A DNA stretch of 64,000 nt from Candidatus Latescibacterota bacterium (GCA_963668435.2 CAXXSC010000008.1:1427476-1491475), one strand, 5' to 3'. Positions 1-64,000 are shown, numbered from the stretch's first letter. The notes: generated by a model from the sequence alone, not told the origin. Numbers and translations are program-made.

Positions 1-160
1 TAATCAAAAGGGCGCTTACAGGGAAAGTGAAAAACGTCCGTACCGGTGTAAAACAGCTCGCCACAGTGCGTTTTCCGTATTTCTGCATTGCGCAGTCGGG
101 CATTTCTGCCTACACTGTAATGGATAGTGAAAAGACAAACCGGCAGTATGGAGCGATAGA

Positions 161-472
161 ATGTACAACAAGCTGTGCGAACGATGTATCCACCACTGCA
201 AGCAGGATGAATCCGCAAAGATAATGCAGTGCCCGCGTTTTCAGAAACGTCTGACCGACAACGAGTTCAAGGACCTGATCGATGAACTGGACACCATGGA
301 GACAAAGGCAACTGAATTGAGAAAACGCACCCGCGAACTGATCCGCATAGCCCAGAACGCGGAAAGCGATGACAGCGATGAAAACACAGAAGTGTTGAAC
401 GAGCCTCAGCCGGAAGAAGTTATCGACAATGACTCTGAAACAGAAGATCATCCGGCGAAGGATAACGAATGA
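161..472 (+). CDS. hypothetical small protein with a Cys-containing N-terminus and an acidic tail
   Basis: 103-codon ORF just upstream of the first epimerase-like gene. It has a CERCIHHC...C pattern, a helical-looking middle and a D/E/S-rich C-terminus. No family recognised. The start is uncertain (internal Met at MQCPRF). Confidence 0.35.
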   Translation: MYNKLCERCIHHCKQDESAKIMQCPRFQKRLTDNEFKDLIDELDTMETKATELRKRTRELIRIAQNAESDDSDENTEVLNEPQPEEVIDNDSETEDHPAKDNE

Positions 473-507
473 AGATACGGAAATAACTTCGATATACGAG
501 GTGCAGA

Positions 508-1839
508 ATGAACAGACGGGGATTCATCACAACATCGGCTGTGGCGGCGGCCATGACAGGCGTTTCCGGCTGCAAGGTTGAAAAAATACAGAAAGACGAA
601 CCCTCCGCAAAAAAAGCCGCGATCAGCACTCTTGCCGGACGGTCGCTCAGTGAGATCCGCGAGGAATACCGCTACTGGCTGATGGACGATTACATCCCGT
701 TCATCTATCAATACGTCTATGACCACGAAAAGGGCGGTTTCATGTGCAACACCGACCGTGACGGCACAAACAACTCGACAGGCAAAAGCGCCTGGTACGA
801 GGGCCGCGGCATCTGGGTGCATTCCTTCCTTTACAACAAGATCGAGGCCGACCCGCGTCATCTCGAGGTAGCGCGAAAATCCGTGGATTTCATCATGGGT
901 CACCGCCCGAAAGACGACAGTTTCTGGATCAGCGCCTACGACAGGGACGGCAATCCGAAAAGCGGACCCGGTGACATCTACGCAAGCCTTTTTATCGCCA
1001 ACGGCCTCGCGGAGTACTCGAAAGCCGCGGGCAACGAGGAATACTGGGATATCGCCAGACAGATCCTCCTTTCCTGCATGAAGCGCTATGACCGTGACGA
1101 TTATGATTACGCTGTCTATTACGGACCCTCGGAAAAGCATGAGAAACCGGCGCGGGTACTTGGGCACTGGATGGTGCTGATCAGGATGGCGACCCAGATG
1201 CTGGAAAATCGCAGCGATCCCGAGATCGAGAAGCTTGCCGGCCGTTTTGTCGACGCTATAATGAAACACCACTTCAATCCCGATTACGGTCTCATGAACG
1301 AGGTGATGAAACATGATCTCACACGTGCCGAACCGCCCTATGACCAGTTTTCATACACCGGCCACGCTATCGAAACGCTCTGGATGCTGATGTACGAGGC
1401 TGCCCGCAAAAAGGACAGCGCCCTTTATAACGATACCTGCGACATGTTCCGCCGTCATGTGGAAGTTGCCTGGGACGATGTTTACGGCGGCTGTTTCCGC
1501 TGCCTCGACAACGTGGATGCCTATACATGGAAGACCGACAAGGTGCTCTGGCTTCAGGAGGAGGTGCTGATCGGCACGCTGTTCATGATCGAACACAGCG
1601 GCGACCCGTGGGCGGTCGAATGGTTCGACAGGATGTACAATTATGTCATGGATAAATTCCCACTGAAACAATATGGTTACTCGCTCTGGCTTCTCGGCGG
1701 CGACAGGAAAGTCACATTCACACCGGGCAAAGCAGGCCGTGTGGGCAATTTCCACCATCCACGCCACCTTATGCTGAACCTGCTCGCCCTCGACCGTATC
1801 ATCAAAAATGGGGGCGCGGCATCCGGGCTTTTCGGCTGA
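508..1839 (+). CDS. AGE-superfamily (N-acylglucosamine 2-epimerase-like, alpha/alpha-6 barrel) protein with a Tat signal and lipobox, paralog 1
   Basis: N-terminus is MNRRGFITTSAVAAAMTGVSGC (twin-arginine RRxFI plus lipobox VSGC). AGE-type motifs present: HEKGGFMCNTDRDGT, WYEGRGIW, GHAIETLWM, WDDVYGG, VLWLQEE, GNFHHPRHLM. Confidence 0.8.
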   Translation: MNRRGFITTSAVAAAMTGVSGCKVEKIQKDEPSAKKAAISTLAGRSLSEIREEYRYWLMDDYIPFIYQYVYDHEKGGFMCNTDRDGTNNSTGKSAWYEGRGIWVHSFLYNKIEADPRHLEVARKSVDFIMGHRPKDDSFWISAYDRDGNPKSGPGDIYASLFIANGLAEYSKAAGNEEYWDIARQILLSCMKRYDRDDYDYAVYYGPSEKHEKPARVLGHWMVLIRMATQMLENRSDPEIEKLAGRFVDAIMKHHFNPDYGLMNEVMKHDLTRAEPPYDQFSYTGHAIETLWMLMYEAARKKDSALYNDTCDMFRRHVEVAWDDVYGGCFRCLDNVDAYTWKTDKVLWLQEEVLIGTLFMIEHSGDPWAVEWFDRMYNYVMDKFPLKQYGYSLWLLGGDRKVTFTPGKAGRVGNFHHPRHLMLNLLALDRIIKNGGAASGLFG

Positions 1840-1906
1840 ATAATCGAGAATTTTAAATCCAAACATGACATGAACTGATTTTCCACTCATTTTCACGGGA
1901 AAGACA

Positions 1907-3235
1907 ATGAAACGCAGATCATTTCTCAATACAGCGCCTGCTGCGGCCCTTGCGGTTTCCGGCTGCGGCAAGGTCGAGGAAATCAAACATTCGCAGGCAG
2001 CACCGGAGATCACACTTGCCGGTAAAAGCCTCAGCGATCTACGCGACGAGTACCGCTACTGGCTTTTCGAAGATTTCCTGCCATTTCTGGAAAAACATGT
2101 GGTCGATCACGAATACGGCGGTTTTATGTGCAATACCGACCGTGACGGCACCAATATCACGCAGGACAAGCGCGGCTGGTACGAAGGCCGCGGCATCTGG
2201 GTGTATTCATTCCTCTACAACAATTTCGGCAGAGAGAAAAAGTGGCTTGAAATTGCCGAAAAATCAGTGAATTTCATCATGCGCCACGATCCCGGCAGAA
2301 AAAAACTCTGGCCCGAACATTTCACGCGGGAAGGAGAACTGAACGGTCCGCATGACAGCCGAGGTTACGGCAGTCTGTTTATCGCCAACGGCCTTTCTGA
2401 ATTCGCCGTCGCGACAGGAGATACGAGCTACCGGACACGGGCCAGGGAAATACTCCTTGATTTCGTCGAATATTACGACCGGCCGTCCTATGCACCCGGC
2501 GCAGCGAGAGGGCCGCTTGGCAATACAGCCCCCCTTCTGCCCGGAGCCCGCGTACTGGGCGTCTGGATGGTAATTATCCGCCTCACGACACAGATGCTGA
2601 CCCATGAATACGATGCCGACCTCAAAGCTGTGAACGATCGTTGTATCGAGGCAATCAGGAAATTCCATTTCAATCCAGAATTCGACCTTCTGAACGAGGT
2701 CATCAATCACGACATGACACGTCCCGACAATGAAATCTCGCAACTGTCATATCTCGGGCACGCCATCGAGACACTCTGGATGCTGATGGCCGAGGCGGTC
2801 AGACGCAAAGACAAGGAGCTGTATTTCACCGCCGCGGAATGGTTTCATCATCACGTGGAGGTCGCGTGGGACGATGTCTATGGCGGCATATTCCATTCGC
2901 TGAAACATGTCAACGACAACATATTCGACACGAAGAACAAGGTGCTCTGGGCACAGGAGGAGGTCCTTGTCGGCGCACTCTCGATGGTGGAACATATCGG
3001 CGAGGATTGGGCGCGGGAATGGTTCGGCAGGATGTATGACTACGTTCTCGACAAGTTCCCACTCGCGCAGTACGGTTTCCCGATCTGGAATCTCGCCGCG
3101 GACAGGAAAGTGACCTTTGTGAGGAATTATTCGAGGATCGGTAATTTCCACCATCCGCGTCACCTGATGCTGAATATCCTGGCACTCGACCGCATGATAG
3201 AAAGAAACGGCGCGGTTTCAGACGTTTTTGCCTGA
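1907..3235 (+). CDS. AGE-superfamily protein with a Tat signal and lipobox, paralog 2
   Basis: N-terminus is MKRRSFLNTAPAAALAVSGC. Carries the same motif set as paralog 1 (HEYGGFMCNTDRDGT, WYEGRGIW, GHAIETLWM, WDDVYGG, VLWAQEE, GNFHHPRHLM). Confidence 0.8.
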   Translation: MKRRSFLNTAPAAALAVSGCGKVEEIKHSQAAPEITLAGKSLSDLRDEYRYWLFEDFLPFLEKHVVDHEYGGFMCNTDRDGTNITQDKRGWYEGRGIWVYSFLYNNFGREKKWLEIAEKSVNFIMRHDPGRKKLWPEHFTREGELNGPHDSRGYGSLFIANGLSEFAVATGDTSYRTRAREILLDFVEYYDRPSYAPGAARGPLGNTAPLLPGARVLGVWMVIIRLTTQMLTHEYDADLKAVNDRCIEAIRKFHFNPEFDLLNEVINHDMTRPDNEISQLSYLGHAIETLWMLMAEAVRRKDKELYFTAAEWFHHHVEVAWDDVYGGIFHSLKHVNDNIFDTKNKVLWAQEEVLVGALSMVEHIGEDWAREWFGRMYDYVLDKFPLAQYGFPIWNLAADRKVTFVRNYSRIGNFHHPRHLMLNILALDRMIERNGAVSDVFA

Positions 3236-3455
3236 GCATCCGAACTTGCCGTATACAGGAGATAATGTCCACTCAGATTTCGGCGCCAACCGGAACATTA
3301 TGCGCTGAGACAATGAAACTTGCGGCTGGCGGAATCAATGCGTATCATTATGTCATTGAACAGGATACCGTACTCATCCCATATGCCGGGGAGAAGAGAG
3401 AACTGATTTGAAAAATATGAGTAACGAATAGATCCCATCACACGTGGAGGTCAGC

Positions 3456-4790
3456 ATGAAACGCAGACAGTTTTTCGGCACCGGGGCTCTTGCAGGCGCT
3501 GCAGCGGCAGGACTTTCCTGTGCACAGCAGGCACCGGAACAGACATCAGCGGGCCCGTCGGCCACCGACAATAACGGGCATCTTGCCGGTAAAACGCTCG
3601 TGGAACTCAGGGAGGAACATCGTTACTGGCTGTATGAAGATTATCTGCCGTTCCTCGACAAGTACGTAATCGACAGTGAATACGGCGGTTTCATGTGCAA
3701 CACCGACCGCGACGGTACCAATCTCAATAAAGACAAGCGTACCTGGTTCGAGGGCCGCGGCATCTGGGTGGCCTCTTATTTCAACAATAAGGTGGAAAAG
3801 AATCCGCACCAGGTGGAAATTGCCCGGAAATCGGTCGAGTTCATCCTGAAACACAACCCGACCGGCCCAGAGCTCATGCCGGTGGGATACACACGCGAAG
3901 GCAAGCCGCTCAAAAACGAGCCTGATCCCATTTTCTACGGCGACATGTTTGTGGCGAACGGATTCCAGGAATATTCAGAGGCCTCGGGCGAGGAGAAATA
4001 CTGGGATACAGCGAAAACGATCGTCAAAAAATGCCTCGATATCTATGACAACCGCAAGGGCTATGGCAGCATGCCAGCCACTGACACGCTTCCGGCAGTC
4101 GAAAGCCCCCGCATGCTCGGTCACTGGTTCGTCCTTCTGCGCTGCACGACTCAGATGCTGGAAAAACGCGATGATCCGGAGCTCAAAGCAATCAACGACC
4201 GCTGCATCGAGGCAATCATGGACCGTCACCACAACCCGGCCTACGATTTGATCAACGAATACATCAACCACGACATGAGCCGTATCGATAACGACCGTGG
4301 CCAGGTTGTCGTGGGGCACGCACCGGAAACACTGTGGATGGTGCTGTTCGAGGCTGTCCGCCGCAAGGACAAGACACTCTTCGACCGTGCCGCAGCCTCA
4401 CTGAAACGCCACATCGAGGTCATGTGGGACGATGTCTACGGCGGCCTGTTCACAAGCCTCAACCATGTAGACCGCAATGAGTGGAGCACCGGCAAGGCGC
4501 TCTGGCTTCAGGAGGAGATATTGATCGGCACACTCTGCATCATCGAACATACCGGCGCCGAATGGGCAAAAGAATGGTTCTCGCGGATGTACACATATGT
4601 CATGGATAAGTATCCGCTGAAACAGTATGGCTACCCGCTCTGGATCATCTACGCGGACAGAAAAGTCACGTTCGAAGAGCATACCAACCGTGTCGGCAAT
4701 TTCCATCACCCCCGTCAGCTGATGACAAACATGAAGGCACTCGACCGCATGATAGAACGGGGCGGAAAGATTTCTGGGCATTTCGGGTAG
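3456..4790 (+). CDS. AGE-superfamily protein with a Tat signal and lipobox, paralog 3
   Basis: Start moved from the track's GTG at 3444 to the ATG at 3456, which follows GGAGG. N-terminus is MKRRQFFGTGALAGAAAAGLSC. Motifs: SEYGGFMCNTDRDGT, WFEGRGIW, GHAPETLWM, WDDVYGG, ALWLQEE, GNFHHPRQLM. Confidence 0.8.
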   Translation: MKRRQFFGTGALAGAAAAGLSCAQQAPEQTSAGPSATDNNGHLAGKTLVELREEHRYWLYEDYLPFLDKYVIDSEYGGFMCNTDRDGTNLNKDKRTWFEGRGIWVASYFNNKVEKNPHQVEIARKSVEFILKHNPTGPELMPVGYTREGKPLKNEPDPIFYGDMFVANGFQEYSEASGEEKYWDTAKTIVKKCLDIYDNRKGYGSMPATDTLPAVESPRMLGHWFVLLRCTTQMLEKRDDPELKAINDRCIEAIMDRHHNPAYDLINEYINHDMSRIDNDRGQVVVGHAPETLWMVLFEAVRRKDKTLFDRAAASLKRHIEVMWDDVYGGLFTSLNHVDRNEWSTGKALWLQEEILIGTLCIIEHTGAEWAKEWFSRMYTYVMDKYPLKQYGYPLWIIYADRKVTFEEHTNRVGNFHHPRQLMTNMKALDRMIERGGKISGHFG

Positions 4791-4811
4791 GAAAAACCGC
4801 AAACGCAGCAT

Positions 4812-4846
4812 AAAAAAGAGAGGGCTTTATTGTCCTCTCTTTTTTA
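4812..4846 (+). terminator. rho-independent terminator after the third epimerase-like gene
   Basis: Stem AAGAGAGG / CCTCTCTT around a ~10-nt loop, followed by a T-run, about 20 nt after the TAG stop. Confidence 0.7.
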
Positions 4847-5074
4847 TCTCACATATTTTTCATTAAGGGTATCTTAAAGCTTCACACACAGGTAAAAACG
4901 TAATTAACAGAGCTGCTCTCAATATTTACAGACCGGAGAGGCTCATTCATTTTCTCTACTGTTTTCTGCAAGTAATGAAGCGATATTTTGTAAGTTTTCA
5001 TCAATGCTGGTCAGCTTGTTTTCAATTATATCTATTTTGAAGTACCACAGAACTGGTTTTCTTATAAGTACTAT

Positions 5075-5083
5075 GAAAAGAAT
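5075..5083. repeat. left copy of the 9-bp target-site duplication GAAAAGAAT
   Basis: An identical 9-mer directly abuts both inverted repeats of the IS4-family element (second copy at 6400..6408). Confidence 0.85.
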
Positions 5084-6399
5084 CAGTAGTGTCCCAACGT
5101 TATAAATTAAAAACCATGTAAAGAATTGATAATAAATATGATAGAAAAAAATAAGACCTGTATCGACTTGAAAAGTGTATTAAACTATGACCTGTCCTAT
5201 AGCAAAGGAGAGGTCGATGTATACAGGTCGTACGGTTTTTTCACAACTCATGGATATATTACCATGGAGACGATTTCAAACATGTGTTAAGCGGTATTCG
5301 GGCAACTATAAAGTAAAGGAGTTCACCTGTTCTGATCAATACCGCGTGATGGCTTTTGCTCAACTGACATATCGTGAAAGCTTGCGAGATATTGAAGCCT
5401 GTTTACGGGCAATGAACACCAAGCTGTACCACATGGGAATCAGAAGTACTATTTCCCGCAACACACTGGCACATGCAAACGAAACACGCGACTGGCGAAT
5501 CTATGCTGATTTTACACAGGTACTTATCGAGCATGCGAGAAAACTATATACTCATGAGCCGTTCGGTGTTGAGTTGGACCAGACAGTGTATGCGCTCGAT
5601 TCAACGACCATAGACTTGTGTTTGTCCGTATTCCCCTGGGCACAATTCCGAAAACGGAAAGGAGCGATCAAACTTCATACACTCTTGAATCTGCATGGAA
5701 ATATTCCGGTATTGGCAATTATCACACATGGCAAAGTCCATGATGTAACGATTATCGACAGTTTACTTCCGGAAGCAGGTGCATTGTATATCATGGATCG
5801 CGCTTACATAGATTTTGACCGGCTTCACTGTATTCATAACGCAAATGCGTTCTTCATTACCCGAGCAAAAAAGAACCTGCAATTCAAACGAGTGTATTCA
5901 CATGTTATCGATAAATCAACCGGACTTAAATGTGACCAAACCGTTGTTCTAAAAGGATATTATACACAACAAAAGTACTGTGACAAACTACGACGAATCC
6001 GATTCTATGACTCAAAAAAAGGTAAGAATCTGGTCTTTCTGACTAATAATTTTGACCTACCTGCTTTGACCATTACAGAGTTATATCGTTGCCGCTGGCA
6101 AATTGAACTGTTTTTCAAATGGATCAAGCAGCACCTGAGAATCAAATCATTTTATGGCACATCTGAAAATGCTGTCAAATCTCAAATATGGATTGCTATA
6201 TCTGTCTATTTATTAGTCGCCATCATGCGAAAAGAACTGAAAATCGACCTTAGTCTCTACACAATTCTACAGATTCTAAGTGTCTCGCTGTTTGAAAAAG
6301 GTCATATTTATCATATACTTACAGAAAACAACAATTCAATCGTGAACCATGAAAATCCTAACCAATTGAATTTATTTGACTAATGTTGGGACACTACTG
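5084..6399 (+). mobile_element. IS4-family insertion sequence, 1316 bp, apparently intact
   Basis: Terminal inverted repeats are CAGTAGTGTCCCAACGTTA (5084..5102) and TAATGTTGGGACACTACTG (6381..6399), matching at 18 of 19 positions. It contains a single DDE transposase ORF and is flanked by a perfect 9-bp direct repeat. Confidence 0.85.
5217..6383 (+). CDS. IS4-family DDE transposase
   Basis: Start placed at the ATG after AAGGAGAG (the track starts at 5187). N-terminal MYTGRTVFSQLMD...RRF segment is typical of this transposase group. DDE candidates: YALDSTTIDL, IMDRAYIDF and the Y-x2-R-x3-E-x6-K signature YRCRWQIELFFKWIK. Confidence 0.85.
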   Translation: MYTGRTVFSQLMDILPWRRFQTCVKRYSGNYKVKEFTCSDQYRVMAFAQLTYRESLRDIEACLRAMNTKLYHMGIRSTISRNTLAHANETRDWRIYADFTQVLIEHARKLYTHEPFGVELDQTVYALDSTTIDLCLSVFPWAQFRKRKGAIKLHTLLNLHGNIPVLAIITHGKVHDVTIIDSLLPEAGALYIMDRAYIDFDRLHCIHNANAFFITRAKKNLQFKRVYSHVIDKSTGLKCDQTVVLKGYYTQQKYCDKLRRIRFYDSKKGKNLVFLTNNFDLPALTITELYRCRWQIELFFKWIKQHLRIKSFYGTSENAVKSQIWIAISVYLLVAIMRKELKIDLSLYTILQILSVSLFEKGHIYHILTENNNSIVNHENPNQLNLFD

Positions 6400-6408
6400 G
6401 AAAAGAAT
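6400..6408. repeat. right copy of the 9-bp target-site duplication GAAAAGAAT
   Basis: See 5075..5083. Confidence 0.85.
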
Positions 6409-6714
6409 ATATAATAGAAGTCCAAGGAATGGTGTTGTCGAGTAGTATAAATAATAATGAATGAATGTGATAAATGGTGAAAAAAATGTGGGAAAGAGCG
6501 GGAAATGACGGGATTAAGTGGGATAAAATGAAAATGATTTTAACTATTTTAAAATGATTTTTGACCCGATTACAGCCAAATTTACACTTTATTATTTTCT
6601 CCAAACAATGATAATTGCGGAAGGCGTTTTGTAGCGAGAATCTGACGAACTTGTTTTTCAGAAAGGTTGTGTTTTGTAAGTCGTCAGAACATTCTGGACA
6701 CATGTAGTTAAAAA

Positions 6715-7731
6715 TTAAGGTGTACTTTTCTCATACAGCAAGTGTTTTCTGATACCTCCTTTCCCCAGGTTATAATCCCTCCTGAGTTTCAGCGTTTCAC
6801 GTTTTATTTTATCCCGCAGATTGAGACAATCCCGTTTCCTTCCGAAGTACACGTCAGCAGGAGTCAGGTTATTAAGTGACTCGTGATAGCGGTGATTATT
6901 GTAGTGATCAACGAAGTCGCCGATTTCCTGTTCCAGTTCACCAGGAAGGTAATAATTCAGCAAGTTGACGACATTCTTCAGTGAGCGGTGATAGCGCTCT
7001 ATCTTGCCCTGTGTCTGAGGATGATAGCGAGCGCCACGAGTATGGGACATATCCCTTTCTTCAAGGTACTCCTTCAGATCACGGGATAGATAACAGGGCC
7101 CGTTATCCGAGAGCAGTCTGGGCCTGTGCCGGACTTTCACACTATCGATACCGGCTTTTTCTCTCGCCATATCAAGTGTATCCATTACATCAAGGGCAGC
7201 CATAGTTGTCGTGAGCTTCCATGCCAGGATATACCGTGAATAATCGTCCATGACGGTGGAGAGATAGTACCATCCCCAGCCGACTATCCTGAAGTATGAG
7301 AAGTCGGTCTGCCAGAGCTCATGCACCTCTTTCGTCGGACGCTTGAACGTATCGGCAGCCGATATCACGATGTACGCCGGACTCGTGATCAGATCATAGG
7401 ACTTGAGTATCCGGTAGACACTCGACTCGGAGATGTAATAACCGTAGCTGTCAGTAATATGCCATGCCAGCTCCCGTGGCGACTTATCGGGAAGCTCAAG
7501 GGCAATAGCTACCACCTGGTCTTTCACCGGGGCAGGTATCCTGTTCCAGAACTTTTTCGGACGGGGTTTCCTGTCGGCAAGGCCATCATAGCCATCTTCC
7601 GCGTATTTTCGATACCATGCGTAAAAGGTGCTACGGTTAATAGCAAGCTCTCGCAAGGTCTGGCTTATCGACAGCGCCGATTCCTCTACCAGCCTGATTA
7701 CCTCCATTTTTTCAGCCTGTGAATATCGCAT
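6715..7731 (-). CDS. IS3-family transposase OrfB (HTH plus rve integrase core)
   Basis: N-terminal HTH region (SISQTLRELAINRSTFYAWYRKY). DDE core: WQTDFSYF, LLSDNGPCY, HPQTQGKIERYHRSLK. Confidence 0.85.
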   Translation of the reverse strand: MRYSQAEKMEVIRLVEESALSISQTLRELAINRSTFYAWYRKYAEDGYDGLADRKPRPKKFWNRIPAPVKDQVVAIALELPDKSPRELAWHITDSYGYYISESSVYRILKSYDLITSPAYIVISAADTFKRPTKEVHELWQTDFSYFRIVGWGWYYLSTVMDDYSRYILAWKLTTTMAALDVMDTLDMAREKAGIDSVKVRHRPRLLSDNGPCYLSRDLKEYLEERDMSHTRGARYHPQTQGKIERYHRSLKNVVNLLNYYLPGELEQEIGDFVDHYNNHRYHESLNNLTPADVYFGRKRDCLNLRDKIKRETLKLRRDYNLGKGGIRKHLLYEKSTP

Positions 7732-7745
7732 ATACCGTCCGACCT

Positions 7746-8093
7746 CTATTCCATACCATGCAAACTTTTTTTAAGCACACGGTTCTTCAGCGACAACTCG
7801 GCTACCAATTGCTTGAGCTGGTCGTTCTCCTGCTTGAGGTCTGTCACCTCCGTGCTCGTTGCCTCCCGCTGCGTGTCACCCAGAAGCCGTTTCTTTCCAG
7901 CTTCAAGGAAGTCTTTGCTCCAACGGTAATACAGGTTCGGATTAATTCCTTCACGGCGGCAGATCGCGGCTATGCTCTCTTCACCACGCAGCCCTTCAAG
8001 AACAATGCTGATCTTCTCCTCGGCAGTGTATTTCTTCCGGGTTTTCCGCTTGATATCACGGACGATACTTTCTGAATCTTTCCTGGCAGGCAT
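7746..8093 (-). CDS. IS3-family transposase OrfA (HTH and leucine-zipper-like)
   Basis: KYTAEEKISIVLEGLRGEESIAAICRREGINPNLYYRWSK followed by a coiled-coil tail. It ends 14 nt before OrfB, which has its own ATG, so the ORFs do not overlap. Confidence 0.85.
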   Translation of the reverse strand: MPARKDSESIVRDIKRKTRKKYTAEEKISIVLEGLRGEESIAAICRREGINPNLYYRWSKDFLEAGKKRLLGDTQREATSTEVTDLKQENDQLKQLVAELSLKNRVLKKSLHGME

Positions 8094-8323
8094 CTGGACA
8101 TTCCTTTCTTCCCCGTTGTCGTGTCAACAGGATGGTACTGACTATAGGCAGAAAGGGCAAGTCATCCCTGATTCCCTCCGTTACGGCTACGCCTCCACTA
8201 CGGTAATCAGGCACCCACATCCAGCACCATACCATCTCTTAACTTAAAGGGGAAATCTGTCCAAATTGTTCTGACGGGATACAAATATACAAAGCCCGGC
8301 AACAAACGACAAGAGAGGTATTA

Positions 8324-9082
8324 ATGCTTAACGCTCCTATTTGCTGGATGGGTGGAAAGAGACGGCTCCGCAGTACTATCATTAATCGACTGCCTGAACA
8401 TACATGTTATACAGAAGTTTTTGGCGGTGCCGGATGGGTTTTATTTGGGAAAGAACCTTCAAAAGCAGAAGTGTACAACGATATCGACGGCGACCTCGCC
8501 AACTTATTCAATATCATCAAAACCGCACACAGAGCTTTCATCGAGGCATTCGATCTCATCCTTGTGAGTCGAAAGCTATTCCGTGATTTCATCAATACCG
8601 ATCCCGACGATTTGAATGAGGTTCAACGAGCGGTTCGGTTCTACTATCTTATCAAGACATCTTTCGGCGGGAAAGGGTATCACTTCGGATATTCAAAAAG
8701 GGACGCAGCGCGCCTTTCTCTACTTAATATCGATGAGACTATAAAAGAAATTCATGCGCGTCTGAAGGGTGTCTATATCGAGAATGAATCTTATGATAAA
8801 GTCATTACCCGATACGATGGCCCGCAAACAGTTTTCTACCTCGATCCGCCGTACTATCAGACTGCGACCTATCGCTTCACTTTGACATACGAAGATTATG
8901 AGCGCCTGGCCACAATTCTGGCCGCAATCGAAGGGCGTTTTCTTCTCTCAATAAATGACCACGAATCGATGCGTGAGGTTTTCAGCGATTACAATATAGA
9001 AGAGGTGAAAGTGGGGTACTCAGTCGGGCGGGTAAGCGAGTCGAGGCGGCAGTATGGCGAGCTGCTGATTTCAAATTATTAA
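8324..9082 (+). CDS. D12-class (Dam-like) N6-adenine DNA methyltransferase
   Basis: Motifs: WMGGKRRL, FGGAGWV (SAM motif I), NDIDGDLANLF, LDPPYYQT (catalytic DPPY). Confidence 0.85.
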   Translation: MLNAPICWMGGKRRLRSTIINRLPEHTCYTEVFGGAGWVLFGKEPSKAEVYNDIDGDLANLFNIIKTAHRAFIEAFDLILVSRKLFRDFINTDPDDLNEVQRAVRFYYLIKTSFGGKGYHFGYSKRDAARLSLLNIDETIKEIHARLKGVYIENESYDKVITRYDGPQTVFYLDPPYYQTATYRFTLTYEDYERLATILAAIEGRFLLSINDHESMREVFSDYNIEEVKVGYSVGRVSESRRQYGELLISNY

Positions 9083-9163
9083 AAGGGATTGCGTATGACG
9101 GTAAATTCTGTATACTACTACTTATGACCGGGGGGTCATCGGGCGGAAACAAGGAGGAGCAGG

Positions 9164-9976
9164 ATGCCGAGAATTGTACCAAGTCAGATCGTTGTGTTAA
9201 TAGATATGTTATTTCCAAATCTTGATACATCGAAAAAGAAAGAAATTGTTATCTCTTCTAAAGACAGAATTAGTGTCGCCACTATTGTTGAGTTAATAGA
9301 CAAGTTATCAATAGACAAATATCCTTTAAACTCGGGGCAATATATTAAAATTTTATATGGATTAACTGGATTAAAACAAATTATCGAAATATGGAAAACA
9401 AATCCACAAACAAGTATTCAAAGCTATCTTGGTACCAATGCTACTAATCCAATATTGATGATCCGCAAAGCGCTTGATAAATGTCCCGATGAATTTATTT
9501 CACCTGAATCTTCAAAACTTGAATTTGTTAAAGATGATGAGTGGCGAAATAACCTTGAACTTGATATAAGTTCTATGGAAAGGGCCCTAAGTAACGGAGA
9601 ATGGAAAGCATCCACGATTATCGCGGGTTCAATAATTGAGGCTCTGTTATTATGGGCTTTGGATGGCCGTGAGAAAAGAAAAGTAACAGATACTGCTACG
9701 CGTCTCAAAAATAGCAGTATAATAAATACACAGCCAAGTTCTCTTAACGATTGGAGCCTGCATCATTACATAGAAGTTGCACGTGCAATGGGTATTATCA
9801 GCGAAAGAACTAAAACGGAGACTAATCAAGCAAAAAACTTTCGTAATTTGATACATCCCGGACGGGAAATAAGAAAGAATCAAAAATGTAGCAGAGCGAC
9901 AACATTATCAGCAGTAAGTGCCGTTGAATTTGTTATTGAGGACTTGAGGAGTTATTGTGGCAATGGCTCAGAATAA
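9164..9976 (+). CDS. hypothetical protein with a possible HEPN/DUF4145-like C-terminal domain
   Basis: AT-rich ORF with a strong AAGGAGG ribosome-binding site, 82 nt after the methyltransferase. The C-terminal helical region reads AGSIIEALLLWAL ... LHHYIEVARAMGIIS ... NFRNLIHPGRE (R227-x3-H231). The spacing is one residue shorter than the canonical Rx4-6H, so the assignment is tentative. Confidence 0.6.
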   Translation: MPRIVPSQIVVLIDMLFPNLDTSKKKEIVISSKDRISVATIVELIDKLSIDKYPLNSGQYIKILYGLTGLKQIIEIWKTNPQTSIQSYLGTNATNPILMIRKALDKCPDEFISPESSKLEFVKDDEWRNNLELDISSMERALSNGEWKASTIIAGSIIEALLLWALDGREKRKVTDTATRLKNSSIINTQPSSLNDWSLHHYIEVARAMGIISERTKTETNQAKNFRNLIHPGREIRKNQKCSRATTLSAVSAVEFVIEDLRSYCGNGSE

Positions 9977-9995
9977 AACTGAGCCATTTTGTTTT
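9964..9995 (+). terminator. rho-independent terminator overlapping the stop codon of the 270-aa ORF
   Basis: Stem TGGCTCAG / CTGAGCCA (8 bp) with the TAA stop in the loop, followed by TTTTGTTTT. Confidence 0.55.
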
Positions 9996-10143
9996 CATTG
10001 CATGTATATTTCAAAATCGTTTTGTATTATTGAAAAAAATGAGCGCGGCGATTTATCTCAATCATCCGGGGTTATTTATCGCGCGCGGCAACAGAATGGC
10101 ATCTTCATCTCCTCTTTTCTTAAAAACAGCTGAATTCCGGTTA

Positions 10144-10524
10144 TCAGTGATTGTTGTTATAGATCAGCACCAGTCCGAAAACGAGGATAATGGAGCAGCA
10201 TGATATAAGGCTTCTTTCCGGCTCAATTCTATCAATTTTGTCTTCCATGCGGTCAAGACGTTTATTGACCTTACCCATGTCAGAATACTCTTCAAAAGTA
10301 TCGACTTCGCCGTTCTCATACACTATGGCTTTTATATTTTTTTTGAGAATTGTCCTGGTCTCGGCACCGTTATCAATGCTGACATCCACATTTTCCTCGC
10401 GGATAAGCTTTACGGCACCTTTGATTTTCGTACCATCCTTCAAATGAACGACATCCTGTGCGGCAGCAAGTGTTGAGCAGCATAAGATCAAAGCCATAGC
10501 CAGCGACAAGAGTTTTCTCATCAC
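10144..10524 (-). CDS. hypothetical exported protein with a C-terminal TM anchor
   Basis: Signal peptide MMRKLLSLAMALILCCSTLAAAQD. Hydrophobic C-terminus ISCCSIILVFGLVLIY. The start abuts the stop of the upstream ORF. Confidence 0.6.
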   Translation of the reverse strand: MMRKLLSLAMALILCCSTLAAAQDVVHLKDGTKIKGAVKLIREENVDVSIDNGAETRTILKKNIKAIVYENGEVDTFEEYSDMGKVNKRLDRMEDKIDRIEPERSLISCCSIILVFGLVLIYNNNH

Positions 10525-10525
10525 A

Positions 10526-11113
10526 TCATCTCCCCTTCTTTATGGATAGTACATTGAAATATATGTCGCTTATATAAAACGTCGCTGAAACACCTGCCAG
10601 AGGATAAAACAAAAGCGATTCATTTTCATACGTTTTATATGCACAGAATAAAAACGTCTCCGTCATCAAAAATGTCACGAGCCCGTCATAAAACCTTCCA
10701 CCTGTCATCTTCGCAAATCCCGGAATCAGTATGGACACAGGCAGAGATAGCGCCGGATGCAGCCTCGTCGAATACTGAGCGCCGGGTAAAAACGGATCGA
10801 TCAGCTTCCCCCTGTCATTACGTGTATAATAACGTTTCGCGAAAGGATGACAGCGGCATATCCTGTCCGCCGCATAGAGAATCCCCCTGGCAGTGCCCGC
10901 TTTCTCGATCGATTCGATACCGTAATGGGAGCAGGATGGCGCAAACTAGCAATCGATCAGGCTGGTATTTTGCGAAATGAGCTGCCAGCCCCTGATGCCG
11001 AGAATAGCGAGATTTGGAACCCCTCCTTCATCTTCTTCGGCAGCAGACACCGTTGTATCCATAACAGGCAACTGTATCAGCAGAGCGAGAACAAGAAACG
11101 ACATCAATTTCAT
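10526..11113 (-). pseudogene. 196-codon reading frame for a membrane protein, interrupted by one in-frame TAG (10946..10948)
   Basis: The ATG at 11113 opens a signal-peptide-like MKLMSFLVLALLIQLPV. After 55 codons there is a TAG, and the same frame then stays open for 140 more codons to 10526. That downstream stretch has no ATG for 69 codons. The distal part carries SILIPGFAKMTGG plus TM segments, resembling the SLIIPGWGQLDNG motif of the gene at 32043..32558. Confidence 0.45.
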
Positions 11114-11215
11114 GCAGAACTCAACAATAAAGTACTTTCGTGAAATGTTATCATACTACTGTCAATAATGTCAGGCAAGAACAAAACGAAAATAGCACAT
11201 GATATTGATAAAAAA

Positions 11216-11244
11216 TTGACGAACGTGACTCATTTTTGTATCTT
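11216..11244 (+). promoter_or_regulatory. sigma70-like promoter candidate upstream of the SAM methyltransferase
   Basis: TTGACG, 17-nt spacer, TATCTT. Confidence 0.3.
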
Positions 11245-11424
11245 CATGCATGACAACATGGCGCATATAACAGGCGTGAAACTGCAAAAAGGCAGATTTC
11301 GCCATAAAAGGAGCAGTACGAAATGAGTTATTATTCAGGTTTTAAATAGCCGACAGCGGCATGAACATTCCGGCAGAAATTGCCGGTATGTGACAGGTGC
11401 CGCTGGTACGATTCATGACATTTC

Positions 11425-12276
11425 ATGGAGCATACAATGTATTCTGAACTCACGAATATCAACCGGCGGCCAAAGCCATACGAATTTTATACCGCGAAAG
11501 AGCTGTGGACCGATGAGCACACGTCACAGCAGATGCTTCAGTACCACCTGAACGAGTCTCTCGATGTGGCCTCGAGGAACAGGCGTTTCATCGACGGCTC
11601 AGTAAACTGGATGGCCTCCCGTTTTTCTATCGGGGAAGGGACGGCTGTCTGCGATTTCGGTTGTGGTCCGGGCCTCTACTGTGAACGTTTCGCGCGACTT
11701 GGTGCCACGGTCACCGGCATAGATTTCTCGGAAAACTCACTTCGCCACGCGCGGAGTAAAGCTGCCGAAAACAGTCTCGATATCGATTATATCTGTCAGG
11801 ATTACCTGGCATTCGAGACAGACAGGCGATTCGACCTGATCACCATGGTCATGTGCGATTTCTGCGCATTGAGCCCGGAACAGCGATCACGGATTTTGGG
11901 GCTGTTCCGCAGTCTGCTAAACGAAAGCGGCTCAGTGGTGCTCGATGTCTACTCGCTGGCAGCTTACGAGGAACGCCGGGAATGCGCGGTATATGAGCGC
12001 AACCAGTTGAACGGACTCTGGTCCGCGGATGATTATTTCACGTTCCTGAACACGTTCAAGTACGACGATATCAGCGTTGTGCTCGACAAATACAGCATTT
12101 TCGAGGAAAACCGCAGCCGTACGGTATACAACTGGCTGCAGTATTTCAGCCTTGAGACTCTAACAAAAGAGTTTGAAGCGGCTGGATTCCATATAAGCGG
12201 GCAATTCTCGGACATTGCCGGGAAACAGTACAGTCCCGACTCGAAAGAAATCGCAATCACAGCGAATAAGTGCTGA
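11425..12276 (+). CDS. class I SAM-dependent methyltransferase
   Basis: Motif I is VCDFGCGPGLY, followed by GIDFSENSL. Rossmann-type layout. Substrate unknown. Confidence 0.8.
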   Translation: MEHTMYSELTNINRRPKPYEFYTAKELWTDEHTSQQMLQYHLNESLDVASRNRRFIDGSVNWMASRFSIGEGTAVCDFGCGPGLYCERFARLGATVTGIDFSENSLRHARSKAAENSLDIDYICQDYLAFETDRRFDLITMVMCDFCALSPEQRSRILGLFRSLLNESGSVVLDVYSLAAYEERRECAVYERNQLNGLWSADDYFTFLNTFKYDDISVVLDKYSIFEENRSRTVYNWLQYFSLETLTKEFEAAGFHISGQFSDIAGKQYSPDSKEIAITANKC

Positions 12277-12284
12277 AACAGGAA

Positions 12285-12314
12285 CAGGCCGTCTCATTTG
12301 AGGCGGCCTGTTTT
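12285..12314 (+). terminator. rho-independent terminator
   Basis: Stem CAGGCCGTCT / AGGCGGCCTG (includes one G-U pair) with a 6-nt loop, then TTTT. Confidence 0.6.
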
Positions 12315-12725
12315 ACTATCCCCTTCTGCCAACACATCCCAATAACCGACAACAAAGCAAGCCGGGAACAATTCAATGCATGTCCGGCAATACCCGCACA
12401 ACACAAACAATCTGATCACAATCGCAGTATAAAATTATTTTATAGTGCTCACATGCTCTAACTCCATCCATGCGCCACACCCAACACCCACCCCGCAACA
12501 CTCGAAACTTATGCATCTATATATAAAACACTTAGATCAACACTAAACATACATATAGTCGTCATTCATCAACATCATTTGTGCACACAAACATCACAAG
12601 GCAAATTGTTTACCATCATTTTTTAACTTGACATTTGAATACTTATTGCATTTTCTTAACTGAAACAACATATGACGAAACTTGCATTATCACTTAAGGG
12701 CGGGCATGCAAAGAAGGAGAGTCCA

Positions 12726-13085
12726 ATGAAACGTATCACGACTATCGCAGTTTCAACATTCGCGATCGCCATTATCGTGGCCGTGAGTGTTCTCACGTCT
12801 GCGGAATCGACAACAGCCGCAAACTTTGAAACACTGTCACTGAAAGACATGCAGGTTATGTACGGCAGTGCATATGGCGAAGGTTATCTTTGCCATAATC
12901 AGTGGCATGACTGCACCGCTACGGCAGCCTCACCGCCGGAAGACTGTACTGGTGAATGGATAAACGGATTTTGCGAATATACCGGCGGCGCAGGTGTTTA
13001 TTGTAACGTTCACAAAGCCAGTACTCAGTGCGCTGATCCCGATTGCATAACAAAAACCGATGTTTGGTACTGCACGAGCTATTAA
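12726..13085 (+). CDS. 119-aa Cys-rich peptide precursor with an N-terminal hydrophobic segment and a double-glycine-type leader motif
   Basis: Start moved to the ATG after GAAGGAGAG (the track starts at 12672). Hydrophobic segment is ITTIAVSTFAIAIIVAVSVLTSA. Residues 37-48 (LSLKDMQVMYGS) fit LSxx(E/D)(L/M)xx(I/M)xG(G/S). The 71-aa C-terminal part contains 8 Cys. Confidence 0.7.
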   Translation: MKRITTIAVSTFAIAIIVAVSVLTSAESTTAANFETLSLKDMQVMYGSAYGEGYLCHNQWHDCTATAASPPEDCTGEWINGFCEYTGGAGVYCNVHKASTQCADPDCITKTDVWYCTSY

Positions 13086-13141
13086 AACCTAAAAACCGCG
13101 TGCCCGCCCCTCTTTAAACGTTTATAACCAAGGATAGACTC

Positions 13142-14566
13142 ATGTCACGGAAGATGTTTTTTTTTATAATTTTGTTTATTGTTTGTTTTTCTCATGTATT
13201 CGTTTCTCAATCTGACACAGAACCTTTTTCTCGTGGCTTAAAGTGCGGCCCATATTGCCTTTATTACATATGCCAGGAACTTGGGATCGAGACAGATTTG
13301 GAAACAATATGCCGTGAATCGGGCTTTCAAAGCGGAATTGGCACTTCCATGCTCGGTATTTACAAAACGGCCCTGAACTACGGATTGCCTGTGGTCCCGT
13401 TAAGAACCGACATGGATGGTTTATGTAACATCGGATTCCCGAGCATAGCATATGTTCTTGACAGCCATTTTATTTTGGTAACAGATTGCAAAAAGGACAG
13501 CATCGTTGCCAGAGAATACCCATTACCACAGAAAGCGATACATAAGGACAAATTCAAACAAATGTGGTCAGGGGAACTTCTGGCATTCACATTGACAGAA
13601 AAACAACGGAATAAAATATTATCGTCTGACAAAAAGGAAATCCAAGGCCCCAGAATCGCCTTTGTCAGCACAATTCGTGATTTCGGCAGGGTTGATATCA
13701 ATACGACCTTGAAGCATACCTTCTCATTCAAAAATGTCGGGACAGAGAACTTGACCGTCAATACAAGGTCAACGTGCAGCTGTACCGTGGCCAATCTTTC
13801 AGACAATGTCATTCCACCTGGCGGAAGCGGAAAAATACAAGTCAAATACAATACAGAGGGAAAAAAAGGAGTTTCAAATGTAAAAGTTTTCTGCCGGACA
13901 AACGACCCGGTAAACAAAATCACTATTCTTCAACTTCTTACTGAAGTAGAACAGGAGTTTGTGACTGTCCCCGACAACCTGAATTTTGACCAAATAATAA
14001 AAAATCATAAAGCGTCAAAAATCATAAAGCTGTATAAATCTTCAAATGACAATTTTACAATTACCGATATCGAATGCCCGAAAGGAATAATTGCCCGCGT
14101 ACTCCCGAAAGAATCCAATGACCAGTATAACCATATAATCCCTGTTGAAATCGAATTACAGAAAACGCAGGAAATTGGTGAATTTTCAAAAAATATTGTG
14201 CTCAAAACAAACGACAAAATGAGGCCTGAAGAAATTGTACCGGTCAGAGCAGAAATTGTATCACCAGTCGAAATTTTCCCTGAAAAGCTAATAATAACGA
14301 ACATACCCGTTAACACATCCATTGAAAAAGAAGTAACAATAAAAAGCAGGACAGGCGAGCCTATAAATCTGACCAATGTGGATATCTCGAATGACACCGT
14401 CTCAATTAAAGAAATTTTACAGAATAACGGATCAGAATGCCGGTTACTGCTTTCAATAAATGCTTCACAATATCCGGCAATTATCAATGATATATGCAAC
14501 ATGGACATCACCGGTGCAATCAACACAAAAGCCTCATTCCATATTCTTGCGCAAGTCACTAAATAA
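13142..14566 (+). CDS. secreted peptidase-C39-domain protein fused to DUF1573-type Ig-like domains
   Basis: Signal or anchor segment is MFFFIILFIVCFSHVFVSQS. C39 pattern: KCGPYCLYYICQELG, GTSMLGIYKTALNYGL, PSIAYVLDSHFILV, FKQMWSGELLAF. DUF1573 pattern: FGRVDINTTLKHTFSFKNVGTENLTVNTRSTCSCTV...IPPGGSGKIQVKYNT. About two further Ig-like segments follow. Confidence 0.8.
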   Translation: MSRKMFFFIILFIVCFSHVFVSQSDTEPFSRGLKCGPYCLYYICQELGIETDLETICRESGFQSGIGTSMLGIYKTALNYGLPVVPLRTDMDGLCNIGFPSIAYVLDSHFILVTDCKKDSIVAREYPLPQKAIHKDKFKQMWSGELLAFTLTEKQRNKILSSDKKEIQGPRIAFVSTIRDFGRVDINTTLKHTFSFKNVGTENLTVNTRSTCSCTVANLSDNVIPPGGSGKIQVKYNTEGKKGVSNVKVFCRTNDPVNKITILQLLTEVEQEFVTVPDNLNFDQIIKNHKASKIIKLYKSSNDNFTITDIECPKGIIARVLPKESNDQYNHIIPVEIELQKTQEIGEFSKNIVLKTNDKMRPEEIVPVRAEIVSPVEIFPEKLIITNIPVNTSIEKEVTIKSRTGEPINLTNVDISNDTVSIKEILQNNGSECRLLLSINASQYPAIINDICNMDITGAINTKASFHILAQVTK

Positions 14567-14621
14567 TAATATCATACACCTTTAGCAACGGGTCAATAAT
14601 TCACAAAAGCGGGAGCATATC

Positions 14622-15623
14622 ATGTTTAGCAAAAAAACAATGCAAATCTGTATCAACATATTATGCTGGCTTGTAGTATTCTATGTTCCGACGAACAATG
14701 CCAAGGCAGAAACAAATAGCTTTTTACTTGAAATCGCTAAAACCGGTGATGCCATGTTAAAAAGCGGCAAATGCGATGTTGACTTCAAGAAAACAGTGTC
14801 GGAAGATGTCATACAGGCAGAGAAGGAATATGATCGGGAACATCAGCAGAAAACAAAGGAAGAAGGCCATTATATTTTTTACAAAGAAAATGAAACGACG
14901 ATGAAGATAAAAATGCTCTTCGATTCAGTCAAACTTTATGTAGAGAAAGAATGGGATAGCGTTTATGAAAACGACATGAAAATATCATATCTCACCAAAA
15001 AAGCCGACAATGGCGAAAAGATGGACTCGTATACTTTTGAAGAGAACCATTTTACACATGAAACATGGACGAGAGCGTCCATTAAACCGGCGCGAAAAGT
15101 ATCACCAAAATATCAACCTCGCTATTATGGTTATTTTATTTACAGCACGCCGGTCGCCGATTTTTTGAGCGGTACATTCAAAACCAGTATTTTTGATTCA
15201 CTTGATACTATCGGTCAAGAGTCTATCGATGGTATTGACTGCTTGATTTACAAAGGACATATTGCAAATTCCGATTCAACGGTAACAGCATGGATTGCTC
15301 CGGAACTGCTATGCCGTCCCAAGAAAATTGTACTGGAAACATCAATTCAAAAACAAGTCACAACGATCACACACAAACTGCACAACGACTATATATGGTT
15401 CCCGGATGTCGTTGAACATCAATACTATCGTGCCGAAAACAAGAATTCTCAAAAAAAACTGGCCAGTTTCTGGAAAATGATTTTCGAGGATGTTACCTTG
15501 AACTGCGACATTCCTCCTGAGACATTCAGCATTCAATATCCCATAGGCACCAAAGTATACGATTTTAGAACAGAACTGCTCTTAACAGTTGGGACCGACA
15601 TGCAGAACACGCCCAAAAACTAA
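14622..15623 (+). CDS. exported hypothetical protein, LolA/RseB-like (outer-membrane lipoprotein-sorting-like) by pattern
   Basis: Signal peptide ends in NNAKAE. The C-terminal half reads GQESIDGIDCLIYKG...TVTAWIAPELLCRPKKIVLE...FEDVTLNCDIPPETFSIQYPIGTKVYD, as in LolA-like or DUF4367-type proteins. The fold assignment is inference only. Confidence 0.6.
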   Translation: MFSKKTMQICINILCWLVVFYVPTNNAKAETNSFLLEIAKTGDAMLKSGKCDVDFKKTVSEDVIQAEKEYDREHQQKTKEEGHYIFYKENETTMKIKMLFDSVKLYVEKEWDSVYENDMKISYLTKKADNGEKMDSYTFEENHFTHETWTRASIKPARKVSPKYQPRYYGYFIYSTPVADFLSGTFKTSIFDSLDTIGQESIDGIDCLIYKGHIANSDSTVTAWIAPELLCRPKKIVLETSIQKQVTTITHKLHNDYIWFPDVVEHQYYRAENKNSQKKLASFWKMIFEDVTLNCDIPPETFSIQYPIGTKVYDFRTELLLTVGTDMQNTPKN

Positions 15624-15741
15624 ATTTTCATGTAAATTATCATTAAGACTCTGGACTGTCTGTTGTGCAATTTACGGGCTGATCCTGCCAATGAATCTTA
15701 GAACAATCGCTTATAATCAACATAATTACGATGTAAAATAC

Positions 15742-16320
15742 TTACCCATATTTCACAACCATGTAGAGTTTCGAGTCATCATCGGCGCTGTTGATTATGC
15801 TGTGCTCCATATCAGCGTGATAGTGGATGCTGTCACCAATGCTGAGCTCTGCGGTTTTTGACTGGACCGTAACAGTAACGGAGCCCTCCATGACAGTAAG
15901 GAATTCCTCAGCGCCGATACTGTGGGAAGAGCTGTCGAGTTTACCGCCCTTTTTAAGTGTCATTACATATAGCTCCAGTTTTTCCGCCATTGAGAGGGGC
16001 GAAACGATCCTGAACTGCACCTCCCCCCCGCTGCGTTCGAGCAAAACCGCCTCATCCTTCTTTATAACATTGAACAGCGGCTCCTCGTCCTCGCGGGCCA
16101 GAAGCTCGTGGAACGGCACATCAAGGCCGTAGGCAATTTTCCAGACAACGGCAACTGTCGGATTCACCTTGTCTTTCTCGATCTGGGACAGCATCCCTGT
16201 CGAAACGCCACTTCGACGGGACAACTCCTCCAGCGAATATGATTTGAGTTTACGGGCAGCGGCAATATTCTTGCCGATTTCGGGCATTTCAGAAAGAGGA
16301 CTCACGCAGCCTCCCTTCAT
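15742..16320 (-). CDS. XRE-family transcriptional regulator with a C-terminal cupin domain
   Basis: HTH_3 pattern IGKNIAAARKLKSYSLEELSRRSGVSTGMLSQIEKDKVNPT. Cupin part GAEEFLTVMEGSVTV...IHYHADMEHS. The true start may be the GTG at 16305, which follows AAGGGAGG. Confidence 0.85.
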   Translation of the reverse strand: MKGGCVSPLSEMPEIGKNIAAARKLKSYSLEELSRRSGVSTGMLSQIEKDKVNPTVAVVWKIAYGLDVPFHELLAREDEEPLFNVIKKDEAVLLERSGGEVQFRIVSPLSMAEKLELYVMTLKKGGKLDSSSHSIGAEEFLTVMEGSVTVTVQSKTAELSIGDSIHYHADMEHSIINSADDDSKLYMVVKYG

Positions 16321-16356
16321 TATAGTAAATATAATTTTAATTTATCGAAATATCAC

Positions 16357-16385
16357 TTGACAATACGAAGCCAATATTTTATTAT
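16357..16385 (+). promoter_or_regulatory. sigma70-like promoter candidate for tdh
   Basis: TTGACA, 17-nt spacer, TATTAT, in the divergent intergenic region. Confidence 0.45.
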
Positions 16386-16496
16386 ATTGAATGTGATTAT
16401 AATATACTAAACCGCTCTCGTCAAGCATTTTCTTTCGTCATCATTTCAACCGGGCGCTTTCATTTACACCATAGCGCCGTCACTGTGAGGTCCGCC

Positions 16497-17528
16497 ATGA
16501 AAGCTCTCGTCAAGGAACAGCGCGGCACTGGCCTGTCGCTCCGCGATTCTGAAAAACCACGTCCCGGCGAAGGCGAGGTCATGATCATGGTCAAAGCCGC
16601 CGGGATCTGCGGTACCGATGTCCACATCTGGAACTGGGACAAGTGGAGTGAATCGCGCATCAAGCCGCCACTGATCACCGGGCACGAATTCGCCGGCATA
16701 GTCTGCGAAACCGGCCCCGGTGTCCAGCACATAAGCCCCGGTCAGCGTGTCAGCGCCGAGGGTCATATCGCCTGTGGAGTCTGTGAATTCTGCCGGACCG
16801 GCCAGGCGCATATCTGCCGTGATGTCGAGATCATCGGTATCGACCGTAACGGCTGTTTTGCCGAATATCTCACGGTCGACGCCCGCAACCTCTGGCCGCT
16901 TCACGACGCCATCGACGATCATCTCGCGGCGACATTCGATCCGGCGGGCAATGCCATGCATACGGTCATGGCGGAACCGGTAGCCGGCAAATCTGTTCTG
17001 CTTACCGGCGCGGGGGCTATCGGCCTGTTCGCGGTTGCGATTGCCGGGAGTCTCGGAGCCGAACCGCTTATTGTCATCGAGCCGAACGAGAGAAAACGTC
17101 AGCTCGCACTCGAGGTTGGCGCCGACTACACACTTGATCCGGCAGCCCCGAACCTTGCGGAAACCGTACTGGACGCAACCGAGGGTCTCGGCCCCAATAT
17201 CCTTCTTGAAATGTCAGGTAACCAGCACGCTATCACGAGTGGCCTCAGACTTCTCAGGAACGGTGGTACGGCATCTATGCTTGGCATTCCCTCGAAAGAG
17301 ATTACTATCGACTGGGCCAGGGATGTTATTTTTAAAGGCATCACAATCCGCGCCATTAACGGCAGGCGTATGTTCGACACCTGGTTCCAGACACAGAATT
17401 TCCTCCTGAAACATGGGGAACTTGCCCGGAAAATCATCACTCACACCATGCCGATAGATGATTATCTCCACGCATTCGATCTTCTCAATCGCGGCGAGGC
17501 GGTAAAGACAATCCTCGATGTCGCCTGA
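16497..17528 (+). CDS. tdh: L-threonine 3-dehydrogenase
   Basis: MKALVK..., AAGICGTDVHIWNWDKWS, ITGHEFAGIV and GAGAIGL closely parallel enterobacterial Tdh. Start moved from the track's GTG at 16485 to the ATG. Confidence 0.9.
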   Translation: MKALVKEQRGTGLSLRDSEKPRPGEGEVMIMVKAAGICGTDVHIWNWDKWSESRIKPPLITGHEFAGIVCETGPGVQHISPGQRVSAEGHIACGVCEFCRTGQAHICRDVEIIGIDRNGCFAEYLTVDARNLWPLHDAIDDHLAATFDPAGNAMHTVMAEPVAGKSVLLTGAGAIGLFAVAIAGSLGAEPLIVIEPNERKRQLALEVGADYTLDPAAPNLAETVLDATEGLGPNILLEMSGNQHAITSGLRLLRNGGTASMLGIPSKEITIDWARDVIFKGITIRAINGRRMFDTWFQTQNFLLKHGELARKIITHTMPIDDYLHAFDLLNRGEAVKTILDVA

Positions 17529-17670
17529 GAGGATAAAACTGTCAGGAGATCGGACTTGATATACTGCCGAATGGCAACTATACTGAAATATACTACTACT
17601 GTATAAAGTATATAGGTATAACAAATAATGTAAGCACAAGGGCAGGCGAAACCTGTAAAAGGAGTCCGGA

Positions 17671-18903
17671 ATGAAACACAGGCGTGTATGTGGGCACATG
17701 GTACAGATCACTGTTTCCTCGATTGCACTGGCGCTGTTGATTACAGCAAACGCTCTTGCAGATGGCGGATTTTCAGATGTCGGCAACATATTTCCATTTC
17801 TTGACAATTATGCCGAAAATCACGAGCCGGCCCTCTCCTATCTCACCCGTGACTGGCCGGACATGGAGCAGTGGCGTATCAGGGGACGTGCCAAAATGCA
17901 GGAACTGCTTTCCTATGAGATCGAGGGTGCCGATCTCAACCCGCAGATTCTGGAAACGTCCAAGCGCGACGGCTACACCCGCCACCTGGTCCGTTACGAT
18001 ATCGGCGGCGGAAGGCATACAGAGGCATACCTTCTCATTCCAGATGGTCTGAGCGGTCCGGCGCCTGCCGTTCTCGCCCTGCATGATCACGGGGGATTCT
18101 ACTATTTCGGCAAGGAAAAACACACGGCAACGGATAATGCGCCACAGATCCTTCTCGACCATATCGAGAGCGCATATGGCGGCAGAACTTACGCCGACGC
18201 TCTCGTTAAACGCGGATTCGTCGTTCTCTGCCCCGACGCTTTCTATTTTGGCACACAGCGCCTGGACGAGAAACTCGTATCTGAGTATTTTACGAAAAGT
18301 TATCCCGAAATGAAATCGGACGACGAAAATGTCCGTATCAAGCGTTTCAACCGTTTCGCCTCGAAACACGAAACGGTGACAGCTAAAACCATATTCTGCG
18401 CCGGCGCAACATGGCCGGGGATACTTTTCCAGGGAGACCGTGCCAGTCTCGATTATCTTCTCACCCGGCCGGAGGTTGATCCCGACAGGATCGGCTGCAT
18501 GGGATTGTCCATCGGCGGTTTTCGCAGCGCTCATCTCTTCGGCCTCGATCCGCGCATCAAGGCCGGTGTGGTCGCGGGCTGGATGACCACCTACCGCTCG
18601 CTGCTCTACGATCACCTCCGCCATCACACATGGATGATCTATGTGCCCGGCCAGTATAACTATCTCGACCTGCCCGACGTGGCAACATTGAACGCTCCCA
18701 ACGCGCTCATGGTGATAAACTGCCTTAAAGACGGTCTGTTCACCCACGAGGGCATGCGCGGCGCCGAATCAAAAATCGCCGCGGTCTACGAAAAAACCGG
18801 GCATCCCGAGCGCTTCAAATGCAATTACTACGATGTACCGCACTCGTTGAATGTAACCATGCAGGAAGATGCGTTCGACTGGCTCGAAAAATGGCTGAAA
18901 TGA
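17671..18903 (+). CDS. secreted alpha/beta hydrolase (dienelactone hydrolase / acetyl-esterase-like)
   Basis: Signal peptide ends in ITANALADG. Nucleophile elbow is [10 protein letters not shown]. An AAGGAG ribosome-binding site precedes the ATG. Confidence 0.75.
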
Positions 18904-18949
18904 CATCATCCGCTACAACCAAAAGCAGCAACACAAACGGGATACAGCA

Positions 18950-20128
18950 ATGACACATGCCGACTCACTTTACAGGAAAAACCTCGAAGACATCGAGGCT
19001 GAGGGCACCCTGAAGCACGAACGTATTATCACCTCGCCCCAGGGTACGACGGTTACGCTCGAAGATGGCAGGGAGGTCATCAATTTCTGCGCCAATAATT
19101 ATCTCGGCCTCGCCGGTTCGAAAGCGATGACGGACGCGGCCCATACGGCACTCGACCGTTACGGTTACGGCATGAGCTCGGTGCGTTTCATCTGCGGGAC
19201 TCTCGATGTGCACCGTCAGCTCGAAAAACGGATCGCGTCCTTTCTCGGGCTCGAAGATACGGTCCTGTACTCATCCTGTTTCGACGCGAACGGCGGACTT
19301 TTCGAGACGCTGCTCGGCCCTGAAGACGCGATCATCAGCGACAGCCTCAATCACGCCTCGATCATTGACGGCATCAGGCTCTCGAAAGCACAGCGTTTCA
19401 TCTATCCCAACAGCGACATGGCCGCACTCGAGGAAAGGCTCAGGGAGGCATCATCCTGCCGGGTAAGGCTCATCGTCACGGACGGCGTTTTCAGCATGGA
19501 CGGCATCGTGGCGAAGCTCCCCGACATCTGCGATCTCGCCGACAAGTATGATGCCCTCGTCATGGTCGACGATTCCCACGCAACCGGCGTTATCGGCGCA
19601 ACAGGGAGCGGCAGCCACGAGGCGACAGGCGCAATGGGCCGTATCGATATCATAACCGGAACGTTCGGTAAGGCACTCGGCGGCGCCTCGGGCGGATTCA
19701 CCGCGGCAAGTTCAGCGATTACCGACCTGCTCCGTCAGCGCTCGCGCCCCTACCTGTTTTCCAACTCGCTCAGCCCGATGATCGCCTCGGCTACAATCGC
19801 GGCGCTCGACCTCCTTGAGGACTCCCCGGAGCTTCTCCAGCGGCTTGCGAAAAACACTGATCGGTTCAGAAATGGCATGGAAACGCAGGGATTCACACTC
19901 ACAGGAACCGGACACCCAATCGTGCCGGTCATGTACGGTGATGCACGTCTTGCGGGACGCACCGCCGAATATCTCCTGGAAGTGGGTATCTACGCAGTCG
20001 CATTCAGCTTTCCAGTCGTCCCGAAAGACAAGGCCCGTATCAGATTGCAGCTCTCGGCGGCCCACACGAATGAGCAGATTGACAGGACAATCGAGGCGTT
20101 TGTGGCCGCACGGAAACAACTCGGCTAA
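18950..20128 (+). CDS. kbl: glycine C-acetyltransferase (2-amino-3-ketobutyrate CoA ligase)
   Basis: [50 protein letters not shown], and the PLP-lysine context [13 protein letters not shown]. Confidence 0.9.
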
Positions 20129-20188
20129 CTTTTTGAAGCACAGTTTTTTTCATTCATTTCAATATTGCAGTATTCAGGCAAAAAATCC

Positions 20189-20217
20189 TTGCGGTTTACC
20201 AGTGTCCACATTATATT
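20189..20217 (+). promoter_or_regulatory. sigma70-like promoter candidate for rpsU
   Basis: TTGCGG, 17-nt spacer, TATATT. Confidence 0.4.
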
Positions 20218-20296
20218 AGGTTTTCTGAGGATTTCAGGATTCAAACCTAATGATCACATTATTACGATTGTTTGAAGGGGGGTTTGGCCAAGCCGA

Positions 20297-20494
20297 ATGC
20301 CGGGAGTTAAAGTCAGAGACGAGGAATCATTCGAAAAAGCGCTGAAACGCTTCAAAAAAGCCTGCGAAAAAGCCGGGATCATCTCCGAGATGAAGAAACA
20401 TCAGCATTATGAGAAGCCCAGCGAGAAACGGAAACGCAAGCTCAATGCCGCGAAGCGCAAGCGGATGAAATTGGAAAAGATATTTTCCAGATGA
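20297..20494 (+). CDS. rpsU: 30S ribosomal protein S21
   Basis: [48 protein letters not shown]. Confidence 0.9.
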
Positions 20495-20522
20495 GGTATC
20501 GAGATGCTCGATCCGTTGTAAG

Positions 20523-20556
20523 GCGGCAGTCTTTTTCTATGAGACTGCCGCTTTTG
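20523..20556 (+). terminator. rho-independent terminator after rpsU
   Basis: 10-bp stem GCGGCAGTCT / AGACTGCCGC with a 9-nt loop, then TTTT. Confidence 0.7.
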
Positions 20557-20590
20557 CGTTTCAAACGGTTTGGCAGGCAGGAGAATCACT

Positions 20591-21151
20591 ATGTTAAACG
20601 GATTTGACATATTTTTTGCTGTCGTGACAATTGGATTCGCGATACTCGGATTCAGGGAGGGTTTTGTTAAAAGCATTCTCAACCTGATCGGATTCGTGGC
20701 CGCTGTCATTGTCGTGCTGGCTTTTTCCCAGACGATCTTTGCTATTGCGGAGCTCATCCCGGTCCTGCCGCATGCTCTCAGCGCCTTTATCCTTTTTATA
20801 ACGGCGGTCGTTGCCTGTACCGTGATCGTTCACATCATAGCCTCCTTTGTCCAGAAACTCGTACACATGACACCGGCGGCTTTTATCGACAACGGGCTCG
20901 GTTGTGCGTTCGGCATTGTCAAGGCGCTCGTACTCGGCGGCATTGTCGCTTTTGTGCTGTCATGTGCGCCGCAGGGCAGTTTTGTGAGATTGCAGTATGA
21001 CAATTCCGTCTCGGCACCGCACCTCGTTACTTTCATTGCGGAGAGCATACCGTTTATCAGCCGTCTGACGCCCTATTATCCATCATTTACACCTGAACCA
21101 TCAGAACCGGAACAGAAACAAAATGAACAAAGAGAAAAAAACCTCATATAA
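20591..21151 (+). CDS. cvpA: CvpA-family membrane protein
   Basis: MLNGFDIFFAVVTIGFAILGFREGFVKSILNLIGFV plus about four TM segments. Start taken at the internal ATG (the track starts at 20570). Confidence 0.75.
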   Translation: MLNGFDIFFAVVTIGFAILGFREGFVKSILNLIGFVAAVIVVLAFSQTIFAIAELIPVLPHALSAFILFITAVVACTVIVHIIASFVQKLVHMTPAAFIDNGLGCAFGIVKALVLGGIVAFVLSCAPQGSFVRLQYDNSVSAPHLVTFIAESIPFISRLTPYYPSFTPEPSEPEQKQNEQREKNLI

Positions 21152-23537
21152 ATACAACAGCCACGCGCTCGAGGTTCTCGAATTCGACCGTATCCTCGAC
21201 ATCGTGGCATCGCTGGCCGACTCCGGCTCAGCACAGGAAACAATCCGCGGATTAGTCCCGGTCACCGACATCTCCATAGTGCGGGAACGCCTCGAGGAAA
21301 CCGGCGAAGTTATGCGGGCCATACAGTTCGACGACGCCCTTCCCGGCATCTCGCTGCATGACATGAGCAAGGTTTATCCCCTGCTGAAAATCAGCGGTTA
21401 CAACCTCGGCATCGAGATCATCGCCGATATGGCGGATAATTTTGAAACAGCGCGGCATCTTTACAGCTATGCTGAAGACCGTAGTGAAAAATACCCCCGT
21501 TTCTGGAACATTGTCGAGAATGTGGCGACTTTCGAAAGCCTGGAAAACAGGATCAGGAACACGATCACACCCAGTCTGGAGATCGCTGACAATGCCTCTC
21601 CCGCACTGCGCCAGATACGGCGCAAACTGGAACGTGCCCGTGACTCCCTGAGAAACCTTGTCGATAAAGCGCTCGCATCCATCGCCGACGATGTCGTTGC
21701 GGAACGTCTGGTGACCATAAGGAACAACCGTTTCGTCATCCCGGTCAGGGACAGCATGAAAAACAAGGTTCCCGGCGCGGTTCACGACCGTTCGCAGTCG
21801 GGCAGGACACTCTTCATCGAGCCGCTTGCCTCTATCGAGGGCAACAACGAGCTTATCGAGCTGGAAATGGCCGAGCAGGCGGAAATCATCCGCATCCTCA
21901 CCGAGCTGAGTGCTGAGATAGCGGAGCACCGAATAGAAATCGAAAAGAATCAGGCCATCCTTGTCAGATGCGGAGTGATCAAGGCGAAAGCACGCTACGG
22001 CGCCGCTGTTAACGCAGTCATCCCGGAGATCGAGGACCGGCCTGTCATCGCTATCAAGAACGGCCGTCACCCACTCCTGCAATGGAAACTGAAAAAGCAG
22101 GACAACGGTGATAATGTCGTGCCTCTCGACCTCATCCTCGGCGGCGACAGCAGGACAGTAGTCGTGACCGGACCCAATGCCGGCGGTAAAACGGTCGCGC
22201 TTAAAACAGTCGGACTCATGACAGTGATGGGACTCTGCGGAATCCCGCTTCCGGCTGACAGCGGCACATCCATATGTGTTCCCACGGACATTTTCGCGGA
22301 CATCGGCGACGAGCAATCGGTGGAAAACGACCTCAGCACGTTCTCATCGCACATGCAGCAAATCGTAACCGTCCTCAAGGAGGCGGCACCCGGTGCGCTC
22401 GTGCTTTTCGACGAGCTCGGCGGCGGCACGAATCCGGCCGATGGCGAGGCTATAGCCCTTGCCGTGCTGAAACGGCTGACCGACCTCGGCGCCCTGACTG
22501 TCGCGACCACGCATCACGACGGTCTCAAGGTCTTTGCCCACGAAAGTGAGGGTGTGATCAACGCCTCGATGGAGTTCGACAACGAGCGCCTGATGCCGAC
22601 ATTCCGGCTCAGAACCGGCGTGCCAGGATCATCCTACGCATTCGAGATCGCCGCACGTTTCGGTATGCCCGAGGAGGTTCTGCAGGATGCGATTTCTCTC
22701 GCGGGCAGTGAACGGAAAAGCCTCGAAGGCCTCATTGCAAAACTCGAGGACCAGGTCAGGATTGCCGAGGATGCCCGCCGCGATGCCGAAAAATCCCGTC
22801 TGGAAATGGAAAAGCTCCGGAGTGATTACAAGCAGAAGCGAGACGATATCAGCGAGCGCCGCCGGGAACTGATTGATGACGCGGTTCTCGAATCGAAAAA
22901 AGTGCTCGAGGATGTCAACCGCCGTATCGAGCTCTCAGTCAAGAATATCAAGGAAAACAATGCCTCGAAAGAGGCCATAAAAAGCGCCCAGGAAGAGGTT
23001 GGCAAACTCAAGGAGCAGGTTGTCAAGGCTTCCCGTCGCGCGAAACCGAAAGCTAAACAGGACAAGCGGGAAAAGGCGAAAAATCCCGAACCGGGAATGA
23101 CAGTATGGTCAGACTCACTCGCCTCCGCCGCGGAAATTGTCGAGATGCTCGATGGCGGCTCCAAGGCCCGTGTCAGGATCGGCACGAGCAAGGCTACCGT
23201 GGTCGTGAAAACGAACAGCCTTTTCGAGCACCATGAAAAAACCGAAAAGAAAAAGCAGGTGGTCAGGGTAAATGTTAGTTCATCGCGGGTTGACTCGAAC
23301 GAGGTCGACCTTCGGGGAATGACATTCGACGAGGCAAAAGACGAGCTCGAAATGTTCTTCGACCGCCTTCGCATGACAAACCTTGACACAGCTCATGTCA
23401 TCCACGGCAAGGGCACCGGGGCGCTGAGAAAGAAAATCAGCGTTTTTCTCGACAAACACCCGCAGGTAATGGAACACCGTCTGGGCGCCTGGAATGAAGG
23501 CAGCTACGGTGTCACCATCGTTACACTCAAACGTTGA
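21123..23537 (+). CDS. mutS2: endonuclease MutS2
   Basis: Walker A is VVTGPNAGGKTVALKT, followed by a long coiled-coil. C-terminal Smr domain reads VDLRGMTFDEA...HVIHGKGTGALRK. Overlaps cvpA by 29 nt. Confidence 0.9.
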   Translation: MNKEKKTSYKYNSHALEVLEFDRILDIVASLADSGSAQETIRGLVPVTDISIVRERLEETGEVMRAIQFDDALPGISLHDMSKVYPLLKISGYNLGIEIIADMADNFETARHLYSYAEDRSEKYPRFWNIVENVATFESLENRIRNTITPSLEIADNASPALRQIRRKLERARDSLRNLVDKALASIADDVVAERLVTIRNNRFVIPVRDSMKNKVPGAVHDRSQSGRTLFIEPLASIEGNNELIELEMAEQAEIIRILTELSAEIAEHRIEIEKNQAILVRCGVIKAKARYGAAVNAVIPEIEDRPVIAIKNGRHPLLQWKLKKQDNGDNVVPLDLILGGDSRTVVVTGPNAGGKTVALKTVGLMTVMGLCGIPLPADSGTSICVPTDIFADIGDEQSVENDLSTFSSHMQQIVTVLKEAAPGALVLFDELGGGTNPADGEAIALAVLKRLTDLGALTVATTHHDGLKVFAHESEGVINASMEFDNERLMPTFRLRTGVPGSSYAFEIAARFGMPEEVLQDAISLAGSERKSLEGLIAKLEDQVRIAEDARRDAEKSRLEMEKLRSDYKQKRDDISERRRELIDDAVLESKKVLEDVNRRIELSVKNIKENNASKEAIKSAQEEVGKLKEQVVKASRRAKPKAKQDKREKAKNPEPGMTVWSDSLASAAEIVEMLDGGSKARVRIGTSKATVVVKTNSLFEHHEKTEKKKQVVRVNVSSSRVDSNEVDLRGMTFDEAKDELEMFFDRLRMTNLDTAHVIHGKGTGALRKKISVFLDKHPQVMEHRLGAWNEGSYGVTIVTLKR

Positions 23538-23551
23538 CAAAGGACTTGGGG

Positions 23552-24625
23552 ATGAAGGAACGAAGTGAACGTGAAATAGAACTTATGAATGCAATAGAAG
23601 CACTACCGGAACGAGGACTCGAACTGGCGCGAATAACGTCGGTCAACCGAAGCGGCTATACCGTGCGTACAGGAAACAGGGACATGCAGGCAGATGCCAG
23701 TGGCAAACTCCTTTTCGCCATCGAATGCGGCGACAAGTCTCCGGCAACAGGGGATTGGGCGGCGATCATGCCGGTCGAAGGCGGCGACAGAGCAGTCATC
23801 ATCGAGCTTCTGCCACGCAGGACCATGCTCGCCCGTCAGACTGCAGGAAAACGGATCGCCGAACAGGTAATCGCGTCAAATATCGATGTCATTTTTATAG
23901 TCATCGGCCTCGACGGCAACTATAAACCCAGTCGTATCGAACGCTATCTCACGGCAGCGAAGGGAAGCGGCGCGGAAGCTGTCGTGATACTGACAAAAGC
24001 CGACCTCCACACGGAAGATGAGCTTACCGACATCGTAGAGGAGGCGCAAAAATCATCCGGCGGCAGCCCTGTTCATGCTATATCTTCGCTCAGCGGCAGC
24101 GGCATAGAAACAGTCAGGGATTATCTTACGCCCGATATCACCATCTGCTTCATCGGATCTTCGGGTGTCGGCAAATCAACGCTGATCAACCGTCTTGCCG
24201 GCTTCGACATGCTCGCGACAGCCGAGGTACGGGGAAAAGACTCGAAAGGCCGTCACACAACGACCCGGCGTGAACTGATCTATTTCGATAACGGCAGCGC
24301 TCTCATCGACACGCCCGGTATGCGGGAATTCGGCATCTGGGACGACAGCGCCGATGTCGGTGCGGCTTTCACCGATATCGAGGCACTCACGGAAAACTGC
24401 CGTTTCGCCGACTGCAAGCACGAGAATGAGCCGGGCTGCGCGATCCTCGAGGCCATCGAGGACGGCAGTCTCGATCCCAAACGCTTCAAGAGCTATAAGA
24501 AACTGTTGCGTGAGGTGCGATTCGCCTCGGAGAACAAGCGCGAATACCTCCGCGAAAAAGATAACCTGTTTAAAGGTTATCACAAAATGACAAAAGAAAT
24601 ATACCGGCGGAAAGGCCGTCTCTGA
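23552..24625 (+). CDS. rsgA: ribosome small-subunit-dependent GTPase A
   Basis: Circularly permuted GTPase: ILTKADL comes before GSSGVGKSTLINRL. Zn knuckle is CRFADCKHENEPGCAI. ATG chosen over the track's TTG at 23534. Confidence 0.9.
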   Translation: MKERSEREIELMNAIEALPERGLELARITSVNRSGYTVRTGNRDMQADASGKLLFAIECGDKSPATGDWAAIMPVEGGDRAVIIELLPRRTMLARQTAGKRIAEQVIASNIDVIFIVIGLDGNYKPSRIERYLTAAKGSGAEAVVILTKADLHTEDELTDIVEEAQKSSGGSPVHAISSLSGSGIETVRDYLTPDITICFIGSSGVGKSTLINRLAGFDMLATAEVRGKDSKGRHTTTRRELIYFDNGSALIDTPGMREFGIWDDSADVGAAFTDIEALTENCRFADCKHENEPGCAILEAIEDGSLDPKRFKSYKKLLREVRFASENKREYLREKDNLFKGYHKMTKEIYRRKGRL

Positions 24626-24651
24626 CAGCCCCGCATCGCATAGGACATAAC

Positions 24652-25710
24652 ATGTATACAAGAAATGAAACACGGCAGATCAGCATTCGCGGCCTCGCTG
24701 TCGGCGGAGGAAGTCCGGTCCGTATCCAGTCCATGACCAACACCGATACGCGGGATGTGGAGGCGACTGTCGGACAGGCAAAACGTCTTGCCTCGGCAGG
24801 CTGCGAGATCATCCGCATCGCAATACCCGACGAGACAGCCGCTGAGGCACTCAAAGAAATACGCGCGGCACTGGATATTCCCCTCGTCGCCGACATCCAT
24901 TTCAAGCATACGCTGGCACTTCGGGCTCTCGAGGCAGGCATCGACAAGCTCAGGATCAATCCAGGCAACATCGGATCGTCCGATCGTGTCAGGGAGGTTG
25001 CCGAGGCGGCAAAAGAGAGGGGAGTGCCTATCCGGGTCGGCGTAAACGCGGGCTCGCTTCGAAAAGATATCCTGGAACGTCACGGGCACCCGACTCCGGA
25101 GGCTCTGGCTGAAAGCGCATTCGAGGAGGTCGATGTGCTCAACGAGGCCGGATTCGAGGATGTCGCTGTCTCGATCAAGGCATCGAATGTTATGAACACG
25201 CTCAAGGCAAACCTGCTTTTCGCGGAGAAAAAAAACAATCCCCTGCATCTCGGTATAACAGAATCCGGCACACTTGCCTACGGCACCATCAAATCCTCAT
25301 GCGGACTCGGCGCACTGCTCTCGCACGGAATTGGCGATACAATGAGGGTATCGCTTACGGCCGATCCGGTCGAGGAGGTGCGCGTCGGCATCGCTATCCT
25401 CAAGTCGGCGGGCCTTCGTCAGGCAGGCGCGGAGGTCGTGAGCTGCCCTACCTGCGGCAGGACCGAGGTCGACATCATTTCACTCGCGAAAGAGGTCGAA
25501 TCGCGCGCTGAAAAAATCAGCACACCAATCAGCATCGCGGTCATGGGCTGCGTGGTCAACGGTCCGGGAGAGGCACGTGAGTCCGATTACGGTATCGCGG
25601 GCGGCAAAGGCGAGGGCCTTCTGTTCAGAAAAGGCGAGATCATCGGCAAGGTCCCGGAAGCTGAACTTGTCGACTCACTTTTCGACCTCATCAGAAAAGA
25701 CCTTGGCTGA
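24652..25710 (+). CDS. ispG: 4-hydroxy-3-methylbut-2-en-1-yl diphosphate synthase
   Basis: VRIQSMTNTDTRDVEATV, IIRIAIPD, VSCPTCGRT, MGCVVNGPGE. Confidence 0.92.
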   Translation: MYTRNETRQISIRGLAVGGGSPVRIQSMTNTDTRDVEATVGQAKRLASAGCEIIRIAIPDETAAEALKEIRAALDIPLVADIHFKHTLALRALEAGIDKLRINPGNIGSSDRVREVAEAAKERGVPIRVGVNAGSLRKDILERHGHPTPEALAESAFEEVDVLNEAGFEDVAVSIKASNVMNTLKANLLFAEKKNNPLHLGITESGTLAYGTIKSSCGLGALLSHGIGDTMRVSLTADPVEEVRVGIAILKSAGLRQAGAEVVSCPTCGRTEVDIISLAKEVESRAEKISTPISIAVMGCVVNGPGEARESDYGIAGGKGEGLLFRKGEIIGKVPEAELVDSLFDLIRKDLG

Positions 25711-25755
25711 ATCAGGTTTTTATTATCGCAACAAATATTTGATTTTACGAAACAT

Positions 25756-25793
25756 AAAAAACGGGAATGCGCTGAAAAGGCATTCCCGTTTTT
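25756..25793. terminator. bidirectional rho-independent terminator between convergent ispG and the Omp85-family gene
   Basis: 9-bp stem CGGGAATGC / GCATTCCCG, with an A-run upstream and a T-run downstream. Confidence 0.7.
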
Positions 25794-25815
25794 CATTGCA
25801 TCAGCATTTGTGCAC

Positions 25816-28047
25816 TCAGAAACTCTGGACAAAATTAACAGTCCAGTTCGAACTGTGCGTAACCGGCCCCACGGGAACAGCCCAGTTGACCCTGACACCG
25901 TCCATCTCGAGATCCACAAACGGGATATCGTCACCATCAAACGGAATAAAACCGTAGTTAAACAGAATGCCGACACCGACATCCCGCCTGATATTGTCGA
26001 ATTTCACCTCCTGCCCCTTGAACCACACATCGCCTGCATCGCCAAACAGCACGAAACCGATATCATCACCGTTATCAGCAAGATAATACTCGACATTCAT
26101 CAGCGCCATCCTGTTGCCGCCGTACTGGAATCCAAACGGCATTCCGTCCGGCACCGACTGATAATCATAGCCCCGAAGTGTATTCAGGCCGCCGAGGTTG
26201 AATGCACGGAATCCGGGAAGGACATCCTCGGAATAACCACCGGCAAGCCGGACTTTCAGGAAATTGTCGCGCGACAGGCGCCAGGTTGTAGAAGCATTAC
26301 CGAGCAGACGGGTGTATTCACCGACAGTATTGTGCCCCTTGTCAAGGGTGTGTTCCAGCTCGAGCCTGAGCCCGCCGCTTGTCAGACGGTCATGACGCCA
26401 GAGAGAAAGCCGTGCGCGGACACCGACAAGACGGCCCAGTTCCGCCTCGGAAAGCGGAAGGTTGTCATCCTTGACATGACGGTGGTTGAACACTGACCAG
26501 TTCGTATGTTTTTTCACCGTGCTGAACTTGTCCTCAAAATACTCGCCCTCGAGTCTTAACCATTTGAGCGGTGAAAACTTGACAAATCCCTTTGCGCCCT
26601 CGACCTGGTAAAAATGCTTTGTTTCAAGGCCGAAAAGAAGGGCGTTAAGGCTGGATTCGTCGCGCGGAATGGCCCAATCCACCACTGATTCGTAATCGAG
26701 ACGGTAGCCTCCTCCAAGTGTCAGGATGTCGTTGAACAGGCGTTTTTCCGCCAGTGCGCGATATGTCCACTCGCTGTTGGCGAAATGGTATTCACCCGAG
26801 GCCTTTATCTCTGAAATAGGTCCGAGAAGGCTTGTGACCGTAACCTCCGGACCGATACCGACACCGCCGATCCTGCTGAACGAGGCGCTGAGATCATAAT
26901 CACGGTCGTGTGCCTTGACCTCGTAGACATGGATTTTCAACTTGCCGTCAAGACTGATACTGAAATTCGTGAATTTCACAAATCGATGTTTCTTCAGGAT
27001 ATCGACATGCCCCCGGATCTGTTCACGGGTATAGCGCTGCCCCGTTGTCATATTGAGCATCGCTCTGACCTCATCTTCCTCGAGAAGATACAGGCCGCTG
27101 AAACTGATCGAGGTGACAACCCCCTCCTCGAACCTGGGTTTCGGTTCAGTTTTCTTTTCCGTAACCCTTTCAGCTCGATCTGGTTTTTCACGTGAGCCCT
27201 CATAGCGTGAATTCCGGACAGTGATATCGCCGAACTCAGAATTCAGACTGATTTTCGGGCCACCGCCGTTGAGTATGCGGATACCTTCATTACCGCTTTC
27301 AGCACCATCGAGATCACCACTTGTCCGGAAATGCACCGAGCCAAATGACTTGCTGGTTATAAACTCCGCACCGATTTCACGGGGAATCGCGATATCCACA
27401 TTGCCGAAAGAGGCGTTGGCACGGGAGTCACCCCTTAAATCAACGAGATCGACCCTGACAGTCCCGAATTCGCTGTCGATACTGAAAGAACCGTCGAGAC
27501 CGTCACAGCGGACAGAACCGAACTCGGAATTCACATTGACACGCCCCACGTGGTCCCGCGCCTCCGCATCACCGAACTCGTTGTCAATATAAAGCTTGCC
27601 ATTGGTGCCAACAGTTTTCAATTTCGAAAAATCAGCACTGATATTCATATCGACATCGGAAGGCCCCCTGACATCGAGAGTTACCCGCCAGTCTTTCCTG
27701 TTGAACAGGCGTTTGAATATGCCTGCCGAATTATCTTTCGGGCGCTCGAGACGTATTTTAACCTTTCCGTCGCTTTCGGTTATTTCAAGCCGGATGTATT
27801 CCATCATTTCGTCGAACTCTTCCTGGTCGACATCATTGATCCGGCACTTGAAATGGACAGAAAATTCCTGGGCATCAGGGTCGCCGCGATAATTAAAATC
27901 GGTGTAACCGAGATTGTCGAACGCTATCTCGCGAACACCCGAAGCGGAAATAATATGCGATTCAGTCTCACTGTATTCAGCAAGAGCAATCTGAGCCCCA
28001 AAGACTGCAATACAAGCAGTCAGCAATAATTTAATAGCATTTTTCAT
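25816..28047 (-). CDS. outer-membrane protein: DUF4097-like beta-helix repeats, a POTRA domain and an Omp85/BamA-type barrel
   Basis: Signal peptide MKNAIKLLLTACIAVFGAQIALAE. Repeated (N/D)SEFG(S/T/D)V(R) units. POTRA-like segment VVTSISFSGLYLLEEDEVRAMLNMTTGQRYT. Barrel motifs GGLNTLRGYDY and a terminal Phe (VNFVQSF). Confidence 0.8.
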   Translation of the reverse strand: MKNAIKLLLTACIAVFGAQIALAEYSETESHIISASGVREIAFDNLGYTDFNYRGDPDAQEFSVHFKCRINDVDQEEFDEMMEYIRLEITESDGKVKIRLERPKDNSAGIFKRLFNRKDWRVTLDVRGPSDVDMNISADFSKLKTVGTNGKLYIDNEFGDAEARDHVGRVNVNSEFGSVRCDGLDGSFSIDSEFGTVRVDLVDLRGDSRANASFGNVDIAIPREIGAEFITSKSFGSVHFRTSGDLDGAESGNEGIRILNGGGPKISLNSEFGDITVRNSRYEGSREKPDRAERVTEKKTEPKPRFEEGVVTSISFSGLYLLEEDEVRAMLNMTTGQRYTREQIRGHVDILKKHRFVKFTNFSISLDGKLKIHVYEVKAHDRDYDLSASFSRIGGVGIGPEVTVTSLLGPISEIKASGEYHFANSEWTYRALAEKRLFNDILTLGGGYRLDYESVVDWAIPRDESSLNALLFGLETKHFYQVEGAKGFVKFSPLKWLRLEGEYFEDKFSTVKKHTNWSVFNHRHVKDDNLPLSEAELGRLVGVRARLSLWRHDRLTSGGLRLELEHTLDKGHNTVGEYTRLLGNASTTWRLSRDNFLKVRLAGGYSEDVLPGFRAFNLGGLNTLRGYDYQSVPDGMPFGFQYGGNRMALMNVEYYLADNGDDIGFVLFGDAGDVWFKGQEVKFDNIRRDVGVGILFNYGFIPFDGDDIPFVDLEMDGVRVNWAVPVGPVTHSSNWTVNFVQSF

Positions 28048-28089
28048 TCGCCTGCCTCCCTCCATACATTATCCTCATTGATTGCGTTT

Positions 28090-29022
28090 TTATGCGTTCC
28101 TTCCACCGGTATGGGTCATCAGCATGACACCGAACGATGCGGCGGTAAATGCGATTGCGACGATAGCACCCAGCACGGGAATGTTTTTCACGATGCCGAT
28201 CGCAAGGACACCTAGAAGGACATTCACCATCATGGTCCGCCCTTCGGCCTCCGGAACAATTCTTCCGACCCACAAGGCGACTCCGACAGAACCGACAAGA
28301 TAGATCAGGTACATGGCCACGATAAACAGCGGCACCAGCGGAATCCCGATAATCGTGACCAGCAAAAGAATTCCAGTCACCGGCGTAAGTATCAGTACGA
28401 CAACGCCGAGAAGCATCGCTTTCGGAAAATCGTCACGGAGATACAGCGCCATGGACGACACCTTGTTCGGGAACAGGTAAGTGATCACTGCGGCGACAGC
28501 GAAGGAAAACAGGAGTTTCAGCAGCAATATGGCAAAACCGAACATGAATCCCATAGCACCGAAAATCCCGGTGAACGGCCCGAAAATGAGCCCTTTGAAT
28601 ATTCCGGGAACAATATCGCCGACATGCCCTATTGGGTGACGGCGAAACGGCTTCCTGCCGGGCCTTCGCATGAAATCACCCTTGACATTGGCGCCGGGAT
28701 CGACTTTAACCTCTCCTCCAATCGACTTGAGGTCGCCTTTGACAGTCGCCCCCGACCGTATGATAACATCGCCGCCGATGGACACGACATTTTTGCCGAC
28801 CTCGCCGCCGGCCTCGACGATAACATCGCCGCCGACTGATACGGCATCCTTCTCGACAACACCGTACACATACACATCACCGGTTACAGACACAGCCTCA
28901 TCGACTGTCTCGTGCACACCAACTGTAAGCGAATTGCCAAAACTGTGTTTCGCCTCGGAAACATCCGGCATCAGCATACAAAGCGAGGCCAGAATAAGGG
29001 AAAACAGGCTCATTCCTCTCAT
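28090..29022 (-). CDS. membrane protein with an exported bactofilin-like (polymer-forming beta-helix) repeat region
   Basis: Start placed at the ATG after AAGGAGG. Signal peptide MRGMSLFSLILASLCMLMPDVSEA. Repeats read GDVYVYGVVEKDAVSVGGDVIVEAGGEVGKNVVSIGGDVIIRSGATVKGDLKSIGGEVKV. Several C-terminal TM segments follow. Confidence 0.65.
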   Translation of the reverse strand: MRGMSLFSLILASLCMLMPDVSEAKHSFGNSLTVGVHETVDEAVSVTGDVYVYGVVEKDAVSVGGDVIVEAGGEVGKNVVSIGGDVIIRSGATVKGDLKSIGGEVKVDPGANVKGDFMRRPGRKPFRRHPIGHVGDIVPGIFKGLIFGPFTGIFGAMGFMFGFAILLLKLLFSFAVAAVITYLFPNKVSSMALYLRDDFPKAMLLGVVVLILTPVTGILLLVTIIGIPLVPLFIVAMYLIYLVGSVGVALWVGRIVPEAEGRTMMVNVLLGVLAIGIVKNIPVLGAIVAIAFTAASFGVMLMTHTGGRNA

Positions 29023-29051
29023 GACATCCTCCTTCACGAGCATGTATTGTA

Positions 29052-31913
29052 TTAAAAAAGTCTCGCCAGATTGAAACTTACCGCATAATCACTGCTGTTG
29101 AAACATTTGGTGAAATCTATCCGCCCGATTCCTAACACACCGTTGAGCGCGAAACCGCCTTCGCTGACCGGGTAATCGAAATAACGCGGTTTCCAGGCAA
29201 GCTCCCGAAGACGTTTTGCCGAAATCCAGGATTTTCCTGCGGCACAATGGGCAATAATACCGACATTCTTCTTCGCGAGCCAGCGAAGGCCGATCATCTC
29301 GAACGGTACAGTACGGAAATTATGCTCCATAAACAGCGCCGCGTGATGCTCGCCTACCAGCGGCCTGTCACCAATGGACTTGAAAACACCGTAGGGTGCC
29401 CAGGCCATGAACCGTGTATCGATTGTCCCGAAACGCTGAACCGGCATATCACCCGCCGAGGCCGAGGCATCCAGACGGATATCGAGTGTCATGGGGAAAA
29501 GCCGCCGCACAAGCAGGGTTTCAAAATTCCAGTCGACTCCGAGCCTGACACTGGTAAAGGGGCTCATGTCGTCTTGCGCGTCAAGCCAGCCCTGTTCGAG
29601 GGTTACGGCAATCCCTTTTACACCGGCAACACCCAGCGGATTATGTTTCTCGCCTTTCGTAAACGTCAGCTCCCCGGAATAGAGATAGCCGTCATTGACA
29701 GAAGGATTCATCCTCGACATGCCGCCGGTGCCCGCCAACGTATCATATTTATGTGCCGTAAGCGAACTGTGGCGTTCAGCGTTGAATGCAAGTTCATACA
29801 ATGTCGTCTCTTTCGGCCTGAAACGGAAACCCGCTTTAACTTTCCTGTTCCGGAAATAATCGAAATAATCCTCGTTACCGGTCAGCGTGGCGATAGAACT
29901 GACCAGTGTTGGATAATTGTTGGAAAAACCTTTCGGATCACTGAAATCCTGTCCGCTCAGATACAGCGAATATCGCCTGTTTTTCTTAAAAAAGCGTTCA
30001 GTGTGAAGTGACCAGTTCATCCGCTTGAGAAAACTCGAATAACCGGCGGTACTGAAAATCCGATACTTGTCCTGGAAGGTCCGGCGGTATGCTATTCCCC
30101 CAACATATCCGTCCACACGGTTATGCCTCCCATACGGCATGACACCTTTCATTGCCTGTGAAACAGCTGTGCGGAATTTTGAGGGAGGCTTTTTGTCCTT
30201 CTTTTTCCGTTTCTTCTTTTTAGCGTCCTCATCATCGTCATCAAGCAGTTTCGCGAGAACACCTTTCGGTTTCAGCGCCTTGTCCACCGTATCGCTGCTG
30301 TCAATATCCGCGTAAGCAGTCTCCTCTTCAATAGTATAGGGAATAGCTCGCCGCTGTGCCGCAAAAAGGCTGTCCTCATGGGCCCGTTTCGCGGCAATCC
30401 GAAGTGAATCGGCCGAACTGAGCACCTTTTGCGCGGGCTCCCCCCCATCCTCGCTATCAGGACCGGGCTCATCATCGGCATTATCAACGATATCGCTTTC
30501 ACTGTTTTCTGCGACGGACATAGCATCATACTCCGGTTCGGCATCGTTTTCAGCTACTGTCTCAGCGTTTTCGACGGCGATGTTTTCAGAACTGTTTTCA
30601 ACCGGAGTTTTCTCGTTTGTACCCGCAGCGCTTTCAGCCACCTCACTGCCATCCTCCGTTGGGCCGTTGTTTCCTCCGGCATCCACCGAGCTTGCGGCAA
30701 CCGTGTTCTCTGCATCTGTTGAAGCTTCACCGCTGCCTTTTTCCACTTGTGAGCTTTTCACGGTCACCGACTCGTTCGAGACAGTCACCTCAACGACATC
30801 TTTCTTGTTGAACAGGCTGTCCGGAAGCGCCACGTTCAACTCATAATTGGAAAGACGGCTGACCTGGCTGTAGGTCATCTTGGGAAACTCGAGAAGGAAT
30901 GACAATTTCAATTTGATATCGCCCTCGACACGAACATCGACAGGCAGCCACATGTCCTCACCGAAACTGCTGAACTGTTGCTTCACGGCAAACTGGAACT
31001 CTGTAAGCGGCGGCGGGAACATCACCGCCTCGTTGGGCACGAGATCGAACTCGAGCACGACATACTCCTCGTCGAGAACCATGACTGTCCCGCGGAAAGA
31101 GGGCTGCAGCTTGCTTTTCGGCTCCACGGAAATGATAAAGACCTGACGGTCGTCCATCAGTTTCTGATCGACCAGCTCGAAACGGTAAAATGAAAACGCC
31201 TCAGAACTGGTGACGCCGGGCATCTCGAAACCGAAAAGCTCGATATCGTCATCATAGAGGTTGGGAAGCCACCGGGCATTGACATTCGCCTGCTTGTCTT
31301 TCAGGTTTTTCGTATGGCGCGTGGACAGAATAGTTTCTTTCGTTCCCTTTTCATGGTCCCAGTACAGGTTGGAAATGCTTTCGGCAATCATGGCGATTTT
31401 CTTGTTACCGGAAAGGCTCACCCGCGTATAGGCATCGGCCTTGAACGTTTCGAGCCCCTGCCGCCACTCTTTTTTCTTTTCTATAACCCGCCGCATAATA
31501 CGTTCCGCGGTATTCCCCGGCGTAACGATAACGGTTTCGATAAGCACGGGATTGGGCTTGAGCAAAATATCGACGACTGCCGGAGAATCCTCAGTTATTT
31601 CCACCCGTTGAGTGTGATAGCCGATATAGGATACCGCAATCGTTACAGGCACCGAGGGCAGTTCGAGGTTGTACGCGCCCTCACTATTCGTAATTGTTCC
31701 GGCCCGGAACCCCTCGATGCGGATATGAGCTACCGGCAACGCCTCTTTCGATCCGGCATCCATGACTGTTCCGCTGACTATTTTCTGCGCGTGAAGGGTC
31801 GACGGCACAAACATGACATAGAACAGCACGAAGAGCATGAGCATAGCCCGGTGCATAGTGTCCTGCGGCATTGCATCCGTGTAAAAACAAGATTTTACAG
31901 TTTGATAATGCAT
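29052..31913 (-). CDS. carboxypeptidase-regulatory-like domain plus DUF5686-like outer-membrane protein
   Basis: VSGTVMDAGSKEALPVAHIRIEGFRAGTITNSEGAYNLELP (CarboxypepD_reg). The long C-terminal region has beta-barrel character and ends in NLARLF. The start is uncertain (internal Mets at residues 15 and 20). Confidence 0.75.
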   Translation of the reverse strand: MHYQTVKSCFYTDAMPQDTMHRAMLMLFVLFYVMFVPSTLHAQKIVSGTVMDAGSKEALPVAHIRIEGFRAGTITNSEGAYNLELPSVPVTIAVSYIGYHTQRVEITEDSPAVVDILLKPNPVLIETVIVTPGNTAERIMRRVIEKKKEWRQGLETFKADAYTRVSLSGNKKIAMIAESISNLYWDHEKGTKETILSTRHTKNLKDKQANVNARWLPNLYDDDIELFGFEMPGVTSSEAFSFYRFELVDQKLMDDRQVFIISVEPKSKLQPSFRGTVMVLDEEYVVLEFDLVPNEAVMFPPPLTEFQFAVKQQFSSFGEDMWLPVDVRVEGDIKLKLSFLLEFPKMTYSQVSRLSNYELNVALPDSLFNKKDVVEVTVSNESVTVKSSQVEKGSGEASTDAENTVAASSVDAGGNNGPTEDGSEVAESAAGTNEKTPVENSSENIAVENAETVAENDAEPEYDAMSVAENSESDIVDNADDEPGPDSEDGGEPAQKVLSSADSLRIAAKRAHEDSLFAAQRRAIPYTIEEETAYADIDSSDTVDKALKPKGVLAKLLDDDDEDAKKKKRKKKDKKPPSKFRTAVSQAMKGVMPYGRHNRVDGYVGGIAYRRTFQDKYRIFSTAGYSSFLKRMNWSLHTERFFKKNRRYSLYLSGQDFSDPKGFSNNYPTLVSSIATLTGNEDYFDYFRNRKVKAGFRFRPKETTLYELAFNAERHSSLTAHKYDTLAGTGGMSRMNPSVNDGYLYSGELTFTKGEKHNPLGVAGVKGIAVTLEQGWLDAQDDMSPFTSVRLGVDWNFETLLVRRLFPMTLDIRLDASASAGDMPVQRFGTIDTRFMAWAPYGVFKSIGDRPLVGEHHAALFMEHNFRTVPFEMIGLRWLAKKNVGIIAHCAAGKSWISAKRLRELAWKPRYFDYPVSEGGFALNGVLGIGRIDFTKCFNSSDYAVSFNLARLF

Positions 31914-32042
31914 TGAAAAACCAATCCCCCGTTTTCTGTCTGTAGTTGTGACGAAGGAAGCTGCCGTATTATTTCATTTTTTTTGATATATAATGGAAAA
32001 AAGGGAATATGCGGAGGAAAAAAAGTGAGAAGTAAATTTTTA

Positions 32043-32558
32043 TTATTTACCGCTGCTCTCATTACCCTTAAGTTCCGGCGGGGTAATGTCATCGACATCG
32101 AAATCTGCAAGCTGGGCATCGACATAGGCATCGACAATTCCGAGCAGTTTCGCACCGAGGTAATATATGAGGAACGTGTTGCGGTCGGTACGGATCACGC
32201 TTTCTTCCCAGTCGGTGAGACCTTCCTCGCCCAGACGGTGGCTCTGGTAGAGGAAACCGGCGATACAGGTGGCTTCGGCGGCGAAAAATAGTGCCGCTTT
32301 CCATTTCCTGCCGTTATCGAGCTGGCCCCAGCCGGGGATAATAAGCGAGTGATACATGGCTTTCGAAGGGCTGACAGTCAATGACGGCGCCACCCGCAGA
32401 CTGTCGCCGATGACCGTGACATGATCGTGATCGTGCCCGCTGTCATTTGTGTCAGGCGCGTCTGAAAACATCGGAACAGTGGCAGAAAACGGCACCGGTT
32501 TCTGCCCATAACTCAGGGAAGGCACCGATGCCGTCATCAGGATAACTGCGAGTGTCAA
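32043..32558 (-). CDS. DUF5683-like membrane protein
   Basis: SLIIPGWGQLDNGRKWKAALFFAAEATCIAGFLY. The track's start is a TTG. A CTG 21 nt upstream, preceded by AGGAGG, would give a better signal peptide, so the start is uncertain. Confidence 0.7.
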   Translation of the reverse strand: MTLAVILMTASVPSLSYGQKPVPFSATVPMFSDAPDTNDSGHDHDHVTVIGDSLRVAPSLTVSPSKAMYHSLIIPGWGQLDNGRKWKAALFFAAEATCIAGFLYQSHRLGEEGLTDWEESVIRTDRNTFLIYYLGAKLLGIVDAYVDAQLADFDVDDITPPELKGNESSGK

Positions 32559-32569
32559 GGCCGCGGCTT

Positions 32570-33553
32570 TCAGGACCCGGCCTCCTGCTCGATTACGAGC
32601 CGTGCGGCGCCGAGAATGGCGGCATCATCAGGGATCTGGGCCGGAACGATTTTCACCTGCTCGACATAGGACTGGAATCCACGCTCGTAGAGGGCTTTCC
32701 GCGCGGGTCCGAAAATGAGATCTCCGGCGCGTGCCATCTTGCCACCGATAGCGCAGACCTCGAAATTGAGGATATTGAGCGCGTTGACAAGGGCACAGCC
32801 GAGAAGATAACCGGCCTTGCGGAACATGTCCTGTGCGAAATCGTCACCGTCCATAGCGGCATCGAAAATATCTTTCGAGGTGAGTTCGCCGGGATTCATG
32901 CGATATTTTTCGAGCGAGGACGTGATATGCTCGTTGGCCAGAGCCTCGTTGGTCATGCGGACAATGCCGTTTGCTGAGGCATAGCTCTCTATACAGCCGC
33001 GCTGGCCGCACCAGCACTGCACACCGTTGTAATCAATCGAGGTGTGGCCGAATTCGCAGGCATTGTCATTGAACCCGGTCAGAAGCTTTCCCTGACTTAC
33101 CGCGCCGCCGCCGATACCGGTGCCGAGTGTAAGCACGAAAAAGTCACTTAGGCCCTTACCGGCGCCCATCCACCATTCGCCAAAAGCGAACACCGTGGCA
33201 TCATTCTGTATGCAGGTGAAGGGACCGAGACGCTCCTGAACCGAAGAGGCAAGCGGGAAATCGTACCAGTGGGGAAGGTTTCCGGCACGCATGACAACAC
33301 CTCGTTTCGCATCGAGCGGACCGGGCGAACCGATACCGATGCCGCTGATATCGCCCATGGTCATGCCGCCATTTTTCACCGCCTGAACGATGGTGTCGCA
33401 GATCTGGTTCAGAGGAGCCTCCGCCGATTCGCGGGCAAGCGTCGGGCGCTCGTCGCGGGCAAGAATGGTTCCTTCGCTGTCGATAAGTCCGGCACCGACA
33501 TTCGTGCCGCCGAGATCGACGCCGACATACAGTTTTTTCGCCATTGTGTTCAC
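32570..33553 (-). CDS. ROK-family glucokinase
   Basis: VGVDLGGTNVGAGL, and the ROK zinc motif CWCGQRGCIESYAS. Confidence 0.85.
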   Translation of the reverse strand: MNTMAKKLYVGVDLGGTNVGAGLIDSEGTILARDERPTLARESAEAPLNQICDTIVQAVKNGGMTMGDISGIGIGSPGPLDAKRGVVMRAGNLPHWYDFPLASSVQERLGPFTCIQNDATVFAFGEWWMGAGKGLSDFFVLTLGTGIGGGAVSQGKLLTGFNDNACEFGHTSIDYNGVQCWCGQRGCIESYASANGIVRMTNEALANEHITSSLEKYRMNPGELTSKDIFDAAMDGDDFAQDMFRKAGYLLGCALVNALNILNFEVCAIGGKMARAGDLIFGPARKALYERGFQSYVEQVKIVPAQIPDDAAILGAARLVIEQEAGS

Positions 33554-33728
33554 CTTGTTTCGCGTAATGTAATGCCATGCTCAGCCGGAGTGTTCATGAA
33601 GCGAATCCGGCTGGTCGGCTATCAATTATTATATTTAATTATCATCTATCATCAGGAATACAGCACCGATTCATGACGCCATTAATGAAAAATTAGCAAT
33701 TTTCAAATAACGGCGCAATGAAAACCTG

Positions 33729-34436
33729 TCAATCGCGGGCTCCGCGAAGTATCAGAAGCCTGAGAAGTGTCAGAATCGCAGTTGCGGCTGCGGCGACATA
33801 AGTCCATGCGGCGGCATCCAGCACTTTTTTCGCCTGGGGCACTTCATCCGAGGTCAGAAACCCGCCTCTCGCAAGCACTACAATTGCCCGTTTCGAGGCA
33901 TCAAACTCAACCGGCAGGGTCACCAGCGTGAAAACCACCGCCACGCTGAACAGCATGATTCCGGCATCCATGAGCCAGCGAAAGCTGCCACCAACAAAAA
34001 AAGGTAAGAACATACCTGCCATGAAAATCCAGATACCGAGCTGTGTTCCTGTTGCCGCAGCCGGAGCGATAGCGGTTCGCATCACCAGTGCCGGATACTT
34101 AACTGCATGCTGAACCGCGTGCCCGGCCTCATGAGCGGCAATCCCAAGCGCTGCAATGCTCTGGGAGCCATAGACACCCTCTGAAAGCCGGAGAACTCCG
34201 GCCCGCGGATCGTAATGATCGGTCAGCTGGCCGCGAACCGGCTCAATACCGACATTTTGAAGTCCGTTGCTGTCGAGGATACGGCGGGCAACCTCAGCGC
34301 CGGTCAGCCCCGAACGGGAACGCACACGGCTGTATTTTCCGAACGCGTTCTTCACTTTCGCCTGGGCCAAGAGCGTAAAAATAAGGCCCGGTATCATTAA
34401 AAGAATTGTGTAATAACCCGAAATATAGCCTAACAT
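33729..34436 (-). CDS. membrane zinc metallopeptidase (YugP-like)
   Basis: N-terminal TM segment, DHYDPRAGVLRLSEGVY, HEAGHAVQH (HExxH), and C-terminal TM segments. Confidence 0.85.
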   Translation of the reverse strand: MLGYISGYYTILLMIPGLIFTLLAQAKVKNAFGKYSRVRSRSGLTGAEVARRILDSNGLQNVGIEPVRGQLTDHYDPRAGVLRLSEGVYGSQSIAALGIAAHEAGHAVQHAVKYPALVMRTAIAPAAATGTQLGIWIFMAGMFLPFFVGGSFRWLMDAGIMLFSVAVVFTLVTLPVEFDASKRAIVVLARGGFLTSDEVPQAKKVLDAAAWTYVAAAATAILTLLRLLILRGARD

Positions 34437-34490
34437 ATCGTACCTCCGTTACCAGAAAGCGTGTGGAGATTTTTACTCATATTGAACAGC

Positions 34491-34946
34491 TCATTCATCA
34501 CGTTTCAGCATGATGAACTCGCCGATGCCTTTTTTCTTGTAATCAGGCACCTCGCCGACCTTCTCGAAACCATACGAGTAATAGAGTTTCTGCGCGGCCT
34601 CGTTGAAATCGGACACCATGAGAAAGAGTTTCGGCTTGAGCCTGAACATCCTTTCCGTGGCGAAATCGAGGAACATCGTTGCCACGCCGCTTCGCCTGAA
34701 ATCACGCCGCACACCAAGTGCCCTTATGAACGGGAATTCCCCCATCATGCCTTTTTCGATGAGCACGAGATAGGCAACGCACTCACCGTTACGTTCCTCG
34801 ATCCAGATATCACTGCCATTCTCGAACTCGGCGGTGAAAAACGCGAGGGCATCATCAAGCGAGCGTTCATAACATTCCCACAAGAGGCTGTCCGCGATGA
34901 TCGCGGCACAGGATTCGAGATCGCCGTGAACTGCAGGCCGCATCAT
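34491..34946 (-). CDS. GNAT-family N-acetyltransferase
   Basis: Acetyl-CoA motif LGVRRDFRRSGVATMFL, then AQKLYYSYGFEKVG. Confidence 0.75.
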   Translation of the reverse strand: MMRPAVHGDLESCAAIIADSLLWECYERSLDDALAFFTAEFENGSDIWIEERNGECVAYLVLIEKGMMGEFPFIRALGVRRDFRRSGVATMFLDFATERMFRLKPKLFLMVSDFNEAAQKLYYSYGFEKVGEVPDYKKKGIGEFIMLKRDE

Positions 34947-35016
34947 TATCTTTGACGCTCCAATCCCTGAAAATGTTCAAGCAAAATTCGGAATAGCCGA
35001 TGTTTTCAGCTTTTTG

Positions 35017-35949
35017 TCACATCGAACAGATATTGATTCCCAACTCGACCTGACAGCCCCTAACAAATGAGGCACAGTCCATTTTCTTCTTCCCGGGCGG
35101 CTGGATCTCGGTAATCCTGAGCGTCCCCTTGCCGCAGGATACGGTAATGCCCTCTTTCGGCGACACTCCCGCTATCATACCCGGCGTCCCGGAAGATTCG
35201 TTCTCGATTACCTCTGTCCGGTGGACCTTGACCGCGCCCTTGCTGCACTCGGTGAAAGCGCCCGGCACCGGATTCATACCGCGTACCTTGTTATGGATAG
35301 TCAGGGAGTCAGAACTCCAGTCGATGAGCCCGTCCGGCTTGAACAGTTTCGGTGCGGGACGTGCCTCACGATCCGGCTGCGGAACAGCCTTAAGGGAACC
35401 GTCGCCGATTCCCGCAACAGTTCTCAAGCTCAGGTCGGCACCCATGACGCTGAGGCGGTCATAGAGTTCACCGGCGGTCTCATCGGCACCGATGGCGGTT
35501 TCCACCGAAAGCAGAATATCCCCGGTGTCAATCTTGTCATCGATAAAAAATGTCGTGAGCCCGGTCATGGTATCGCCGTTGATCACCGCCCAGTTGATCG
35601 GTGCGGCACCGCGGTAGTCGGGCAGAAGCGAACCGTGAAGATTGACTGTCCCCAGTCGCGGAAGCTCGAAAACTGACCGTGGCAGAATCCTGAACGCGAC
35701 TACGAAAAAGAGATCGGCATCGAGAGCCTTGAGCTCCTCGACAAAAGCCGGATTCGAGAGTTTCTCAGGTGTCATCACGGGAATTCCACGCTCGACAGCC
35801 GCGACCTTCACCGGCGAAGACATAACACTCCGTCCACGGCCCTTAGGCTTGTCAGGCACAGTCACAGCCGCAACGATCTCATGCTCTTCAGCAAGAGCAG
35901 AGAACGTGGGCAGGCCGAAATCGGCAGTTCCCATGAAAACGATTCGCAT
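35017..35949 (-). CDS. fmt: methionyl-tRNA formyltransferase
   Basis: MRIVFMGTADFGLPTF, NLHGSLLPDYRGAAPINWAVING. Confidence 0.9.
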   Translation of the reverse strand: MRIVFMGTADFGLPTFSALAEEHEIVAAVTVPDKPKGRGRSVMSSPVKVAAVERGIPVMTPEKLSNPAFVEELKALDADLFFVVAFRILPRSVFELPRLGTVNLHGSLLPDYRGAAPINWAVINGDTMTGLTTFFIDDKIDTGDILLSVETAIGADETAGELYDRLSVMGADLSLRTVAGIGDGSLKAVPQPDREARPAPKLFKPDGLIDWSSDSLTIHNKVRGMNPVPGAFTECSKGAVKVHRTEVIENESSGTPGMIAGVSPKEGITVSCGKGTLRITEIQPPGKKKMDCASFVRGCQVELGINICSM

Positions 35950-36473
35950 CAGGCTTTTTTGCTTTCCTTGGCGAGTGTACGCAGTTTTTTCGACAGCAGG
36001 GCCCGTTTCACCGGATTGAGACGGTCCACAAACAGAACCCCGTTGAGATGATCGATCTCGTGCTGAATAACACGGGCGAGAAAATCATCATTGTCGATCA
36101 CCTGCTGATTACCATCGATATCGGTATATGTCGCTTTCACACGTTTCGGGCGTGTCACCGATTCATAGATATCCGGTACGGAAAGACAGCCTTCCTCGAA
36201 AGTGATCTCACCCTCTGTCTCGATAATCTCGGGATTGATCATGGTCAGGATGTCGCTTTCCTCGTCGCCGAAAGAACGGTCGATAACCACCATGCGTTTC
36301 GATACTCCGACCTGCGGCGCGGCAAGGCCGATACCTTTATCGTCTTCGAGCATGGTTTCGATCATGCGCTCGTTGAGATCCCGTATTTCATCGGTTATCT
36401 CGGTGATTTCCTCAGCTGTTTTCCTGAGAACCGGATCACCGTAAACACGTATTTCCTCTATCATATTTTCCAT
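35949..36473 (-). CDS. def: peptide deformylase
   Basis: GIGLAAPQVG, EGCLSVPD, HEIDHLNG. Start set at the MENMIEEI ATG. The stop overlaps the fmt start by 1 nt. Confidence 0.9.
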   Translation of the reverse strand: MENMIEEIRVYGDPVLRKTAEEITEITDEIRDLNERMIETMLEDDKGIGLAAPQVGVSKRMVVIDRSFGDEESDILTMINPEIIETEGEITFEEGCLSVPDIYESVTRPKRVKATYTDIDGNQQVIDNDDFLARVIQHEIDHLNGVLFVDRLNPVKRALLSKKLRTLAKESKKA

Positions 36474-36548
36474 ACTGCTCCAATCAGGACCTGTCGGCAT
36501 TCACCTAACCGGTATAGCCCCTATTCAAAGGCGGCTGAAAAACGGCAT

Positions 36549-36905
36549 TTATTCTTTCGCCGCATCTTCCTTGTTCAGCACACGTCCGATGCTCGAGCGG
36601 ATCATTTCGAGCTTGGTCGTATCACTGACCTTTAGGACAACGATATCCTCGCCGCTGGGATTTCCTTTTTTCTCCTTGATGCTCGCGACAGTGCCGCAGA
36701 TACCACCGATCGTAACAACTTTGTCACCTTTTTCGATAGTATTGAGCATGCTCTGTGTTTCTTTCTGCTTCTTCTGCTGCGGTCTCAGAATGAAAAAATA
36801 CATAATAGCGAATAGCGCCAGAAGCATCGGCCACATGGGTGCGCCGCCACGTTTCGCGCCCTCGGCCGCCTGCGCGTATGCCGATGGTATCAATTCAAAG
36901 CTCAT
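36549..36905 (-). CDS. yajC: preprotein translocase subunit YajC
   Basis: MLLALFAIMYFFILRPQQKKQKE...EKGDKVVTIGGICGTV. Confidence 0.85.
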   Translation of the reverse strand: MSFELIPSAYAQAAEGAKRGGAPMWPMLLALFAIMYFFILRPQQKKQKETQSMLNTIEKGDKVVTIGGICGTVASIKEKKGNPSGEDIVVLKVSDTTKLEMIRSSIGRVLNKEDAAKE

Positions 36906-37009
36906 AGACTGTCCTTCGTGTTATGAACACCGGAATGTCCGGCATTCTGTGTGATTGTATGTAATGATTGTATATTTTCGTTCGTTTCGCTGTTCGTGAC
37001 AACTCCCGT

Positions 37010-38227
37010 TCAATCGTTTTGCCGCCCGCGGAAACGATTGAGGAACTCCTCGCGCCATTCGGGAAAATTGCCGTCCAGTATGGACTGACGCATCCGCCGC
37101 ATCATATCGAGATAGAAATAGATGCTGTGCATGGTCGCGAGCCTGGGCGCGAGTATCTCTCCCGCCTGGAAAAGATGGCGGATATACGCCCTCGTATATT
37201 TCTTGCAGACCGGGCATTCGCAATCCGGGTCTATCGGCTCGAAACGGCGCGCCTGATGGGCGTTCTTGAGCACCGCCTTGCCATCATAGGTGAAAACCGT
37301 GCCGTTCCGTGCATTCCTTGTGGGCATGACACAATCGAACATATCCACACCGCGCGTTACCGCCTCAACTATATCGTCGGGGAACCCGACACCCATGAGA
37401 TAGCGCGGCTTCTCTTTCGGCAGCACTTCGGTCGAGACCTTGACCATGTCAAACATCTCGTCCTTCGCCTCGCCAACCGCGAGCCCGCCGATGGAATAGC
37501 CCCAGAAATCCATTTCGACCATCCGCTCGACTACCTTTTCCCTAAGATCGGGATAGACACTGCCCTGGCAGATGCCGAACAGAACACTTCTGCCACCAGC
37601 GATCTTCTCATGCGCCTCTTTCGAGCGCGCCGCCCATTTCTCGGTCACACGGCATGATTTCGCCGCGTAATCACGATCCGCGGGATAGGGAATGCACTCG
37701 TCAAGCGGCATGATGATGTCTGCTCCGAGATCGTGCTCTATTTCTATAACGCTTTCCGGCGTAAAATGATGCGTCGAACCGTCGATATGGGATTTGAACG
37801 AGACACCGTCCTTGGTGAGTTTCCTCAGATCGCTCAGGCTGAAAACCTGGAAACCGCCGGAATCGGTCAGGATCGAACGGTCCCAGCCGATGAAACCATG
37901 CAGTCCACCCGCCTCCGCCACCAGTTTCGGTCCCGGACGGAGATAGAGATGGTAGGTGTTCCCGAGAATGATACGGGCGTCGATGTCCTGCAACTCCTCC
38001 TGTGACATGGACTTGACCGTGCCCTGCGTGCCCACCGGCATGAAAACCGGCGTCTCGATCACCGAATGCGGCGTGGTGAGTATGCCCGCGCGCGCGCCGG
38101 TCACCGGACAGGTCTTGATCACCTCGTAGGAAAAACCGGGTATATTATTGACAGCCTGACTGATCAGAATCCCCCTCGTTTCGACTGAAATTATCTGGAG
38201 AAAGCGGTATGACGGCGTTATCCGCAA
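37010..38227 (-). CDS. tgt: queuine tRNA-ribosyltransferase
   Basis: ETPVFMPVGTQGTVK, LTDSGGFQVFSL, and the zinc site CECPVCKKYTRAYIRHL. The track's start is a TTG, and the true start probably lies downstream and is not resolved. Confidence 0.9.
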   Translation of the reverse strand: MRITPSYRFLQIISVETRGILISQAVNNIPGFSYEVIKTCPVTGARAGILTTPHSVIETPVFMPVGTQGTVKSMSQEELQDIDARIILGNTYHLYLRPGPKLVAEAGGLHGFIGWDRSILTDSGGFQVFSLSDLRKLTKDGVSFKSHIDGSTHHFTPESVIEIEHDLGADIIMPLDECIPYPADRDYAAKSCRVTEKWAARSKEAHEKIAGGRSVLFGICQGSVYPDLREKVVERMVEMDFWGYSIGGLAVGEAKDEMFDMVKVSTEVLPKEKPRYLMGVGFPDDIVEAVTRGVDMFDCVMPTRNARNGTVFTYDGKAVLKNAHQARRFEPIDPDCECPVCKKYTRAYIRHLFQAGEILAPRLATMHSIYFYLDMMRRMRQSILDGNFPEWREEFLNRFRGRQND

Positions 38228-38431
38228 ACATCACGGCGCATCATAGAAATATCGTTATAAGATAACATTTTACAGCGAAAAAGGCAATTGAAAAGGGCCG
38301 GACGGAACATGGACAACACGCGTCCATGCCGCCCGAATTGCCAACATCAGATCCGGATAAGGATTTGGAAGCAAAAACTCAGGACCGGCAAAGCATCACG
38401 GGAAGGCACAACTCAGCCGGGATTCCGGCCA

Positions 38432-39487
38432 TCATTTGCGGCGGAGACGGCCCCAGAGACGTTTCGCCTTGTCTGCCACATCCAGCTTTTCGGGATAATC
38501 ATCGAGCACATGGTCGCCGGTGACATACTTATACCAGAGGGCATTGATCCTCGGCCCGGCCCAGATGCAGAATGTGGCGTGGAGAAGTCCCGCGATCACA
38601 TCGATGACATAGTGGTAGCGAAGGTAGATGGTGGCCATCACAATGCCGGTGCAGAACGGCAGCATTATCCAGAACAGCCAGCGACGATAGCGGAAAGCGT
38701 ACGTGGTCACGATCACCGTAATCGCAGTGTGCAGCGAGGGAAAACAGTCCCGGCGTGTCGATTCGAGCGCGTTGAGCATATGATATATCTGGTCGGAAAG
38801 CATGCTCGTACCCTTGACACTGACCGTGAAATGCTCCGCGAGGAAATAGCGCGGCCCGACTGTCGGAACGAGGAGATAACCCACATAGCCGAGATAGAAT
38901 CCCAAGGTGACACTGACCATGACATTGCGGAACTTGTGGTAGTCGCGGGTGATATAAAGCGCGAAACCGATGATCGGCAGGAACGGGTAATAGTTGACAT
39001 AGCAAATATGCATGATCTCGGAGAACCAGGGGCGTATCCACTGCTCGAGCCAAAGTGTCGGATTCGTGCCGAAAAAGAGCGCGGTATCGATCTTCACAAG
39101 GACCGGATCGGCATCGTGCGGATTGACGAAACGCACCAGGTCGCCGAGATTTTCGTAGGCAATGAGGATGAAAATGATCGGCACCCAGTTCCGGACAACC
39201 TTGAACAGGGACAGGCCGAATTTGCCGCTGAGCACGGAGAGCCCGACAACAACGAAAAAGACATTGATAACCGCCCGCACCATGACGGTCGGCCCCTTGA
39301 TTTTCGTGCCGAAATGAGAGGACAGCCCGAGAAGCAGCACAAAGAAAAGCAGGCAGAGGGCCTCTTCGGGATATATTCTGAACTTGGATTGCCCGAGCAG
39401 GGGTTGTTTCATGTAATCAGCATTTTTAAGAGTTTCATTACCATTGAGTTTGATTGAGGTAAAATAATCCATCCATTTTAGCCGCAC
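38432..39487 (-). CDS. PAP2-superfamily integral membrane protein (PAP2_3 / IPC-synthase-like motifs)
   Basis: Multiple TM segments. Motifs RRDCFPSLHTAI and RYHYVIDVIAG. Confidence 0.7.
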   Translation of the reverse strand: MRLKWMDYFTSIKLNGNETLKNADYMKQPLLGQSKFRIYPEEALCLLFFVLLLGLSSHFGTKIKGPTVMVRAVINVFFVVVGLSVLSGKFGLSLFKVVRNWVPIIFILIAYENLGDLVRFVNPHDADPVLVKIDTALFFGTNPTLWLEQWIRPWFSEIMHICYVNYYPFLPIIGFALYITRDYHKFRNVMVSVTLGFYLGYVGYLLVPTVGPRYFLAEHFTVSVKGTSMLSDQIYHMLNALESTRRDCFPSLHTAITVIVTTYAFRYRRWLFWIMLPFCTGIVMATIYLRYHYVIDVIAGLLHATFCIWAGPRINALWYKYVTGDHVLDDYPEKLDVADKAKRLWGRLRRK

Positions 39488-39580
39488 AATATTTTTCCTT
39501 CGTGTTTGTAATTATCATGACAGCTGATATGGGTTCTTTGAAGTGTGCATGGTGATTCAATCCGTTAATGTTATTTTCAA

Positions 39581-39609
39581 TTGACTTGACACGGATTAGG
39601 TAATATCAT
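39581..39609 (+). promoter_or_regulatory. sigma70-like promoter candidate for the Mla-like operon
   Basis: TTGACT, 17-nt spacer, TATCAT. Confidence 0.4.
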
Positions 39610-39703
39610 AACTCAGTGGGAAAGTTGCTGATCACACTTATACCGCATCAGGCAGCCGGACCTGCGCAACCGGCACAATCCTAAGCGAAAGATACTGTCA
39701 TTT

Positions 39704-40681
39704 ATGGCGACACGTGCCCAGAAAGTCCGCCTTTCCGTGTTCCTTATCGTTTCGGGAACGGCGCTTCTCGTTCTCTTTCTCTTTCTCGTGGGAAGCAGGA
39801 TGATGAAACGCATGGACTGGTATTATATCGAGTACAGGAATATCTCGGTCACCGGGCTCGAAGCCGGCGCCTCGGTCAAATACCAGGGCGTGCCGGTGGG
39901 ACGTGTCACCGGGCTCTCGATCAAGGACGCTTCCACTGTCAGGGTCGAAATAGAAATAGATCACGGCACACCGATAAAAAGCGACAGCGAGGCCATTCTT
40001 ACACTGGTCGGCATCACCGGCCTGAAATTCGTCGAGATCATCGGCGGCTCTCAAGAATCGGACATCCTCGAGGTCGGCGGCACTATCCAGGCAGGCGAAT
40101 CCATGTTCGAGACCATCTCCGGGCGTGCCGAGGTCATTCTCGGCAAACTCGAACAGGTACTGAACAATCTCAACATCCTCCTGAGTCAGGAAACGACCCA
40201 GGCAATCCAGGACGCTCTCGTTTCTATCGACGAGCTCACCAGTGAGGTTAAGGGCATTGTCAGCGCCAACAAGTCAACAGTGACCAGCACCATGTGCAAC
40301 CTGGATACACTTGTTGTCAGGCTCTCCGCCACCGCGCTGGAACTCAACACGAGCACAGCGGCTCTCGCCGACATCATGGAATCCGACGACTTACGAAATT
40401 CAATCGCCAATATCAGCCATATTTCCGACCGCATGAAAACACAGGTCGACAGCCTGAAACTCGCGGAAACGGTGGATGATTTCCGGACATTCGTCAACAA
40501 CGGCAACAACATGGTTGTCCATACCGATCTCATGGTCCTCCGTTCGCGCGACGATATCCTTCGTTCGATCAGCAATCTCGAGGAGGCGCTCGACAACCTT
40601 CGCGAGGCCACCGATGTTATCAGGGACGATCCTTCGATCCTTCTCAGGGGCCGTCAGACATCATCCGACAGGGTGGAATAA
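39704..40681 (+). CDS. MlaD/MCE-family protein
   Basis: N-terminal TM segment, MCE core VTGLEAGASVKYQGVPVGRVTGLSI, and a long helical C-terminus. Confidence 0.8.
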   Translation: MATRAQKVRLSVFLIVSGTALLVLFLFLVGSRMMKRMDWYYIEYRNISVTGLEAGASVKYQGVPVGRVTGLSIKDASTVRVEIEIDHGTPIKSDSEAILTLVGITGLKFVEIIGGSQESDILEVGGTIQAGESMFETISGRAEVILGKLEQVLNNLNILLSQETTQAIQDALVSIDELTSEVKGIVSANKSTVTSTMCNLDTLVVRLSATALELNTSTAALADIMESDDLRNSIANISHISDRMKTQVDSLKLAETVDDFRTFVNNGNNMVVHTDLMVLRSRDDILRSISNLEEALDNLREATDVIRDDPSILLRGRQTSSDRVE

Positions 40682-40682
40682 G

Positions 40683-41426
40683 ATGAAACAGCTCAGACCC
40701 ATATTTCTTATCTTTGCACTGATCTTAGCGACCGTTCTCCTGCTCGCGTCCTGCAGTATCAAACGCGAACTGCCGACACGACAGTACTATATCATCAACT
40801 ACACGCCGGACGACACTGTGCCGGAAACCTCGAAACGCCCCTACCCGTTCACTCTCGAGATCGGACGTTTCGAGGTTCAGCGCATTTTCAACCGTCAGAA
40901 CATCATTTACCGCTACTCGCCCAACAAGATACAGTACTATGAGCTCGATCGCTGGGCGGTACGTCCGGATTACATGATCAGGGATGTGGTTTTCAAACAT
41001 TTCGAGGCAAGCGGCCTCACCAATACAGTCGGCATCGATTTCCTCGACATGCGTCCGGATTTCCGTCTGGAGGGCACTGTCGAGGCATTGGAAAAATACG
41101 ATGCAGGCGATCTTTTCTATGCCCATCTCGCCATGAATTTCAAGATGCTCGATGTTCAGAACAGCCAGCAGATCTGGGCATATTCGTTCGATGAGCGCCG
41201 ACGGGTTTATTCGGATGAAATGGTCCATACTGTCGCCGGGCTGTCAGCGATTTTCCAGACCCACATGAATACGATTGTCACACAGCTCGACTCGCTGTTC
41301 CTGGTTAACGGCGGCGGAATAATACCGTCACCCGATCCAACCGCACCGCAACCAGTAACGGCACCTGTCGACTCGACAGACGATGGTATCGATGATACGG
41401 CGTTCGAGATAATACCGGAAAACTGA
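40683..41426 (+). CDS. ABC-transport auxiliary lipoprotein (PqiC/DUF330-like)
   Basis: ATG lies 1 nt after the mlaD-like stop. Lipobox LLLASCS. RQYYIINY...FRLEGTVEALEKYD resembles ABC_trans_aux proteins. The longer track ORF (starting at 40476) is an upstream extension overlapping the previous gene. Confidence 0.7.
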   Translation: MKQLRPIFLIFALILATVLLLASCSIKRELPTRQYYIINYTPDDTVPETSKRPYPFTLEIGRFEVQRIFNRQNIIYRYSPNKIQYYELDRWAVRPDYMIRDVVFKHFEASGLTNTVGIDFLDMRPDFRLEGTVEALEKYDAGDLFYAHLAMNFKMLDVQNSQQIWAYSFDERRRVYSDEMVHTVAGLSAIFQTHMNTIVTQLDSLFLVNGGGIIPSPDPTAPQPVTAPVDSTDDGIDDTAFEIIPEN

Positions 41427-41429
41427 CCC

Positions 41430-42971
41430 ATGTCATATACGTTCAGACATTCCCTGAGTATCTGCCTTGCAGTGACCATGCTGTTCTCGGCCGCGGCCTT
41501 TGCTGCGGATAAAGAATTCACATGGGAGGCTCCGCCGGTCAAGACACAGCTGGAAATGGATGATACAATCGTGCCGGTCGGCAAGGGCGCGATTTTCTGC
41601 CCTGTAATGTCCAACCCCGAGTTTGAGCCCATGTATGGCGTCCTCATTAAAGGCCATGTACGCCACGAGGCCCGTATGGGGCATCGCATTATCCTGAGCC
41701 CGGGAATATACACGGTTGTTTTCGGTTCGGGCACCAGCGATCAGATGATGCGAAAAAAAGTGAAGGTTGTCGAGGGAGCGACAACAATGATCAAGCCCGA
41801 CTGGTCCGGCCTCATTGTCGAGGTCATCAATGAATCACGCGCCAACATCAGGGAATACTACGAGATCTACGATATGGTTACCGGCGACTCCTACGGTATC
41901 GGGCAGGGTGTCGAGGAGGGGCTCGACGAGGAGCTCAGGACATGGATCCTGCCACCGGGGGTATACAAAATTGTCAAGCCGGGCAATAATGTCAATGCGG
42001 TTGTCAATTTCGGTACAATTCGTCTGCTCGCCGGTGAACTGGTGAGAACGAACCTCGTGATCGATGCCGATTCGGGTAATTTCCTCGGATTCGGCCACAT
42101 GGCAGATGTCCGCCAGGTCATGCATCACCGTGAGAAGAAATGGCGGACGAGAAGCGAGCTGTCCGGCAACGCCCTCCTTAATTATATCCCGTCCGAACAG
42201 TCCGGCGAGGACAAGGGCACCGATTTCACCGCGACACTGCAGTGGCTGACCGATGCCCGTTTCGAATCCGGCCGTCACATCATCCCCTTCTGGTCAAATC
42301 TCGAGGAGGGGCTTTCCATGGATGAAGAGAAGGATATCAACAAATATATCGATAAAGCCGAGTTGCGACTGACCTATATTTTCCGCCTCAGCAATCTTTT
42401 CAGCCCCTATGTCCGCGCCACAGTCGAATCACGTCTTTTCGAGACGAACCACAGTTTTGACGAGCCTGTCGATTACGCCCTTGTCGACAGTGTCGGCGAC
42501 ACCGTCGAGGTCGCCTACGGCACCAAAAACCTGAAACTCGCGGACGCGTTCAGCCCGATCTATTTCAAACAGGGATTCGGCATCACATCGTTCCTAGTCA
42601 AATCGATACCGGTCAACCTCAACATCAGGACCGGTTACGGCGCACGCCAGGTGCTGGCGAGGGATGCGAGGATTTTCGATACCGACACAATGACACTTTC
42701 GCCGATTGTCGAAACCGACCTTACCGGCATGGAATTCCTCTGCCTTGGCGATTTCCGTATCGGGCGCTACGTGCTTTTCACAACGGAATTCGATATCCTC
42801 ATGCCCAATACCGATAACAACAGCTGGATATACGATGGCGAAAACCGGCTCCGTCTCAACCTGTCGAACAATGTCAGCCTCCTCTTTAAAATGGAATACT
42901 GGAAAGACGAGAGTGTCACCGATATGCAGACCCGTTACCAGACACTGCTTCGTTTCTCCAAATACCTCTAA
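41430..42971 (+). CDS. exported protein with a predicted C-terminal outer-membrane beta-barrel (DUF3078-like by pattern)
   Basis: Signal peptide ends in SAAAFAAD. The C-terminal half has alternating-hydrophobic strands and ends in QTLLRFSKYL. Family call is tentative. Confidence 0.55.
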   Translation: MSYTFRHSLSICLAVTMLFSAAAFAADKEFTWEAPPVKTQLEMDDTIVPVGKGAIFCPVMSNPEFEPMYGVLIKGHVRHEARMGHRIILSPGIYTVVFGSGTSDQMMRKKVKVVEGATTMIKPDWSGLIVEVINESRANIREYYEIYDMVTGDSYGIGQGVEEGLDEELRTWILPPGVYKIVKPGNNVNAVVNFGTIRLLAGELVRTNLVIDADSGNFLGFGHMADVRQVMHHREKKWRTRSELSGNALLNYIPSEQSGEDKGTDFTATLQWLTDARFESGRHIIPFWSNLEEGLSMDEEKDINKYIDKAELRLTYIFRLSNLFSPYVRATVESRLFETNHSFDEPVDYALVDSVGDTVEVAYGTKNLKLADAFSPIYFKQGFGITSFLVKSIPVNLNIRTGYGARQVLARDARIFDTDTMTLSPIVETDLTGMEFLCLGDFRIGRYVLFTTEFDILMPNTDNNSWIYDGENRLRLNLSNNVSLLFKMEYWKDESVTDMQTRYQTLLRFSKYL

Positions 42972-44086
42972 TGAAAGCCAGCCCTGACATAACGGTTACG
43001 CCTGTACTCACTTTGAAAGAAGACATCCTCTTCATCGAGGGCGACCTTATCGCGGCGACCACCGGCATGGCTGAACGTGCCCTCACGAAATATGGCGTTA
43101 AATCGGTCGAAGATATAGAGGTAATCGACGGTGCCGCGCTTGGTGAGATAGACAGTTCCGGCGCGGTATTCATCAACAGGCTCATGGGAAGTAATGGCAG
43201 GCTTCGGGGATTTTCCGACAACGCCATGCGCCTTATCGAGCTCACCCGGCCGGATACAGATACAGCAGGAGTGCAGGACCAAACGGCAAGCGAGCGGTTT
43301 TCACTCGAACGCATGGGTGGCTACATCCTCGGCAGTATCGACCGTATTAACGACATCGCCATCCTGTTCGTCGACATCATTTTCTGGAGCATTGTCGGCA
43401 TTTTCAAACGGGATCAGTACCGCAAAGGCTCATTCACCGTTCAGGCGGTACAGATGGGAAGTTCGGCGCTCCCCATTGTCAGCATGATCCTGTTCCTGGT
43501 CGGCTCGATATCGGCACTCCAGAGCGCCGACACGTTCAGGGAATTCGGCGCATCGGTTTTCATGGTCGACATGCTGGCGCTTGGCCTCGCCCGCGAGATG
43601 GCGCCGCTGATGACCGCGATCATTATAAGTGGGCGGTCAGGTTCGGCAATAGCCTCCGAGATCGCTACAATGAAGTTCACCGAGGAGCTTGACGCTATAA
43701 GGACAATGGGCCTCAACCCGCTGCGTTTCGCGGTTGTTCCCAAGCTCTGGGCAATGGTGGTCTGCATGCCGCTTTTAACCATCCTGGCGCTGATGTTCGG
43801 GCTTTTCGGCGGATTTCTTGTCGCAGTTTCATATCCCGGCATCAATCTTTCTCCCGGCACGTTTTTCAGCAGGCTTACTATCTCGCTATTCTTCTGGGAC
43901 ATATGCACCGGACTGATTAAGAGTGTCTCTTTCGCAATACTTATCACGGTCATCGGCGTATACCGCGGCATGACATTCACCGGAGGCGCAGACGGCGTCG
44001 GACGTGCAACAACCTCATCGGTGGTAACATCGATCTTTATGATTATCGTTGCGGACGCAATTTGGGGCATACTGTTCTACATGTAA
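42971..44086 (+). CDS. STAS-domain plus MlaE-family ABC permease fusion
   Basis: ATG overlaps the previous stop (TAATG). The N-terminal ~100 aa are STAS-like (LFIEGDLIAATTG...IDSSGAVFI). Permease motifs: REMAPLMTAIIISGRSGSAIASEIATMKFTEELDAIRTMGLNP. Confidence 0.85.
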   Translation: MKASPDITVTPVLTLKEDILFIEGDLIAATTGMAERALTKYGVKSVEDIEVIDGAALGEIDSSGAVFINRLMGSNGRLRGFSDNAMRLIELTRPDTDTAGVQDQTASERFSLERMGGYILGSIDRINDIAILFVDIIFWSIVGIFKRDQYRKGSFTVQAVQMGSSALPIVSMILFLVGSISALQSADTFREFGASVFMVDMLALGLAREMAPLMTAIIISGRSGSAIASEIATMKFTEELDAIRTMGLNPLRFAVVPKLWAMVVCMPLLTILALMFGLFGGFLVAVSYPGINLSPGTFFSRLTISLFFWDICTGLIKSVSFAILITVIGVYRGMTFTGGADGVGRATTSSVVTSIFMIIVADAIWGILFYM

Positions 44087-44165
44087 GCTTTGTTAATAAT
44101 TTTTAACAATTTACTTCTTTTTACTTGCATCGTAGAATTCAACATATATATTATCTATCCAGATG

Positions 44166-44179
44166 ATCCCGATCGGGAT
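44166..44179. repeat. perfect 14-bp palindrome ATCCCGATCGGGAT
   Basis: Read directly from the AT-rich spacer upstream of the HD-GYP gene. Confidence 0.9.
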
Positions 44180-44188
44180 GATTCGTTT

Positions 44189-44203
44189 AAAAAAAAGGGG
44201 GGG
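44189..44203. repeat. homopolymer pair A8 then G7
   Basis: AAAAAAAAGGGGGGG, about 32 nt upstream of the TTG start of the HD-GYP ORF. Confidence 0.9.
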
Positions 44204-44234
44204 ATAAAGTACATTAATTATTTAATGGAGATAC

Positions 44235-45203
44235 TTGCCCTTGCCTCTGTTCGACACCTACCTTCCGGCTGACCAGTATCATATCAGCTCACAGTTGATT
44301 CTGCCCTACGACCTTTTCATGAAAAATGAGAACGGGAAAATTCAATTGCATCGGGCACGTCTCACTACTCCCGATACAGATACTTTTTTTAATCCCGGTG
44401 CAGATCACGGCTGTATTGAACTCTTTATTCACCGAAACGACATCGCCTCTTACAACGAGCAGATCCCGAAAACACTGGCCGCCTGTCTTGGCGATGTCGG
44501 GATTAGCATGGACAAGAAATCACAGTTTATTTATAACGCCCTGAGAATGACCGCCGAGCAGTTTTACGACAAGCCGGGAAAAGTGTCGTATGATATTTTC
44601 GAAAGCACAATCCGGACAGTATTGGACTACGCAGTCGAAAACCGGGATATAATGACCCAGCTCATGAATACGATCACAATACGGGGAACAGTGGCAAATC
44701 ACAATGTCAATGTGGGACTCTATGGCATGGGGCTTACACTGATGCTGATCGACAGGACGGATATCGATTACAGGAATCTCGTTCCCGCGCTATTCTATCA
44801 TGATCTCGGCAAAAAATCTGTCCCACCCGAAATTCTCGACAAGGATAGCATCTTTACACCAATCGACAGGAATATCATGCGCCGTCATCCGGAAAACGGC
44901 CTGATCATGCTCAGGAAACTGACTGGCATCAGCGACACAATGCGGCAGGTTGTCGTGCACCATCACGAGCGTGTCAACGGCAGCGGCTACCCCGATGGAC
45001 AGAAAGGCCCGTCAGTCACGATAAACTCCCGAATCGCGGCGATCGCGGACGTTTTCGAGGGGCTGACCGCGCAACGCCCTTATAAGAACAGGCGATCCAC
45101 ATTCCAGGCGCTGAAAGTCATGACAACAAATATGGCAGGGGCATTGGACACCTCACTGATGCCGATTTTTGTGGGATTGTTCGTGAATCAGAAAATGGCC
45201 TGA
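44235..45203 (+). CDS. HD-GYP domain protein (putative c-di-GMP phosphodiesterase)
   Basis: FYHDLGK, RRHPENG, HHHERVNGSGYPDG. The track's start is a TTG. An alternative ATG is at 44319. Confidence 0.8.
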   Translation: MPLPLFDTYLPADQYHISSQLILPYDLFMKNENGKIQLHRARLTTPDTDTFFNPGADHGCIELFIHRNDIASYNEQIPKTLAACLGDVGISMDKKSQFIYNALRMTAEQFYDKPGKVSYDIFESTIRTVLDYAVENRDIMTQLMNTITIRGTVANHNVNVGLYGMGLTLMLIDRTDIDYRNLVPALFYHDLGKKSVPPEILDKDSIFTPIDRNIMRRHPENGLIMLRKLTGISDTMRQVVVHHHERVNGSGYPDGQKGPSVTINSRIAAIADVFEGLTAQRPYKNRRSTFQALKVMTTNMAGALDTSLMPIFVGLFVNQKMA

Positions 45204-48200
45204 TTATTTCATAAGCATCATCTTCACCGTCTTCACATCCATTCCGGCGTGAATACGGCAGAGGTATATTCCCGCCGACATGCCCCCGGCATCCCAGGTG
45301 ACAGAATGACGGCCTGCGGGCAGCTCATCATCCACAAGCCGCGCCACACGTTGACCGTTGAGACTGTACACATCCACGCTCACATAACGTGTCTCCGGCA
45401 GGGTGAAATTCAGCACTGTCGAGGGATTGAACGGATTCGGGCTGTTCTGCGCCACGGAAAAGACCTCGGGCACCTGAGAATCTACCGAAACATAGCGCGA
45501 GTAATGGAAAACACCATCGCTTTCGTCACTGATTGAGGAATCGCTCGCATCACTTATTCTGACTTTATAGAGACGGGATTCGACCTGCATCGGATTCCAG
45601 TAGTGATCCAGCTTGGAAGCCATGACACTATAAATATAATTCCAGGTCAAACCACCATCGACAGAATACTCGATCTTCAAGGATTCGATACCTGCCGTTT
45701 TCCACGATATAGTCAGGCCAGCGGTATTCGTATAATCTTCGCCGCCGTTGGGGCTGAGAACTTCAATATACGTCTCGACAATACGAAACTCTCTATCGCC
45801 GACATCGTTATGTTCAGAATCAGCGGAATCCACGAGTTTGATAAGGCAGTTTTCTGAAATTTCGGCATCGACACGCCAGGAATAAACGCCCTCGGAGGCG
45901 GCAATTCCAGAGAGTTTCTTCAGCCATGTTGTACCGCCGTCAACAGAAAGCTCCAGATCAAGTGATTCGATGCCAACCGATTCCCATCTCACATTGTATA
46001 TCTTCTGTTCCGGAACAATCTCGGCACCGTTGGGGCTGATCACCCTGACAAAAGGCTTTGATATCCTGAAAGGCAGGTTGCTCTCATCATTCCTTTCCGG
46101 AATGCTGCTGTCACTGACACGAATGAGAGCGCCATTGGTAGCCTCTGCGGGGGTATGCCATTTGAACCGCTCCAAAGAGGCATCGATTCCTGTTGCGATA
46201 GTCGTCCATGTTTCACCATTATCGGCACTGTATTCGAGATTCACGGATTCAACATCGCGGTACAGCCATTCTATGTCAACAGTGCTGTTAGCCAGCAGCA
46301 ATTCGTTGCCGTCGGGCGATTTTACGCGCACATAGGGCCCTACACCGTAACTGAAACGGGTGACACCACCATGATTCGTCGCAAACCACTTGCCGTTATT
46401 AATATCGACCGCAATATCGCGGATGCTATCAGATTCGAGACTGCTGTTCTGCGTTGTATATGTTTGAAATGTGTCACCATCGAAACTGCATATTCCTTCG
46501 AATGCGCCAATCCATAGCACCCCGTCATAATCAACAGCCAAAGACCTGATCCGATTGGACAGCAAACCATCCTCGGTCTTCCACACCTGCCAGTTTTCGC
46601 CATCATAACGGCAAAGTCCATCGTCTGTACCAATCCACAAAGAGCCATCCGAATCAACTTCAACACAATAAACAGTATTATTGGGAAGGCCGTCATCTAA
46701 TCCAAAATGAGTCAAGGTCTCACCATTGAAATTCGCAACCCCCACATCATAACCATGTCTATAGGCAATCCAGATCGTATTATCGGCCCCAACGGCAAGA
46801 TTCTGAGGTGTTGCATTTTTAATCGGACTATTTTTACTGCTCCAATTTGTCCATTGGGATCTATCATAACGCCAGATTCCGGAAGAACCGCTTCCGATCC
46901 AGAGATTATTCTCTTTGTCGACCACAATGTCACGCCCATCCCGGGGGCCGCCGTAATGAGACTGCCAAGTCTTGCCATCGTAGCTAACAAGACCACCGTT
47001 CGACTTGACAAACCATGCAACATCATCATGGTCAACGACTATACCACAGGCACAACACAGATCTACCCCGGTATTCTCTTCTGTATAATTCTTCCACTCC
47101 AAACCATCATAATACGAAACACCGGCCCCATCAGTCGAAATCCAAACACTACCTTTGTTGTCAGCGCAGACAGCATCAATCGTATCGTCGACAAGCCCGG
47201 TTCTTTCCCGCCAGGTTGTCCAACCGCAGTACCACCATTGTGAGGGCTTGATGGAAAAAAATGTATCGCTGATATCGGAGACTAAATCGTTTTCCGAACT
47301 GACCACCTTCAAAAGGCAGCCGCTGCTTTCGACAACCGGAACACTCCAGAGAGGCTTTGTCCCGGACGGGACATTTTCCGCTATCAAACGCCAAGTGACG
47401 CCTTCATCGATAGAATAATAGAGATCGATGGCGCTGATGTCATTGGACATATTCAAACGGATAATCACGAGCCTGCTATCGATAATTTCCCCACCATTGG
47501 GATTAATTAATTTAACAAAACTCGACTGCACCGCAATGGTATCATCAATTATATCGGCAACCTCCGGATTAGAAGAATCGCTGATCCTGAGCAGGTACTC
47601 GTCGGAAGCCTGTTCAGGCACAACCCACTCGGCTTTCTTTTCCGAAGCATTGACCTCAGCTGCAAAAATATGCCAACTGAGCCCGTTATCGGCGGAATAT
47701 TCCAAGTTGATTTTTTCAACACCGATATAATCCCAGGTCACATCTACTATCTGCCAGCTTTTAAACACTTTTCCAGCTGACGGTTCCAGAACTTCCACGA
47801 ATGGCTGACAGATACTAAATGTTCCACGGGACATGGCCTGAACATTCTGATTGTCCGTATCTGTCAGTCTGATCAGACATTCGCTTGAAGTGGTATCGGG
47901 CACCTGCCATCGATAGACGCCGGAGGTGGCATCGGCAGATTCATCGATAAGCGTCCAGTTCGCGCCGTTGTCGGCGGAGTATTCGACCCTGACTGTACCG
48001 ATATTCGAGGCGTACCAGCGTATCGTGTATTCCAGCCCTGCGGCTACACGTTCACCCTTTTCAGGTGTTTTTATCGAAATGTAGTCCGAGCCCTGCACGA
48101 CCCTCCCCCTGAAGCTGTCCTGCGCGACATAAAATATCCCCGCACTGTCCATTCGCCGCTCCCAATTATAATACGGGCCACCAGTATGCATGTTATCGCA

Positions 48201-49586
48201 GTAGAGACCGTCGAACGATCCACCGGCATCTATGAGCATGACACCGCTATTAAATCCATCTGTCTGCCCGGCAAAGAAGAAATTGCCGATTCCGGTGCCG
48301 TCCGGACCGAGAAGTGCAAACGACCGTGGGGAATTGTAATCATATATCCCGTTTACAGAGAAAAGATTGCTGTCGGCATTGAGCGAATACTTATAGGCAA
48401 AAACATTATAATCGTTACAAACCCATTTCTTATCTGCATCTTCCTCATAATTTTTGTCGAGAACATAATCACCGTTGCCGTTGCTCCAGACAAAGAAGTC
48501 TCTGACCTCGCCCGATTCGATAAAACGCACGGGATCGACCATTTGAACCATACAGCTTGCATGAGAATTGAGCAGGACCCTCGTGTCCCGCAGGTAAAAA
48601 TTATTCGGTCCGCCATTCATCTGCGCATCATGTTGAAAATCATACGCCGAACTCCACCAGGACGTGAGATCGATTTCATGCAGCAGGACACCGTCGCTGT
48701 CATAAATATAGAACTGGGCATCGGGCTCTTCCGAAGCCGTGTGGTTATCGTCGGTTGTGTAAAGATAGGGTTCATCATATATCACACCGGCGGAGCTTCC
48801 TTGGGTTGCGATTTTCGTTGCATAAGGCGCCTCGGCACCCCAATCCATGATAAACTCCGCATCGCCGCCGGGCACAAAACGGTATTTCTGAATGGAAGAC
48901 ATCTTCTCGGTTTGATTGTGGGTAAACGTGAACATGATATTCGGATCATTCGGAATAAGAGCCGGTTCGCCTTCAGTTCGCCACCCTTTCTCAAAAGACA
49001 GCGTCGTTGTGCTCAAAAGAGACTCGTCATGAGGATCGCTACCGACATTCCAGCGGGTATTGTATCGGTACCAGATTGGATTTGCCAGGGGAAGGCCGTC
49101 CCCGTCAAGCTCCTGAATGGCGGTGTATATATCGACACCCCATTTCCAATACACATGTTCGCTCATCATCTGTTTCTTGCTGACATTGTCGAATCCCCAT
49201 AAATAATAAGTATATTCACCCGGACTTGCGGCAGCACCGTCCTGATCGCAGCCATCCCAGGTAACAACATGCGAACCAGGCTCGAACTGATACGGTGTTG
49301 AATAATAAAGGCAGGTATCGACCTTGTTGACATAATGCCAGTCAAGATAGCCGTTCTCGATATCGGCGATCTCGCGGGCTTTGTCTTTCGTGTAAATGGC
49401 ATACACGAGCTGAACCGGCGTTCCGCTTACAGTTACAGGAATCTCGACCCCCTCGCCACTGAAATCGTAGCGTATAACATCCTCGCCTGTTATTTTCAGA
49501 AGTGTCGGTGAAAAATCATCGGCGAAAAGCAGTGTGGCGGCCAAAACGAAAAGAATGGTAAGTGGCAGTATCAGCCGTATCTTCAT
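45204..49586 (-). CDS. 1460-aa secreted multidomain protein with a T9SS-type C-terminal sorting domain
   Basis: Signal peptide MKIRLILPLTILFVLAATLLFADD. Two blocks of about three ~92-aa Asp-box repeats each. A central beta-propeller of Reg_prop-like blades (VWIGT..G...YDG..W). C-terminal domain reads NSPNPFNPSTVLNFTLPETRYVSVDVYSLNGQRVARLV...GIYLCRI. Confidence 0.85.
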   Translation of the reverse strand: MKIRLILPLTILFVLAATLLFADDFSPTLLKITGEDVIRYDFSGEGVEIPVTVSGTPVQLVYAIYTKDKAREIADIENGYLDWHYVNKVDTCLYYSTPYQFEPGSHVVTWDGCDQDGAAASPGEYTYYLWGFDNVSKKQMMSEHVYWKWGVDIYTAIQELDGDGLPLANPIWYRYNTRWNVGSDPHDESLLSTTTLSFEKGWRTEGEPALIPNDPNIMFTFTHNQTEKMSSIQKYRFVPGGDAEFIMDWGAEAPYATKIATQGSSAGVIYDEPYLYTTDDNHTASEEPDAQFYIYDSDGVLLHEIDLTSWWSSAYDFQHDAQMNGGPNNFYLRDTRVLLNSHASCMVQMVDPVRFIESGEVRDFFVWSNGNGDYVLDKNYEEDADKKWVCNDYNVFAYKYSLNADSNLFSVNGIYDYNSPRSFALLGPDGTGIGNFFFAGQTDGFNSGVMLIDAGGSFDGLYCDNMHTGGPYYNWERRMDSAGIFYVAQDSFRGRVVQGSDYISIKTPEKGERVAAGLEYTIRWYASNIGTVRVEYSADNGANWTLIDESADATSGVYRWQVPDTTSSECLIRLTDTDNQNVQAMSRGTFSICQPFVEVLEPSAGKVFKSWQIVDVTWDYIGVEKINLEYSADNGLSWHIFAAEVNASEKKAEWVVPEQASDEYLLRISDSSNPEVADIIDDTIAVQSSFVKLINPNGGEIIDSRLVIIRLNMSNDISAIDLYYSIDEGVTWRLIAENVPSGTKPLWSVPVVESSGCLLKVVSSENDLVSDISDTFFSIKPSQWWYCGWTTWRERTGLVDDTIDAVCADNKGSVWISTDGAGVSYYDGLEWKNYTEENTGVDLCCACGIVVDHDDVAWFVKSNGGLVSYDGKTWQSHYGGPRDGRDIVVDKENNLWIGSGSSGIWRYDRSQWTNWSSKNSPIKNATPQNLAVGADNTIWIAYRHGYDVGVANFNGETLTHFGLDDGLPNNTVYCVEVDSDGSLWIGTDDGLCRYDGENWQVWKTEDGLLSNRIRSLAVDYDGVLWIGAFEGICSFDGDTFQTYTTQNSSLESDSIRDIAVDINNGKWFATNHGGVTRFSYGVGPYVRVKSPDGNELLLANSTVDIEWLYRDVESVNLEYSADNGETWTTIATGIDASLERFKWHTPAEATNGALIRVSDSSIPERNDESNLPFRISKPFVRVISPNGAEIVPEQKIYNVRWESVGIESLDLELSVDGGTTWLKKLSGIAASEGVYSWRVDAEISENCLIKLVDSADSEHNDVGDREFRIVETYIEVLSPNGGEDYTNTAGLTISWKTAGIESLKIEYSVDGGLTWNYIYSVMASKLDHYWNPMQVESRLYKVRISDASDSSISDESDGVFHYSRYVSVDSQVPEVFSVAQNSPNPFNPSTVLNFTLPETRYVSVDVYSLNGQRVARLVDDELPAGRHSVTWDAGGMSAGIYLCRIHAGMDVKTVKMMLMK
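45501..46334 (-). repeat. protein-level tandem repeats, block B (three ~92-aa units with an Asp-box)
   Basis: Units contain LEYSADNGETWTTI, LELSVDGGTTWLKK and IEYSVDGGLTWNYI (aa ~1085-1362). Coordinates are approximate. Confidence 0.7.
47247..48086 (-). repeat. protein-level tandem repeats, block A (three ~92-aa units with an Asp-box)
   Basis: Units contain VEYSADNGANWTLI, LEYSADNGLSWHIF and LYYSIDEGVTWRLI. Each is followed by a ...CLIRL / YLLRI / CLLKV strand. Coordinates are approximate and derive from residue counting (aa ~501-780). Confidence 0.7.
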
Positions 49587-49748
49587 CGATCATCCTCCCG
49601 GTAATGGTATTAAGACATGTTCACATAATATATGGTAACTTTCACCATTTGCAAGTCAAGATACGGTAACTTTTTCGCTTTACAGCACCGCCGCACGGCC
49701 CTATACTGAGGCATACAACAGAAAATCCCATTGTCTGGAGGAAAAATC

Positions 49749-51923
49749 ATGTTCAGCCGCTTCACAGGGAGTAAAAGTATCAATGCAGTTCGAATGGCGT
49801 TGACATCGGCCGCACTGCTCATGATTACATGCAGTTTCGCGCTGTCAGCCGCGGCGGCGCCAAAAACAGTAACAACCCACTGGGGCGGCAATGCCGAACT
49901 GCTGTATGACAGCGGATTCATGCAGGGGCTCATGCGGGCGGGTAACGGCGGCGTCAAACTATTCGACATGGAGCTGATCGAGAACGAAGCTCCCGGCTCC
50001 GGACACAGCGAGGCCGGTGTCTATACTGACAAAATTTGGGGGCAGTTCCGGGCGAGAAAACTCCTCTATGTCGATGACCCACGGGCTGAAAGCGCCTGGA
50101 TTGTCGTTTTCCCTCACTACAAGAGCGGAAAATACCCGCTGCGTTTCACCGTCAACGGCCATGAGAGCGCTATCCCCGCCTGGGACACCTCGAAGAACCG
50201 CGAATGGTATCGCTGGAGTGAGTTCCCCGCCGAGTGGCTGAAAAAAGGTAAAAACACCATCGACCTTTTCTGTCCGGAGGCAAAAACAGAGGAAGAGGGC
50301 TGGGAGATTTTCATCGCCCGGCAGGAGGAATTCGAGCATGGCGGCGGCGACCCGTCCGAAGTCGGAAAGACCTCATTCAAGTCAACCGATGGCGGCGAAT
50401 CATGGAAAGAAAGTGCTTTCGGACCGCTTGGCAAGGTTCGCGCGGAATACTCGGTGCGTATCAGCCTAGACCGCAGTGTCAGCGACGGCTGGCTGGCAAG
50501 CCCGGTTATCGATCTCTGGCGCGGCGATTCGGATGATTTCATCGTGCCTCTCAGGGAAATCCGTAAAATGCAGGTGAGCGCCAGAGCCGAGGTGCCCGAG
50601 GGAAGCTCTGTCGAGTATTACTATAGAAAAGGCACCGAGCCCGATCCGTTCGCGAAAAGCTGGGAAGACTACCACCGCATCGGAGAAGGGGAGACTCTCG
50701 AGTTCGAGACCGGCGGCGCCGACCTGAACCGTCGTTATGTACAGTTCAAGGCTGTACTCAAAACCGAAAATCCGCTTGTTTCCCCGGTAATTCGATCGCT
50801 CGATGTCGAGGCGGAGCTGCTGGAGCGTATCCCACTGCATGAAAACATCAAGGTCGTTTCAGTCGAAAACGAGCCAATCGGCTATTCCTCGCTGGGCTGG
50901 GAATGGGAAAAACACGACCGTCCCGAATTCACTGAACTCCGCGAGCGCGAGAATCTCGACGAGGTCATTGCCGGTTCCCGCACACAGTTTGACGCGCAAG
51001 TGAAACTCCTCGACTATGTTTCAAAACGCTGGCGTCACTCGACACCATTCCCGGAATTTCCGGGCTGGGATGCTCTCTCGATCCTCAACCGTGTGGAATC
51101 GGCCGGCGCGGGCGGCTACTGCCTGACATTCAATAACCTGCTTGGCGGCATGTGCATGGCCTACGGCTGGCAGGCGCGCATGGTTAACTGTGTCGGCCAC
51201 GAGATCATCGAGGTCTGGAACGACGATTTCGGCAAGTGGGTTTTCCTCGACGCCGATTTTGCCAACCATTACAACTGGGATCCCGAGACCGGCGAGCCCA
51301 TGAGCATGCTGGAACTTCACCGGAAATATCTCGACTACTATTATCCCGGCAAAACCCTCGATTGGATGACGGACATGTTCAAGTGGTTCGATCCGCTGGA
51401 GGACAAGCCCCAGCCGGTCAAACGCGGTTCGCTCACCGATCACGACTATGGCAAACTCACCGGTTTCGTCAACTCGGCGTTCATGCGCCTCATACCGAGG
51501 AATAATTATTACGAGAAACCCTATCCCATGCCGGTTTCCCACGGAAGCGGCACCAACTGGCCCTGGGACGGCTATGTTAACTGGTATGACGAACGCACAC
51601 CGCCGGTTCGCAAGAACAGCTGGCACACCGACCGTCCGCAGGACATGTGGCCCGATCTCAACAAGGTTAAGGTCGACGCTGTTTCCGGTTTCGGCAATGA
51701 CAGGCTGTTCCTCCGTTTCGAGACCTATACGCCCAATTTCAGTCATTTCGAGGTTGATGTCGATGATACAGGCTGGAAGAAAGTCAGCGACCGCTGGACC
51801 TGGCTGCTTCAGTCGGGCAAGAACACGATCCGTGTCCGCGCGGTCAACAAGCTCGGCGCCAAAGGGAAACCCTCGACAGCGGTGGTCTACCACGCAAACG
51901 CGCCTTTCGCCGAGGTGAAATAA
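49749..51923 (+). CDS. exported protein with a transglutaminase-like cysteine-protease-fold core
   Basis: Start at the ATG after GGAGGA. Signal peptide ends in ALSAAAAP. Core reads GGYCLTFNNLLGGMCMAYGWQARMVNCVGHEIIEVWNDDFGKWVFLDADF, with Cys, His and Asp in the transglutaminase-like order. Confidence 0.7.
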   Translation: MFSRFTGSKSINAVRMALTSAALLMITCSFALSAAAAPKTVTTHWGGNAELLYDSGFMQGLMRAGNGGVKLFDMELIENEAPGSGHSEAGVYTDKIWGQFRARKLLYVDDPRAESAWIVVFPHYKSGKYPLRFTVNGHESAIPAWDTSKNREWYRWSEFPAEWLKKGKNTIDLFCPEAKTEEEGWEIFIARQEEFEHGGGDPSEVGKTSFKSTDGGESWKESAFGPLGKVRAEYSVRISLDRSVSDGWLASPVIDLWRGDSDDFIVPLREIRKMQVSARAEVPEGSSVEYYYRKGTEPDPFAKSWEDYHRIGEGETLEFETGGADLNRRYVQFKAVLKTENPLVSPVIRSLDVEAELLERIPLHENIKVVSVENEPIGYSSLGWEWEKHDRPEFTELRERENLDEVIAGSRTQFDAQVKLLDYVSKRWRHSTPFPEFPGWDALSILNRVESAGAGGYCLTFNNLLGGMCMAYGWQARMVNCVGHEIIEVWNDDFGKWVFLDADFANHYNWDPETGEPMSMLELHRKYLDYYYPGKTLDWMTDMFKWFDPLEDKPQPVKRGSLTDHDYGKLTGFVNSAFMRLIPRNNYYEKPYPMPVSHGSGTNWPWDGYVNWYDERTPPVRKNSWHTDRPQDMWPDLNKVKVDAVSGFGNDRLFLRFETYTPNFSHFEVDVDDTGWKKVSDRWTWLLQSGKNTIRVRAVNKLGAKGKPSTAVVYHANAPFAEVK

Positions 51924-51998
51924 ACATTATTTTTTCTATCTGATATCATTCGAGGCCTAAAGGCTTTCATCACCTAAACTATCGGAGTTTGAACAGCA

Positions 51999-54239
51999 AT
52001 GCAGAAAACCATATTTTTGAGCATCACCCTGAGTATCCTTCTTTTCAGTTTTTCCGCGACAGCAGCCGATATCACAACAGTTGAAGATCTCTGCCGTCTG
52101 AAACCGGAAATCGTACAAGAGCTTTTCGACCGTATTAATCTCGACTATCCGGGACTTGAGCAGGTCAAACAGGCTGTGGACAACAGCGACTGGCCAGCGG
52201 CATGTCGGGCACTTGCCGACTATTACCGTCACAGCGACACAGCGGAAAAACTCGGTGGCGACAGCACAAGGCCACAAAGCGAACGGGGAGAAAGCGCCGA
52301 CAGCATCCTTCAGGACGTTTTTACGTTCCAGAGCGTAACCGGCAAACAGCCGCGCCGGGATGACGGCGGCCTCGACTGGCTGAACCTTGGGCCGAGGAAC
52401 GACCTTGAATGGGCCTATTTCCTCAACCGTCACATGATTTTCGTTGACCTGCTCGGGGCATGGAAAGCAAGTGGTGATTCGAAATACTCACGTCATTTCG
52501 ATGCCCTTATCCACGACTGGGTGCTGGCGAACCCGGCGCCGGAGGAAAGCGAGTGGACAGTCAACTGGCGTGTGCTCGAGGCAGGTCTCAGGATGGCATG
52601 GGCCTGGCCGGAATCGTTCTACGGTTTCGTTCCTTCCGAGGACATGTCGCCGACTGCGATCATCCTTATGCTCTCCAGCATTCACGGGCACGCGGATTAC
52701 CTGAAAAAATACCACTGGAAAGAACACAACCACGCGGTCATGGAGCTTTTCGGCCTCATCAAGCTCGCCCTGTTCTGGCCGGAATTCAAGCAGTCGGAAG
52801 AATGGCTTGCCTATGGCATGAAACATTTCAGCCACGAGCTTGAGTTCGAGGTTTACCCCGACGGTGTCCAGAACGAACTGACCAGCCATTATCACGGTGT
52901 CCCGCTTGTCTATTTTGAGGCGGTCATGCAGCTGATGGAGAAATCCGGCAGGCCGGTCTCCAGCGATTTCAGGACCACGGTCCTCGCCATGTACAATTAT
53001 TTCGCCTACACGATGCGTCCGGACGGCAACGGGCTTCTCAACAACGATTCAGACCTCGACAACAACCGTTCACGCGTGGGACGGGCCGCGGAACGCTACA
53101 ATCGCGGCGACTGGTCATATATTGTCAACAACGGCGAACAGGGCACAAAACCTACCGGAAACGCCTCGATCGTTTTCCCGTGGGCCGGTGAAGTTGTCCT
53201 GCGAAACGGCTGGAGCGGCGATGCTCAGTGGGCATTTTTCGATGCCGGTCCCTGGGGCTGGTCACATCAGCACAACGACAAACTTCACCTCTCCGTTTCG
53301 GCTTACGGTCGCGATATTCTCGTGGACAGCGGGCGGTATTGGTACAAGCCGGATGTCTGGCGGGGCTATTTCCTCTCCTCGAAAGCACACAATATCGTGC
53401 TCATCGACGGCATGGTGCAGAAACCGGACAACAAGCTGACCGACACGCCCATAACCGGCAACTATGCCCTCCTGCCTGATTTCGATTTCGTGATCAGCAC
53501 ATTCGACAAGGGATTCGAGTTTGACAAGTTCAGCGAGGAATACGGCAAGGAACAGATAGCCAAGGCCAGCGGGGAAAGTGTCATCGGCAAACCGCTCGTC
53601 TCCGACACGCAGCACACGCGGGCGCTCCTCTATCTCAAGGACCGCTATTATGTTGTCGCCGACATGATCGTAACGCCGAAACCGGTCGAGGCCACCGCGC
53701 TGTGGCATTTCCATCCCGACTGCACCGTGGTCAGCGAGAGAGGTTCGGTTGCCTCCACGGATAAAGGCGAGGGCAATGTCAGAATCGTTCCGGCTGTTTC
53801 CAGGGGCTGGAAAGTCGCGTTAAGCAAGGGGCAGGAGCCGCCCGATATTCAGGGCTGGTACAGTGTCAGGTACAATGAGAAAGAAGCTGAAAGTGTCGCG
53901 TCATTCAGCCGCCGCGTGAACGACCGGGAGGTTTTCGCGTGGGTGATAGTGCCGGGCAGGGGCAAGGTCGCGGAACCAAAAGTTTCAGTACTCGATTCCC
54001 CCAAAGGCTCGATCCGCCTCAGTGTCGCGCTTCCTGGCGAAAAAGCGACCGAGATTGCGCTACGGCTCGACAGTTCCTCTCCGATCCCGTTTGGCAAGGG
54101 CCTTATGCTCGACGGATACTGCGGGATTGTCGATCCTGACGGCACAGTTCACGCAGCACTGGGAGCGGTACGCGACAGGAGCGGCGCAGTCAAGGCCAGT
54201 CATGCATTCGAGGCACATGACCCGGTTAAAAGACGGTAA
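51999..54239 (+). CDS. heparinase II/III-family polysaccharide lyase-like protein
   Basis: Signal peptide. N-terminal alpha/alpha toroid (NHAVMELFGL...ELTSHYHG). C-terminal WSHQHNDKLHLSVSAYGRDILVDSGRY. Confidence 0.85.
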   Translation: MQKTIFLSITLSILLFSFSATAADITTVEDLCRLKPEIVQELFDRINLDYPGLEQVKQAVDNSDWPAACRALADYYRHSDTAEKLGGDSTRPQSERGESADSILQDVFTFQSVTGKQPRRDDGGLDWLNLGPRNDLEWAYFLNRHMIFVDLLGAWKASGDSKYSRHFDALIHDWVLANPAPEESEWTVNWRVLEAGLRMAWAWPESFYGFVPSEDMSPTAIILMLSSIHGHADYLKKYHWKEHNHAVMELFGLIKLALFWPEFKQSEEWLAYGMKHFSHELEFEVYPDGVQNELTSHYHGVPLVYFEAVMQLMEKSGRPVSSDFRTTVLAMYNYFAYTMRPDGNGLLNNDSDLDNNRSRVGRAAERYNRGDWSYIVNNGEQGTKPTGNASIVFPWAGEVVLRNGWSGDAQWAFFDAGPWGWSHQHNDKLHLSVSAYGRDILVDSGRYWYKPDVWRGYFLSSKAHNIVLIDGMVQKPDNKLTDTPITGNYALLPDFDFVISTFDKGFEFDKFSEEYGKEQIAKASGESVIGKPLVSDTQHTRALLYLKDRYYVVADMIVTPKPVEATALWHFHPDCTVVSERGSVASTDKGEGNVRIVPAVSRGWKVALSKGQEPPDIQGWYSVRYNEKEAESVASFSRRVNDREVFAWVIVPGRGKVAEPKVSVLDSPKGSIRLSVALPGEKATEIALRLDSSSPIPFGKGLMLDGYCGIVDPDGTVHAALGAVRDRSGAVKASHAFEAHDPVKRR

Positions 54240-54324
54240 CGACTGCTGGATGCAGATAGTAAACCAGAACTGAAACAAAACACTGCATTTCCAGTCAGAC
54301 AGATATTGACGCTATGATGCAAAG

Positions 54325-54354
54325 AAAAAGGCTCCGGTAATCCGGAGCCTTTTT
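54325..54354. terminator. bidirectional rho-independent terminator between the convergent lyase-like and MFS genes
   Basis: Stem GGCTCCGG / CCGGAGCC with a 4-nt loop, flanked by an A-run and a T-run. Confidence 0.7.
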
Positions 54355-54374
54355 CAATGATATTGATACGTGTA

Positions 54375-55709
54375 TCAATCGTTTGTAATACCAAGCTTGC
54401 GCTGCATTTCCTCGAGGGTAAAACCCTTGGTCTCCGGGAAAATTGAGAGGACGACGAAGAACTGGATCGCCATCATGACCGAGAAGAACACGAAGGGATA
54501 GCCGCCGGAAATCTCGGCGAATTTCGGGAAAGACCACGACATGGCGGCACACATGAACCAGTGGGTGAAACTTCCCAGCGCCTGGCCTTTCGCGCGGACA
54601 CGGTTGGGGAAAATCTCGGAGAGATAAACCCAGATCACAGCGCCCTGCGATACGGCGAATGAGCCGATATAAGCGACAAGCAGCCATACGAGGTACTTCT
54701 GACCTGTCCCGGTCAGGAAAATTGCAGCGACACCGGCAAGAGCGAGCGCACAGCCGACAGAACCGACAAGCAGCAGGACCTTGCGTCCGACCTTGTCGAT
54801 AATGCTCATGGCGATTATGGTAGCGAAGAGATTCGTCGCACCGATAGCAACTGCCTGAAGGTCGCCCGAGACCTTGTCGAAACCGGCAGCGCTGAAAATA
54901 TCGTTGAGATAGTAAAGAAGGGCATTGATGCCGGAAAGCTGGTTGAACATGGCAATGGCGACAGCGAGAATGATCGGGCGGGTATACATTTTCTTGAACA
55001 GGGGATCGTCCGCATGGCCGTGTTCGGCATCGATGGAGGCGACGATGTCACGAACCTCCTCGTCGACACGCTCCTCACCGACAGCCATCAGAACCTCGCG
55101 CGCCTCATCGACACGGCCTTTCTTGGCCAGCCAGCGGGGACTGCGCGGAATGAATCCGAGCATCAGGAAAAAGAGTGCCGCGGGAATGGACTCGACACCG
55201 AATTTCCAGCGCCATTCAAGTGCGCCAAGATTCATGAGACCGAGCACATAATTGGAAAAATAAGCGACGAGGATACCGAAAACGATGTTGAACTGGAAAA
55301 ACCCAACGAGCCGTCCGCGCCACTTGGCTGGCGCTATTTCAGCGATATACATGGGACCAAGCACCGAGGCGCCGCCCACGCCGAGACCGCCAATTAGCCT
55401 GAAAGTTAGCAGGGAGTAGAAATCCCAGGATATGGCGCATCCCACCGCGGAGATGAAAAAGAGCGCGCCCATGAGTTTGAGCATGCTCCGCCTTCCATAG
55501 GTGTCGCCGGGCTTGCCCACCAGAAAAGAACCGATGATCGTACCGATGAGAGCCGAAGCGACCATGAAACCGAGCATACCAGCCGAAAGCTGGAAAAGAT
55601 CGCGGACCGCACTGGTGCACCCGGCAATAACAGCGGTGTCGAAACCGAAAAGCAGGCCGCCGAGAGCGGCGACAATTGTGCTTTTCACAAGATTGACGTT
55701 AAGTTTCAT
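54375..55709 (-). CDS. MFS sugar porter (XylE/GalP-like)
   Basis: GDTYGRRSMLK, PRSPRWLAKKGR, PETKGFTLEEM, 12-TM layout. Confidence 0.9.
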   Translation of the reverse strand: MKLNVNLVKSTIVAALGGLLFGFDTAVIAGCTSAVRDLFQLSAGMLGFMVASALIGTIIGSFLVGKPGDTYGRRSMLKLMGALFFISAVGCAISWDFYSLLTFRLIGGLGVGGASVLGPMYIAEIAPAKWRGRLVGFFQFNIVFGILVAYFSNYVLGLMNLGALEWRWKFGVESIPAALFFLMLGFIPRSPRWLAKKGRVDEAREVLMAVGEERVDEEVRDIVASIDAEHGHADDPLFKKMYTRPIILAVAIAMFNQLSGINALLYYLNDIFSAAGFDKVSGDLQAVAIGATNLFATIIAMSIIDKVGRKVLLLVGSVGCALALAGVAAIFLTGTGQKYLVWLLVAYIGSFAVSQGAVIWVYLSEIFPNRVRAKGQALGSFTHWFMCAAMSWSFPKFAEISGGYPFVFFSVMMAIQFFVVLSIFPETKGFTLEEMQRKLGITND

Positions 55710-56013
55710 CTAACACTCCGAATGGTAAACGTAAAGGTATGCCTTGAAACAGCACGGAATTTTCATCTAAAAAAAATAGCCCTTTCACACAAACAAAACA
55801 AGGCAATTTTGAACGCCAGGCATATTGCACCGACTGGCCAGAAAGACAAAAGAGCCTGCCCGGCAGAAATAAAGTTCAACAGTTTTTCATAATATTATTG
55901 TTTTTGAGGTAATATATGTATATATATTTAAGAGGCGTTAAAAAAGAACAGGCTTAAATCATAAAAAAAACTAAAATAATACGAAAATACCTGAATAAAA
56001 GCACAAAAAGTGA

Positions 56014-56042
56014 TTGACTTTCAAAATCACTTTGGTTATACT
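56014..56042 (+). promoter_or_regulatory. sigma70-like promoter candidate for cspA
   Basis: TTGACT, 17-nt spacer, TATACT. This implies a 5' UTR of about 150 nt. Confidence 0.5.
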
Positions 56043-56195
56043 ACTTTTTCATATTAGGGTATTAGCAGATAATAATGCTCTTTACTGCCTTGATATTATA
56101 GAAGTGGGGAATGTGGTTTTTCAAGCCCTCGGCCGGATTCCCCGATAAGATGAGGGTGAGCAGGGGCGTCAGCCCGAAAAGTAGGAGTAGCATTA

Positions 56196-56399
56196 ATGCC
56201 GACAGGAAGAGTCAAGTGGTTCAACGAGCAGAAAGGTTTTGGCTTCATTATCCCCGATGACGGCAGTGAAGACCTTTTTGTCCACTATTCCAGCATTCAG
56301 GGAGACGGTTTCCGTACCCTCCAGGAAGAGCAGGAAGTCGAGTTTGAAAAGGGCGAAGGCCAGAAGGGCCCGCAGGCCATGAACGTTCGCGTTATCTAA
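56196..56399 (+). CDS. cspA: cold-shock protein (CspA family)
   Basis: [15 protein letters not shown] (RNP1) and LFVHYSSI (RNP2). Confidence 0.92.
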
Positions 56400-56423
56400 C
56401 GCTCGGCTCACCGAATGCATTTA

Positions 56424-56457
56424 AGAGCCCCCTCATTTCGAGGGGGCTCTTTTTTTA
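56424..56457 (+). terminator. rho-independent terminator after cspA
   Basis: 10-bp stem GAGCCCCCTC / GAGGGGGCTC with a 5-nt loop and a T7 run. Confidence 0.8.
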
Positions 56458-56574
56458 TGATCCCCCCCTTAAGGCATGTTCATTCACTGTGACGGCTGTC
56501 ACTGCCAGATGGATATCCCCTCTTATATATTGCCGAAAAGCGATATTCGACAATTTAAACCCAGGAGGATATTC

Positions 56575-57462
56575 ATGAAAATCTTCAATATTGCCGGTAT
56601 TCTCGTCCTGACCATGCTTTTGGCCACGGCCTGTTCTGACAGTGACGACAGCAGCACATCGCCTGAAAACAATCCGGGCACTCTCAGAGTGCTGATTACA
56701 GACGCTCCGGCAACGTTCGATGCGGTCAATGTGACAATCAGCGAGGTTTCTGTCCATTACGGCGTCGAAGATGACAGCTCGAACGGCAGCGGCTCGGACA
56801 GCAGCGACGATAATGGAAACGGCATTGATAACAGCAATAGCGACAATGGCCAGGGAGGCACCGCGAAAGCTGCGCTTGACAGCGGGTGGATCACGCTTTC
56901 AAACGAGGCGCAGGAATTCGACCTTCTGACACTGACCAACGGGGCGACCGCACTTCTCGGCGAAAAGGAGCTCGAATCGGGCCTCTACACCCAGATGAGG
57001 CTTGAGGTGTCCGATGCCGAACTGATTATAGATGACGACAGCTATCCTGTAAAAATTCCCAGCGGCACGATTAAACTGATCCGGGGATTCGAAATCAATG
57101 ACGGTGTCACGACAGAACTCGTCGTGGATTTCGATGCCTCCCGCTCGATTCATGAAAAGGGCGGCAAAGGTGATTACCAATTACAGCCGACTATCCGCCT
57201 TGTCACCAGAAACGACTGCGGATCCATCAGCGGTACTGTCACAAATGCCGAACACGCGCCGCTCGCACATGCTATCGCTGGAGCCGATACGATAAACAGC
57301 GCATATATCGACACAGTTGACGGTACCTTCACCCTCGCCTTCCTTCCCACGGGCACATACACCGTGGCGGTCAGCGACACTCTCGGAAATTCCTATGAAA
57401 ATGCCGCTGTCACAGTCACAAAAGGAGACGATACGGTTCTGGGCGATATTACGCTGAAATAA
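56575..57462 (+). CDS. DUF4382-like lipoprotein
   Basis: ATG follows AGGAGGA. Lipobox LLATACS. GTLRVLITDAPATFDAVNVTISEVSVH...QEFDLLTL...IKLIRGFEI. Contains a D/S/G/N-rich insert. Confidence 0.7.
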   Translation: MKIFNIAGILVLTMLLATACSDSDDSSTSPENNPGTLRVLITDAPATFDAVNVTISEVSVHYGVEDDSSNGSGSDSSDDNGNGIDNSNSDNGQGGTAKAALDSGWITLSNEAQEFDLLTLTNGATALLGEKELESGLYTQMRLEVSDAELIIDDDSYPVKIPSGTIKLIRGFEINDGVTTELVVDFDASRSIHEKGGKGDYQLQPTIRLVTRNDCGSISGTVTNAEHAPLAHAIAGADTINSAYIDTVDGTFTLAFLPTGTYTVAVSDTLGNSYENAAVTVTKGDDTVLGDITLK

Positions 57463-57487
57463 ACACCCCTCATCGGCTTCTCCGTGG

Positions 57488-57526
57488 AAACCGTCCGGCG
57501 CACGTTGCCGGGCGGTTTCTTTTTTC
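57488..57526 (+). terminator. rho-independent terminator
   Basis: Stem AAACCGTCCGGC / GCCGGGCGGTTT (one G-U pair) with a 7-nt loop, then a T-run. Confidence 0.65.
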
Positions 57527-57727
57527 GGCACAGCACAATCCACCGATTTCGGTTGTTACAATATCGCTGACAGCATACACTGTTGTATATGAGTGTTGCG
57601 ATACGAGCCCGTTTGACAGCGGGCTTTTTCCTTTCTTTACAGCTGTTTGGACACACGGCAAGAAAAAGAGGTGGATAACGGGTATGACAAGTATTATTTT
57701 TCGGTGAACCTCAACAGGAGTGAACAC

Positions 57728-58729
57728 ATGCCCAAAGCGCTGATAACCGGGATCACCGGCCAGGACGGGTCCTATCTCGCGGAGTTTCTTCTCAGGAAAG
57801 GCTATGAAGTGTACGGCCTTATCCGGCGAAGCAGCTCTTTCAATACCGATCGTATCGATCACCTTTATCGTGATCCGCATCTGCCCGATGTCAAACTGAA
57901 ACTTATATACGGGGATCTCTCCGACGGCGGCAATTTAAGCTCGATTATCAATGATATCCGACCGGACGAGGTCTATAATCTCGGTGCACAGTCCCATGTG
58001 AGGGTCTCATTCGATCAGCCGGTCTACACTGCAAATGTGGATGCTCTCGGAACGCTGAGACTTCTCGAGGCGATCAGGATGACAGACTCGCCGATACGTT
58101 TCTACCAGGCATCCTCCAGTGAGATGTTCGGCAAGGTCCGGGAAACACCGCAGAAAGAAACGACGCCGTTCCATCCAAGAAGCCCCTACGGCTGCGCGAA
58201 AGTCTATTCCTACTGGCAGACAGTCAATTACCGGGAGGCCTATGGTCTTTTCACCTGCAACGGCATCCTGTTCAACCACGAGTCGCCTCGTCGCGGCGAG
58301 ACTTTTGTCACGCGGAAAATTACACGCGCCGCGACCCGCATCAAGCTGGGCCTTCAGAACAAGCTCTATCTCGGCAATCTCGACGCCCGTCGTGACTGGG
58401 GCTATGCCGGTGATTTCATTGAGGCTATGTGGCTGATGCTTCAGCAGGAGACACCGGAAGATTACGTGGTAGCAACAGGCGAAACCCATTCGATCAGGGA
58501 TTTCCTCGACGAGGCATTCGGTCAGCTCGATATCGACTGGCAGGAATATGTCGATATCGATCCGCGCTATTACCGCCCATCGGAGGTCGACCTTCTTATC
58601 GGTGACCCCGCGAAAGCGAAAAAAGTCCTCGGCTGGGAGCCGAAAGTCACATTCAAGGGCCTTGTCGCCATGATGGTCGAAGAAGACATGAAACTGGCGG
58701 AAAAAGAGAAACTTACCGGCTCGAACTGA
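57728..58729 (+). CDS. gmd: GDP-mannose 4,6-dehydratase
   Basis: [36 protein letters not shown]. Start moved to the internal ATG (the track starts at 57647). Confidence 0.92.
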
Positions 58730-58757
58730 GAGCCGTTGACAATCATCAGGAATATAA

Positions 58758-59777
58758 ATGAATTATTTGAAACTGTTATGCATCCTCCCCGTTCTCGCCT
58801 GTGCCTGCGCGAAAAGCGAAACACCGACAACAGCCGAACGGTCGGGCAACCCTATTTTCGAGGGCTGGTATGCCGATCCCGAGGTCGCGGTTTTCGGTGA
58901 CGAGTACTGGATTTTTCCGACGTTTTCCGCGGCTTACGAGGAACAGGTCTTCCTCGACGCGTTCTCATCGAAAGACCTTGTCCATTGGGAGAAACACCCG
59001 GCAGTCATCGACACCAGCATCATAACCTGGGCCAACAAGGCCATGTGGGCGCCCTCGATAATCGACAAGGACGGCAAGTACTATCTCTTTTTCGGGGCCA
59101 ACGACATCCAGCGTCCAGGCGGCCCTCTCTGGGATGAAAACGATATATCAAGCCACACGGGCGGTATCGGTATCGCTGTCGCTGACTCGCCGGGAGGCCC
59201 GTACCGCGACTATCTCGAAAAACCGCTCGTCCCGGATTTTCACAATGATGCTCAACCGATCGACCAGTTCGTGTTCAGGGACAGTGACGGTGTATATTAC
59301 ATGATTTACGGCGGCTGGGGACACTGCAACATGACAAGGCTGAACGATGATTTCACCGGATTCCTCCCCTGGGGCGACGGCACGGTGTTTCGGGAGGTCA
59401 CCCCGGAGGGTTATGTCGAGGGACCAGTGATGTTCAAACGGAACGGCACGTATTATTTCATGTGGTCGGAGGGCGGCTGGACTGACGGCAGCTACAAGGT
59501 CGCCTACGCGATGGCGGATAAGGTCACCGGGCCGTTCAAACGGATCGGGACAATACTCCAGTCCGATGAATCTGTCGCCACGGGCGCAGGGCACAACTCG
59601 GTGTTGAATGTGCCGGGCAGCGACGACTGGTATATGGTATATCACAGAAGACCGATACCGAACGAGGACCGGGATCACCGCGTTTCATGCATCGACAGGC
59701 TCGAATTCAACGAGGACGGCACTATCAGGCAGGTGAAGATGACATTCGAGGGTGTCCGGGCAAGAACGATCCGCTGA
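58758..59777 (+). CDS. glycoside hydrolase family 43 lipoprotein
   Basis: Lipobox region VLACACAKS. GWYADPEVAVFGDEYWIFPT, MWAPSIIDKDGKYYLFF, VEGPVMFKRNGTYYFMWSEG. Confidence 0.85.
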   Translation: MNYLKLLCILPVLACACAKSETPTTAERSGNPIFEGWYADPEVAVFGDEYWIFPTFSAAYEEQVFLDAFSSKDLVHWEKHPAVIDTSIITWANKAMWAPSIIDKDGKYYLFFGANDIQRPGGPLWDENDISSHTGGIGIAVADSPGGPYRDYLEKPLVPDFHNDAQPIDQFVFRDSDGVYYMIYGGWGHCNMTRLNDDFTGFLPWGDGTVFREVTPEGYVEGPVMFKRNGTYYFMWSEGGWTDGSYKVAYAMADKVTGPFKRIGTILQSDESVATGAGHNSVLNVPGSDDWYMVYHRRPIPNEDRDHRVSCIDRLEFNEDGTIRQVKMTFEGVRARTIR

Positions 59778-59825
59778 CAAACCTTGCGGCATTTCACATA
59801 ACAACACTTAGCGAAACGATACAGA

Positions 59826-60458
59826 ATGCAGATTATCGAAAAACTGAAACTGACACCGCTCTACGATATTTACAGCACACTGGCTGGAAGGAAAACCTAC
59901 GAGGACTGGAAGCGCGAAGGCATCCCCATCCCACCACCAAATGTGGTCAAACAGCATGTCGTCGCGGATTTCGGCAGCCGTTATAAACTGCGGACACTTA
60001 TCGAGACCGGCACCTATCTCGGGGAGATGATCAAGGCCATGCGGCAGCGTTTCGACCACATCCATTCGGTAGAAATCGATAACACTCTTGCGGAACGCGC
60101 CCGGCGTAAATTCGCCCGTCAAGGACATATCAGCATTCACGAGGGCGACAGCAGCAGTGTGCTGCCGACTATTCTCGAATCAGTGGACTCACCCTGTCTT
60201 TTCTGGCTCGACAGCCACTATTCAGGCGGACTCACTTCGAAGGGCGATCTCGAAACACCGATCATGCGCGAAATGGAACTCGTGTTCAGCCATCCAGTCG
60301 ACCGTCATGTCATTCTCATCGACGACGCCCGCAATTTCATCGGCGCTAACGATTATCCCACGATGGAAAGTTTCCGGGAATTTGTCCTTTCAAAACGGCC
60401 CGGCTGGACTTTCGAGGTCGAACACGATATCATCCGCATCCATCCCGGCGACGCATAA
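59826..60458 (+). CDS. probable class I SAM-dependent methyltransferase
   Basis: LIETGTYLGEMI (glycine-rich loop), SVEID, IHEGDS. Assignment is by pattern only. Confidence 0.55.
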   Translation: MQIIEKLKLTPLYDIYSTLAGRKTYEDWKREGIPIPPPNVVKQHVVADFGSRYKLRTLIETGTYLGEMIKAMRQRFDHIHSVEIDNTLAERARRKFARQGHISIHEGDSSSVLPTILESVDSPCLFWLDSHYSGGLTSKGDLETPIMREMELVFSHPVDRHVILIDDARNFIGANDYPTMESFREFVLSKRPGWTFEVEHDIIRIHPGDA

Positions 60459-60528
60459 AAAAAGCGCACAACAGCGGAGCAGGAGCTGTTCACCTGCTTA
60501 CGCCGTTGTGCGCCTGACAATTCTCCGC

Positions 60529-61500
<972 letters not shown>

Positions 61501-62880
61501 TTAATATCCGCGCTCGTTGAGAATCTGACGCATCTGGGTATTGTGCTCACCGCCCCAGAGCAGCGATCCCGAGAAATGGATACCCGGCGTGTTGCCCGTT
61601 TCGCGGATCATGGCCATTGCGATCTCGACCGAGGCAGCCCAGAGCGCTGTAACATTCATAATGCCGGAGGTAGGAGCAACCTTGCGGTCGATTCCGGGTA
61701 TGGCGTAAAGCCCCTGGGTATCATAGGACCGTCCGACATGAACATCGCTGAGCTTGGCGACCGTATCACCGCTGGGAACGCCGCCATCCGTGACAGGGCC
61801 GATCGTTGCGATAGTCATGCCACGTTTCCTGAACTCGGCGAGGCTGGCGAGATCGACAGGATCGGTGGGCTCGGTGCATCCCATAATAACCATATCACCG
61901 GATTCACCTGAAATATTGCCCTCATGGGCGATTTTCGGAAAGCCAAAACCACCACGGCGATGGTACCATTCCGAGGCAATCGATTCCCGGCGGCGGCTGT
62001 AGCCGTAGACACTGTGTCCGGAGGCGAGTGTTTTCGCCGCTTTTTCGGCCAGGGTGCGCATTTCACCCATCTCGGAACCAAGCAGACGCATCTGGCGGAT
62101 AACAGACGCGAAGAGGTTGTCAGTCAGGGGATCGGCGAGAGAAACACGCTTGACCTTGTCATCAAGTTTCGGCGAGTGGCCGCTGACCGTCACTTTTTCA
62201 CCCTCGAGACGGAGAATACGGCTGGCATCGGCGAGAATGGCCCAGAGGATAGTGAGATAGATGGGACCGCTGACCGGGCCGAGCGGTGCCGGTGAACCGG
62301 GGATATGCACCACGGCGCCTGTGCTTGTGATTCGGGTCTCGATCCAGATATCGGCGCACTGCCTGAAACGTGCCTCGCGAATCTCCGGGATATTTTTGTC
62401 GGCCTCAAGGCAGTCGCCGCTGACAGGCGCCGGGCCGCCGACGAGGAAGATATCTTTTTTCGCCACCTCGGCAATCATGTCGGCGCCGCCGGCGAAACTC
62501 GCCAACACCATATCGCCTTTTTTCATTTTCTTGACATCATAACCTGTCTGCATGATCTCGGGGAATCCCTCGCGGCCCTCGAATGTGTCAGCACTGGCGG
62601 TGTGCCCCTGGTCCCAGTGCGACCAGCAGGTGCGGCCGTTCCTGACAGTCCTCGAAAGCGCATATGCAGCCTCGAGGATGTTTTCCGACTGGTTACGGCG
62701 AATCCACTCGAGCATATCGACAACTTTCTCGACATAGGTCATGCCAGTCGGAGCACCACCGTACATCGGGGCATTAAACATCGGGCCCTGGCGTCGAGGT
62801 CTGGCTGTTGCCGAAGCGGCCATTGCGGCAAATCCAGCCGCGCTGAACGGTATCATGCGAATCATGTCACGTCGTTTCAT
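61501..62880 (-). CDS. hypothetical Tat-signal protein with two SIS-like half-domains
   Basis: N-terminus is MKRRDMIRMIPFSAAGFAAMAASATA. There is an internal duplication by eye: AAYALSRTVRNGRTCWSH...KKGDMVLASF...KDIFLVGG versus AEKAAKTLASGHSVYGY...SGDMVIMGC...RGMTIATIGP. Confidence 0.55.
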   Translation of the reverse strand: MKRRDMIRMIPFSAAGFAAMAASATARPRRQGPMFNAPMYGGAPTGMTYVEKVVDMLEWIRRNQSENILEAAYALSRTVRNGRTCWSHWDQGHTASADTFEGREGFPEIMQTGYDVKKMKKGDMVLASFAGGADMIAEVAKKDIFLVGGPAPVSGDCLEADKNIPEIREARFRQCADIWIETRITSTGAVVHIPGSPAPLGPVSGPIYLTILWAILADASRILRLEGEKVTVSGHSPKLDDKVKRVSLADPLTDNLFASVIRQMRLLGSEMGEMRTLAEKAAKTLASGHSVYGYSRRRESIASEWYHRRGGFGFPKIAHEGNISGESGDMVIMGCTEPTDPVDLASLAEFRKRGMTIATIGPVTDGGVPSGDTVAKLSDVHVGRSYDTQGLYAIPGIDRKVAPTSGIMNVTALWAASVEIAMAMIRETGNTPGIHFSGSLLWGGEHNTQMRQILNERGY

Positions 62881-62935
62881 CTGTTTTCTCCTGTCTATGG
62901 TGAAGTAACTTATTCGGCGGGAACGGCCTGTGGCC

Positions 62936-64000
62936 TCAACTTTGCTCCCGTTGAAATGTCATAGATGCAAAAGTCCTTTCCCAAATCCTGTCCCAGTCGA
63001 ATTCGGCACCGAAACGGACAGCATTCTCCCTCATAGAAACGTAATCTTTTGGATCATCGAGCAATCCGAGGATTGCTGCGGCAAGGCTTTTGCCGCTGTG
63101 CTCCACAATCACACCAGCGCCTTTCTCTGCCAGTTCCCGGGCTATAGGCGGCACATCGGTCACAAGTATCGGCAGTCCGGCGGCAAGGTACATCTTGATC
63201 TTGCCCGGATCTGAATAGAGCTTGTAACTGCCGTCATCAGGCGGATAGGTCGCCAGCGCCAAACCTGCCGAGCAGAGCTCATTGTAAATCTCCGCGCCAG
63301 TCTCGAGATAGCCAGTGAAACGGACATTAGCGGATACGCCGAGCTCTTCCGCCCGTGCCTCCAGAACAGCACGAAGCGGCCCGTCACCGGCAAAAACCAC
63401 CCTGGTTTCCGGATGTTTTTCCACAAGAAACGGCAGGGCCTCGAGAATCAGTCCGGGCCCGTGCTCCCCCCTGAGCGACCCGAAATAGACTATATCCGAG
63501 GCATTGACCTCGCCGGCATCCTTCCGAGTGAAATCACCGAAAGCACAGCCCAGCGGCACGGTTATCTGTTGAGCCGAACGGTCTTTCCTGATCCCGACCG
63601 ACTCACGCCCCTCAACCATGCGCGCCGAGACATTCCAGATAGCATCGGCATGATATGAGCAGAACTTGTTGAGTGTGTGGTATATCCTGTCGAGCAGGCG
63701 GTTTTCAAAACGCACGGGTGTAAAATCGATAACGTAATATACAACACGGCGAGTCCTTCCCAAAAGCTTAAGTACAAGTCCGGCGAAAGCGTTCAGGTTA
63801 TCGGCACATATCATGAGATCATGAACAGATCCGCTTTTCAGGACATAATAGAGTGTCAGAATAAAATCCTTGATGTAAAACAGGACAGAAGGCCCCCTGA
63901 AAAGCGGTGCGACAGTACATTTGACATGACCGCCATCGTCACTGTATTCATTGACCGTGGTATTTAAAGGAATAGTCGTTGAATCTGGAAAGGGATGAAG
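62936..64000 (-). CDS. GT4-type (GT-B) glycosyltransferase, 5' end beyond the window
   Basis: VVFAGDGPLRAVLEARAEELGVSANVRFTGYL...KMYLAAGLPILVTD. The frame stays open upstream of the track's Met (63814) to the window edge, so the gene is truncated by the window. Confidence 0.8.
   Translation of the reverse strand, partial: LHPFPDSTTIPLNTTVNEYSDDGGHVKCTVAPLFRGPSVLFYIKDFILTLYYVLKSGSVHDLMICADNLNAFAGLVLKLLGRTRRVVYYVIDFTPVRFENRLLDRIYHTLNKFCSYHADAIWNVSARMVEGRESVGIRKDRSAQQITVPLGCAFGDFTRKDAGEVNASDIVYFGSLRGEHGPGLILEALPFLVEKHPETRVVFAGDGPLRAVLEARAEELGVSANVRFTGYLETGAEIYNELCSAGLALATYPPDDGSYKLYSDPGKIKMYLAAGLPILVTDVPPIARELAEKGAGVIVEHSGKSLAAAILGLLDDPKDYVSMRENAVRFGAEFDWDRIWERTFASMTFQREQS

Follow-up and report, generated by a model that had tools for sequence, protein, structure and literature searches.

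The three genes g1, g2 and g3 probably form, as judged from their sequences and those of their relatives, a self-contained, ABC-transporter-independent module that matures a secreted disulfide-rich peptide. They lie in the 64-kb stretch of DNA analysed here (the window), which is part of a contig of at least 1.67 Mb, and occupy positions 12726-13085 (g1), 13142-14566 (g2) and 14622-15623 (g3) on the + strand, with intergenic gaps of 56 and 55 bp. The block has a GC content of 40.3%; the figure is 51.1% for the window overall and 53% once the surrounding 5-16.4 kb island is left out. The original prediction had described three tightly spaced, co-directional genes in an AT-rich block, and these and all its other sequence-level statements were confirmed. 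The features are as follows.

12714..12719, + strand: Shine-Dalgarno AAGGAG, 6 nt 5' of the g1 ATG (read from sequence)
12726..13085, + strand: g1, 119-aa pre-pro-peptide (ORF; syntenic homologues in 14 other loci)
12726..12803, + strand: g1 residues 1-26, predicted Sec signal or signal anchor (by eye)
12804..12869, + strand: g1 residues 27-48, propeptide with double-glycine-type leader (15-precursor consensus)
12870..13082, + strand: g1 residues 49-119, 71-aa core (8 Cys), predicted to be the mature disulfide-rich peptide
13142..14566, + strand: g2, 474 aa, predicted exported C39 protease carrying three Ig-like domains (Pfam C39, DUF1573/HYDIN-Ig)
13142..13213, + strand: g2 residues 1-24, predicted signal peptide (MSRKM, FFFIILFIVCFSHVFV, then SQS before the cut and D after it; read from sequence)
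13241..13591, + strand: g2 residues 34-150, Peptidase_C39 domain (Pfam; alignment to C39 peptidase domains)
13244-13246, 13466-13468 and 13514-13516, + strand: g2 catalytic residues Cys35, His109 and (putative) Glu125
13649..14563, + strand: g2 residues 170-474, three tandem beta-sandwich DUF1573/ASH-type Ig-like domains
14622..15623, + strand: g3, exported LolA-superfamily protein, 333 aa (AF2 and Foldseek)
15240-15242, + strand: g3 invariant Cys207 (family alignment)

The island carries two transposase genes and methyltransferase genes, and by Pfam the block is flanked by genes for a methyltransferase and an HTH-cupin regulator. Pfam scans also revealed Omp85, MlaD and MlaE encoded in the window, indicating that the host is diderm. 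The transposase and methyltransferase genes of the island and the GC content of 40% against 53% could mean that g1-g3 arrived by horizontal transfer as cargo that is now decaying and has no current function. This is scarcely credible, however, given that the three ORFs are intact, that g1 has a strong Shine-Dalgarno and g2 and g3 have weaker purine-rich tracts ahead of them (AAGGA and GGGAG, respectively), and that the catalytic residues of g2 and the family-invariant Cys207 and Trp224 of g3 are retained.

An alternative public gene call starts g1 at 12672 (137 aa), without a comparable ribosome-binding site; the 119-aa start is favoured because AAGGAG lies 6 nt before the ATG at 12726. The N-terminus consists of MKR and a 20-residue hydrophobic stretch followed by TSA-ES, and we infer a signal cut between TSA and ES by applying the -3/-1 rule by eye. 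Residues 37-48 (12834-12869) read LSLKDMQVMYGS, meeting the consensus L(-12) S(-11) x x E/D(-8) L/M(-7) x x Φ(-4) x G(-2) G/A/S(-1), with cleavage predicted after Gly47-Ser48. Leader recognition by C39 proteases relies on hydrophobic residues at -4, -7 and -12 together with GG, GA or GS (PMC10885120). The length of g1, the position of its leader and its 71-aa, 8-Cys core are thus as originally described. No Pfam or NCBIfam family matched g1, and a sequence search of the PDB gave no match for its core.

The three-part layout of signal, leader and core is common to the syntenic homologues at 14 other loci. All 15 complete precursors, g1 included, combine a signal, the motif L-[ST]-x-x-[DE]-M-x-x-Φ-x-G-G and 8-15 Cys, and in each of these independent loci an N-terminal signal, made up of K/R and a hydrophobic segment, stands ahead of a canonical GG leader (15/15). 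Conservation within the leader is high, with L/M at -12 and S/T at -11 in every precursor, D/E at -8, M at -7, G at -2 and G at -1 each in 14 of 15, and a hydrophobic residue at -4; the window g1 is the sole GS variant. The cores are hypervariable between loci (55-103 aa, 8-15 Cys). Only 13 of 1187 small ORFs scanned, representing 11 distinct sequences, carry the leader motif with at least four core Cys, and since each of the 13 adjoins a g3 homologue, and most also a g2 homologue, the motif is beyond chance. The neighbourhood survey thereby found g2 homologues linked to small Cys-rich ORFs, the opposite of the outcome that had been set down as evidence against the original prediction.

The hydrophobic segments bear on how the peptide would be released. 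In g1 (20 residues) and in the precursor at locus L001 (22 residues) they are long enough for a membrane anchor. In the precursors of high-GC loci, the leader Leu(-12) follows an AxA-type signal-peptidase site at a distance of 1-4 residues. If the g1 segment were left uncleaved by signal peptidase, it could anchor the precursor in the inner membrane, with g2 acting as a sheddase whose cut after GS frees the core and the LolA-like protein handling the hydrophobic anchor or leader, as LolA does acyl chains. The long hydrophobic regions in the window, L001 and L003 are consistent with this, as is a LolA fold with its hydrophobic cavity, an established property of LolA. The signals of most other precursors, however, look typical of cleaved ones, with a short hydrophobic stretch of 12-16 aa ahead of a clear AxA site, and we consider shedding from an anchor unlikely.

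The g2 protein matched Peptidase_C39 (PF03412; E 4.7e-15, 56 bits against a cutoff of 22, residues 34-150) and DUF1573 (E 1.6e-19) in Pfam, and contains the motifs C35-G-P-Y-C-L and H109-F-I-L-V. Cys35 aligns with the Cys of the PCAT1 CG(A)AC motif and His109 with PCAT1 HFVV, and the g2 family profile matches the peptidase domains of PCAT1, ComA and LahT with E values of 2.5e-21 to 9e-18 (PCAT1, 2.5e-21). The original prediction of a complete C39 pattern behind a signal peptide and fused to DUF1573 was thereby borne out, and the catalytic Cys and His, on whose alignment to C39 profiles the assignment had been staked beforehand, both align. The same profile-HMM check gave no Pfam family for g1 or g3. 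The AF2 model of g2 (pLDDT 77) and its secondary structure support three Ig-like domains, and Foldseek matched this region to HYDIN/ASH and other tandem Ig proteins.

The g2 family comprises 553 clusters at 50% identity (E ≤1e-30), and 40 diverse members all retain Cys35, Gly36 and His109. Of 68 members, 42 have Asp, 7 Glu and 7 Asn at the position His+16, which is Glu125 in the window protein; Glu125 is non-canonical relative to Asp, and chemically plausible as the third catalytic residue. Six residues before the catalytic Cys, where we take a Gln in the oxyanion hole to be typical of C39 peptidases, Gln is found in 11 of 78 family members and the window protein has Phe, so that this residue is not conserved as it is in the C39 domains of PCAT/AMS exporters. 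Some family members carry Ser or Gly for the catalytic Cys, and hence not every homologue is necessarily a protease; some perhaps are not. An N-terminal hydrophobic segment is present in nearly all of the 84 full-length representatives, and some N-termini appear lipobox-like by eye (P0037, ...YASGC; P0040, ...FMGC).

The g3 protein carries a signal at residues 1-29 (ending NAKA, followed by E) and gave no match in a Pfam search. Its AF2 model (pLDDT 83, pTM 0.76) shows an open beta-barrel LolA-type fold, and its best Foldseek matches are all LolA-superfamily proteins (E 5.7e-9 to 1e-4, probability 1.0, moderate TM-scores of 0.35-0.57), namely LolA3 (9tp6, E 5.7e-9), DUF1329, LolA, LolB and RseB/MucB. 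The LolA-like nature of the third gene, originally proposed, is thus supported by structure despite the absence of a Pfam match. All 32 family sequences compared have Cys207 and Trp224. The family is tied directly to the protease by LolA_like-C39-DUF1573 fusion proteins. An N-terminal extension of at least 200 aa is present in about 13 of the best 150 g2-family representatives and is a LolA-like domain, as shown for a 12-protein subset; g3 aligns with the N-terminal domain of the fused homologues with an hhalign probability of 98.1%, and this domain in the fusion protein P0067 passes PF17131 LolA_like (39.1 bits, cutoff 30). Compared with LolA, LolB and RseB (about 180-240 aa), g3-type proteins are longer (about 330 aa), have a family-invariant Cys, and have secreted peptides and a protease as genetic partners in place of LolCDE or an anti-sigma factor; the block has no linked Lol genes.

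The g1-g2-g3 trio recurs in many uncultured bacteria. Homologues of g2 and g3 are paired at 17 distinct related loci besides the window, as adjacent or tandem pairs in 12 and with BlaI/M56 and the precursor between them in 5. One locus (L014) has a single protease gene surrounded by three precursor/LolA-like pairs, and another (L019) has two such pairs. This 1:1 pairing of precursor and LolA-like protein favours specific peptide binding by g3-type proteins, although for g3 itself we regard binding of the peptide as an evenly balanced proposition.

Clusters of the Latescibacterota type contain an inserted BlaI/BlaR1-like pair. The order C39-DUF1573, BlaI, M56, precursor, LolA-like, or its evaluable part, is found at seven loci; Penicillinase_R and Peptidase_M56 both occur in L002, L003, L005, L009, L030 and two further contigs, the M56 gene alone is seen in the truncated locus L029, and in L001 the pair lies 1.6 kb upstream. 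These loci raise the alternative that the processing is the same and its product is a signal, the Cys-rich peptide being an extracytoplasmic autoinducer sensed by a BlaR1-like M56 membrane protease that inactivates a BlaI-like repressor. The LolA-like protein would then be a receptor or chaperone and the window a horizontally acquired, regulator-less copy. Autoregulation of bacteriocin loci by GG-leader pheromones is an established Gram-positive theme, and would fit. Against this, custom HMMs and Pfam scans found neither Penicillinase_R nor Peptidase_M56 in the 64-kb window, and BlaI/M56 are absent from 11 further distinct trio loci as well, placing the pair outside the core module. Hypervariable, multi-copy cores, each of the three in L014 with its own LolA-like partner, are also more typical of toxin/immunity-style diversification. 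A signalling product is accordingly rather unlikely, though deserving serious consideration.

No open reading frame of at least 180 aa in the window contains the Walker A and ABC signature pair, and the pair was not found in any family locus. Pfam searches of 43 window ORFs besides g1-g3, among them every larger non-overlapping one, yielded no PCAT, HlyD, TolC, BlaI or M56, and no outer-membrane exit route is encoded at the block. The search covered the 64-kb window and the family loci, and agrees with the original statement that no ABC exporter lies in or next to the block. In the standard view, double-glycine leaders and C39 peptidases belong to ABC exporters and work at the cytoplasmic face. 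The PCAT/AMS exporters (PCAT1, ComA, LagD, CvaB, LahT) share with g2 a homologous PF03412 domain with aligned Cys and His, and their substrates share the L(-12)/S(-11)/E-D(-8)/L-M(-7)/Φ(-4)/GG logic of a conserved leader and hypervariable core. In those systems, however, the C39 domain is fused to ABC domains, whereas g2 lacks transmembrane and nucleotide-binding domains, has no ABC ATPase nearby, and carries an export signal of its own together with three Ig-like domains. Classical double-glycine leaders also form the extreme N-terminus without a Sec signal; here they follow a Sec-type signal, which would place cleavage in the periplasm and separate it from transport. The signal, C39 and triple Ig-like architecture of g2 and the lack of any Walker A/signature ORF in the window and the family loci do not fit a PCAT/AMS exporter.

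An unlinked cytoplasmic PCAT might instead export and cleave the peptides, and g2 would then act on something else, for example envelope proteins or its LolA-like partner. The 64 kb are the whole view of the genome here, leaving room for such a PCAT or a MacB-type exporter, and FapD, the only studied periplasmic C39 protein found, has no canonical GG substrate. Yet the K/R and hydrophobic N-terminus of all precursors is foreign to PCAT substrates, the sole motif conserved over the precursors is a C39 recognition leader that always adjoins an exported C39 gene, and the family loci are devoid of ABC ATPases. We judge this very unlikely.

FapD, from the Pseudomonas Fap functional-amyloid system, is a Sec-exported, stand-alone C39 protein that is active in the periplasm and requires its active-site Cys; it has no known substrate, and none with a canonical GG leader (PMC5557850). 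By its described architecture it resembles g2 in combining an N-terminal signal with a C39 domain and no transporter, and it is the only partial precedent found for the g2 topology. The original prediction was aware of no such arrangement; this appears to hold for the module as a whole, while a periplasmic Sec-exported C39 protein was already known (PMC5557850). FapD sits in fapABCDEF with the outer-membrane channel FapF, whereas g2 is flanked by the methyltransferase and HTH-cupin regulator genes, and the FapD paper makes no mention of Ig-like domains, a LolA-like partner or a Cys-rich peptide (PMC5557850). No Fap-like genes were found at the related loci examined, and neither they nor the neighbours of g2 match a fapABCDEF-type operon.

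A partial parallel for the precursor comes from the E. coli heat-stable enterotoxin, which is made up of signal peptide, pro region and a small mature peptide that is rich in Cys and becomes oxidised in the periplasm. The first stage of its secretion is Sec-dependent and needs the Sec signal, a precedent for Sec export of a secreted peptide ahead of a later export step (PMC8277102). The enterotoxin has no GG leader or C39 protease, and it leaves the periplasm through MacAB-TolC, whereas no such pump is linked here.

Sec export of the precursor and extracytoplasmic C39 cleavage, with no ABC exporter, formed the central proposal of the original prediction. The comparative data support it, and we consider it likely, because a signal precedes the GG leader in every complete precursor, the protease family carries N-terminal signals, some apparently lipobox-like, the partner has a periplasmic LolA-type fold that is sometimes fused to the protease, and the family loci lack ABC ATPases. 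In the proposed pathway, g1 would be a pre-pro-peptide exported by Sec through its N-terminal signal, and signal peptidase I would probably cut it near Ala26, or the segment would remain as a membrane anchor. The 22-residue propeptide and the 8-Cys core would thus reach the oxidising periplasm, where the core disulfides would form. Likewise exported by Sec, g2 would use its papain-like C39 domain (Cys35/His109/Glu125) to recognise the amphipathic g1 leader through Leu37 (-12), Met42 (-7), Met45 (-4) and Gly47-Ser48, and would cut after Gly47-Ser48, freeing the 71-aa core; PCAT peptidase chemistry would thereby be relocated from the cytoplasmic face to the periplasm. The three Ig-like domains may provide a spacer or docking arm. 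Exported g3 would specifically bind the peptide in its pro or mature form, serving as its dedicated escort or chaperone and possibly protecting the producer, and would act in physical contact with the protease. The released peptide would be a bacteriocin-like competition factor, the main alternative being a signalling role; antimicrobial activity is a real possibility that falls somewhat short of probable.

Several features count against this pathway: Phe at the oxyanion-hole position, Glu for Asp, GS for GG, the moderate TM-scores of g3, the anchor-length segments of g1 and L001, and Ser or Gly for the catalytic Cys in some homologues. A wider reading, which we regard as doubtful, is that of a widespread, so far unrecognised diderm pathway in which classical GG leaders are used after Sec, a periplasmic C39-Ig protease cleaves them to mature families of disulfide-rich peptides, one LolA-fold partner serves each peptide via its invariant thiol, and a BlaR1-like/BlaI pair provides a readout in Latescibacterota. 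Through this thiol the LolA-fold protein would then serve as chaperone or immunity factor by a covalent or thiol-based mechanism, and the readout would represent a new peptide quorum-sensing or self-regulated bacteriocin circuit.

The trio looks like an apparently undescribed, transporter-independent route for maturing secreted peptides. If so, the GG leader/C39 pair would be uncoupled from ABC exporters, with Sec providing export and a dedicated exported protease the maturation, and the periplasmic C39 class would gain natural, sequence-defined substrates. Uncultured phyla would offer hundreds of disulfide-rich, so far uncharacterised peptides as candidate antimicrobials or signals, and the LolA fold would acquire a new role as partner of a secreted peptide and its protease. 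Stand-alone GG-leader proteases naturally active in an oxidising compartment could also serve as leader-removal tools alongside LahT150. Genome mining for GG peptides that requires a nearby PCAT or excludes ORFs with Sec signals will miss this class. Among known precursor families, TIGR04149 (GG_sam_targ_CFB, Bacteroidota RiPP precursors) lacks an N-terminal signal and is linked to radical-SAM enzymes and PCATs; the window g1 did not match it in NCBIfam, and the leaders of two family precursors match it weakly, at sub-threshold E values of 0.003-0.011.

ORF, Pfam and motif analysis confirmed the three-gene module described in the original prediction: a Cys-rich precursor with a double-glycine (GG) leader (g1), a C39-DUF1573 protease (g2) and a LolA-like protein (g3). 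The three ORFs are co-directional, with intergenic gaps of 56 bp (g1/g2) and 55 bp (g2/g3):

12726-13085, + strand, g1
13142-14566, + strand, g2
14622-15623, + strand, g3

The g1-g3 block has a GC content of 40.3%, compared with 51.1% for the whole window, and is located in a low-GC island (5.0-16.4 kb, about 43% GC, against 53% outside it) that also contains the following genes:

5187-6383, DDE transposase, IS4-like
6715-7731, - strand, rve-type transposase
8324-9082, D12 adenine DNA methyltransferase
9164-9976, DUF4145 protein
11425-12276, SAM methyltransferase, flanking the module upstream

The presence of transposases and methyltransferases in this low-GC island indicates that the module probably lies in horizontally acquired DNA. 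Its downstream flank consists of a convergent HTH-cupin regulator, followed by tdh-like and kbl-like housekeeping genes. Upstream of g1, an AC-rich stretch of 449 bp without genes (12277-12725, e.g. CACACCCAACACCCACCCCGCAACAC) gave neither an Rfam match nor a convincing sigma-70 promoter. The promoter scan was uninformative, with 13 promoter-like sites versus 10 expected, and the terminator scan detected none after g3. Scans of the window gave no match with Rfam and no defence-system match with PADLOC. Elsewhere in this part of the window, three tandem paralogues resembling N-acylglucosamine 2-epimerase (443, 442 and 448 aa) occupy 508-4790, and a small exported protein of 126 aa (10144-10524, - strand) resembles the N-terminal domain of Leptospira LA_0442/LA_0875 below threshold (34.5 bits, cutoff 43).

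The g2 product contains a Peptidase_C39 domain (residues 34-150, E 4.7e-15) and DUF1573/HYDIN-type Ig domains (E 1.6e-19) by Pfam, preceded by an N-terminus that looks like a signal peptide (MSRKM-FFFIILFIVCFSHVFV-SQS|D). In its AF2 model (pLDDT 77), a helix at the N-terminus is followed by an alpha/beta protease domain, then by a linker helix and, last, by three beta-sandwich domains. With Foldseek, the beta-sandwich domains match tandem Ig/ASH proteins, and these tandem-Ig matches dominate, giving no new information on the protease domain. A profile of 40 g2-family sequences matched the peptidase domains of PCAT1 (4ry2, E 2.5e-21), ComA (3k8u) and LahT (6mpz), PCATs being C39 peptidase-containing ABC transporters. 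In the PCAT1 alignment, the Cys of PCAT1 is matched by the family CG-Cys, its HFVV by HF(L/V)V and its ADP by (I/V)xDP. None of 40 diverse family members varies at Cys35, Gly36 or His109. Sixteen residues after the His, 42 of 68 members have Asp, 7 have Glu (as in the window, Glu125) and 7 have Asn. Canonical C39 domains have a Gln six residues ahead of the Cys, taken here as the oxyanion-hole residue; in this family it is not conserved, with Gln in 11 of 78 members and Phe in the window. Ser or Gly replaces the catalytic Cys in seven full-length homologues (P0071, P0072, P0077, P0091, P0110, P0116 and P0151), which could be pseudo-proteases or could rely on another nucleophile.

A word-indexed protein search with g2 alone was insensitive, returning only two full-length homologues, and profile searches were needed. 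An exhaustive HMMER comparison of the g2 profile with 1.84 billion representatives retrieved 553 clusters at E ≤ 1e-30. The best 150 of these included 84 proteins that are at least 430 aa long and have their Cys motif among residues 1-100, nearly all with an N-terminal hydrophobic segment; by eye, some family members have lipobox-like N-termini (e.g. ...YASGC, ...FMGC). Existing annotations name one member a 'predicted double-glycine peptidase' (IMG) and another a 'DUF1573 domain-containing protein' (NCBI). The sole match in a plasmid tblastn search was the C39 domain of an Enterococcus PCAT.

The g1 product (119 aa) begins with MKR and a hydrophobic stretch of 20 residues that ends TSA|ES, continues with a 22-residue middle part containing LSLKDMQVMYGS (residues 37-48), and finishes with a 71-aa core with 8 Cys. 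The start at 12726, whose ATG is preceded by AAGGAG at 6 nt, was preferred because of this strong site and the canonical signal-peptide N-terminus; an alternative public gene call (12672-13085, 137 aa) starts at 12672 without a comparable ribosome-binding site and is probably an over-extension. No Pfam or NCBIfam model covers the product, and a PDB sequence search with the core gave no match. Fifteen complete precursors, including that of the window and two close-variant pairs (L005/L030 and L019/L021), have a common layout of a K/R-plus-hydrophobic N-terminus, a leader and a Cys-rich core. The cores (55-103 aa, 8-15 Cys) are otherwise little conserved. The leader positions are as follows:

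Conservation of leader positions among the 15 precursors
-12, L or M, 15/15
-11, S or T, 15/15
-8, D or E, 14/15
-7, M, 14/15
-4, hydrophobic, most
-2, G, 14/15
-1, G, 14/15

Judged by this pattern, the segment is a classical double-glycine leader, placed behind a secretion signal. LahT150-type proteases require hydrophobic leader residues at -4, -7 and -12 (PMC10885120). The high-GC loci have an AxA-type signal-peptidase site 1-4 residues ahead of Leu(-12), e.g. MRSKLKAICLIAALLAALGASAAAASPL-LSADDMSTLRGG. The leader motif together with at least four core Cys was found in 13 of the 1187 small ORFs scanned (11 distinct sequences), all 13 adjoining a g3 homologue. Two precursor leaders gave weak, sub-threshold matches to TIGR04149, a Bacteroidota GG-leader family.

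The absence of an ABC exporter, noted originally for the module and its neighbourhood, holds by motif scan across the whole 64-kb window and in the family loci, none of which contains an ORF of at least 180 aa with both a Walker A motif and an ABC signature; the sole match was in L007, an unrelated DUF1573 locus. Pfam analysis of 43 window ORFs besides g1-g3, among them all the larger non-overlapping ones, detected no PCAT, HlyD, TolC, BlaI or M56 protein. Omp85, MlaD, MlaE and CarboxypepD_reg/DUF5686 proteins are encoded in the window, indicating that the host is diderm. A CvpA homologue ('colicin V production protein', 20570-21151) was rejected as a module component, being a housekeeping membrane gene 5 kb downstream and outside the low-GC island; it adjoins MutS2 and is probably unrelated to the module.

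Related loci were collected by gene-context look-ups and by one metagenome scan, whose query was an 8-sequence g2 alignment that samples the DPLCGP[KNQ]SL branch only; they were annotated with custom HMMs. A scan of genome contigs returned the Latescibacterota MAG already found and two unrelated DUF1573 loci. The trio occurs in three gene arrangements, two of them also seen in part:

Gene orders in the window and related loci
precursor - C39-DUF1573 - LolA-like: window, L001
precursor - LolA-like - C39-DUF1573: L010/L014, L017, L019, L020, L021, L022, L023, L026
the same order, truncated upstream: L013, L015, L016, L025
C39-DUF1573 - BlaI - BlaR1-like M56 - precursor - LolA-like: L002 (the same as L006, a Latescibacterota MAG), L003 (GCA_000478645.1), L005, two contigs without DNA
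the same five-gene order, partial views: L009, L029, L030

In loci without a visible partner, the protease gene is at a contig end (L011, L012, L018) or the locus is a short fragment (L024, L027), of which L027 resembles the five-gene type. By gene context, the trio is a conserved unit. The BlaI-like and BlaR1-like M56 genes lie between the protease and precursor genes at these positions:

L002, 2867-4586
L003, 1958-3765
L005, 4200-5959
L009, 3853-5595
L030, 45-1801

The C-terminal ~140 residues of the Latescibacterota-type M56 proteins have no Pfam match, and L003 encodes an additional BlaI-like fragment of 53 aa (5589-5750). We favour a competition peptide as the mature product, because a conserved leader is combined with hypervariable, multi-copy cores; because Latescibacterota-type clusters contain a BlaI/BlaR1-like pair, a signalling or autoregulatory role is still a candidate.

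For g3, Pfam gave no match and a word-indexed protein search returned g3 itself only. With a profile of three syntenic homologues, 15 further unannotated proteins (212-333 aa) were found, and a PDB sequence search with the g3 profile gave no match. The AF2 model on that alignment (pLDDT 83, pTM 0.76) gave as its best Foldseek match in the PDB LolA3 of Porphyromonas gingivalis (9tp6, E 5.7e-9). Other leading matches were a DUF1329 protein (4z48), LolA from several species, the LolA-superfamily protein NE2245, LolB, RseB, MucB and LprF. The TM-scores are moderate (0.35-0.57), in part owing to the length of g3, which exceeds the matched proteins by ~100 residues; the 'LolA-like' label originally given to g3 is right at the level of fold. 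Cys207 (15240-15242) and Trp224 (15291-15293) are invariant in all 32 distinct LolA-like partners, and Cys207 is the sole Cys of the mature protein in some of them. An unpaired thiol at this invariant position, in a protein that is exported and partnered with Cys-rich peptides, could possibly have a mixed-disulfide role.

An N-terminal extension of at least 200 aa is present in 13 of the best 150 g2-family representatives. In a 12-protein subset it aligns with the C-terminal half of g3 (hmmsearch to 1e-9; hhalign probability 98.1%, E 8e-14), and the P0067 extension passes the Pfam LolA_like threshold (39.1 bits versus 30). Cys207 is kept in 7 of the 12 fusions. The existence of these LolA_like-C39-DUF1573 proteins provides Rosetta-stone evidence suggesting that g2 and g3 act together.

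Three precursor/LolA-like pairs surround a single C39-DUF1573 gene in L014 (4957-10916, equal to L010 1695-7654). Two features make this count less secure: the leader of the second precursor has GK at its end instead of GG, and the third LolA-like protein (9435-10448), too divergent for the g3 HMM and Pfam, was assigned from its size and a similar N-terminus. Two LolA-like genes are present in L020. The 1:1 pairing of precursors with diverged partners is reminiscent of bacteriocin/immunity or cargo/chaperone systems and suggests that the LolA-like protein binds in a peptide-specific way. In L019 (1445-2867), a second pair consists of a small Cys-rich protein, which has a signal but lacks a GG leader, and a divergent LolA-like gene after it, so LolA-like partners may also act for peptides that are independent of the protease.

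The most economical reading is a five-step scheme, in which all three proteins would be exported by Sec, the g1 signal would be removed by signal peptidase or g1 would stay membrane-anchored, and the core would fold oxidatively. The exported C39 domain would then recognise the amphipathic leader and cut after Gly47-Ser48, and the LolA-like protein, beside or fused to the protease, would bind the pro-peptide or mature peptide specifically. Strong comparative sequence evidence favours the interpretation first proposed, of Sec export and extracytoplasmic C39 cleavage. PCATs have the protease domain and leader logic in common with the module, but differ in topology, transporter and accessory domains. 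Heat-stable enterotoxins, with a pro region and a Cys-rich mature peptide, follow the same pre-pro logic as g1 but without a GG leader. Their secretion is Sec-dependent in its first stage (PMC8277102). A Sec-exported C39 protease acting in the periplasm has one precedent, FapD (PMC5557850). Since each part belongs to a known family and this precedent exists, we regard the module as a variant of the GG-leader/C39 maturation system rather than as categorically new. Among open-access full-text papers, none was found that pairs DUF1573 with C39, or that describes a GG leader behind a Sec signal together with a periplasmic C39 protease. The module is of high interest, being widespread, unannotated and directly testable.

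Two further kinds of gene recur in the related loci. CxxC thioredoxin/glutaredoxin-like proteins, which would fit disulfide handling of Cys-rich peptides, adjoin the protease gene in L012 (1758-3332), L014 (11242-12861) and L024 (408-824). The L012 and L014 proteins have, fused to the CxxC segment, a multi-pass membrane domain that weakly resembles ArsG/DsbD, below threshold, and a Trx/DsbD-like reading of this recurrent downstream membrane protein was set aside given the weak family support. In L014 (3506-4876), L017 (1399-3774), L019 (51-1430) and L026 (4767-6209), a gene for a TPR protein (TPR_6/YfiO-like) lies shortly before the precursor gene; its product is a possible fourth component in the branch with the order precursor - LolA-like - protease.
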